Shown here one piece after another: positions 1 to 11,701 of a DNA stretch of 11,701 nt. Under the pieces are notes generated by a model, which was not told where the DNA came from, searched no databases, and worked only from the letters and a program-made list of their open reading frames with translations. The stretch lies in the UHGV virus genome UHGV-0310186, one strand, 5' to 3'. The translations under genes and the position numbers were made by a program. The number at the start of each line of letters is the position of its first letter. Position 1 is the first letter of the stretch. The stretch is from a virus.

Positions 1-102
1 GTGTGAAGTGGGGACGGACACCGCAAAAGAAATTCTCTATGCCCGTATGAAAGCCGAGCCCACGCCTGCGGATGAAGCCACGTCGTATGCCATCCGTTTT
101 CC
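1..102 (+). repeat. Inverted copy of an internal terminase-A segment; reverse complement of 834-935
   Basis: Direct comparison: window 1-102 equals the reverse complement of 834-935 with no mismatch seen. It reads in-frame as the terminase A peptide [34 protein letters not shown] on the plus strand. Confidence 0.8.
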
Positions 103-195
103 CAGATCAAGCTGCCAGCGTTGCACGGACACACGTAATGCAGCGTAGGCATACACCAGGCAGTCCAGCGCTTCGTTACGCCGCTTTTTGTTATC
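102..195 (-). repeat. Direct copy of terminase-A 3' segment 643-736 (1 mismatch)
   Basis: Window 102-195 matches 643-736 in the same orientation with one substitution (gtaatgcAgcg vs gtaatgcCgcg). On the minus strand it encodes [32 protein letters not shown]. Confidence 0.8.
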
Positions 196-397
196 TACAG
201 TAGCTGAACTGCAGGCGCTGCGTCAGGCGCGCCTTGATTTATTAACCGGTAAACGGGTGGTGTCTGTCCAGAAAGATGGACGAAGAATTGAATATACGGC
301 GGCCTCTCTGGATGAGCTTAACCGTGCGATCAATGATGCTGAGTTGGTACTGGGGACAACCCGCCGTCGCCGTCGTCCGCTGGGAGTGAGGTTATGA
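188..397 (+). CDS. W: gpW-like head completion / head-tail joining protein, plus-strand copy; native start replaced, ORF opens at a TTG inside the junction
   Basis: 69-aa ORF ...[66 protein letters not shown] resembles lambda gpW (68 aa; ...[24 protein letters not shown]...RRRGPAGFYV). Its stop overlaps a following ATG (ATGA) as at the lambda W-B junction. Confidence 0.55.
196..290 (+). repeat. Left arm of a 95-bp inverted repeat (W 5' coding region); partner 462-556
   Basis: 196-290 equals the reverse complement of 462-556 with one mismatch (acagtAgctg vs acagtCgctg). The arms flank a 171-bp unique segment (291-461). Confidence 0.85.
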
Positions 398-510
398 AAC
401 GAACGCCTGTCCTGATTGATGTGAACGGCGTTCCGCTTCGGGAGAGCCTCAGCTACAAATTCAATTCTTCGTCCATCTTTCTGGACAGACACCACCCGTT
501 TACCGGTTAA
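394..510 (+). pseudogene. B: Portal protein (lambda gpB-like) N-terminal fragment, cut after about 22 codons
   Basis: An ATG overlapping the W stop opens [21 protein letters not shown], similar in position and composition to the lambda gpB N-terminus (..GPDGMTSLREYAGY..). The frame then runs into the inverted W repeat and ends at 508-510. Confidence 0.4.
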
Positions 511-561
511 TAAATCAAGGCGCGCCTGACGCAGCGCCTGCAGTTCAGCGACTGTAACCAT
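462..561 (-). pseudogene. W: gpW 5' fragment on the minus strand (native ATG, first 33 codons), then runs into unrelated antisense sequence
   Basis: The ATG at 561-559 sits directly after the terminase A stop, in the lambda A-W position. It encodes [35 protein letters not shown]; homology is lost at about 462, the edge of the inverted repeat. Confidence 0.5.
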
Positions 562-2473
562 TCACTCCTCCGGACAGCTTCGCTGCCAGTTCTTTAAGGG
601 TTGGCCGGGTCGTCTCTTCTTCCCGGGATTTTGCCAGTACAGCCAGATCAAGCTGCCAGCGTTGCACGGACACACGTAATGCCGCGTAGGCATACACCAG
701 GCAGTCCAGCGCTTCGTTACGCCGCTTTTTGTTATCCCACAGCAGACGCATCTTTCCTTTTTCCCACTTCTCCACAAGCTCTTCCGCGACCAGTTGCTGC
801 GCCTCTGTCTGCGAAAAAATCTCCGGATCATCAGGAAAACGGATGGCATACGACGTGGCTTCATCCGCAGGCGTGGGCTCGGCTTTCATACGGGCATAGA
901 GAATTTCTTTTGCGGTGTCCGTCCCCACTTCACACAGATAAACGCCCCGCTGATTGCGGGTTTTCGGCATGGTGATCACCGGCTTGCCATAGACAGACGC
1001 GCCTTTTACCGGCAGCACACGGAAAACACCGTGTTTTTTTGACCTCTGGTAGACGATTTCACCATCGATCCCCCCGGTGTCCCAGCAGACACGGGAAATG
1101 GTCATTTCGGTGCCATCCGCATGGCGGTATTTTTTGTTGATCGCCGCATCCACACGTAACAGCGTCTCTTCCTCATCAGGACGCCCCATAATGATGATTT
1201 TATCCACCAGAAAAGCTTCCTCTCCCGGTGCCCATCCCCAGACATACATCTCAAAACGGTTTCGCTGCGAGTCAATGCCCGCCGTCAGATAAACCACCCG
1301 GGCAGGCACCGCCGCCGTGTAACGCACAACCTTATCCATCAGCACCTGGTGATCGAGTTTTTCGCCCACGGCCTCTTCCCAGGTCTCGCCCAGCGTGGTG
1401 TTCACAAAGGTTTTCAGGCCGTTGGAATCTTTCAGTGCATCCAGCCAGTCATAGACTATCTGTACCCAGGTGGTGAACGGACTGTACGCTGTCCAGATAT
1501 GGAACGTGATGGAGCGCGGCGGCGGAATTTCATTATCCGCGGCGCTGAAAAACGTCAGACCGTCACGGGTCCACATCCCCGTGTTTTCACAGATCCACCG
1601 CCCGTTGCTCTGGTCAAGCTCAGACTGATGGATCACGCAGCCATGATGTTCACAGAGGTAGAAAACGCTTTCGGGGCTGTCCTTCTCCCATTTAAGGCCA
1701 AAAGGCGTGGATTCATCGCCAAATTTCAGATACTGCTCCTCCCCACAGTGTGGGCAGGGCACATAAAAACGCATGAAATGCGCCGACTCGTTGGCCGCTT
1801 TTTCGATCTGGCAGGTGCCTTTGATTTTAGGCGTCGAGCCGCGAATGGATTTGGGCCATACAGAGCCCTCAATACGTTTATCCCCAAGCAGGGTTGGCGA
1901 ACCCTCTTTTTCGACATCCGGTTCGAACGAGGAAAGTTCGTCATAGCAGACCACGTCCACGGATTTTTCACGGTAGTTTTTGGCGGCAGCGCCGCCCAGG
2001 CACCAGAAACCCACACCCGATGAAAAGCGTTTCAGCGTGAGGGTATTGTCACGATGTTTACGCCCCAGCCATGGAAAAAGGTCTTTCAGACATGGCACAT
2101 CCCGAATCGTCGCCTCCACGTGAGACTTCATAAAATCTTCAGCGGCAGAATCCGTGGGCTGAAAAAGCAGACTGTTTCGGGATTTATGCTCAATAAAATA
2201 CCCGACCACCCCCAGCAACATCTTTGTATAGCCAACACGGGCAGATTTAATCAGATTAACAGTCCGGATCTGATCATTCCCCATGCTGTTCATGATGGCG
2301 ATCTGGAACGGCAGCGTTTTCCATTCTCCCTCACCATATGAAGATTCTTTAGGCAGATAATAATTTTGATCAGCCCATTCAACTGGCGTCACCGGCAATG
2401 CCCTTATCAGGGGCTGTAATGCTGTTGTGACAGCACTCATCATATTATTCAGTTGTTGCTCTGATATATTCAT
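545..2473 (-). CDS. A: Terminase large subunit (lambda gpA family)
   Basis: Long ORF that aligns end to end with lambda gpA as I recall it ([46 protein letters not shown]..., ...GIDSQ..., ...[13 protein letters not shown]...). Start placed at ATG 2473 (MNISEQ) rather than the upstream in-frame ATG at 2530. The start overlaps the 3' end of Nu1, as in lambda. Confidence 0.95.
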
Positions 2474-2954
2474 CGAGTAAATCCGGTAATTTATCCCCCG
2501 CCCGCGCACACTGATTTGCCCCCTTCGCAATAAGGGTTTTCAGATGGTCAAGATGGCGCGGTGTTAAATCAGGAAACTGTCGCTGCATGGATAAAGGGAT
2601 GGAATCAAGCGTACTGGATAACGCCATTGCCAGCTTGCTGAGGGCAAAAATACAGAACCCGGTATCAATAAGTTTTCCTTTTGACACCTCATTTTTTAAC
2701 TGCTGTGTAACAGCCTGTTCTGCTGTCAGTTCCCATCTGGCAATAAGCAATTTCTCCTCATAGTCGTCTTCGCTATCGCCATCAGGCACATCGTTTTTAC
2801 TTCTTCTCAGATACGATATGTAAAAATCGCGCCAGGCATCCAGATCCAGTTGCCCTCGCTTATTCGATATCGGGGCACCCGGCAATTTCTGCAATCTGCG
2901 AAGCTGGCGATCGGTCAGACTTAAATGCCTGGCAACTTCAGTCTGCGTAGCCAC
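2445..2954 (-). CDS. nu1: Terminase small subunit (lambda Nu1 family, divergent N-terminal DNA-binding domain)
   Basis: 169-aa ORF with a GTG start preceded by AGGTGAGGA. The C-terminal half resembles lambda Nu1 (TGFCIFALSKLAMALSSTLDSIPLSMQRQFPDLTPRHLDHLK...LLDEYI vs TAFCTFVLSRIAGEIASILDGLPLSVQRRFPELENRHVDFLK...LLSEYI). It lies immediately upstream of A, next to cos. Confidence 0.85.
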   Translation of the reverse strand: MATQTEVARHLSLTDRQLRRLQKLPGAPISNKRGQLDLDAWRDFYISYLRRSKNDVPDGDSEDDYEEKLLIARWELTAEQAVTQQLKNEVSKGKLIDTGFCIFALSKLAMALSSTLDSIPLSMQRQFPDLTPRHLDHLKTLIAKGANQCARAGDKLPDLLDEYIRATTE

Positions 2955-2996
2955 TCCTCACCTCGCAAAAACTCTCACTTCACAATCACAACAAAA

Positions 2997-3100
2997 CCGG
3001 TCATGTCCGGCTTACATGTCTATTTTTTGTGCATGTCCGGTTCACAGAAGACCTCTTTTTTTATTTTTCATATAGTTAACTTGAAGAGAAACCGGACATG
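2997..3100. promoter_or_regulatory. cosB-like terminase-binding region: three CATGTCCGG / CCGGACATG repeats plus an AT-rich spacer
   Basis: CATGTCCGG at 3002-3010 and 3032-3040, inverted CCGGACATG at 3092-3100, and an AT-rich tract at 3051-3090. Located between cosN and the Nu1 start, which is the cosB position in lambda (R3-I1-R2-R1 logic). Confidence 0.5.
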
Positions 3101-3170
3101 GTTCCCGGAAAATTTTCATAAATAGCGAAAACCCGCGAGGTCGCCGCCCCGTAACGGCCCGGATCGCCGG
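3101..3170 (-). other. cos: cos site core: cosN (cohesive-end sequence at 3138-3149) with flanking cosQ side
   Basis: The reverse complement of 3106-3150 reads GGGCGGCGACCTCGCGGGTTTTCGCTATTTATGAAAATTTTCCGG, which matches the first 45 nt of the lambda left end as I remember it. On the other side, ...CCGTTACGGGGCGGCGACCT matches the lambda right end. Confidence 0.8.
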
Positions 3171-3402
3171 AAAGGACCCGCAAAAATGATAATGGTTATC
3201 ATTTTCAATGTAGTCCGGTTTCTTCCACCATCGCACCGGACTGGCGACTATGAGGGGACAACGCCGCGCTCCGTTAACGCGGTAAACCCCGGTGTGTATC
3301 GTTTTTGATTATCCCCGCACACTCGCGCAGAGGAGTCTCCCTGTCGGGCTGCGGTCTCTGTTAATGAGGGAATACAGCGACGATACGGTGCATCAGCAAA
3401 AC

Positions 3403-3870
3403 TTAGTTCAGGCACTGAGTGCGGATATAGTCCTGTGCCCCTTCCAGCTGCTTCTGCATTGTCATCAACCGTTCTCTGAGGATGAAATAATCCCGTTCAG
3501 CGGTGTCTGCCAGTCGGGGGCCGGTTGCATTATCCACGCCGGAGGTGCCGGTGGCTTCACGCACGGTACCGGAGCAGGTGGCGTTGATCCGCAGGCGCTT
3601 ACGACCAGCGGCAACATCAGCACGCAGAGTTTCATTTTCAGCTCTCGCATCGGCTAATTCCCTCGAGTATCTGGCATCAAGTTCAGCGACATCACGCTGG
3701 CGTATCTGCATATCAGTAATTGTCGCGTTCGCCAGTTTCAGCTCACTGACTTTTTTATCGCGCTGCGCTTTGTAGGTGATGGCGTTATCGCGGTAATGAT
3801 TCAGCCCCAGACTAAGCACACCACAGGCTACCAGCAGGACAATAATCACCACACACAGAACACGGTTCAT
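3403..3870 (-). CDS. Rz: Rz i-spanin (inner-membrane spanin subunit)
   Basis: [75 protein letters not shown]... is close to lambda Rz (..[53 protein letters not shown]..). Start set at ATG 3870, not the upstream ATG at 3954. Confidence 0.9.
3465..3650 (-). CDS. Rz1: Rz1 o-spanin lipoprotein, embedded in Rz in another frame
   Basis: [61 protein letters not shown] resembles lambda Rz1 (MLKLKMMLCVMMLPLVVVGC...[32 protein letters not shown]). Lipobox LVVSAC, proline-rich. Confidence 0.85.
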
Positions 3871-3871
3871 A

Positions 3872-3958
3872 TCACCACCAACGGATTGCCCAGACCAGAA
3901 CAGCAATGGCCACAATACGAATGGCAAATGCCATTGCCCGAATAAGTTCAGCACTCAT
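3872..3958 (-). CDS. 28-aa hydrophobic peptide ORF, translationally coupled to Rz
   Basis: ATG at 3958; encodes [28 protein letters not shown]. Its TGA stop (3872-3874) lies 1 nt before the Rz ATG. Too short to appear in the supplied ORF track; coding status uncertain. Confidence 0.3.
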
Positions 3959-3969
3959 CTTTTTAAAGT

Positions 3970-4220
3970 TCACGATTTCAGCGCAATGACCAGTTTTGCC
4001 AGCCCATACAGCATCGGAGACACAGCAATACCAACAGCCACCCACTTAATAGCAAAAGCCAGCGCTCTGCTGATGTCATCAGTCACTGTCACCCCAGCAG
4101 CCCCGACGAAGACAACATCACCCAGGCGAGGGACAGAAAAAGAGCAACCAGCATTAGTGAAAATGAAATACCGACAATCACACACAGGACCTTTGCCGGC
4201 GTTATGAGTTTGTCTGACAT
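3970..4220 (-). pseudogene. Small membrane-protein gene, apparently frameshifted near 4095 in a G-rich run
   Basis: ATG at 4220 with an AAGGGG Shine-Dalgarno 5 nt upstream opens MSDKLITPAKVLCVIVGISFSLMLVALFLSLAWVMLSSSGLLG and stops at 4092-4094. Another frame continues directly with ..VTVTDDISRALAFAIKWVAVGIAVSPMLYGLAKLVIALKS to 3970. The motif RALAFAIKWVAVGIAV recurs as [14 protein letters not shown] in the 28-aa ORF downstream. Confidence 0.3.
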
Positions 4221-4390
4221 AGCTACCCCTTAATTGCCACAATTAACTGGGATACTACCCATAAAAAAGGGATGCTCCAGACCAGCAAAAATTTCCAGTT
4301 TGGTAATTGACTAATCATGAGTCGCAACTCCCTAATCAGTTTGCTAAAATCAATCAAGGCAGCCTCCCATAGCTTACTGCCATAAAAACA

Positions 4391-4423
4391 AAACCCCGCT
4401 TGCTGCCAACAAACGGGGTTTTT
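4391..4423. terminator. Bidirectional rho-independent terminator-like hairpin
   Basis: AAAACCCCG-(15-nt loop)-CGGGGTTTTT: GC stem CCCCG/CGGGG with an A-tract on one side and a T-tract on the other, so it could terminate either strand. About 90 nt downstream of the endolysin stop. Confidence 0.55.
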
Positions 4424-4512
4424 ACTTTTATTCACTTACATTTTGCCAGTTCGCAGGATTTCGTGTTATCCGTCCGCCTTGGCCAACGTCATTTATTAGC
4501 AAAATATTCTGC

Positions 4513-4875
4513 TTATCTGTCGATTCCCCAGCACGCCAGCGCGCTCTCCTGGTCACGACGGGATACCTGACCGTAACAGTTATTTGAGCGAATACGGCAG
4601 TCCCTGCCACCGTCCTTAATCCACCAGCGAATCGCCTCACACGCTCCCCTGCGGTCACCAGCATTCAGCCGCTTATAAAACGTCGACGGGAAACACTTAC
4701 CGGGGCCAATGTTATAGGGACAGAATGACGCTATACCCGCTTTCTGTGGTTCGGTCAGTGGAACTTTAATATTGCGCTCCACCCATGCCAGCGCCTTATC
4801 CCGTTCAATGGCATTAACCTGGTCGCATTTTTCCTTCGACAGTTTCATGCCCGGAATAACAGGTTTACCATCCAC
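4513..4875 (-). pseudogene. R: Endolysin (phage lysozyme, SAR-endolysin R21/933W-R type) 3' portion, detached from its 5' portion
   Basis: VDGKPVIPGMKLSKEKCDQVNAIERDKALAWVERNIKVPLTEPQKAGIASFCPYNIGPGKCFPSTFYKRLNAGDRRGACEAIRWWIKDGGRDCRIRSNNCYGQVSRRDQESALACWGIDR aligns with the C-terminal two-thirds of P21-type lysozymes. It lacks the SAR domain and catalytic Glu, and begins at a GTG created by the junction. Confidence 0.85.
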
Positions 4876-4915
4876 CTAATCCTCTACTGAAATTGTCAGA
4901 TATATTTCAGCCATC
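4832..4915 (-). repeat. Left composite inverted-duplication block: copy of element a (4832-4875) and element b (4877-4915)
   Basis: 4832-4875 is the exact reverse complement of 5173-5216 (44 bp); 4877-4915 is the exact reverse complement of 5218-5256 (39 bp). Element b contains the 7-bp palindromic arms CTGAAAT/ATTTCAG and a GAGGA Shine-Dalgarno. Confidence 0.9.
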
Positions 4916-5001
4916 AGGAAAAACGCCAGTGTCCTACCGCTGGCGGGCTGAAGATTTAACATATCCAGGGATTCGGAACCGATAAATCCTGATAAATATC
5001 C

Positions 5002-5226
5002 ATGAACACCAAAATCAAATATGGCCTGTCGGCTGCCGTTCTGGCGTTGATTGCCATCGGTGCGCCTGCGCCTGATATTCTCGACCAGTTTCTGGATGAA
5101 AAAGAAGGTAACCACACAACGGCATACCGTGATGGTGCGGGTATCTGGACCATCTGCCGCGGTGCCACAATGGTGGATGGTAAACCTGTTATTCCGGGCA
5201 TGAAACTGTCGAAGGAAGATGGCTGA
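5002..5226 (+). pseudogene. R: Endolysin 5' portion (SAR signal-anchor and catalytic E-8aa-D-5aa-T motif) ending at a premature stop
   Basis: MNTKIKYGLSAAVLALIAIGAPAPDILDQFLDEKEGNHTTAYRDGAGIWTICRGATMVDGKPVIPGMKLSKEDG*: a Gly/Ala-rich SAR domain followed by the lysozyme catalytic motif. It shares the 15 codons VDGKPVIPGMKLSKE with the minus-strand 3' portion, then runs into element b and stops. Confidence 0.85.
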
Positions 5227-5256
5227 AATATATCTGACAATTTCAGTAGAGGATTA
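5173..5256 (+). repeat. Right composite inverted-duplication block: element a (5173-5216) and element b (5218-5256)
   Basis: Same two elements as 4832-4915, each inverted. Order is a then b on this side, b then a when the left block is read on the minus strand. Confidence 0.9.
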
Positions 5257-5259
5257 ACC

Positions 5260-5574
5260 ATGCATAACGATCAACATAATTATGATTTATGCCTGCAAGC
5301 CATAAATGAGCGGGTAAAATCAGAGTGCCTCTTACTCCTCCCACAAGAACACGATGCAGTAAAATCCATTCAGGCTGAGCCGTATGGACATCTCACACCT
5401 GTGACTCTCGGCATTATCGCCAGAGCATTAACACAGCCCATGCTTATGCGTATTAAGACCAATATAAATAACTGGTTGAATGAAGAATTAAGCTACCTTG
5501 ATTGTGAGTGGGACAATCATTACGCAAAAACACAAAAAGAACGCATCTTCAGTCGATTATCCAGCAACAGATAA
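5260..5574 (+). CDS. Hypothetical protein (104 aa), plus strand, convergent with the 268-aa ORF
   Basis: ATG at 5260 preceded by AGAGGA inside element b; 104 codons, lower GC than the flanking phage genes. No family recognised by eye. Confidence 0.45.
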   Translation: MHNDQHNYDLCLQAINERVKSECLLLLPQEHDAVKSIQAEPYGHLTPVTLGIIARALTQPMLMRIKTNINNWLNEELSYLDCEWDNHYAKTQKERIFSRLSSNR

Positions 5575-5583
5575 CGAGCCACC

Positions 5584-6390
5584 TTATATACGCCCTTTCA
5601 GATAAGTCATCCCCGGCTGCATCCAGTCAACAGGTGCTTTCTTAAAGGGCGTATTATCAAAATCACGCAGAAGAGCCTCCAGCACAACTGCATCATTGTC
5701 AGCACCACTGGCCATCATTTCAATCTCAGCTGCTACCTGCAGATATCCCATGCAACGACCAATGCGCTTCATCAGCCCCTGCTTTTTATTGTTCTTCAGG
5801 TAATCAATGGCAAATTCAATGAGCGCCTCACTATGCTGGTGCGATGGCGGTGTTAATTTCCCATTTTCTGAGATGGTTATTTTCCCGCCATCTCCGTATA
5901 CAACAAAGGATGGCCGGTTACACTCCCATTCCTGATCTTTATCAGGTGCAGACGCAATAAAATAACGTTTATTTCCTTCCTCTCCGGCACTTTTAACCGT
6001 AATGGAGTACTCAGACTGCAGACAAGACGCCTCTTTTTCTGACCGCAGTGTTGACGGCGGCATCTTCAGAGAACAAGTAATTCTTCCCGGTAGCTTTCCT
6101 TTGTAGGTTATCAACACATCCTGCGCCTCTAAAATTACGGGGCGCTTTTCCGGCAACGGTTCGTTCCATTCACATAACCCGGCAGCAACATCCATGAAAA
6201 ACTGCTTCGCCTGCTTTTTCGCCTCAGCTTCGTAAAACTCCAGCGTGGCACCTTCAGTACGGTCAAGACTAATCGCCACATCTGGCAACAACAGCGACGC
6301 TTGCCCGTCACCTTCCGGCTTCACAGTAACAGTAACCTTATCCCCGTAATTATTTATCCCCTTAACAACCAGTTCATATTTTTTATTCAT
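5584..6390 (-). CDS. Hypothetical protein (268 aa) between holin and endolysin, translationally coupled to the holin
   Basis: ATG at 6390 lies 4 nt after the holin stop, with a GGGGAGAG Shine-Dalgarno inside the holin 3' end. Long uninterrupted ORF; no family recognised by eye. Confidence 0.65.
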   Translation of the reverse strand: MNKKYELVVKGINNYGDKVTVTVKPEGDGQASLLLPDVAISLDRTEGATLEFYEAEAKKQAKQFFMDVAAGLCEWNEPLPEKRPVILEAQDVLITYKGKLPGRITCSLKMPPSTLRSEKEASCLQSEYSITVKSAGEEGNKRYFIASAPDKDQEWECNRPSFVVYGDGGKITISENGKLTPPSHQHSEALIEFAIDYLKNNKKQGLMKRIGRCMGYLQVAAEIEMMASGADNDAVVLEALLRDFDNTPFKKAPVDWMQPGMTYLKGRI

Positions 6391-6394
6391 CACT

Positions 6395-6610
6395 TTACTC
6401 TCCCCGCGCCGCCTTACGCCGGTCCTCTTTGATTTTGAAATACAGGTTAGTCAGGTACGTCAGCAGCCCAAACAGCAGACTCCCCAGCACGCCTATTGCC
6501 GCCCACTGAGACGGGGAAACCCTGTCCAGCAACTGCAGGAACCAGTAGCCCGTTCCCACCGCTGACGTGGTGTATGACACACCTGTTGTGATTTTTTCCA
6601 TCTGGTACAT
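6395..6610 (-). CDS. S: Pinholin (phage 21 S21 family) with dual-start motif
   Basis: [71 protein letters not shown] is near-identical in pattern to P21 S21 (..[51 protein letters not shown]). Two in-frame starts (MYQM..., MEK...) fit a holin/antiholin pair. GGGAGA Shine-Dalgarno. Confidence 0.9.
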
Positions 6611-6686
6611 ACCCCGTCTCCCGTTATCCGGAAGCTCACAACAATATAAAGACCACCGGCACACACCGATGGTCCCTTGCGCAGGC

Positions 6687-6932
6687 TTACATCATCATGT
6701 CGCTGTCAGGTGTGGGTTCACCGCCATCTGAAGCACTCCCGTCACCCGCGATACCTTCCGGCTCCGGAACCGCTGGTACGCCCAGCAGCTCATCCAGAAT
6801 GGCATCCACTTCTGCATCAAGACGCGACTCAAGGTTCTGGCGGAGTTTCTGTTTCAGTGCGCTCAGGACTTCTTCAGAGCGCAGGACTTCCTTCACTGCC
6901 TCAGCAGTGACCAGGGATGTGATTTCTGACAT
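6687..6932 (-). CDS. Hypothetical acidic protein (81 aa)
   Basis: Internal ATG at 6932 of the 139-aa track ORF gives [81 protein letters not shown]. Sits between NanS-p and the holin. Confidence 0.4.
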
Positions 6933-6969
6933 GGGATTTTCTCGTTGAAAGGTGTTGTCAAGAAAGTGA

Positions 6970-7152
6970 CTACGGAATGAGCGGATCTTCGGGTTTGCTT
7001 CCGGCTGACTGACTGGCGCTGATTCTCTCAGCGGCCCTTTTATCAATCTGCCTGCGCCAGAAATCGCGCACTGCCCTGTACCCACCCGAAAGAAGATACA
7101 TAACACAGACTGCCATACAGAAGTACAGCATTACCTGATGAATAAATGTCAT
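6970..7152 (-). CDS. Hypothetical small membrane protein (60 aa)
   Basis: ATG at 7152; hydrophobic N-terminal segment (VMLYFCMAVCVMYLLSGGY) then a basic tail. Weak ribosome-binding site. Confidence 0.3.
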   Translation of the reverse strand: MTFIHQVMLYFCMAVCVMYLLSGGYRAVRDFWRRQIDKRAAERISASQSAGSKPEDPLIP

Positions 7153-7250
7153 AATTTCTTACCGTTATGGTTGACAATGAGAACTGTTTTCATTTAGAAA
7201 TGATTGATGTCGAAAGCATCTTTTCTTTACATTCTCCATTGGGATTACCT

Positions 7251-7287
7251 CCGCCAGCTTCCATTCCTGCCGCTGGCGGCTTTTTTT
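7251..7287 (+). terminator. Hairpin plus T7 tract oriented for the plus strand, directly 3' of the NanS-p stop
   Basis: CCGCCAGC-(13-nt loop)-GCTGGCGG followed by CTTTTTTTAT. On the minus strand the A-tract precedes the stem, so for the NanS-p transcript it would be a 3' stabilising hairpin rather than a canonical terminator. Confidence 0.4.
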
Positions 7288-7288
7288 A

Positions 7289-9250
7289 TCATGCCGCGAT
7301 GTCCGCGTTGTTCACTTCCACCTTCACACTGTCAATCAGCAGCGTATATGTCGCCGCCTTTGATATGCCTGTCAGTTGCAGTTTGTCCGCCGCCCCTGAT
7401 GCCGGAGATTTCACCAGTGTGAACGGCGTCCCCCGTTTCTCATCCAGTACCGGCGTCACCTGAATGCTGTTGTTTCCGGCAAACTCAAAAGCCAGTGTGT
7501 GCCATCCGTTATCAAAGACCCCGAACGTTTCCAGCTTCGCATTCGGCTTCTTGTGGTGCATCGCGTTCAGGTTCGTCGCATCCGTCTGCAGAAAGAAGGA
7601 CATCAGCATGTCGTTGCCTTCCTCTGCCAGCGTCACTCCCTCCGGCAGGGACGACAACTGCCAGTAAATGCCCAGGGCAAACTGATTCGGCACCAGTGAA
7701 CCCGGCAACTTAAACCGTACGCTCACACGTCCCCCCTTCTTCAGTAACTCCACTCCCTGTCCGGCTGCATCATGCTCCAGAAACCAGATGTGGTTTTCCG
7801 GTTTATTCAGTTGCAGGGCCTTACCTCCCGTAGCCCCCGCATCACTGACCACCGCTTCAGCAATGTTTTTGTTAACATTGTCTCCGCTCGCCGGTTTGTG
7901 ATAATAGCGCCAGCCCTGTGATGCCAGGTCTTCGCCGGACGCCAGCAGACTCATCAGGGTTCGGTTACTGACCGGGGCTTCCGGCTCTCTCTCCGTACCT
8001 TCACCGGAAGGTCCGGTGGGCTTCACCGTATCAGGCTGTTTTCCGGTAATGAATTCAGCGTTTCTCCCGGCATGCACAAGAATCGCCGTTGCCAGACGGT
8101 CGGAAATAATCCCACGACGTGCCCATGATCCAAAATGCGTTTTACGGTCGGCCGTCGTCCAGGTTTTGGCGTCCGTTCGACCACCGGCTCCGTAATACCC
8201 AATATCCGCAACATCCGGATCTTCTGACGGCTCGTTGGTACCCACATTTCGCCCGTTTTCATCCGTCATAAACGGCACAAAGAAGATTTTTTTTGCGGAT
8301 TTCGTCTTGTATGCACCATACACCGCATCGTATTGCGAAGAATAAGTCTGCTTCCAGTAGTAGGTCGTGTCGCCACAAATCCAGGGAACCGATGACGGAG
8401 AGCCCCCGAGACACTGACCTCCGAATTCCGACAGGTCAGAACGATATTTTTCCACCATGGAATCAAACAGCCCCGGCTGAGTGGCGTATGCACCCTGTTT
8501 CAAATCAAACTCGCCCTGCATCCAGACCACTGCAAGCAGAATATTTTTAGGGTTGGCCTTCAGTGCGGCCTGAGTACGGGTAAGCAGGTCCTTGTACAGT
8601 GGCTTATCAACACCCCAGCGTGCCGAGGTCTCGCTTGCGCCGGTGGATTCGCTGAAGGTACCTTCATCGCCCGCCAAAAATGCAGAACCACCACGGCAGC
8701 ACGGAACCAGAAGAATACCGGCATTCGCCGGAATAAACGGCAACAATTTCTTCGCGATATGTAATCCCTGCCCCACGCATCCATACTGAGCTGCGCTGGC
8801 TTTCGGGTGTGAAAACTTACTCAAATCCTGAACATCATGCAGGCAGTGGTCCGCAGGAATAATGTCATTGTAGTTACAGGACGCACCACCCGGCGTGACA
8901 GTGCTGCGACGCGCCAGCTGTTTAATACGCGGGTCCGGACGGTCATATGTCTCCGGCAGCGGAAGCCCTTCACCATACGCCATACCGTTTGACTGCCCGG
9001 CCAGGGCAACAACAAAGTAATACTCCGGGTTGCTGGTGGTGCTGATAACTGCGCCTTCTCCATCCGACGGCTTCACCACCACAGGTGTGGTGACATCACC
9101 TTCCGCCGCAATGGCCTGCATCAGGGTATAAGGCGTGATGGCCACCGGACTGCCAAATGGCTGCCACCCCTCCTTCAGTTTTTGTGTCAGTCGTTTCGCA
9201 AGGTCTGACGGCGATGCCGCCCTGACAACATCATAGTGTTTAAATGCCAT
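7289..9250 (-). CDS. nanS-p: Prophage sialate O-acetylesterase NanS-p-like protein (DUF1737-type N-terminus, SGNH/SASA esterase core, C-terminal carbohydrate-binding region)
   Basis: A roughly 650-aa ORF sitting between the tRNA/toxin locus and the holin, which is where Stx-type prophages carry nanS-p (933W L0105/Z1466-like). Start set at ATG 9250 (MAFKHY, GGTGGAAAG Shine-Dalgarno) rather than 9265. Assignment is by recalled architecture and size, not a run alignment. Confidence 0.75.
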   Translation of the reverse strand: MAFKHYDVVRAASPSDLAKRLTQKLKEGWQPFGSPVAITPYTLMQAIAAEGDVTTPVVVKPSDGEGAVISTTSNPEYYFVVALAGQSNGMAYGEGLPLPETYDRPDPRIKQLARRSTVTPGGASCNYNDIIPADHCLHDVQDLSKFSHPKASAAQYGCVGQGLHIAKKLLPFIPANAGILLVPCCRGGSAFLAGDEGTFSESTGASETSARWGVDKPLYKDLLTRTQAALKANPKNILLAVVWMQGEFDLKQGAYATQPGLFDSMVEKYRSDLSEFGGQCLGGSPSSVPWICGDTTYYWKQTYSSQYDAVYGAYKTKSAKKIFFVPFMTDENGRNVGTNEPSEDPDVADIGYYGAGGRTDAKTWTTADRKTHFGSWARRGIISDRLATAILVHAGRNAEFITGKQPDTVKPTGPSGEGTEREPEAPVSNRTLMSLLASGEDLASQGWRYYHKPASGDNVNKNIAEAVVSDAGATGGKALQLNKPENHIWFLEHDAAGQGVELLKKGGRVSVRFKLPGSLVPNQFALGIYWQLSSLPEGVTLAEEGNDMLMSFFLQTDATNLNAMHHKKPNAKLETFGVFDNGWHTLAFEFAGNNSIQVTPVLDEKRGTPFTLVKSPASGAADKLQLTGISKAATYTLLIDSVKVEVNNADIAA

Positions 9251-9510
9251 GGTTCTTTCCACCATCTGAAAAATAATTCTTTAAAATACCTGACATGTAA
9301 TACAGAAAAAACACAAAACCATACCTTAAATAAAAACCTCATCATCAAGCAGATATGCATGGATAAACTACAAGACGAGATATAAACCACCCTGCATTTA
9401 AATAAACAATAAACAACATCAGAAAAATAATTCTGCTCTATGGTTTACATTCAAAAATATCATTTATACTTTTCAGAACATCACCAGCAAGACATAAACA
9501 AGGAAACTAA

Positions 9511-9846
9511 ATGAAGTGGATTGTGATTGATACAGTTATCCAGCCATCATGCGGAATATCTTTTTCAGTCATATGGAGTAAAATAAAATTAATAATCTGG
9601 TATCAATCGGATGCTTTCTTACCTCCTGAAAGTATATTTACACTGACTCACACAGGTATCATGCTCAATAACAAAGTGCTACCTGTAACCATTTACAACG
9701 TAGCACCATTCAATAAAACATTCTGGAATTTAATCAAAAACAGCCAGGAATGTCCTACAAATACAGATAACGTATTGAATGAATGCTTTAATAACCGTTG
9801 CACTCTGCAAATATGTCCTTATGGACTAAAACAACAAAGTCCATAA
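9511..9846 (+). CDS. Hypothetical protein (111 aa) in an AT-rich moron, opposite strand to the late operon
   Basis: ATG preceded by AAGGAAACTAA; about 245 bp of very AT-rich upstream sequence (9266-9510); low GC, Cys/Asn-rich product. No family recognised by eye. Confidence 0.5.
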
Positions 9847-9880
9847 GGAGTTTACTCACATCTGACAAAATCAATATAAA

Positions 9881-9902
9881 CAGCCCCTCCGGAGAGGGGC
9901 TG
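9881..9902 (-). terminator. GC-rich hairpin; terminator-like for the minus strand
   Basis: CAGCCCCTC-CGGA-GAGGGGCTG is a perfect 9-bp stem. On the minus strand it is followed by TTTATATTGATTTTG; on the plus strand no U-tract follows. Confidence 0.4.
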
Positions 9903-10293
9903 GAGAGTGGCGCTATGTGCCATTGCATGGTGCCGGGTGCCTCCCGGTGAATTCAGTACCAGCACCTGAATCCGCGATTATCCCATATACCTACTCGCTG
10001 ATTGCCCCTCCGCACAGGGGGATTCACCATGCCAGTTTCTTTTAACAAACTCCCCGCAAACCAGACAACAGTCAACCGCCTGAATTGTGAAGTATTTAAA
10101 AATTTCTCCCGCTAACTGATACCCGGCTAACAGTCTGGCGTTTTCTTTTTCAGCAACGGGAAAGCAACAACCACCACACCCGCCACCAGCACACCGTCAG
10201 CCAGCACTGACATTATCCGGCTGCTGCAATGCCACTCACAAAAACAGTAAGCAATCACTTTTTACCGTAACAAGTGATAATCCAGATATGTAT

Positions 10294-10620
10294 CTACCCC
10301 AGATGAGTAATCCGAAGTTCATCCATACCACAGGTCCTGGCTATTCTGTTGTACTCCTGAACAAGAGCAAATAATTCTGAATTAGCAACCATGAACTCAT
10401 CGCAAACCCTCTGAATAGCATCACTATTCAGAATAATAACGTCTCTTCCCGAAAGACGATCAGGAGTACAGAACAAAACTGTCAAACGGCTGAAGGCCTT
10501 TGCTCGTGCTGCATTGACTATATCAATACGCTGCCTAAGGATGAAACACCCCGACGCCTCATCAATATTCACTCTACCCACACCATATGAATGATAAATA
10601 TTTAATGCTGAAAAAACCAT
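10294..10620 (-). CDS. Hypothetical protein (about 108 aa) in the low-GC region downstream of the tRNAs
   Basis: ORF in the position occupied by stxA in Stx phages but unrelated in sequence. Start uncertain (ATG 10620 or TTG 10647). A possible sigma70-like promoter (TTGTCA-17-AAGTAT) lies upstream on the minus strand. Confidence 0.3.
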   Translation of the reverse strand: MVFSALNIYHSYGVGRVNIDEASGCFILRQRIDIVNAARAKAFSRLTVLFCTPDRLSGRDVIILNSDAIQRVCDEFMVANSELFALVQEYNRIARTCGMDELRITHLG

Positions 10621-10760
10621 TAGACCGTATAACAAACACTCAATCAATACTTAACAGAACTTTTATTTTTGACAAACATATAATATTTTCAACAATATCC
10701 TGAGCCAGGTATATTTCAGTATAAGGCTCTGCCGGAAGGAATCTGGAAGAATGAATATAG

Positions 10761-10834
10761 CGCGCTGTACTGGATTCGAACCAGTGACCGATTGCTTAGA
10801 AGGCAATTGCTCTGTCCGGCTGAGCTAACAACGC
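10761..10834 (-). tRNA. tRNA-Arg (anticodon TCT), phage-borne, no encoded CCA
   Basis: Hand-folded cloverleaf: acceptor GCGTTGT/ACAGCGC, D-stem GCTC/GAGC, anticodon stem ATTGC/GCAAT with loop CTTCTAA, T-stem ACTGG/CCAGT with loop TTCGAAT. Confidence 0.85.
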
Positions 10835-10934
10835 TGAATACCGATAATGGACCGCCATCGGGGACCCGCCCCCGCACCAACAACCCTGTTATCGCGTCGT
10901 CTGCTCTTCCTGATAAGCTAATGGCGGTTTGTGA

Positions 10935-11010
10935 TGGTGGCCCTTGCTGGATTTGAACCAGCGACCTGGCGATTATGAGTCGCTCGCTCTCACCACTGAG
11001 CTAAAGGGCC
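10935..11010 (-). tRNA. tRNA with CAT anticodon, most similar to tRNA-Ile2 (ileX/ileZ type) rather than elongator Met; CCA encoded
   Basis: GGCCCTTTAGCTCAGTGGTGAGAGCGAGCGACTCATAATCGCCAGGTCGCTGGTTCAAATCCAGCAAGGGCCACCA folds as a cloverleaf (acceptor GGCCCTT/AAGGGCC, anticodon loop CTCATAA, T-loop TTCAAAT) and is close to E. coli ileX as recalled. Confidence 0.85.
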
Positions 11011-11046
11011 GGGAGCAGAATAATAACGGTCCGTAATTAATTCCGC

Positions 11047-11071
11047 AATAAAAAACCCGCTCGGCGGCGGG
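11047..11071 (-). terminator. tR'-like rho-independent terminator downstream of pR'
   Basis: On the minus strand: CCCGC-CGCCGA-GCGGG followed by TTTTTTATT. Lies about 45-65 nt downstream of the predicted pR' start and upstream of the tRNAs. Confidence 0.7.
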
Positions 11072-11108
11072 TTGTAGAAACTCTTCTAACGTCAGGCATA
11101 AAAGGCCC

Positions 11109-11148
11109 ATCGTTATGACGAATTTACCACAGATTCCGGAAAAATCAA
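11109..11148 (-). promoter_or_regulatory. pR' late promoter with qut-like pause element
   Basis: On the minus strand: TTGATT (-35), 16-nt spacer, TAAATT (-10), then cgtcat and AACGATGGG. This mirrors lambda pR' (TAAATT ... AACGATGGG), where the -10-like AACGAT in the early transcribed region drives the sigma-dependent pause used by Q. Confidence 0.6.
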
Positions 11149-11153
11149 CCTTG

Positions 11154-11522
11154 TTACCTAGTTACCTTTTTTAACTGCCGCTCAGCCCATGCTTCTTCAA
11201 TATCAAACCGGGTCACCAGCGCATCATAGAATTTCTTAACTGTTTTTTCCCATGACGCGCGTGTTATCTGGTTTGTCACCTCGCATATAGCATTAAATGC
11301 CTCCGTTGATGGTAGTCTTTCATAGCCACGACCACCACAACGCTGGCAGTCTCTGATAACAGGCATACCACGTTTTACCGACTCTTCACGGTGAATGGCG
11401 ACACCACGCCCACGGCAATCCTTACAGGCGGTGGAAACCTCACCCTTTCCGCCACACTCCGGACAGGCAACTTTTACCACCTCCCTGACTTTTTTCCATT
11501 CTTCCCAGTAAGACGGATACAC
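11154..11522 (-). CDS. Q: Antiterminator Q (lambda Q family), zinc-finger C-terminal domain; N-terminus short or disrupted
   Basis: ...ACPECGGKGEVSTACKDCRGRGVAIHREESVKRGMPVIRDCQRCGGRGYERLPSTEAFNAI...WEKTVKKFYDALV...KKVTR parallels the lambda Q C-terminus (ARCRDCHGTGRAV...ECGRCKGVGYSRMPASAAYRAV...WSRTVKPLYDALV...LNAVTR). The only in-frame start is GTG at 11522, with an in-frame stop at 11619-11621, so the product is about 90 aa shorter than lambda Q. Confidence 0.6.
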   Translation of the reverse strand: MYPSYWEEWKKVREVVKVACPECGGKGEVSTACKDCRGRGVAIHREESVKRGMPVIRDCQRCGGRGYERLPSTEAFNAICEVTNQITRASWEKTVKKFYDALVTRFDIEEAWAERQLKKVTR

Positions 11523-11701
11523 ACCTTTCGTACACTTTGCCCATACCGGCGGCTTACCATCCGGATACTGGACCTTGTTTGTGGCATCAGTATGAATGAC
11601 AGGGTGCGGGCAACAGAATTACTGGCAGATTATGCACTCAGTCGGTGCGATCGTGTGGCGGCGTTGAGAAAACTTCCGGCAGAAATAAAACCGGTAGTGA
11701 T

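Follow-up and report, generated by a model that had tools for sequence, protein, structure and literature searches.

Left-end mosaic of a phage 21-like Escherichia coli prophage late region: a probable mis-joining artefact

Judged by its sequence, the window (the whole stretch of 11,701 nt that was analysed) is the late region of an ordinary phage 21-like lambdoid E. coli prophage, and the rearranged blocks at its left end are very probably (with a probability that we put at about 0.87) a mis-join or mis-orientation artefact and not a real feature or a biological rearrangement. The initial annotation of this DNA had read the blocks as a real fold-back, with the portal gene cut short and head assembly lost as a result, and had raised an artefact as the alternative. 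The fold-back finds no support, the window being a known intact prophage but for a set of blunt strand-switch joins and two private bases. The analysis reported below shows how the window tiles, that its joins are blunt and its junctions unique, and that the mismatches in the pasted blocks are private; from this we infer both the artefactual origin of the joins and the process that would have made them.

Results

The window tiles completely on a single prophage

As reference for the comparison we took the annotated prophage region of the complete genome of E. coli SCU-484 (locus L002; native arrangement on record in NZ_CP051744.1, 2905426-2924464). The window was aligned to this locus by BLAST, each block being then extended base by base. 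All 11,701 bases tile on the single prophage in seven blocks with six junctions, leaving neither gaps nor filler DNA. The window opens with three short blocks: positions 1-102 are the reverse complement of reference positions 4376-4477 (100% identity), positions 102-195 correspond in direct orientation to 4185-4278 (one mismatch), and positions 196-458 are the reverse complement of 3836-4098 (one mismatch). There follows a first colinear body (459-4876, direct, reference 4001-8418, 100%), a flipped block of 341 nt at the lysozyme site (4877-5217, reverse complement of 8373-8713, 100%), a second colinear body (5218-11582, direct, reference 8675-15039, 100%) and, at the right end, a flipped block of 119 nt (11583-11701, reverse complement of 15146-15264, 100%). 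No mismatch to the reference was found in the 10,783 colinear bases, nor in the flipped blocks of 102, 341 and 119 nt.

The first colinear body opens with the native 5' part of the gpW gene (459-561, minus strand), which has its ATG at 561 and retains 34 native codons. It also carries an intact gene for the terminase large subunit (gpA-type, 642 aa; 545-2473, minus strand; PF05876 and PF20454), whose product is identical to the native protein and which is the source of blocks 1 and 2, and an intact gene for the terminase small subunit (Nu1-type, 169 aa; 2445-2954, minus strand; PF07471). The second colinear body (5218-11582) holds a hypothetical gene, a YdfR pseudogene, genes for a class II holin, DUF826 and DUF1378 proteins, a SASA-family esterase, IraM and a DUF3927 protein, two tRNA genes, and the 3' part of a Q-type antiterminator gene.

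Some features of this second body deserve separate mention. The two tRNA genes lie at 10760-11010, downstream of the antiterminator gene, and were called by ARAGORN as Arg (TCT) and Met (CAT); the RefSeq annotation of the identical prophage has the CAT tRNA as tRNA-Ile, an assignment that would suit a lysidine-modified Ile2 tRNA, as in Stx-type lambdoid late regions. The esterase, a 653-aa SASA-family carbohydrate esterase of the NanS-p-like kind (7289-9250, minus strand, mapped from the reference locus), and the gene for the IraM anti-adapter (9511-9846, plus strand) sit between the tRNAs and the holin, are identical to the copies in complete genomes and look like prophage cargo genes. In Stx phages, stx is found in this interval between tRNAs and holin. 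A 21-nt direct repeat, CACCATCTGAAAAATAATTCT, has three copies upstream of the esterase gene, at 9260-9434 and 10581-10601 (100%, 90% and 76% identity), which may be due to chance or have a regulatory role.

The underlying locus is colinear in its relatives

A whole-window megablast against 5,426 complete E. coli genomes returned 49 that hold at least 80% of the window at one place. The best four tie in bit score at 100.0% identity, that is, three complete genomes besides SCU-484 reach the same top score, with positions 102-11582 aligned and every alignment split into several pieces. In the orientation of the window, the reference locus reads major capsid protein, decoration protein, S49 protease, portal, head-tail joining protein (W), terminase large subunit, terminase small subunit, Rz-type lysis protein, lysozyme, holin, SASA-family esterase, IraM, two tRNAs and Q-type antiterminator. 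Read the other way, the late region of the prophage runs from the Q antiterminator through the tRNAs, esterase, holin, lysozyme, Rz, Nu1, A and W to the start of portal.

A collection of 153 billion gene positions lists the window's intact terminase protein in 1,536 blocks; all eight places shown have a 68-aa gpW after it, with portal next in order. Identical proteins in other assemblies match the Pfam families Phage_Nu1, GpA_ATPase/GpA_nuclease, gpW and Phage_portal_2, again colinear in all eight loci shown. The portal protein is 530 aa long in six of these eight loci, and shorter or split in the other two, L007 and L008. The records of these two public assemblies give split or shortened open reading frames for portal and/or the S49 protease (L007, 5207-7870; L008, 5116-6708), which may be pseudogenes or errors of assembly.

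Terminase and W are 97.9% identical between phage 21 and the window, while the colinear body is 100% identical to E. coli prophages in complete genomes. Sequence identity to known members thus places the window with the Nu1-A-W-portal module; its genes, however, are not colinear on one strand, Nu1 and A being so but W and the start of portal being flipped and split at 458/459. The underlying prophage is therefore a member of the phage 21-type Nu1-A-W-portal family, whereas the arrangement seen in the window is not. Compared with the operon of phage 21 or of lambda type, the window has its W-portal junction turned round and joined on at W codon 34/35, with two stray pieces of the terminase gene ahead of it.

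Repeats and coding consequences at the left end

Repeat search and self-BLAST agreed on three repeats at the left end, and the repeated blocks in mixed orientation that had been described there are present in the sequence at 99-100% identity. Positions 1-102 and 834-935 form an inverted repeat of 102 nt (100% identical), positions 102-195 and 643-736 a direct repeat of 94 nt (one mismatch), and positions 196-293 and 459-556 an inverted repeat of 98 nt (one mismatch). Repeats of 94 to 102 nt at 99% identity or more cannot have arisen by chance in 11.7 kb. The last of the three had been recognised as an inverted copy with its length taken as 95 nt, against the 98 nt that we measured; the unique segment between its arms, given earlier as 171 bp, does exist, and because the repeat is 98 nt long it amounts to 165 nt (294-458).

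Block 1 (1-102, plus strand) contains codons ~513-547 of the terminase large subunit gene, reverse-complemented and cut by the start of the window; block 2 (102-195), which has one nucleotide in common with block 1 at position 102, contains codons ~580-611 of the same gene, antisense on the plus strand. Block 3 (196-458, plus strand) is the native W-portal junction in flipped orientation, running from the third base of W codon 2 to the W stop at 397 and including portal codons 1-21 (394-458). Followed leftwards from the body at reference position 4001, the sequence jumps to 3836 and goes back to 4098, jumps from there to 4278 and goes back to 4185, then jumps to 4376 and goes on to 4477, which is the window end.

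Translation bore out that neither copy of W is native. The minus-strand copy was rightly said to have the native ATG, but it retains 34 native codons and not 33; beyond these it reads on into antisense sequence, giving a chimeric open reading frame of 112 aa (561 to 223). The plus-strand copy begins at a foreign TTG at 188 and stops at 397, W residues 3-68 following three foreign codons (the TTG and two more). The portal reading frame, with its ATG at 394, stays native for 21 codons and 2 nt, up to the 458/459 junction; beyond it the frame reaches a stop at 510, for a total of 38 aa, so that it is indeed cut within the repeat.

The same pattern at the lysozyme site and at the right end

The pattern had been said to recur at the endolysin locus, and both repeat search and self-BLAST place it there, at 4877-5217. 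The flipped block of 341 nt overlaps its left neighbour by 46 nt (5172-5217 is an inverted copy of 4831-4876) and its right neighbour by 39 nt (4877-4915 is an inverted copy of 5218-5256), and in the repeat search the site (4831-5256) has the layout A B ... rc(A) rc(B). It divides the lysozyme gene: the plus strand carries the start, at 5002, with 72 N-terminal codons, and the minus strand carries, at 4513-4876, the 3' part of the gene, which codes for the C-terminal 120 residues (codons at 4875-4513) and is cut at the 4876/4877 junction.

At the right end, the last 119 nt (11583-11701) come, reverse-complemented, from a point 225 nt ahead in the native sequence, within the Q-type antiterminator gene; the right end is therefore a blunt turn-around as well. 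This block is cut by the window end and is not visible as a repeat inside the window.

All junctions are local, blunt strand switches

All six junctions are strand switches that join points 165 to 302 nt apart, the offsets being, from left to right, 191, 180, 165, 295, 302 and 225 nt. Five of the six share no nucleotide at the join and one shares a single nucleotide, a distribution which is that expected of random blunt joins. When all breakpoints were examined in the native sequence, none of the breakpoint pairs showed a native inverted repeat.

These observations bear directly on a site-specific invertible switch or recombination between inverted repeats, for instance a phase-variable segment at the lysozyme or W-portal junctions. 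Such a switch would account for segments that are inverted compared with relatives, but it would need bounding native repeats, and inversion between repeats creates no new duplications of the kind seen here; with breakpoints lying within coding sequence and the flipped junctions or alternative orientation present in none of the 5,426 complete genomes, we consider its probability close to nil. Hairpin telomeres or protelomerase sites were likewise rejected, as the turn-around loops are 165 to 302 nt long, lack bounding repeats and fall within coding sequence. No recombinase-like product is annotated near the junction sites in the reference locus.

The initial annotation had pointed to contig-end artefacts of a de Bruijn assembly as one possible source of blocks of this size. 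That particular mechanism does not fit, because a turn-around path in such a graph needs a shared k-mer while every junction shares 0 or 1 nt, and the breakpoints have no native inverted repeat; moreover, the duplicated overlaps are unequal (98, 46 and 39 nt) and so match no single k.

Such joins could also come from an amplification step in vitro (MDA, another whole-genome amplification or PCR) in which polymerase template switching or snap-back synthesis produced chimeric molecules that the assembly then reproduced faithfully. In MDA, 85% of chimeras are inverted and intramolecular joins of nearby segments are favoured (Lasken and Stockwell 2007, PMC1855051), and the six junctions of the window resemble this favoured type in that all are inverted and local, the second segment lying within 10 kb. 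The resemblance ends at the joins themselves: among inverted MDA junctions less than 10 kb apart, 93.5% have at least 2 bp of complementarity (2-21 nt; PMC1855051), whereas at least 2 nt is seen in none of the six joins here. Fold-back or duplicated-inversion artefact reads are also documented in long-read libraries, where the second segment lies within ~200 bp on the opposite strand (PMC12870357; also PMC13141652). As in those reads, the sequence of the window turns onto the opposite strand near the break, and both of its ends are turn-arounds; by the ~200-bp criterion, three of the six offsets fall at or below 200 nt (165, 180 and 191) and three above. Long-read fold-backs are, however, single turn-arounds, and the window differs from them in its offsets of 165-302 nt, its chained zig-zags of ~100 nt and its interior double junction. 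With two mismatches to the reference in 11.7 kb, and not one gapped alignment, the window is also far too accurate for a raw long read. At normal coverage, furthermore, correct molecules should outnumber each rare chimera, above all at the interior site. Taken with the lack of complementarity, this makes an in vitro origin of the chimeras highly improbable.

We also considered end-to-end joining of paired reads, R1 being followed by an R2 that was not reverse-complemented. Naive joining of this sort yields blunt strand switches whose offset equals insert size minus read length. It fits the offsets of 165-302 nt and the pieces of ~100 nt, but alone it leaves the blocks of 263 and 341 nt unexplained, and it was set aside.

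The tested junctions were not found in the other sequences searched

Queries of 120 nt across the 458/459 and 4876/4877 junctions were covered to at least 80% in none of the 5,426 complete E. coli genomes; among the matches listed, only one half of the query aligns, ending exactly at the junction. Shorter queries of 38 to 40 nt across the same two junctions were absent from IMG/VR, from JGI metagenome contigs and from GTDB (one genome per species). No record in the E. coli collection or among 50,697 phage records has positions 1-1300 of the window at 80% or more in one place, and the products of six chimeric open reading frames that depend on the junctions are not on record among the 153 billion gene positions, for which the intact terminase protein with its 1,536 blocks served as the positive control. 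Against the genuine fold-back, then, stand junctions that occur in no other sequence searched, and an A-W-portal order that is colinear, with a 68-aa W, in every related locus read. Within E. coli genomes the affected modules are multi-copy: copies of terminase/W number up to 5 (median 2), and as many as 7 places per genome carry the lysozyme region.

The absence of the two junctions from the 5,426 genomes and the three large collections also weighs against a genuine complex rearrangement in vivo, in which several local strand switches, by fold-back replication or staggered-break inversion, would have inactivated W/portal, lysozyme and Q in a decaying prophage of one strain. In its favour is the lysozyme site, where an interior inversion with inverted duplications of 46 and 39 nt has the layout of a staggered-break inversion or of two template switches; the match to the scheme A-rc(B)-rc(M)-rc(A)-B is exact, with A at 4831-4876, the flipped block at 4877-5217 and B at 5218-5256. 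An inversion flanked by inverted duplications is a classic product of staggered breaks or of two template switches, described mainly in eukaryotic genomes. The window differs from these cases in having neither population or phylogenetic support nor microhomology, and in combining four more junctions of the same kind with otherwise zero divergence. Instability does not rule the structure out, because E. coli should tolerate inverted repeats of 98-102 bp when their spacers are as long as those seen here (165-731 nt). A rearrangement in the cell would nevertheless require six non-homologous junctions within 11.7 kb together with zero substitutions, relative to several complete genomes, in 10.8 kb of colinear sequence, and it would require blunt, microhomology-free joins in a host without classical end joining; to our knowledge, E. 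coli has no NHEJ and no efficient pathway for blunt joins without microhomology. Two of the three sites also coincide with the ends of the window, although window ends may not be contig ends. On this balance we hold a rearrangement in vivo to be improbable.

The two differing bases are private and lie in pasted blocks

Only two positions differ between the window and SCU-484, position 142 in block 2 and position 202 in block 3, and both have A on the plus strand of the window where the native base is C. We calculated the probability that both would fall by chance in the 357 nt of blocks 2 and 3 as (357/11701)^2, or ~1e-3. The segments of 94 and 98 nt have ~2,970 homologous copies, spread over 1,860 complete genomes, and neither variant base occurs in any of them. 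In both segment searches the best single-piece match keeps one mismatch, and the sole entry above 99% in the search with the 94-nt segment is a join of two pieces and not a full-length match. As no homologous copy carries A at either position, the bases are private and do not stem from a paralogous prophage; recombination with such a copy, or its collapse into the assembly, was accordingly rejected as their source.

Point differences between the copies might be read in favour of a rearrangement in vivo, and the initial annotation had taken them as a mild argument against an assembler artefact. We favour the reverse, since they are the only differences in 11.7 kb and both are private and sit in pasted blocks; that the sole two substitutions are so placed speaks against an event in the cell. 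Private errors restricted to short misplaced pieces are the look of poorly supported, error-carrying sequence.

Discussion

The reading that we prefer is that of a prophage late region corrupted at three places by nearby native pieces, which would have been taken from no more than ~300 nt from the break and joined blunt in the wrong orientation. The left end would have received three pieces (of 102 nt or more, 94 nt and 263 nt), chained in alternating orientation onto the body at position 459, which would give rise to the apparent fold-back and to the two half-native copies of W. At the lysozyme site, a mini-contig of 341 nt that overlapped its neighbours by 46 and 39 nt would have been inserted flipped between them, and at the right end a piece of 119 nt would have been flipped. 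The pieces themselves may be single reads or mini-contigs (94, 102 or more, 119 or more, and 263 nt at the ends) from multi-copy lambdoid modules; short pieces would be expected at the three sites because assemblies fragment in such modules. On our reading the joins were made outside the cell, and the most economical way to obtain them is that short and poorly supported pieces were concatenated in the wrong orientation, with their overlaps left unmerged. The joining agent may have been an assembler, a scaffolder, a pseudomolecule step or other in-silico handling, and in the real genome A, W and portal would be colinear and intact.

A misoriented, concatenated contig or read would share with the window the flipped 341-nt piece overlapping its neighbours, the chains of ~100 nt at the ends, the blunt joins and the confinement of errors to small pieces; the window differs from that picture in having no N gap at the joins and in the unequal lengths of its overlaps. 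The artefact reading is also favoured by the fact that W/portal, lysozyme and Q, all essential late functions, are hit together in a prophage otherwise identical to intact relatives. It is weakened by joins that are unlike the best-described classes, having no shared k-mer and no complementarity of 2 bp or more, and by the inequality of the overlaps.

The same coincidence of three late-gene sites could be given a biological form, namely a single burst of local, homology-independent strand switching in one strain, in a freshly acquired prophage, which would have produced the fold-backs and the inversion with its inverted duplications and have disabled Q, lysis and head assembly at one stroke. 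Such a burst would resemble chromoanasynthesis at the scale of a prophage; we think it decidedly improbable.

With mis-joined or misoriented pieces as the preferred reading, the locus underneath is a prophage packaging module that is already well known. Annotating the window as it stands would falsely shorten portal and Q, split the lysozyme and add two pseudo-W genes, a matter of data hygiene, and calling the prophage defective on the strength of the window is unsupported by the evidence. Were the joins true, which we consider unlikely, the clustered, blunt, local strand switches would point to an undescribed homology-independent rearrangement process in E. coli.

Follow-up and report, generated by a model that had tools for sequence, protein, structure and literature searches.

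Four chained micro-ORFs between the endolysin and Rz genes of UHGV-0310186: a mobile, terminator-led module of putative small membrane proteins

The lysis cassette and the endolysin–Rz interval

The window, that is, the whole stretch of 11,701 nucleotides (nt) from UHGV-0310186 analyzed here, carries a lysis cassette on its minus strand with a holin of the phage 21 type, a lysozyme, and then Rz/Rz1, as given by the map of open reading frames (ORFs) and a profile search (Table 1). The 3′ part of the endolysin gene is the upstream boundary of the region described here; from this point on, its identity to the intact lysozyme gene in E. coli SCU-484 is 100%. The ATG of Rz (3870) follows the endolysin stop (4513) after 642 nt, close to the 640 or so of the first-pass annotation. 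Along the minus strand in the 5′-to-3′ direction, these 642 nt consist of a stretch of ~60 nt that is mosaic among relatives, a terminator hairpin, and four chained and abutting hydrophobic ORFs: O1 (31 aa), O2 (43 aa), O3′ (38–40 aa), and O4 (28 aa). In all four peptides, a single hydrophobic helix dominates (17-residue Kyte–Doolittle maxima of 1.9–2.8). A chain of four tightly abutting hydrophobic ORFs occurs in 0 of 1000 dinucleotide-preserving shuffles, where the longest chain has two (in 4 of the 1000).

Most landmarks of the first-pass annotation are found again at the same nucleotides: the start of the 43-aa ORF (ATG 4220, with AAGGGG 5 nt upstream), the second hydrophobic frame running to 3970 (stop codon 3972..3970), and the 28-aa ORF (3958..3872), the stop of which lies 1 nt before the ATG of Rz (TGATATG). 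The stop of the 43-aa ORF had been placed at 4092–4094; it is at 4091..4089, and 4092–4094 is the last sense codon (a slip of 3 nt). Neither the 31-aa hydrophobic ORF O1 (4318..4223) nor the 15-pair terminator hairpin figured in that annotation.

Table 1. Features of the lysis region (positions in the window)
Feature	Position	Strand	Match or remark
Phage-21-type class II holin (pinholin family), same cassette	6395..6619	-	PF04971 7.2e-33
Lysozyme (endolysin) gene, 3′ part	4513..4875	-	PF00959 3.2e-16; residues ~57–177; upstream boundary of the region
Intrinsic-terminator hairpin leading the micro-ORF module	4380..4422 (hairpin 4422..4390)	-	AAAACCCCG...CGGGGTTTT + T-run; 15-pair stem
O1, 31-aa single-TM micro-ORF, MISQLPNWKFLLVWSIPFLWVVSQLIVAIKG	4223..4318	-	phrog_6632 at 6e-5; GGGAG 9 nt before ATG
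O2, 43-aa single-TM micro-ORF, MSDKLITPAKVLCVIVGISFSLMLVALFLSLAWVMLSSSGLLG	4089..4220	-	phrog_4906 at 4.5e-21; RefSeq WP_001280935, hypothetical
O3′, 40-aa ORF from GTG 4092 or 38 aa from GTG 4086, TVTDDISRALAFAIKWVAVGIAVSPMLYGLAKLVIALKS; ..TDDISRALAFAIKWVAVGIAVSPMLYGLAKLVIALKS	3970..4092	-	phrog_1115 at 6e-25 (6.4e-25)
O4, 28-aa single-TM micro-ORF, WP_032140280	3872..3958	-	phrog_4493 at 4.4e-7; own ATG
Rz (i-spanin)	3403..3870	-	PF03245 7.5e-50; ATG 1 nt after O4 stop
Rz1 (o-spanin lipoprotein), embedded in Rz	3465..3650	-	PF06085 1.7e-21

Arrangements of the array and the question of a frameshift

A query of 661 nt containing the array is 100% identical in E. coli NCCP15648 and 99.8% identical in O104:H4 2011C-3493, and 587 complete E. 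coli genomes cover at least 80% of it. Across 72 independent loci that share the arrangement of the window, the distance from the stop of the endolysin gene (R) to the start of Rz is always 648 nt (as extracted), with no indel; only 14 sites vary between the terminator and Rz, and the GGGG run is invariant. The survey of arrangements, which took in 170 loci, gives R-O1-O2-O3′-O4-Rz at 70 loci and R-O3L-O2-Rz, the arrangement of Sakai Sp14 (ECs_2740 and ECs_5740), at 66, where O3L is the full-length O3. Also observed are R-Ant-O1-O2-O3′-O4-Rz (5 loci), R-O3L-O4-Rz (4 loci), R-O3L-O2-O3′-O4-Rz (3 loci), R-O3-Rz (2 loci), R-O1-O2-Rz (1 locus), and R-O5-O3-O6-O4-Rz (1 locus). O2 is downstream from O3 in one common arrangement and upstream in another; therefore, they are not pieces of one gene. 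The mosaic junctions fall at ORF boundaries, and O1–O2 and O3–O4 behave as sub-modules that recombine at gene boundaries.

The first-pass annotation had offered three explanations for the ORFs: an internally duplicated multi-transmembrane protein now fragmented, a misread G-run near 4095, or separate micro-proteins. Adjacent ORFs are indeed in different frames with related motifs, and one fusion of O3 with O2 exists as a protein (P0039). However, this fusion is a singleton among the 223 database clusters listed, and no other fused homolog, such as the annotation proposed to seek among relatives, is present among the clusters returned; the longer “proteins” in databases are spurious upstream extensions. 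A fragmented protein is also at odds with the permuted orders, the subsets, and the copies outside lysis cassettes. An error in the G-run fares no better, since all 72 independent copies have the same length, the query is covered in the 587 genomes, and the G-run belongs to a conserved stop/start overlap, GGGGTGA at the end of O2, that is reused: it starts O3′ in the window and Rz itself (as GTG) in O26 and PhiR12-type prophages. A multi-transmembrane protein broken by a frameshift, or misread in the G-run, is therefore hardly credible; that reading is refuted by the identical lengths and the permuted gene orders. Separate micro-proteins are what the data bear out, with purifying selection in the called frames and start signals kept across upstream contexts.

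Conservation of the individual frames

Values of pN/pS were obtained by the Nei–Gojobori method over unique haplotypes, with the two off-frames as controls. For O2, O3, and O4, the called frames give 0.19–0.45 vs. 0.6–3.4 in the off-frames. Among 5426 complete E. coli genomes, O2 is present in 1532 and the O3 core in 1536 (~28% each), with up to 5–7 copies per genome. For O2 as a whole, pN/pS is 0.45; codons 1–26 give 0.21 vs. ~1 in the other frames; the C-terminal half, predicted to face the periplasm, is variable, with three alleles at codon 31. Two rare variants of O2 have in-frame deletions. The ATG of O2 is preceded by a Shine–Dalgarno (SD) sequence in three unrelated upstream contexts (AAGGGG-N5, AAGGGAGGA-N6, and AAGAGGA-N6).

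In full-length O3 (O3L), pN/pS is 0.19, with 0.06 for codons 13–22 (off-frames 0.77 and 3.3). In O3′, within the arrangement of the window, there are two synonymous and no nonsynonymous variants. O3′ is devoid of the native start of its family and depends on a GTG overlapping the stop of O2 or closely following it, and the start calls differ: 51 aa by PGAP, with an overlapping start, vs. 38 aa by phage annotators. O4 (pN/pS 0.35 vs. 0.66 and 2.7 in the off-frames) has no good SD; a GTG at 3973, overlapping the stop of O3′, is an alternative start. For O1, pN/pS is 0.54 vs. 0.91 and 1.07 in the off-frames, a weak difference with only four haplotypes, and one prophage copy (L006) contains a nonsense codon. 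A homolog of O1, MSVVSSNWKFLLIWIVFFLWGISGLISALRWW, occurs at locus L174 and, behind the Ant gene, the start of O1 overlaps the Ant stop as ATGA. O1 is the weakest-supported of the four ORFs. Since the diversity of the window-type array is very low, there is little individual statistical support for O1 and O3′. Taken together, the comparisons show that O1–O4 are separate, conserved genes under purifying selection and that the module is mobile and dispensable.

The family of O3′ and O4

The first-pass annotation had noted that RALAFAIKWVAVGIAV and a 14-residue motif are related, and this is correct: BLASTP gives E = 2e-4, both sides match phrog_4493/3246, and natural hybrids exist (P0117, with the N terminus of O3 and the tail of O4). 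The internal repeat seen there is thus real, but it reflects two separate genes that are paralogs within one family, and not a duplication within one protein. At the level of profiles, O3′ matches PHROG 1115/3246/4493, O4 matches 4493/3246, and O3L has a PHROG match at 1.4e-42. On these sequence matches, O3′ and O4 are assigned as paralogs of one small family.

Full-length members of the O3 family have 48–60 aa. In their layout, an optional basic extension (xKYKRILLRLT) is followed by MKNGLE-x-x-AP, ~8 residues, A-x-AFAI[KR], the transmembrane (TM) helix, and a tail that is either of the type ..YGLAKLIIALKS (ending in ALKS) or ..WAIRWW. Full-length relatives with both the MKNGLE N terminus and the IRWW tail are found (P0227, P0117). 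The MKNGLE..AP segment is the most constrained part of the family and is absent from both copies in the window; therefore, O3′ and O4 are N-terminally truncated tandem derivatives. The AlphaFold model of O3L has a short N-terminal helix and one helix of 37 residues, with pLDDT ~88 over the latter. A profile search over 1.84 billion cluster representatives retrieved only 28 relatives, nearly all of 20–77 aa, and it is on these that the family layout given above is based.

In full-length O3 genes, Met1 with the basic extension (KYKRILLRLT) and an internal SD (GAGG N6) before Met13 are both kept. At locus L172, the internal SD (GGAGG-N5-ATG) is kept despite a different extension sequence. The internal SD hints at two predicted isoforms of full-length O3 genes; this does not apply to the window, where the dual-start region is absent from O3′ and O4.

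Terminator and translational coupling

The hairpin that leads the module is strong and bidirectional-looking. Its outer stem is invariant and its inner stem and loop are variable, with compensatory changes at the innermost predicted pair (nine variants, from different contexts). The same kind of hairpin is present in every context examined, 5′ of family members at loci L092, L120, L172, L174, and L175. In a crude consensus scan, no sigma-70-like promoter above chance was found between the terminator and O1, a result with which expression in lysogens is still compatible; in the region, there are two promoter-like sites vs. 2.6 expected from shuffles. In modules of the O3L type, the spacing from terminator to ATG is only ~35 nt. 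With a terminator in front and no recognizable promoter, transcription is therefore expected only by a Q-antiterminated late RNA polymerase. By analogy with lambdoid biology, the module would be read only through Q-antiterminated late transcription, together with the holin, the endolysin, and Rz/Rz1.

The ends of the ORFs are occupied by the start signals of the following gene. The stop of O1 is 2 nt before the ATG of O2, and the SD of O2 lies within the last codons of O1 (ATT AAG GGG TAG). A GTGA overlap joins O2 to O3′; between O3′ and O4 there is either an overlap of the same kind (GTGA) or a junction through the O4 ATG 11 nt downstream. The last codons of O4, TGG TGG TGA (TGGTGGTGA), constitute the SD for Rz. 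The arrangement of RWW-stop and next start recurs in distant family members (L174, L175). Translational coupling would thus chain the cistrons and hand ribosomes on to Rz. In the Qin prophage of K-12, the module is absent and rrrQ overlaps rzpQ directly, with nothing between. Because the endolysin gene overlaps rzpQ directly there, the chain can be seen as restoring a coupling to Rz interrupted by the insertion.

Family members outside lysis cassettes

The dominant position of the family in E. coli is inside the lysis cassette, coupled to Rz. However, a member of the O3/O4 family is found at L172 after tail-fiber genes, with terminators on both sides and nothing downstream to couple to. At L174, a family member and the O1 homolog precede a tape-measure gene; at L175, a family member precedes the portal gene, and a neighboring ORF of 46 aa with an RWW tail matches a PHROG labeled “moron ... 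membrane protein”; at L092, a family member follows an Ig-like structural gene. Only at L172 and L175 is there a terminator on the downstream side. Such members far from lysis genes somewhat weaken a putative role in the regulation of lysis.

Database matches and distribution

All four ORFs have PHROG matches across the whole micro-proteins (6632, 4906, and 1115/4493/3246), in families annotated as of unknown function. The same proteins or direct homologs are in databases as WP_001280935, WP_042004856, WP_032140280, and Sakai ECs_2740 and ECs_5740, all hypothetical. RefSeq, GenBank, and phage records treat them as hypothetical proteins in their own right but place the starts inconsistently, and O1 is not called by PGAP. 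O1–O4 have no match at E ≤ 1 in either Pfam or PADLOC, and neither the region nor the ORFs have a match in NCBIfam, a PDB profile search, or Rfam. In particular, O1–O4 do not match the holin families of Pfam, for which only the cassette holin is retrieved (PF04971), or PF03245 and PF06085, which match only the downstream Rz and Rz1 genes. The match of O5 (locus L009) to the holin family phrog_526 is nonsignificant (0.064).

Protein searches place the families in Escherichia, Salmonella, and a few metagenomic contigs, and the single hydrophobic helix is kept across them, including the more distant metagenomic members. A pattern scan of GTDB representative genomes yielded no confirmed relative. 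Phage records of Stx1c and Stx2k carry relatives of O3, and array genes are also present in phage records of the PhiR12 and PhiR5 series, for which the host given is E. coli C or K-12. In the literature, no paper was found to mention ECs2740/ECs5740, the WP accessions, or the peptide strings, and broader searches about small TM proteins of lysis cassettes brought up analogies only. In the small-gene Ribo-seq supplements for Sakai, there is no entry for the locus; the cells are not reported as prophage-induced, and translation of late genes is not expected in them.

Putative function of the micro-proteins

These observations lead us to consider O1–O4 as late-expressed, dispensable, single-pass membrane micro-proteins carried by a mobile, terminator-led module, a reading to which we give a probability of roughly 0.55. 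Each micro-protein would insert in the inner membrane through its one hydrophobic helix, with positive charges that favor an N terminus facing the cytoplasm; both the late translation and the membrane location of O1–O4 are deduced from the gene organization and the peptides. As to what they do there, the single most likely putative activity, proposed only tentatively and at well under even odds, is an accessory, nonessential tuning of the membrane steps performed by the pinholin, the SAR endolysin, and the spanins. Such tuning might operate via helix–helix contacts or a mild depolarization. In support of a lysis role are the location in pinholin-type cassettes, the coupling to Rz, the apparently late-only expression, and the precedents of Lcc6 and the Mu releasin. 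Against lysis specificity are the homologs beside tail-fiber, tape-measure, portal, and Ig-like genes and the many cassettes without the module. A bolder proposal, frankly speculative, is that the family with MKNGLE, AFAI[KR], and the RWW tail, together with O1 and O2, forms an unrecognized class of single-helix modulators of lysis timing, with possible dual-start isoforms in the full-length genes, which would bind TM2 of the pinholin, the SAR helix, or the Rz anchor; recombining arrays might then retune lysis timing or exclude competitors.

The same genes could be moron-type accessory membrane factors unrelated to lysis, either blockers of DNA entry in superinfection or modulators of transporters or sensors of the host inner membrane, lodged in an insertion-tolerant R/Rz junction. 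For modulation of host membrane proteins, the small bacterial proteins SgrT, MgrB, and AcrZ offer a model. The family members between terminators after tail-fiber genes (L172), before the tape-measure and portal genes (L174, L175), and after the Ig-like gene (L092) agree with such factors, as do the moron label of the PHROG matched by the 46-aa RWW-tail neighbor at L175, the Ant-like gene that the R/Rz junction also holds in some prophages, and the polymorphism of the module for presence and absence. The variability of the C-terminal half of O2 (three alleles at codon 31) would be consistent with an interface engaged in an arms race. On the other hand, no promoter is detected in the stretch from the terminator to the first ORF, which in the O3L type offers only ~35 nt; lysogen expression, needed for exclusion, is not apparent because no promoter is found and there is little space. 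PADLOC has no match either, and the position in E. coli is overwhelmingly within the lysis cassette and coupled to Rz. Moron-type factors are the main rival reading, rated only slightly below the tuning of lysis and, like it, well under even odds. Clearly less likely is that the peptides have no function, the ORFs being decaying partial duplicates or relays that hand ribosomes to Rz/Rz1 after a terminator-containing insertion had parted Rz from the endolysin gene. The loss of the conserved N-terminal segment in O3′ and O4, the nonsense allele of O1, and the near clonality of the array go in that direction, and the C-terminal codons, being the SD or start of the next gene, could alone conserve the ORF ends. 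However, purifying selection extends beyond the ends, along O3 and the N-terminal half of O2, the family is kept with its single helix in Escherichia, Salmonella, and distant metagenomic members, and the L172 member is by itself, with a terminator on either side and no downstream partner for coupling. A locus of the type I toxin–antitoxin kind, with small hydrophobic toxic peptides under an antisense RNA, is very improbable: the peptides are as small and hydrophobic as type I toxins tend to be and the opposite strand has one promoter-like site, at 4214–4243, but promoter-like sites are no more numerous than in shuffles, Rfam gives no match, and the ORFs, without promoters of their own, are chained to Rz in a late operon.

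Significance

The array takes its place among the small accessory membrane proteins encoded in the late and lysis regions of phages, and as such it is not surprising. The ORFs are already in databases as hypothetical proteins of PHROG families, and nothing here is categorically new. What is new is that the frameshift reading is wrong, that the array is modular and widespread, that O3′ and O4 are truncated paralogs, and that the ORF ends are coupling signals. More than a quarter of complete E. coli genomes, the O104:H4 and O157:H7 lineages among them, have these micro-genes, to which no domain, function, or literature is attached, in prophage lysis regions. If they do modulate the pinholin or the SAR endolysin, they would affect when and in what yield phages, and indirectly toxin, are released from pathogenic E. 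coli, and the short list of noncanonical lysis factors (releasin, Lcc6) would be extended. The array is also a natural example of genes of ≤50 codons called inconsistently by annotation pipelines, of coupling chains in which the stop-proximal codons are the ribosome-binding site of the next gene, and of gene-boundary mosaicism at the scale of micro-genes.

Comparison with known systems

Small membrane proteins that set the timing of lysis are encoded in the lysis cassettes of lambda (S107/S105) and phage 21 (S71/S68). A generic holin has at least one TM domain and a hydrophilic, highly charged cytoplasmic tail at its C terminus, and makes lethal holes once triggered; the micro-proteins have one TM helix, but they depart from this definition in their C-terminal tails of only 2–16 residues with at most one charge. 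In full-length O3, the internal SD and Met after the basic extension are reminiscent of dual-start holins/antiholins, in which two in-frame starts yield isoforms with different N-terminal positive charge, without homology. In phage P2, LysA, with several TM segments, is encoded between the endolysin K and the spanin LysB; the position between endolysin and spanin is that of the module, but there is no homology and the O-proteins have a single TM helix. Phage morons (lambda bor/lom, HK97 gp15) are dispensable, terminator-bounded insertions among late genes, often for envelope proteins; the classical ones have their own promoter and are expressed in the lysogen. The module is moron-like in that it is dispensable, is inserted between conserved genes, and is carried by only some of its relatives. 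Unlike classical morons, it has its terminator on the 5′ side and no detected promoter (by a consensus scan, which is weak evidence).

The Mu gp25 releasin (DUF2730/PF10805) is membrane-tethered, encoded a few genes from the SAR endolysin, and promotes endolysin release; it has 99 aa, with an N-out/C-in TM helix and a cytoplasmic domain of 73 aa (PMC9239132). In contrast, O1–O4, with 28–43 aa and no Pfam match, have no soluble domain and almost no extramembrane part. The best functional analogy is Lcc6 of the Shewanella prophage LambdaSo, a TM protein of 65 aa needed at the pinholin step (bioRxiv 10.1101/2024.01.23.576932). Lysis in LambdaSo strictly depends on Lcc6, the gene of which is not in the lysis cassette, whereas the module described here, because many cassettes occur without it, is dispensable.

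Split lysozyme gene and its surroundings

Relative to the prophage of E. coli SCU-484 (L171), to which the window is otherwise 100% identical, a segment of 341 bp comprising the 5′ end of the endolysin gene and the DNA upstream of it is inverted. The boundaries of this segment are duplicated as inverted repeats (see table), and the inversion with these duplications leaves the lysozyme gene split between the two strands. The rearrangement could be a genuine template-switch inversion-duplication or else an assembly artefact; if the inversion is real, the prophage of the window cannot produce endolysin. Between holin and endolysin lie two ORFs, neither of which is matched by PADLOC; for the longer one, the PGAP annotation of the native locus has no more than a partial YdfR.

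Features of the split lysozyme gene, of the ORFs between holin and endolysin, and of the additional micro-ORFs
Feature	Position	Strand	Remarks
Whole rearranged region including repeats	4831-5256
Inverted segment, 341 bp	4877-5217
Inverted repeat, 46 nt	4831-4876 / 5172-5217		Duplicated boundary sequence
Inverted repeat, 39 nt	4877-4915 / 5218-5256		Duplicated boundary sequence
Lysozyme N-terminal part, 74 codons	5002-5226	+
Lysozyme C-terminal part, 120 codons		-
269-aa ORF	5584-6393	-	N-terminal DUF1327/YdfR domain fused to phrog_1085 part
104-aa ORF	5260-5574	+	phrog_1853 match
O5			MTPKAANIAGIILALSAMIGAIGFAVAAIAYVCR; phrog_12997
O6			MIKAETTSQGADDAAKIIAVCRGIRHILTPVAWIICTALVAYTTIYLNR; ATGA-coupled to O4

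The endolysin/Rz junction

In the 72 otherwise near-identical arrays with this gene order, nearly all polymorphism (26 variable sites) falls at ~4437-4495, that is, in the first ~60 nt past the endolysin stop and ahead of the terminator; by its pattern of variation, this stretch resembles a junction formed by recombination or mosaicism. Some prophages carry differing Ant-like (antirepressor-type) genes in the endolysin/Rz junction (L002, 2138-2833; L120), one of them ATGA-coupled to O1, the first micro-ORF, and this site is apparently a general hot spot for insertion. The same kind of array can also contain the additional micro-ORFs O5 and O6 (L009, 1162-1865; L092, 2218-2367).

Leader, start region, and tail

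The common leader of the O3-type genes has, 3′ of the terminator, a short inverted repeat, CCTTG..(6-9 nt)..CAAGG, with its 3′ arm overlapping the Shine-Dalgarno (CAAGGGAGAA), as in the leaders of the full-length gene O3L at L008, L003, L099, and L010. The repeat, retained also in the distant member L175 (290-330), is possibly a hairpin for translational control. Over the 5′ extension and the internal SD (TATAAACGAATTnTGTTGAGGTTGACTATGAAAAA), E. coli O3L and its distant homologue L174 (540-600) are near-identical in nucleotides; the remainder of the L174 protein is visibly diverged in sequence. This pattern is suggestive of constraint at the RNA level or of a recombination boundary, and of a possible dual start at Met1/Met13.

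At the other end, the ..A[IL]RWW-stop tail of O4, the last micro-ORF before Rz, also ends unrelated-looking micro-proteins (L175, 597-737; L174, 731-829). Since in these arrays the tail codons TGG TGG TGA/TAG also provide the following gene with its ribosome-binding site, the tail motif may have been shaped by coupling signals at the nucleotide level.

What the first reader, a model, noticed from the sequence alone, without database searches (positions are those of the whole stretch)
4832..5256. SAR-endolysin split by a 340-bp inversion flanked by inverted duplicates of its own ends; a 44-bp inverted repeat could restore the gene
The N-terminal portion (5002-5216, plus strand: SAR domain and catalytic motif) and the C-terminal portion (4875-4513, minus strand) join conceptually into one 177-aa P21/933W-type lysozyme and share the 15 codons VDGKPVIPGMKLSKE. 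The layout is rc(a)-rc(b)-[upstream + N-term]-a-b, with a = 44 bp and b = 39 bp, each present twice in opposite orientation. That is the signature of a segment (4877-5216) inverted with duplication of both termini, as in staggered-break or template-switch inversions. The junctions also create new translation signals: element b supplies an RBS and GTG start for the C-terminal fragment on one side and the RBS for the 104-aa ORF on the other. As assembled there is no intact endolysin, so the prophage should be lysis-defective. Recombination between the two 44-bp copies would re-invert 4876-5172 and regenerate an intact minus-strand endolysin, so this could be either a fixed lesion or a low-frequency ON/OFF switch. 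No invertase gene is present in the window.
Basis: partly seen in the sequence, partly recalled or inferred. Interest (0 to 1): 0.62.

Follow-up and report, generated by a model that had tools for sequence, protein, structure and literature searches.

The report
Scrambled prophage endolysin, probably a chimeric assembly
The phage lysis gene really is split by a small inversion with duplicated ends, but this arrangement is found nowhere else and is one of six similar strand flips in the same 11.7 kb, so it is most likely a chimeric or misassembled sequence, or at most a one-off lesion, and not a genetic switch.

Summary
Two perfect inverted repeats (46 nt, 4831-4876/5172-5217; 39 nt, 4877-4915/5218-5256) flank a 341-bp inverted segment that splits a 177-aa P21-type SAR endolysin.

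Undoing the inversion and removing the 85 duplicated bases gives a sequence identical to intact prophages in complete E. coli genomes such as SCU-484. Neither junction occurs in any of 5,426 complete E. coli genomes, in the phage, plasmid, viral, metagenome or species-representative collections, or in a 153-billion-gene index.

The event is not isolated. Against the SCU-484 prophage the window is seven segments of alternating strand with six strand-flip junctions. They also break gpW/portal and the Q antiterminator, and two lie about 100 nt from the window ends.

All jumps are 165-302 nt, with 0-1 nt of microhomology. The only two private base changes sit in the small rearranged pieces. There is no recombinase, and the repeats are absent from all relatives.

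My reading is a non-programmed, copy-based double strand switch (dupINVdup). It is most likely a chimeric-template or assembly artefact (about 0.6), less likely a genuine recent complex rearrangement (about 0.35). An ON/OFF switch is not supported, although recombination across the 46-nt repeats would restore the gene on paper.

The parts
4513..4875 (-). C-terminal fragment of the endolysin R (120-aa ORF, GTG start created by the junction context)
   Evidence: PF00959 profile 27-125; collinear with and identical to SCU-484 lysozyme WP_001092910.1
4831..4876 (.). Left copy of repeat a (46 nt, R codons about 58-72), retained at the left breakpoint
   Evidence: 100% complementary to 5172-5217
4877..5217 (.). 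The inverted segment (341 bp): rc(b), R upstream region, R codons 1-72. It equals the reverse complement of SCU-484 locus L013 10799-11139
   Evidence: 341/341 identical on the opposite strand
4877..4915 (.). Left copy of repeat b (39 nt; intergenic, contains an 8-bp-stem hairpin and the GAGG RBS of the 104-aa ORF)
5002..5226 (+). N-terminal fragment of R (74 aa): SAR segment and catalytic E35/D44/T50, ending in 2 junction-derived codons and a stop
   Evidence: PF00959 profile 2-39
5172..5217 (.). Right copy of repeat a
5218..5256 (.). Right copy of repeat b, in its ancestral position upstream of the 104-aa ORF
5260..5574 (+). 104-aa ORF of unknown function, divergent neighbour of R. Intact and in its ancestral place
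   Evidence: 6,573 collection blocks; beside an intact 177-aa lysozyme in all 10 places shown; no Pfam
1..102 (.). Flipped terL piece (rc of L013 6802-6903), duplicate of window 834-935
102..195 (.). Second terL piece (L013 6611-6704), direct duplicate of window 643-736 with a private C>A at 142
196..458 (.). Flipped gpW plus portal start (rc of L013 6262-6524). 98 nt duplicate window 459-556. Private C>A at 202
11583..11701 (.). Flipped piece of the Q antiterminator gene (rc of L013 17572-17690), after a 225-nt jump
6395..6610 (-). P21-type class II holin (pinholin), the functional partner of the SAR endolysin
   Evidence: (PF04971)
3403..3870 (-). Rz spanin, with embedded Rz1 at 3465-3650, intact

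Best explanation
The split endolysin is a private, non-programmed 'inversion with duplicated ends' (dupINVdup) of an otherwise intact R gene. The copying path ran up to the end of repeat a and jumped 295 nt ahead onto the opposite strand. It copied back through the R 5' end and past its starting point (duplicating 46 nt). It then jumped 302 nt back to the original strand, 39 nt before its first landing (duplicating 39 nt). It is one of six such short-range strand flips in this 11.7-kb sequence. The most likely origin is therefore a chimeric template or a misassembly in whatever produced this contig, not a rearrangement maintained in a phage or bacterial population. What is shown: the anatomy, the ancestral state, uniqueness in the databases searched, and the multiplicity of junctions. 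What is inferred: that the joins arose in vitro or in the assembly rather than in a cell. As assembled, R, gpW/portal and Q are all broken, and nothing here works as a switch.
For: (1) The ancestor rebuilt by un-inverting and dropping 85 bp matches NZ_CP026723.1 exactly over 1,116 bp. The window maps to SCU-484 as seven alternating-strand segments, 100% identical over 4,418 and 6,365 bp. (2) There are six strand-flip junctions. All jumps are 165-302 nt. Overlaps are 98/46/39 nt and gaps are 86/97/106 nt. Two junctions lie 102 and 119 nt from the window ends. (3) Neither R junction is found in 5,426 complete E. coli genomes. The left junction is also absent from plasmids and from the species-representative and metagenome scans. 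Viral contigs lack both R junctions and the 458|459 junction. None of the six junctions is in the 202 fetched loci. The phage collection has no match covering 80% of the region. Junction-specific ORFs are absent from the gene index. (4) The only two differences from SCU-484 in 11.7 kb are private C>A changes at 142 and 202, both inside the small rearranged pieces (P about 9e-4 by chance). This fits low-quality chimeric sequence. (5) Breakpoints fall at unremarkable positions, with no excess hairpin potential. (6) Long-read assemblies of amplified DNA are documented to carry many inverted chimeras and false duplications.
Against: No reads are available, so an artefact cannot be demonstrated. 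The junctions have 0-1 nt of microhomology. The classic MDA mispriming mechanism gives at least 2 nt in 93.5% of nearby inverted chimeras (PMC1855051), so six of six junctions without it is very unlikely under that mechanism (about 7.5e-8). The overlapping duplications and close spacing also rule out random blunt ligation. The sequence is otherwise error-free. The breakpoints do not coincide with the edges of the 1.49-kb repeat shared by co-resident prophages in a related strain, so a simple repeat-induced misjoin is not supported. dupINVdup and delINVdel are real in vivo classes of structural variant.
Confidence: 0.6

Rival explanations
1. This is a genuine, very recent in vivo complex rearrangement of a resident lambdoid prophage: serial strand switching or multi-break repair, a small-scale 'chromoanasynthesis-like' event. 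It left a lysis- and packaging-defective cryptic prophage. The R lesion is fixed and non-functional.
For: dupINVdup and delINVdel are recognised in vivo variant classes attributed to replicative repair or to simultaneous break repair. The flanking sequence is perfect. Point changes cluster next to the junctions, as expected from error-prone repair synthesis. The duplications require copying, and the 165-302 nt spacing requires a local process. A prophage is under no selection to stay intact.
Against: Six independent-looking junctions in 11.7 kb with zero other divergence is improbable for in vivo events. Two of the junctions are at the window ends. Microhomology is absent, unlike MMBIR/FoSTeS. 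E. coli has no canonical NHEJ (established knowledge). The arrangement is not seen in any of 5,426 genomes or the other collections.
Confidence: 0.35
2. This is a reversible ON/OFF lysis switch. Recombination between the 46-nt inverted copies flips 4877-5171 and regenerates an intact endolysin in a subpopulation.
For: In silico inversion across the 46-nt copies restores R exactly, with its native upstream region. 46 nt exceeds the minimal homology for RecA- or Red-dependent recombination (established knowledge), so rare reversion is physically possible.
Against: The repeats are absent from all relatives, so nothing has been selected. There is no recombinase in the window or in the identical prophage annotation. 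The 'OFF' state yields truncated fragments, not alternative products. The same window carries equivalent flips in gpW/portal, terL and Q that no switch would explain. Even with R restored, Q, gpW and portal remain broken as assembled.
Confidence: 0.03
3. This is a misjoin of short contigs or a graph tangle caused by paralogous co-resident prophages: pieces ordered along a reference and concatenated in the wrong orientation without trimming overlaps.
For: The segments tile the reference in order with overlaps or gaps, and alternate ones are flipped. Related strains carry two copies of the R-ORF104 module.
Against: The R breakpoints lie inside, not at the edges of, the 1.49-kb block identical between the paralogues. 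The overlaps are not a constant k (98/46/39). The three left pieces are in reversed order. The variant bases of the small pieces are not found in any paralogue of 5,426 genomes. All six joins flip strand (1/64 if orientation were random).
Confidence: 0.05

Closest known systems
dupINVdup / delINVdel complex structural variants (human genomics; bacterial counterpart: remodelled tandem inversion duplications described in Salmonella and E. coli)
   Same: An inverted middle segment flanked by inverted duplications of both ends (46 and 39 nt) at R. An inverted 94-nt piece flanked by 86- and 97-nt deletions at the left end. Both are explainable by two strand switches.
   Different: There is no junction microhomology, the scale is tiny (341 bp), and six junctions sit in 11.7 kb. 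An in vivo origin is unproven. The link to bacterial TIDs is from my own knowledge (Kugelberg et al. 2010) and was not tested here.
Inverted chimeras of whole-genome amplification (phi29 MDA) and their carry-over into long-read assemblies
   Same: Strand-inverting joins between segments a few hundred bases apart, several per long molecule, producing false inversions and duplications in assemblies.
   Different: MDA joins between nearby inverted segments show at least 2 nt of complementarity in 93.5% of cases. Here it is 0 of 6. The distances here are confined to 165-302 nt.
Programmed DNA inversion switches (Hin/Gin/Cin/Pin, fimS, Bacteroides invertons, intragenic invertons)
   Same: A segment bounded by inverted repeats whose inversion changes a coding sequence (preprint 10.1101/2023.03.11.532203).
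   Different: The repeats are duplicates of the gene's own sequence, created by the event and absent from all relatives. There is no invertase, no alternative functional product, and no evidence of two orientations.
Phage P21 / 933W-type lysis cassette (pinholin S21 + SAR endolysin R21 + Rz/Rz1)
   Same: The reconstructed R is a 177-aa PF00959 lysozyme with an N-terminal Gly/Ala-rich SAR-like segment and E35-D44-T50. It matches PDB 3hde/3hdf at E about 3e-16. The holin is PF04971, and Rz/Rz1 are present.
   Different: As assembled, R is split. A DUF1327 gene and a divergent 104-aa ORF sit between S and R, as in Stx2 phage 86.

Membership tests
Programmed invertible switch (inverton / invertase system) | Inverted repeats flank the invertible segment | tested here: met
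   46-nt and 39-nt perfect inverted repeats
Programmed invertible switch (inverton / invertase system) | Repeats and invertible layout conserved at the orthologous locus in relatives | tested here: not met
   0 of 5,426 complete genomes and 0 of 135 genomes with near-identical halves carry either junction. All relatives have one copy each of a and b and an intact R
Programmed invertible switch (inverton / invertase system) | Site-specific recombinase encoded nearby | tested here: not met
   No recombinase among the window ORFs or in the RefSeq annotation of the 100%-identical prophage across the window's extent
Programmed invertible switch (inverton / invertase system) | Both orientations present in one population | not testable with these tools
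   No reads available. Across databases only the ancestral, repeat-free state exists
dupINVdup by replicative template switching (MMBIR/FoSTeS type) | Inverted segment with inverted duplications at both ends | tested here: met
   Window 4877-5217 is the reverse complement of L013 10799-11139, overlapping its neighbours by 46 and 39 nt
dupINVdup by replicative template switching (MMBIR/FoSTeS type) | Microhomology at the breakpoint junctions | tested here: not met
   0 nt at both R junctions; 1,0,0,0,0,0 nt over all six
dupINVdup by replicative template switching (MMBIR/FoSTeS type) | Arose in a living cell and is inherited | not testable with these tools
   Needs reads, PCR or a second isolate
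MDA-type inverted chimera | Strand-inverting joins between segments <10 kb apart, often several per molecule | tested here: met
   Six joins, 165-302 nt apart (PMC1855051)
MDA-type inverted chimera | At least 2 nt of complementarity at the join (93.5% of nearby inverted chimeras) | tested here: not met
   0 of 6 junctions
SAR endolysin of the P21 R family (the ancestral gene) | Phage_lysozyme (PF00959) fold with E-8x-D-5x-T catalytic triad | tested here: met
   PF00959 at E 2.8e-25; E35, D44 and T50 read from the translation; PDB 3hde/3hdf at E about 3e-16
SAR endolysin of the P21 R family (the ancestral gene) | N-terminal weakly hydrophobic signal-anchor-release segment and a pinholin partner | tested here: inconclusive
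   The segment YGLSAAVLALIAIGAPAP was judged by inspection only. The holin matches PF04971 'P21 holin S'. Membrane release was not tested

The most novel reading that the evidence does not exclude
The six blunt, short-range (165-302 nt) strand-flip joins are real and arose in one cell in a single catastrophic, homology-independent, copy-based event in a resident prophage. That would be a bacterial miniature of chromoanasynthesis. It would have left, by accident, a 46-nt inverted repeat through which rare RecA- or Red-mediated inversion could resurrect the endolysin.
Probability: 0.2. Interest if true: 0.45.

Novelty: not a real feature. Interest (0 to 1): 0.1.

Why it matters
If it is an artefact, its value is practical. 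Prophage 'pseudogenes', 'intragenic invertons' and inverted repeats called from single assemblies can be products of chimeric templates. A simple comparison with near-identical relatives exposes them. If it is real, it would be a rare base-resolved example of a multi-junction, microhomology-free dupINVdup/delINVdel rearrangement in E. coli, inactivating lysis, packaging and late-gene antitermination in one stroke. That would be interesting to people who study illegitimate recombination, but it is not a new biological system.

Tried and rejected
(1) I tried to find the source or a second example of the junctions, and every search came back empty. These were exact-pattern scans of viral, species-representative and metagenome collections, BLAST of junction-spanning 80-mers against E. 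coli genomes (both junctions) and plasmids (left junction), exact look-ups of the three junction-specific ORFs, and a scan of 202 fetched loci. (2) I searched a flank pattern just outside the right end to catch a masked source record. Only ordinary prophages with the ancestral layout turned up, with no runs of N. (3) Paralogue mixing: the variant 94- and 263-nt pieces have no 100% match in 5,426 genomes, so they are not borrowed from another prophage. (4) Repeat-boundary misassembly: in strain 266917_2 the two co-resident prophages are identical from L013 10466 to 11957, and the R breakpoints lie well inside this block. (5) Hairpin- or quasipalindrome-driven switching: there is no excess folding energy at the 12 breakpoints. 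Element b has only a weak hairpin (-4.3 kcal/mol) and element a has none. (6) Classic MDA mispriming and MMBIR both predict junction microhomology, which is absent. (7) Random blunt ligation is excluded by the proximity and the overlaps of the joined pieces (inference). (8) Naive concatenation of read pairs has the wrong geometry for the second R junction (inference).

Full report
OBSERVATION. The repeats are real and exact. The repeat finder reports a 46-nt pair (4831-4876 / 5172-5217) and a 39-nt pair (4877-4915 / 5218-5256). Both are 100% complementary, they abut, and they lie in the order rc(a)-rc(b) ... a-b. About 2e-16 such pairs are expected by chance.

The plus-strand ORF 5002-5226 (74 aa) and the minus-strand ORF 4513-4875 (120 aa, GTG start) share DGKPVIPGMKLSKE. 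They cover Pfam PF00959 profile positions 2-39 and 27-125 respectively.

CONTEXT. The window is the late region of a lambdoid, Stx-phage-86-like prophage, read on the minus strand. In order it carries:
- Q antiterminator (partial), then two tRNAs
- IraM-like ORF (plus strand)
- SASA/NanS-p-type esterase, DUF1378, DUF826
- P21-type holin (PF04971) and a DUF1327 ORF
- a divergent 104-aa ORF, then R
- Rz/Rz1, terS, terL and gpW

The reconstructed R has a Gly/Ala-rich N-terminal segment and E35/D44/T50. It matches PDB 3hde/3hdf at E about 3e-16. I know those two entries to be phage P21 R, but the tool's table lists them only as 'Lysozyme'.

ANCESTRAL STATE. Megablast of 4450-5650 against 5,426 complete E. 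coli genomes found no record covering 80% of the query. The 15 best were 100% identical in two pieces spanning 1,116 bp, which is 1,201 minus 85. I rebuilt the ancestor as window[1-4876] + rc(4916-5171) + window[5218-]. That gave an exact 1,116-bp match to NZ_CP026723.1 with an intact 177-aa lysozyme.

The 104-aa ORF occurs in 6,573 collection blocks. In all ten places shown it sits 128 bp from an intact 177-aa lysozyme. So the window is the derived state: P-A-M-B-Q became P-A | B'M'A' | B-Q, with A = 46 nt, M = 256 nt and B = 39 nt. This is the 'dupINVdup' class of variant.

UNIQUENESS.
- Junction-spanning 80-mers hit 135 genomes by halves only, never across the join.
- Plasmids gave no hit across the left junction, and phages gave no match covering 80% of the region.
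- Exact scans of viral, species-representative and metagenome contigs gave nothing.
- The three junction-specific ORFs are absent from the 153-billion-gene index.
- A flank pattern retrieved 190 or so related loci, and none has any of the six junctions.

THE KEY NEW FINDING. The R event is not alone. Against strain SCU-484 (L013) the window resolves into seven segments of strictly alternating strand:
- 1-102 = rc 6802-6903
- 102-195 = 6611-6704
- 196-458 = rc 6262-6524
- 459-4876 = 6427-10844
- 4877-5217 = rc 10799-11139
- 5218-11582 = 11101-17465
- 11583-11701 = rc 17572-17690

The two long segments are 100% identical to SCU-484 (4,418 and 6,365 nt). The six junctions jump 191, 180, 165, 295, 302 and 225 nt. 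Adjacent pieces overlap by 98, 46 and 39 nt, or leave gaps of 86, 97 and 106 nt. The internal duplicates are also seen directly in the window.

As assembled, gpW is truncated and duplicated, the portal gene is reduced to its first 65 nt, and Q loses its 5' part, in addition to R. Two junctions lie 102 and 119 nt from the window ends. The left 458 nt fold back into terL sequence already present further right.

JUNCTION ANATOMY. Microhomology is 1, 0, 0, 0, 0, 0 nt. That is what random blunt joins give (P about 0.36). It is not what 3'-end mispriming gives. Lasken and Stockwell found at least 2 nt in 93.5% of inverted MDA chimeras less than 10 kb apart (PMC1855051), which makes six of six without it about 7.5e-8. 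It also departs from the MMBIR expectation.

The overlaps mean that copying was involved. The proximity of the joined pieces means the process was local, so random ligation is excluded. Breakpoints show no excess secondary structure. The only two differences from SCU-484 in the whole window are C>A changes at 142 and 202. Both are inside the small rearranged pieces and both are absent from all 5,426 genomes, so they are errors or new mutations, not paralogue sequence. In a related strain the R-ORF104 module is a 1.49-kb exact repeat between two prophages, but the R breakpoints lie inside that block.

INTERPRETATION. The repeats are by-products of the rearrangement, not recombination sites. They are absent from every relative, and no recombinase is encoded in the window or in the identical prophage's annotation. 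The 'OFF' state gives only truncated fragments.

Inversion across the 46-nt copies would indeed restore R exactly; inversion across the 39-nt copies would not. That is an accidental possibility, at the low rates expected for 46 nt of homology (established knowledge). Q, gpW and portal would still be broken.

The window therefore shows six blunt short-range strand flips in 11.7 kb, two of them at the window ends, with otherwise perfect identity, private base changes only in the scrambled pieces, and total absence elsewhere. This points first to a chimeric template or assembly artefact (about 0.6). Long-read assemblies of amplified DNA are documented to contain many inverted chimeras and false duplications. 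A genuine, very recent complex rearrangement of a cryptic prophage remains possible (about 0.35). A programmed switch is very unlikely (about 0.03).

The agent of the joins is unidentified. The narrow distance range and the lack of microhomology fit none of the textbook mechanisms cleanly, and I have recorded this as unexplained.

VERDICT. The switch hypothesis is not supported. The feature is most likely not biological. Interest is low. Read-level evidence from the source assembly would settle it.

Noticed in passing
window 1-458: The left end is a scramble of three flipped or duplicated pieces of terL, gpW and the portal start. 1-102 is the reverse complement of 834-935, 102-195 repeats 643-736, and 196-293 is the reverse complement of 459-556. 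This creates a fold-back with a 165-nt spacer and an internal inversion flanked by 86- and 97-nt deletions.
   Followed up: yes
window 11582|11583: The right end flips strand inside the Q antiterminator gene after a 225-nt jump. Q is truncated as assembled.
   Followed up: yes
window 142 and 202: These are the only two differences from the SCU-484 prophage in 11.7 kb. Both are C>A on the plus strand, both lie in the small rearranged pieces, and both are absent from 5,426 complete genomes.
   Followed up: yes
all six junctions: Jump distances are confined to 165-302 nt with 0-1 nt of microhomology. This narrow length scale fits neither MDA mispriming nor MMBIR and is unexplained.
   Followed up: partly
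window 5584-6393 (-): A 269-aa ORF with an N-terminal DUF1327 domain is open and intact here, and in Stx2 phage 86 (orf5). RefSeq annotates only its first third, as a 'YdfR family' pseudogene, in the identical prophages.
   Followed up: partly
window 5223-5246 (and inverted copy 4887-4910): A small hairpin (8-bp stem, 10-nt loop, -4.3 kcal/mol as DNA) lies in the 128-bp divergent intergenic region between R and the 104-aa ORF. Its function is unknown.
   Followed up: partly
window 10760-10834 and 10935-11010 (-): Two phage-borne tRNA genes lie between Q and the esterase gene: Arg (TCT), and a CAT-anticodon tRNA that ARAGORN calls Met and RefSeq calls Ile. This is typical of Stx-like lambdoid phages.
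   Followed up: no
L001 and L203 (NZ_CP026723.1, two loci): Strain 266917_2 carries two lambdoid prophages that share an exactly identical 1.49-kb block (R, the 104-aa ORF and part of the DUF1327 gene) inside otherwise 90-97% identical late regions. This suggests recent exchange of the lysis module between prophages.
   Followed up: partly
window 9511-9846 (+): An IraM/PmrD-like anti-adapter gene sits as a plus-strand moron between the tRNAs and the esterase gene.
   Followed up: no

Follow-up and report, generated by a model that had tools for sequence, protein, structure and literature searches.

Genome comparisons show that the interval between the holin and endolysin genes is the regular slot of H-19B-, BP-4795- and Qin-type lambdoid lysis cassettes, not a novel insertion tied to the endolysin inversion. 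We put at about 0.6 the probability that this slot holds a holin-coupled late gene of the YdfR family (ORF268) together with a module formed by the C-terminal domain (CTD) of its product and a small convergent gene, ORF104, with the roles proposed below. The window, by which we mean the whole 11,701-nt stretch analysed (virus genome UHGV-0310186), had earlier been interpreted from its letters and open reading frames; that sequence-only reading was right about the layout and about the pairing of the two genes, but not in stating that neither product resembles a recognizable family, nor in suggesting that the pair might share an origin with an inversion of the endolysin. Its coordinates, the coupling of ORF268 to the holin (a 4-nt gap, with the Shine–Dalgarno sequence inside the holin gene), the convergence of ORF268 and ORF104 and the 9-bp gap between them are all borne out by the sequence (Table 1). 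The automated list of open reading frames adds one codon upstream of ORF268, a GTG at 6393; in the alignment, however, the homologues all begin MNKKYEL or MKKKYEL, which favours the ATG at 6390. The spacer between the two stop codons is too short to contain a terminator, so each transcript must extend antisense into the opposing gene.

Table 1. Features of the holin–endolysin interval and of the rearranged endolysin (window coordinates)
Feature	Position	Strand	Basis or remark
Class II (P21-type) holin S	6610..6395	minus	Pfam PF04971 (Phage_holin_2_1), E 7e-33
Holin TAA stop	6397..6395	minus	read from sequence
ORF268 Shine–Dalgarno GGGGAGAG	6405..6398	minus	within last holin codons
Gap from holin stop to ORF268 ATG, 4 nt	6394..6391	minus	read from sequence
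ORF268, 268 codons + stop	6390..5584	minus	ATG 6390..6388; translationally coupled to holin
ORF268 N-terminal DUF1327 domain, aa 1 to ~76	6163..6390	minus	PF07041; AF2 pLDDT 65–84
ORF268 linker and variable middle, aa ~77–159	5914..6162	minus	predicted disordered
ORF268 conserved CTD, aa ~160–268	5587..5913	minus	alignment; dN/dS
Spacer between convergent stop codons, 9 bp	5575..5583		ORF268 stop codon at 5584–5586
ORF104, 104 codons	5260..5574	plus	convergent to ORF268
ORF104 Shine–Dalgarno AGAGGA	5248–5253	plus	directly after HP2, within 39-nt repeat 5218–5256
Hairpin HP2 (GCUGAAAU...AUUUCAGU)	5222–5247	plus	within 39-nt repeat 5218–5256
Hairpin HP1 (CGCCAG...CUGGCG)	4924..4945	minus	flipped away from ORF104 by inversion
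Endolysin N-terminal fragment, 74-codon chimeric ORF	5002..5226	plus (wrong strand)	PF00959, E 5e-6
Endolysin C-terminal fragment, 120 codons	4875..4513	minus	PF00959, E 3e-16
Inverted segment, 341 bp, relative to E. coli SCU-484	4877..5217		splits endolysin
Inverted duplication, 46 nt	4831–4876 / 5172–5217		flanks 341-bp inversion
Inverted duplication, 39 nt	4877–4915 / 5218–5256		flanks 341-bp inversion

ORF268 is a long, mosaic form of the YdfR family, in which a DUF1327 N-domain is followed by a variable linker and the conserved CTD. Residues 1–100 match Pfam DUF1327/YdfR (PF07041) with 139.1 bits against a cut-off of 25 (E 5.8e-41), which contradicts the earlier statement that neither protein resembles a recognizable family. 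Identity to K-12 YdfR is 47% over 78 aligned columns, and identity to the best protein cluster, which one source calls ‘YdfR family protein’, is 95%. The usual size of the family, a single domain of ~100–115 aa, is not matched, as ORF268 has 268 aa and the additional CTD. The AF2 model is poor overall (pLDDT 54): it gives the N-domain three strands and a long helix, while residues 71–154 have pLDDT below 50, and relatives in the alignment carry coiled-coil inserts of differing lengths in this middle region. The profile and structure searches that had been suggested for the two proteins thus yielded DUF1327 for ORF268 but no fold match, as Foldseek found nothing in the PDB below E 0.39 for the ORF268 model; profile searches with both alignments against PDB sequences returned coiled-coil noise only. 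The CTD is covered by no model in Pfam or NCBIfam. It is recognizable by two motifs, GRxMxxLQxAAExE and DNPPFK..W..PG..YLK, and its dN/dS of 0.2–0.4 indicates purifying selection.

Members of the YdfR family are the usual occupants of the holin–endolysin slot in E. coli K-12 Qin, H-19B, BP-4795 and many Stx phages. In Qin the order is essQ–ydfR–rrrQ, and ydfR begins 4 nt past the holin stop, as ORF268 does. DUF1327 genes appear in 100 phage records, and 3,158 of the 5,426 complete E. coli genomes (58%) contain DNA that matches the N-domain. The separation of S and R, which had been singled out as an oddity, is therefore usual in this phage clade. Stx2-converting phage 86 (NC_008464) has this arrangement as well: its gp04–gp07 match the four genes here in order and orientation, and its endolysin is intact. 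There gp05 corresponds to ORF268 and gp06 to ORF104, with 100% identity in the gp05 CTD and in gp06 as a whole. E. coli SCU-484 (100% identity to the window) also has the four genes with the endolysin intact, and prophages of E. coli O104:H4 and 55989 carry the arrangement too. The phage 86 pair bears no annotation beyond ‘YdfR family protein’ and ‘hypothetical protein’, and the identical ORF268 of SCU-484 is labelled by PGAP as a YdfR pseudogene, ‘incomplete, missing C-terminus’, with its CTD unannotated. Two further genes were seen in these surroundings: a bor-like gene, annotated on the opposite strand past Rz in phage 86, and a Panacea-domain gene within the same lysis region of strain A34.

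The inversion that splits the endolysin belongs to a set of about five small rearrangements found only in the window. Some four further small inverted or transposed pieces lie near the window ends, and 10.8 kb is otherwise 100% identical to SCU-484. The inverted form occurs in none of the 5,426 complete E. coli genomes, searches of genome, viral and metagenome collections did not return its junction, and an exact look-up of the chimeric 74-aa endolysin ORF in the collection was empty. The inversion looks like an artefact, since this pattern of rearrangement is typical of chimeric assembly or amplification. It had been proposed that the two genes were recently inserted and that this cargo and the endolysin inversion stem from one recombination event. 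The adjacency of the two is the one point in favour of such an event, the inverted segment stopping 42 nt before the ORF104 start; the identical cargo, however, stands beside an intact endolysin both in phage 86 and in SCU-484, where the flanks are 100% identical, and this refutes a link between the two. The failure to find the inverted form elsewhere and the pattern shared with the other small rearrangements of the window also speak against the proposal, which is most improbable. The 39-nt repeat with its internal palindrome was also considered as a recombinase or invertase site. This was rejected because the repeat consists of hairpin HP2 and the ORF104 Shine–Dalgarno sequence and is single-copy in the reference arrangement, and also because the duplication and the other rearranged pieces have one signature in common.

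ORF104 encodes a small, acidic, soluble, all-helical protein, for which the AF2 model is confident (pLDDT 87.8, pTM 0.81, five helices). The chance that the region is no gene, but merely non-coding spacer or antisense RNA, is scarcely better than that of a common origin with the inversion. In favour of that view, the protein has no match in Pfam, PADLOC or NCBIfam and the gene no consensus promoter, and one antisense frame shows a dN/dS (0.31–0.56) comparable to that of the ORF104 frame (0.24–0.5, indicating purifying selection). That low antisense value is an artefact of a kind to be expected, and the frame is closed: neither it nor the rest of the minus strand across ORF104 contains an ORF of at least 50 aa. 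The remaining frames give 0.6–2.8 for well-diverged pairs. Against the non-coding view, moreover, the length of ORF104 is exactly 104 codons across variants with dS of about 0.4–0.6, a frame of 104–107 codons is kept from E. coli to relatives only 27% identical to ORF104, the Shine–Dalgarno sequence is correctly spaced, and the predicted fold is a confident one. A separate idea, that ORF104 is N-terminally truncated, arose from a PHROG match covering positions 57–158 of a 159-position profile. It was rejected because the full-length clusters of the family are 101–107 aa, and because the 146-aa member is a partial call at a contig end, read through upstream sequence.

The leader of ORF104 appears to be structured. 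HP1, which the inversion has moved, normally lies on the plus strand ~50 nt upstream of the ORF104 ATG; it is conserved, with covariation CG/UG/UA, and its wobble pairs are possible on the ORF104 strand only. Three clades share the two-hairpin fold (z-scores −1.9 to −3.7). Such a conserved leader suggests that ORF104 may have a dedicated transcript, although the promoter and terminator scan detected neither a sigma-70 consensus promoter upstream of ORF104 nor a terminator after it, and an Rfam search of 4800–6700 gave no match. HP1 was also examined as an intrinsic terminator; the U-run that follows it is not kept in the Salmonella or the metagenomic clade, so it is more likely a leader stem-loop.

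The distribution of the two genes bears directly on whether they belong together. Among the 5,426 E. coli genomes, ORF104 DNA occurs at 132 places in 95 genomes and CTD DNA at 970 places in 787 genomes. A joint CTD and ORF104 query was covered to at least 80% in exactly 95 genomes, and the number of places remained 970, which means that every E. coli ORF104 adjoins a CTD gene. The reverse does not hold: 692 of the 787 genomes have the CTD gene without ORF104, the function of which must therefore be dispensable, and in phage Stx2_95 the CTD protein is likewise present without ORF104, with R directly next. In Salmonella, ORF104 homologues (45% identity) occupy the Q–S interval, upstream of the holin, and lie 5–19 bp from convergent genes of 192 and 277 aa whose C-termini are 42–43% identical to the CTD, and in two of these loci (L011 and L012) no other called gene separates the pair from the holin. 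The pairing also holds in three metagenomic CTD lineages, one of them with a stand-alone CTD of 125 aa. Overall, the convergent pair is found in Salmonella and metagenomic prophages at 27–45% identity. All 10 pairs examined are convergent, with stop codons ranging from 19 bp apart to a 33-bp overlap.

Pairwise identities of the CTD and of ORF104 correlate (r = 0.90); since neighbours co-diverge through linkage alone, this carries less weight than the fact that the pair has relocated repeatedly. Taken as a whole, the comparative data show that the CTD and ORF104 behave as a two-gene module that is conserved and co-diverges across E. coli, Salmonella and more distant enterobacterial prophages, with the S–R and the Q–S interval as its alternative locations. 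The earlier suggestion that the two genes belong together is thus strengthened by the adjacency of every E. coli ORF104 to a CTD gene and by the recurrence of the pair in Salmonella and in metagenomic contigs. The survey of related prophages that had been proposed finds the pair beyond E. coli, but also finds that the CTD gene mostly occurs without ORF104 and that the position between S and R is not fixed.

A conserved two-gene unit that changes position within a moron-rich late region could be a toxin–antitoxin-like, abortive-infection or anti-phage defence module, with the CTD protein as effector and ORF104 as antagonist or sensor. The HicAB, methyltransferase and toxin genes beside the Salmonella copies would suit such a module, as would the orientation of ORF104, which is that of a lysogen-expressed moron, and the Panacea-domain gene of strain A34. 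We nevertheless think it unlikely. Neither protein matched any PADLOC-DB v2 family at E up to 1, or a toxin–antitoxin or defence family in Pfam or NCBIfam (NCBIfam gave no match of any kind), and PHROGs offered ‘unknown function’ families only. The genes are convergent in every pair examined, with no co-directional operon, and comparison of relatives revealed no conserved catalytic-type residues in the CTD. The CTD gene, which would be the toxin, so often occurs without the supposed antitoxin (the 692 E. coli genomes and Stx2_95) that it must be independent of it, which argues against an obligate pair. Finally, ORF268 is coupled to the holin and so is built for late expression in the phage's own lytic cycle.

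That coupling, and the position in the lysis cassette, are conserved in Qin and in many Stx phages, and might instead mark ORF268, with or without ORF104, as an accessory lysis gene that adjusts the triggering of the holin or the release of the endolysin, and hence lysis timing. A genetic screen cited in a recent report (PMC13232886) tied ydfR to cell-envelope integrity, which would agree with this. Neither ORF268 nor ORF104, however, has a membrane segment, a SAR domain or a lipoprotein signal; the maximum 19-residue Kyte–Doolittle hydropathy is 1.16 for ORF104 and 0.87 for ORF268, and both proteins are acidic (pI 5.7 and 6.2 for the two) and soluble. Lambda, P21 and 933W are not known to need a gene of this kind for lysis, and the position is not a fixed one, the Salmonella pairs lying upstream of the holin. 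K-12 YdfR, moreover, binds RNase E and RNA, not the envelope (PMC13232886). On all these grounds a role in lysis timing also appears unlikely.

The same report, from 2026, is the only functional lead on the YdfR family: residues 1–72 of K-12 YdfR bind the N-terminal half of RNase E and co-purify RNA (PMC13232886). Binding was reported for K-12 YdfR only, and YdfR overproduction altered few transcripts (PMC13232886). Our search of the literature on DUF1327, ydfR and the protein accessions found this RNase E interactome paper and incidental mentions only, and no experiments on long YdfR-family proteins, ORF104 or the phage 86 pair. For the holin-coupled late gene and its module we accordingly propose roles by analogy and from gene arrangement. 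The ORF268 protein would be cytoplasmic and soluble, and would be translated, like the lysis gene products, from the late transcript that depends on Q. By analogy with K-12 YdfR, its N-domain is likely to bind the RNase E catalytic half, RNA or both, and its CTD is probably a protein-interaction domain with ORF104 as partner. ORF104 would be read against the late transcript, from a leader whose two conserved hairpins may partly sequester the ribosome-binding site, and, to judge by its orientation, it is most likely made when late transcription is off, i.e. in the lysogen. It probably modulates or antagonizes the CTD protein without being indispensable, perhaps at the protein level. As the stop codons are only 9 bp apart, it could also act through unavoidable convergent (antisense) transcription.

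A bolder version of this scheme, which we regard as possible but doubtful, is that the CTD protein and ORF104 constitute a two-component system, so far undescribed, in lambdoid prophages of enterobacteria, in which a late effector, often fused to an RNase E/RNA-binding DUF1327 domain, is kept in check by a convergent partner made in the lysogen from a structured, possibly condition-sensing leader. If true, the system could serve as a lysogeny/lysis checkpoint or provide a novel function in superinfection or defence. Genes of the YdfR family abound in E. coli, and many Shiga-toxin phages have them, among these prophages of the O104:H4 outbreak lineage. The long forms offer three experimental handles: a second conserved domain, which current annotation misses or calls a pseudogene, a small partner gene dedicated to that domain, and the relocation of the pair as a unit within the late region. 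The practical gains are modest: the annotation is corrected, and a new domain family and a gene pair are defined. The current understanding of phage lysis is not overturned.

Compared with known systems, ORF268 resembles K-12 YdfR of Qin in its homologous N-domain, in its place between a class II holin and a lysozyme, and in its start 4 nt after the holin stop. K-12 YdfR, however, has 103 aa and consists of the N-domain and a helix only, whereas ORF268 adds the linker and a 110-aa CTD, and Qin, unlike the present locus, lacks ORF104. Stx2 phage 86 agrees in gene order and orientation, its intact endolysin setting it apart from the window. Phage proteins that target RNase E include T4 Srd, T7 gp0.7 and phiKZ Dip; ORF268 would join them as an RNase E ligand if its DUF1327 domain binds as YdfR does, although no likeness of sequence or fold connects it with them and its expression would be late, not early. 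As a small gene opposing the late transcript amid late and lysis genes, ORF104 is of the lambda bor type. Bor is a lipoprotein that stands alone, and we know of no dedicated partner gene for it, whereas the ORF104 product is cytoplasmic, no consensus promoter was detected for its gene, and it is tied to a convergent partner without an intervening terminator. With type II toxin–antitoxin systems, such as HicAB near the Salmonella copies, the pair shares two small cytoplasmic proteins co-inherited in a prophage accessory region, but it is convergent and not an operon, has no family match, and its larger partner usually occurs alone. The pair is already present in sequenced Shiga-toxin phages; what is new is the CTD as a domain, the convergence of every E. 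coli ORF104 copy on a CTD gene, and the recurrence of this pairing in Salmonella and metagenomic prophages.

In the window, the late genes lie on the minus strand, with ORF104, the 104-codon ORF, as the exception on the plus strand (table). The sequence-only reading described the interval between holin (S) and endolysin (R) correctly to the base: 4 nt separate the holin TAA from the ATG of ORF268, the 268-codon ORF, whose ribosome-binding site, GGGGAGAG, is located within the holin gene, and 9 bp lie between the stop codons of the convergent ORF268 and ORF104.

Features of the window, late genes in gene order, followed by rearranged pieces and other observations
Feature	Coordinates	Strand	Remark
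Q antiterminator	11522..11154	-	first late gene listed
tRNA	10938-11010	-	Rfam match; after Q
tRNA	10761-10834	-	Rfam match; after Q
SASA/NanS-type esterase	9265..7289	-	after tRNAs
DUF1378 and DUF826 small genes		-	between esterase and holin
P21-type class II holin	6610..6395	-	
ORF268	6390..5584	-	
ORF104	5260..5574	+	
Endolysin, broken			next after ORF104
Rz/Rz1, then terminase		-	beyond endolysin
Inverted piece	4877-5217		341 bp, inverted relative to reference
Four small inverted or out-of-order pieces	1-102; 102-195; 196-458; 11583-11701		relative to SCU-484
sRNA STnc100	9872-10061	-	Rfam, 132 bits; downstream of Q
111-aa ORF	9511-9846	+	between tRNAs and esterase
Several very small hydrophobic ORFs	3970-4435	-	between endolysin and Rz

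Judged by their conservation, both ORFs are real genes. Across E. coli variants at dS of about 0.4–0.6, ORF104 never departs from a length of 104 codons; dN/dS in its frame is 0.24–0.5, and homologues of 105–107 aa are kept down to 27% identity. One antisense frame is comparable (0.31–0.56) and holds no ORF of at least 50 aa; the remaining frames give 0.6–2.8 in well-diverged pairs. The AF2 model of ORF104 is confident and has five helices (pLDDT 87.8, pTM 0.81). Relatives of ORF268 form large clusters of 268-aa proteins at 80–95% identity, and its C-terminal 115 codons show a dN/dS of 0.2–0.4.

Neither protein had been thought to resemble a recognised family. For ORF268 this is not so: residues 1–100 match Pfam DUF1327 with 139 bits, and this region is 47% identical to K-12 YdfR. 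Neither protein has a match in PADLOC, PDB sequences, PDB folds or BFVD. A total of 100 phage records encode DUF1327, among them H-19B, BP-4795, YYZ-2008, mEp460 and many Stx1a/Stx2c phages, and DNA matching the domain is present in 3,158 of 5,426 complete E. coli genomes. The gene order in the Qin prophage of E. coli K-12 is essQ (holin), ydfR, rrrQ (lysozyme). On these sequence comparisons, ORF268 belongs to a recognised family whose normal place is between S and R. In a Salmonella prophage (L013), an 83-aa gene (4579–4830, minus strand) immediately upstream of the holin looks by eye like a stand-alone DUF1327-like domain (strand-strand-strand-helix pattern, 'EGD...V.V...YEQAA'), a hint that domains of this kind may be placed beside holins in several ways.

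Alignment of relatives shows ORF268 to be a four-part mosaic: the DUF1327 domain is joined by a conserved linker to a middle part that varies (the 296-, 305- and 329-aa forms have coiled-coil inserts there), and a conserved C-terminal domain (CTD; about aa 160–268) follows. The CTD is also found behind other N-termini and alone as a 125-aa protein; no Pfam or NCBIfam model covers it, and with 110 clusters at 50% identity in a set of 1.84 billion proteins the whole family is small. The invariant residues of the alignment (G, R, L, Q, E, P, K, W and Y) fall into three short motifs, and there is no conserved catalytic-type constellation, a pattern that would fit a binding domain. In RefSeq the long YdfR form is frequently labelled a truncated-YdfR pseudogene, and the CTD-coding part is without any feature in the RefSeq/PGAP annotation of most genomes, so that the family is largely invisible there. 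Intact long ORFs appear there as pseudogenes tagged 'incomplete, missing C-terminus' (comparison loci L001 4571–4906 and L016 2555–2890).

In lambda, P21 and 933W, S and R are adjacent, and to that extent the earlier expectation of adjacency was sound; on comparison of related sequences it does not hold for this phage clade, where the content of the slot varies. Stx2_EH2201 has a 114-aa gene, Stx2_95 a 329-aa YdfR-CTD protein with R directly after, Stx2_12E129 a 213-aa CTD protein without DUF1327 plus ORF104, PhiR5_1 a DUF1327 protein of 211 aa and, convergent to it, a small ORF that is unrelated, and phage 86, like the window, ORF268 plus ORF104. Accessory genes appear to gather in the lysis region more generally. 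In E. coli A34 (L010), a Panacea-domain gene (antitoxin-type domain; 788–1174, minus strand) lies just downstream of the lysozyme.

Over 459–4876 and 5218–11582 the window and E. coli SCU-484 agree at 100% identity, with zero substitutions in the 10.8 kb outside the rearranged pieces. SCU-484 has holin, ORF268 and ORF104 together with a lysozyme of 177 aa that is intact, and Stx2-converting phage 86 is arranged in the same way. Because the same cargo stands beside an intact lysozyme in both, it is independent of the endolysin inversion, which says nothing about its origin; the proposal that insertion and inversion stem from one event is refuted. Inverted duplications of 46 and 39 nt mark the ends of the inversion, and the small pieces break up gpW/terL (left end) and Q (right end). 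The inverted form was found in 0 of 5,426 complete E. coli genomes, its junction in none of three public collections (genome, viral, metagenome), and a look-up of its chimeric ORF returned no record. From these comparisons we take the rearrangements to be an artefact of chimeric assembly or amplification or, at the most, a very recent event private to this sequence. SCU-484 annotation gives the tRNAs as Arg and Ile, the 28–51-aa products at 3970–4435 as hypothetical proteins, and the 111-aa ORF, opposite in strand to the late genes, as anti-adapter protein IraM; in Stx phages stx is carried at this tRNA–esterase position.

Among E. coli genomes, a CTD DNA query matched 970 places (787 genomes), an ORF104 query 132 places (95 genomes), and a joint query 970 places, with at least 80% cover in 95 genomes; hence every ORF104 in E. 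coli adjoins a CTD gene, and the majority of CTD genes are without ORF104. Salmonella homologues of ORF104 (45% identity) lie in the Q–S interval, convergent to and 5–19 bp from 192-aa or 277-aa genes with C-termini 42–43% identical to the CTD. Three metagenomic lineages, including a stand-alone CTD and the most distant CTD found, are also paired (6-bp gap to 33-bp overlap). Pairwise identities of CTD and ORF104 are correlated (r = 0.90). That the two genes have stayed together through relocation, and while diverging to below 30% identity, is good sequence evidence for a functional link. Accessory neighbours of the Salmonella pairs (L011 6453–7597; L013/L014 7052–9373) include HicA/HicB pairs, an N6/N4 methyltransferase, and a 270-aa protein with faint pertussis-S1/Scabin-like matches whose partner, of 106 aa, looks secreted. 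Two other, divergent CTD lineages (L019 963–1532, plus strand; L024 4966–5388) have genes other than ORF104 downstream: in one, a protein of 189 aa read in the same direction, with about three hydrophobic segments, precedes the holin; in the other come a 79-aa ORF and a DUF1883 ORF of 96 aa, the latter convergent. Such genes may serve as alternative partners.

A promoter scan detected no consensus promoter upstream of ORF104. Its leader (L001 3698–3790; window 5218–5274 plus 4916–4953, the inversion having displaced the first hairpin, HP1) forms two hairpins in E. coli, in Salmonella and in one metagenomic clade. HP1, about 50 nt upstream of the ATG in all clades, has a CAGUG-loop-CACUG core, covariation at one stem pair (C-G/U-G/U-A) and U-G wobbles at several other positions, pairings possible only in ORF104-strand RNA. 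HP2, just 5' of the Shine-Dalgarno, differs in sequence by clade and is a hairpin in each. In minimum-energy folds (z-scores −1.9 to −3.7) an outer helix, UCCU with AGGA, partly pairs the Shine-Dalgarno, and in these models is reminiscent of an RNA thermometer or a translational switch. These features suggest that ORF104 has an mRNA of its own, structured and possibly translationally controlled.

The sole experimental lead on function that we found is a study of K-12 YdfR, which is reported to bind the catalytic half of RNase E (two-hybrid and co-purification), residues 1–72 being enough; RNA co-purifies with it, and its overproduction alters few transcripts (PMC13232886). ORF268 and ORF104 are both acidic and soluble, with no membrane segment in either. 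Beyond the identity of the parts and their linkage, which are shown, we infer that ORF268 would act late and in the cytoplasm, its N-domain engaging RNase E or RNA, and that ORF104, made while late transcription is silent, would dock on the CTD and modulate or antagonise the CTD protein, unavoidable convergent transcription perhaps adding an RNA-level layer. That the pair serves lysis timing is made less likely by the lack of membrane features and the position of the Salmonella pairs upstream of the holin; a toxin–antitoxin or defence module is likewise weakened, since the larger gene is mostly found without the smaller, the two genes converge, and ORF268 is tied to the late operon of the phage itself.

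The finding is real and less exotic than first proposed. What is new is the definition of the CTD, the CTD–ORF104 module and the ORF104 leader. GenBank already has the arrangement itself, under the names 'YdfR family protein' and 'hypothetical protein', in Stx2 phage 86 and the O104:H4 and 55989 prophages. In K-12 Qin ydfR starts 4 nt past the holin stop, the same spacing as ORF268.

Follow-up and report, generated by a model that had tools for sequence, protein, structure and literature searches.

Stx-converting phages carry stxA and stxB between the tRNAs and Q on one side and nanS-p on the other. What occupies this interval in a prophage whose late region has the same lambdoid gene order and no stx? 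We addressed this question with an 11,701-nt stretch of the virus genome UHGV-0310186, here called the window, and refer to its tRNA-to-nanS-p interval as the slot. The slot is very probably a composite, widespread accessory module of an stx-negative lambdoid prophage of the CFT073 potB type, with three functional parts. It contains iraL, the STnc100 sRNA, a tiny gene for a DUF3927 membrane protein, and one conserved gene for an uncharacterized 92-aa protein. The relevant features of the window are as follows.

6395-6664, minus strand: P21-type holin gene
7289-9265, minus strand: NanS-p-type sialate O-acetylesterase gene (Pfam DUF1737, SASA, and DUF6645)
9444-9510, plus strand: iraL promoter and 33-nt 5' UTR, placed by locating the CFT073 5' RACE sequence in the window
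9511-9846, plus strand: iraL, IraM-family RssB anti-adaptor, 111 aa, convergent with late transcription
9872-10061, minus (late) strand: STnc100-family prophage sRNA (Rfam RF02076)
10127-10258, minus strand: gene for a DUF3927/TciB-like small hydrophobic protein, 43 aa (Pfam PF13064)
10294-10572, minus strand: phrog_2873 gene, with a conserved core of 92 aa from GTG 10572
10760-10834, minus strand: phage tRNA-Arg(TCT) (ARAGORN, Rfam, and PGAP)
10935-11010, minus strand: phage tRNA with a CAT anticodon (ARAGORN; Rfam tRNA, 72.5 bits)
11054-11148, minus strand: candidate pR' and tR' (terminator prediction and hexamers read off the sequence)
11154-11522, minus strand: 3' part of the Q gene (Pfam PF03589 Antiterm, 110 bits)

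The late genes all lie on the minus strand, in the order Q fragment, tR'-like terminator, tRNA(CAT), tRNA-Arg(TCT), cargo, NanS-p-type esterase, and P21-type holin, which is the gene order of a lambdoid late region without stx. An earlier, sequence-only reading of this DNA had proposed a Stx-type architecture without any StxA- or StxB-like ORF, and both statements hold. The only ORFs of the slot are those of IraL, DUF3927, and phrog_2873; none contains a Stx domain in searches with Pfam, NCBIfam, and PHROG profiles, and no Stx gene is listed in the RefSeq annotation of identical DNA. The stxA and stxB pair that defines an Stx-converting phage is therefore absent between the tRNAs/Q and nanS-p. 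The window shares Q, tR', tRNA-Ile/Arg, cargo, STnc100, nanS-p, holin, and endolysin with 933W, Sp5, and 75/02 Stx; it differs from them in lacking stxA and stxB and in having phrog_2873 and DUF3927 as its cargo.

Q looks truncated in the window because the window ends (11583-11701) in a copy of the interior of Q in inverted orientation; in identical genomes, the Q gene is 822 nt long. We infer a candidate pR' only from the hexamers TTGATT and TAAATT, 16 nt apart at 11148-11121, which give 8 of 12 matches. A tR'-like intrinsic terminator follows at 11073-11054, and a weak, below-threshold Rfam match to Trp_leader at 11047-11153 was attributed to the tR' hairpin and rejected. In identical genomes, PGAP calls the CAT tRNA a tRNA-Ile (AUA-reading). 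The esterase gene, which PGAP annotates as a SASA family carbohydrate esterase, forms the downstream border of the slot. The GC content is 39% in the slot compared to 50% in the window, falling to 34% in iraL and 29% in the spacer upstream of iraL. The rare codons ATA, AGA, and AGG occur at 5.4 per 100 codons in iraL and 7.6 in phrog_2873, compared to about 1 in nanS-p and terL, and this load in the two slot genes matches the adjoining tRNAs.

The whole slot is 99% identical to that of the CFT073 potB prophage, with the same order of Q, tRNAs, phrog_2873 ORF, DUF3927, STnc100, antisense iraL, NanS-p/DUF1737, and holin. In the CFT073 prophage, a second tRNA-Arg and an IS200 lie upstream, and truncation has left only a DUF1737 fragment of nanS-p, a gene that is intact in the window. 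Among 5,426 complete Escherichia coli genomes, 863 (about one in six) contain at least 80% of the slot; an iraL-type sequence with ≥90% identity occurs in 1,446 genomes. Because this module is common among E. coli prophages and has been catalogued before, the finding is largely ordinary. Little in it is new, given that iraL is published and characterized and that STnc100 and DUF3927 are catalogued families. Its modest value is a clarified anatomy of the tRNA-to-nanS-p interval.

In related phages and prophages, this interval holds stx1AB; stx2c; tciA-tciB; an AraC-type regulator, a PemK toxin, and a methylase; or almost nothing, which bears out the earlier expectation of a variable cargo interval rather than conserved backbone. 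The interval consists of two cargo positions parted by a backbone sRNA. The late-strand position holds stx, tciAB, or phrog_2873 and DUF3927, and the antisense position holds iraL, an IraM-like gene, or AgvB.

In the window, the late-strand position directly after the tRNAs, which is the position of stx, holds phrog_2873 and DUF3927. The earlier description of a toxin slot filled by cargo thus applies to this pair; it does not apply to iraL, which belongs to a family that coexists with stx2 (see below). Both genes would probably be read by Q-modified late transcription, and they might also be read from an AT-rich, promoter-like stretch upstream. The 43-aa product scored 95.6 bits against PF13064 (cut-off 25) and matched phrog_1470, labeled "TciB-like," with an E value of 7.8e-13; its RefSeq entry is WP_000562553.1. 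This label raises the possibility, which we consider unlikely, that phrog_2873 and DUF3927 form a TciA/TciB-like host-protection module (acting, for example, in colicin tolerance, cell division, or superinfection exclusion) and constitute functional cargo expressed from the prophage at the stx position. In other phages, tciA (TolA/TerB-like) and tciB hold the same position before STnc100 and nanS-p, and in mEp460_ev081 phrog_2873 and DUF3927 are followed by a TolA-like gene. However, phrog_2873 has no homology to TciA, and none of the three slot proteins matched a PADLOC anti-phage defence model with an E value better than 0.05. Moreover, the TciB label is an annotation: a literature search for TciA/TciB returned unrelated papers only and no experimental paper.

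The upstream member of the pair lies in an open frame at 10294-10647, which encodes 117 aa from TTG 10647 or 108 aa from ATG 10620. The 108-aa minus-strand ORF noticed earlier is thus a genuine frame, but its conserved part is 92 aa, and in divergent homologues stop codons interrupt the frame ahead of the GTG. The phrog_2873 profile matched over its full length (233.9 bits, positions 1 to 108 of 108). HMMER, run exhaustively against 1.8 billion representatives, yielded only 20 relatives at E ≤ 0.001; the seven that we inspected are 91 to 106 aa long, most of them 91 to 95 aa, with no known domain in any. The protein itself had no match in Pfam, NCBIfam, or PADLOC, or in a sequence search of the PDB. 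It is predicted to form a two-helix hairpin (AF2 model, pLDDT 84.6), and Foldseek searches of this model against the PDB and BFVD returned generic helical hairpins only, all with E > 0.3. Profile and structural searches had been suggested for both this protein and the 111-aa protein; they identified the latter through PDB 8TWD and NF007393 and led no further than these hairpins for the former.

Chains of GapR/UPF0335 headed a PDB profile search of the 92-aa protein, aligned to residues 1 to 47, which would make it a small DNA-binding protein of that kind. We rejected this identity, which is very improbable: the E values of 0.05 to 0.25 are not significant even for the best match, the alignment covers the N-terminal half only, and GapR does not appear in the list of the 50 top-ranking PDB matches of the AF2 model in Foldseek. 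This uncharacterized 92-aa protein is encoded at a virulence-gene hotspot.

Downstream of the pair lies the backbone sRNA. The earlier reading had described about 450 bp of apparently non-coding sequence with a strong hairpin. The hairpin is real, but the stretch (447 bp) is not non-coding, as it contains the DUF3927 gene and the STnc100 sRNA. STnc100 begins 65 nt past the DUF3927 stop on the same strand and matches RF02076 over the full model (positions 1 to 206 of 206; 132.4 bits compared to a gathering score of 47; E = 2.9e-30). Its 3' hairpin at 9881-9902 has 9 bp, 7 of them GC pairs, and is followed by TTTATATT on the minus strand; folding gave z-scores of -3.2 for the minus and -5.4 for the plus strand. 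This intrinsic terminator (9902-9881) is the 3' end of STnc100 and the hairpin noticed earlier. Published STnc_100 qPCR primers match the window copy exactly, and by family match this copy is a predicted sRNA.

STnc100 lies upstream of the esterase gene in nine of nine related loci. In the literature, it is located 75 nt downstream of stx2, and the related PasD is linked to an esterase gene. The window copy shares with STnc100/PasD a full-length covariance-model match, a terminal Rho-independent terminator, and a late-strand location immediately ahead of the sialate esterase gene or behind stx. It differs in that iraL separates the sRNA from the esterase gene. In this phage group, STnc100 belongs to the backbone and delimits the late-strand cargo on its 3' side.

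The antisense position is occupied by the AT-rich (34% GC) 111-aa ORF at 9511-9846, which runs against late transcription, as the sequence-only reading had described. That reading had called the slot ORFs unknown, which is incorrect for this gene: by sequence identity it is IraL, a published and characterized anti-adaptor. The protein is identical to CFT073 IraL at 110 of 111 aa (99%), with V65A as the sole substitution. It scored 162.4 bits against the NCBIfam IraM model NF007393 (cut-off 121) over residues 1 to 110 of 111, and residues 1 to 78 matched the IraM structure PDB 8TWD with an E value of 2.2e-32. IraL is separated from IraM by ≥95% identity to CFT073 iraL together with a conserved iraL promoter region (PMC4045071). 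In addition to its 99% amino acid identity, the window gene has only 3 mismatches in the 133 nt from -100 to +33, one at -1 and two in the 5' UTR.

CFT073 IraL has been shown by experiment to bind RssB and stabilize RpoS (Hryckowian et al. 2014, mBio, PMC4045071). It acts in log phase and binds the N-terminal domain (NTD) of RssB only, and its sigma-70 promoter was mapped by 5' RACE (PMC4045071). For the window copy, we infer RssB binding, RpoS stabilization, and the start site from this near-identical gene. The residues of cluster I, which contact the RssB NTD (I4, I6, W22, K26, and I42), are all conserved in the window IraL, while clusters II and III, which contact the C-terminal domain (CTD) and linker, carry T13S, L75I, H63N, and I64V. 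This pattern is consistent with the published NTD-only binding of IraL. The mapped CFT073 start and -10 element are conserved in the window; in our reading of the hexamers, a -35-like TTTACA lies at 9444-9449, with a short spacer of 15 nt, the -10 TATACT lies at 9465-9470, and the start is A 9478. Reading of the sequence upstream of iraL did not reveal a canonical PhoP box. Only two TGTTTA hexamers are present, and the distance between their starts is 7 nt instead of 11, which makes the candidate non-canonical.

K-12 IraM, a PhoPQ-induced anti-adaptor with a known structure (8TWD; PMC10844676), is 63% identical to the window protein. It belongs to the same family, shares the PmrD-like fold region, and keeps all cluster I contacts with the RssB NTD. 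It differs from the window IraL at the four substituted CTD/linker contacts, and IraL has a C-terminus that is 4 aa longer. The genomic context of K-12 iraM also differs, as this gene lies next to e14. Only the coding region of the K-12 locus aligns with the window (71.5% nucleotide identity), and remnants of nanS-p or tRNAs, sought around K-12 iraM as a sign of descent from the same slot, were not detectable.

Could the slot ORFs instead be remnants of cargo that has decayed, untranslated and with frames that AT-rich DNA has left open by chance? The phrog_2873 frame, at 108/117 aa, was left unannotated by PGAP, its start codon is ambiguous, and there is no clear Shine-Dalgarno sequence; PGAP also flags a plus-strand pseudo-fragment at 9917-10042. 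However, the pseudo-fragment overlaps STnc100 and is probably spurious, and the DUF3927 score is far above its cut-off. Between phrog_2873 subfamilies at 61% amino acid identity, dN/dS is 0.28 at a dS of 1.06; judged from these substitutions and from the narrow length range of its relatives, phrog_2873 is a real gene under purifying selection. Together with the experimental literature on IraL, this dN/dS leads us to reject the remnant explanation, which the earlier reading had named as a way in which it could fail and which is hardly credible.

Least probable of all is that iraL substitutes functionally for stx as a Q-controlled late moron alternating with toxin genes at one position: it does share with stx the location between the tRNAs and nanS-p and is reportedly rarer in EHEC/STEC than in commensals (PMC4045071), but the two kinds of gene coexist in Stx2 phages, and iraL is on the strand opposite the late genes and has a sigma-70 promoter of its own (mapped in CFT073 by 5' RACE; PMC4045071), which also overturns the earlier attribution of this gene to Q-dependent control. 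An IraM-family gene lies antisense between STnc100 and the esterase gene, in the same position as the window iraL, in 41 Stx2a, Stx2c, and Stx2k phage records (for example, 2851 and 1717) and in an O157:H7 Stx2c prophage. Its product is 107 aa long, 72 to 76% identical to the window IraL, and mostly unannotated in the phage records. These phages have stx2AB upstream of STnc100, where the window has phrog_2873 and DUF3927.

The composite module that we favor, with iraL as an independently transcribed part, suggests how iraL could act. In a lysogen, iraL would be transcribed from its own sigma-70 promoter, on the strand opposite the late genes. Its product would bind the N-terminal receiver domain of RssB and block delivery of RpoS to ClpXP, giving higher RpoS levels in growing cells. 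Late transcription reaches nanS-p and the lysis genes only by passing antisense through iraL, and on induction such Q-driven transcription would be expected to damp iraL. The 3' ends of iraL and STnc100 are 25 nt apart, and there is no U-tract terminator on the strand of iraL; therefore, iraL transcripts may run antisense into STnc100. A speculative and rather doubtful proposal is that this convergent layout switches the host stress response between lysogeny and lysis. If it is true, IraL would be turned off when the prophage is induced, leaving RpoS open to degradation, and STnc100 could be titrated by read-through from iraL in the lysogen. On the same speculative reading, but separately from the switch, phrog_2873 and DUF3927 would be an uncharacterized two-gene moron at the exact position of Shiga toxin. 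Beyond this prophage, many Stx2 phages carry a gene for an RpoS-stabilizing anti-adaptor next to stx2, often without annotation, so that a regulator of the host stress response lies no more than a few hundred bases away from the toxin genes.

The late genes of the window lie on the minus strand, and we placed the features between the antiterminator and lysis genes in their late order as follows.

Late-region features of the window
11154-11522, minus: Q antiterminator fragment (Pfam Antiterm)
11073-11054, minus: terminator-like hairpin and T-run
10935-11010, minus: tRNA(CAT); PGAP labels an identical CAT tRNA tRNA-Ile
10760-10834, minus: tRNA-Arg(TCT)
9266-10759: slot, after the tRNAs and before the esterase gene
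10127-10258, minus: DUF3927 gene, 43 aa (Pfam 95.6 bits; match to the PHROG "TciB-like" family; RefSeq WP_000562553.1)
9872-10061, minus: STnc100 sRNA, full length (RF02076, 132.4 bits versus a gathering score of 47)
7289-9265, minus: NanS-p-type esterase, 658 aa (DUF1737, SASA, and DUF6645)
Beyond the esterase gene: DUF1378 (PGAP annotation in an identical genome), DUF826, then a P21-type holin

The slot has 39% GC compared with 50% for the window, falling to 34% in iraL and 29% in the spacer upstream of it. The sequence-only reading had described this layout as that of a Stx phage lacking stx, with ORFs of unknown function in the slot. Both ORFs that it named are present, its strong hairpin is real, and its description is accurate except for about 450 bp called non-coding. 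The observation stands, and the interpretation holds only in part: the supposed main unknown is a characterized anti-adaptor gene, and the "non-coding" DNA carries an sRNA already known and a small gene already catalogued. The holin gene is immediately followed by a 269-aa ORF (5584-6393, minus) with an N-terminal DUF1327 and no Pfam match in its C-terminal ~170 aa; related prophages carry a YdfR-family gene at this place.

Positions 7272-11582, including the slot, are colinear with real genomes. Colinearity is lost at 1-935, 4831-5256, and 11583-11701. The last repeats the interior of the Q gene in inverted orientation, and pieces of the terminase gene, inverted or duplicated, make up 1-102 and 196-458. 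In the endolysin gene, an inner segment of ~340 bp is inverted between inverted repeats of 39 to 46 nt, splitting the lysozyme ORF into an N-terminus at 5002-5226 (plus) and a remainder at 4513-4875 (minus). These pieces are either assembly fold-back artifacts or real inversions.

By its sequence, the 111-aa plus-strand gene (9511-9846) is iraL, a published and characterized anti-adaptor gene. Its product passes the curated NCBIfam IraM model (162.4 bits, cutoff 121), matches the crystallized IraM core (8TWD, E 2.2e-32), and is identical at 110 of 111 aa to a gene product of the potB prophage of uropathogenic E. coli CFT073; RefSeq names it "anti-adapter protein IraM" on identical DNA. Across 9200-10850, CFT073 shares 99% identity and the same gene order. 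The CFT073 gene was characterized as iraL by Hryckowian et al. 2014 (PMC4045071), who reported that IraL, 58.9% identical to K-12 IraM, stabilizes RpoS in log-phase growth, and mapped the transcript 5' end from a sigma-70-type promoter by RACE. We located the RACE sequence at 9478-9510 with two mismatches, which gives a 33-nt leader before the ATG at 9511 and a -10 element, TATACT, at 9465-9470. [quoted passage not shown] This pattern would agree with the published binding of IraL to the RssB N-terminal domain only (PMC4045071). Just 3' of the iraL stop, 9847-9935 (plus) folds into a pair of strong hairpins, at -34.8 kcal/mol and a z-score of -5.4. No U-tract follows these hairpins, so iraL transcripts may extend antisense into STnc100.

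The supposedly non-coding stretch, 447 bp long, holds the DUF3927 gene and the STnc100 sRNA, and the hairpin noted there (9881-9902, together with TTTATATT) serves STnc100 as its intrinsic terminator. The qPCR primers published for STnc_100 have exact matches in the window. In identical genomes, PGAP places a "hypothetical protein, incomplete" pseudogene inside STnc100 on the opposite strand (9917-10042, plus), which is probably a spurious call. According to the literature, Stx2 phages have STnc100 75 nt downstream from stx2, and it is related to PasD, which is directly upstream of the esterase gene. In nine of nine fetched related loci, STnc100 was on the late strand and immediately preceded the esterase gene or what remains of it; it belongs to the backbone and not to the cargo. 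In some prophages it occurs as two tandem copies with small ORFs or other cargo between them (L011:4607-4795 and 5071-5264; L004:2344-2556 and 5650-5839).

The minus-strand ORF, left unannotated by PGAP, matches phrog_2873 across the full 108-position profile, with no match in Pfam, NCBIfam, PADLOC, or PDB. Its homologues, both close and ~60% identical, occur in E. coli and Shigella only. A profile search run exhaustively turned up 20 relatives, and the seven inspected are 91 to 106 aa long, most of them 91 to 95. In the divergent subfamily, stop codons lie upstream of a conserved GTG equivalent to window position 10572, and dN/dS between subfamilies is 0.28 at dS 1.06 (Nei-Gojobori). Together, these results show the ORF to be a genuine gene whose core is 92 aa long. 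On many contigs (among them L004 to L007), an IS3-family element immediately upstream of the homologue's conserved GTG start replaces the N-terminal extension and leaves the 92-aa core intact, which also supports the short gene model. In the AlphaFold2 model (pLDDT 84.6), a short beta-hairpin connects two long helices, and fold searches with the model returned only generic helical hairpins. A GapR/UPF0335 match was not significant (E 0.05). The description as cargo of unknown function truly fits this 92-aa protein alone.

As the earlier reading had proposed, the slot is variable cargo rather than fixed backbone: gene content from Q or the tRNAs up to STnc100 differs among related phages and prophages.

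Late-strand cargo in related elements
Shigella phage 75/02: stx1AB
O157:H7 Z1825 prophage: stx2cAB
JLK-2012 and PPyecE_EH1910: tciA-tciB
Metagenome contigs L008 and L009: PemK toxin, methylase, AraC-type regulator, then a phrog_2873 homologue
Induced and isolated coliphages: small ORFs only
PhiR49_2: essentially none

We rejected alternation of iraL with stx because an IraM-family gene and stx2cAB coexist in the O157:H7 Stx2c prophage, in the order tRNAs, stx2cAB, STnc100, IraM-family gene (antisense), esterase gene. In Stx1 phage 75/02, the antisense position held by iraL in the window is instead occupied by the anti-sRNA AgvB, between STnc100 and the esterase gene (L012:3385-3444, plus). These placements and the cargo differences show that the tRNA-to-esterase interval comprises two cargo positions with the backbone sRNA STnc100 between them. 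In the window, phrog_2873 and DUF3927 occupy the stx-equivalent position and iraL the antisense position.

By tblastn, 46 phage records carry IraM-family genes; 41 have a variant at 72-75%, all in phages of the Stx2a, Stx2c, and Stx2k types (e.g., 2851 and 1717), and most are unannotated. With 107 aa and 72-76% of residues identical to IraL, this third variant (L014:5112-5435 in O157:H7 Z1825) lies antisense between STnc100 and nanS-p and adjoins stx2 in these phages. Our literature search found no paper linking IraM-family genes to Stx phages.

The slot arrangement is common. Of 5,426 complete E. coli genomes, 863 contain at least 80% of the slot, many of these with 100% identity. An iraL-type sequence of at least 90% nucleotide identity is the best match in 1,446 genomes; for most of the remainder the best match is 60-80%, with K-12-type iraM at ~71% among the matches listed. 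We found the whole slot in no sequenced phage record. Its halves occur apart: four induced UK coliphages have iraL together with STnc100, and mEp460_ev081 has phrog_2873 and DUF3927.

ATA, AGA, and AGG codons total 5.4 per 100 in iraL and 7.6 in phrog_2873, compared with ~1 in nanS-p and terL, although the counts are small (regions compared: 9511-9846 and 10294-10572 versus 7289-9265). On these small counts, the enrichment matches the adjacent tRNA-Ile(CAU) and tRNA-Arg(UCU).

In growing lysogens the near-identical CFT073 iraL is transcribed from a promoter of its own, and IraL both sequesters RssB and increases RpoS (PMC4045071); the window copy would be expected to behave in the same way. 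Q-antiterminated late transcription would read phrog_2873 and DUF3927, with AT-rich promoter-like sites at ~10665-10692 perhaps a second source of their transcripts. STnc100 would end most minus-strand transcripts that are not antiterminated; after induction, Q-modified polymerase would pass this terminator and continue antisense across iraL.
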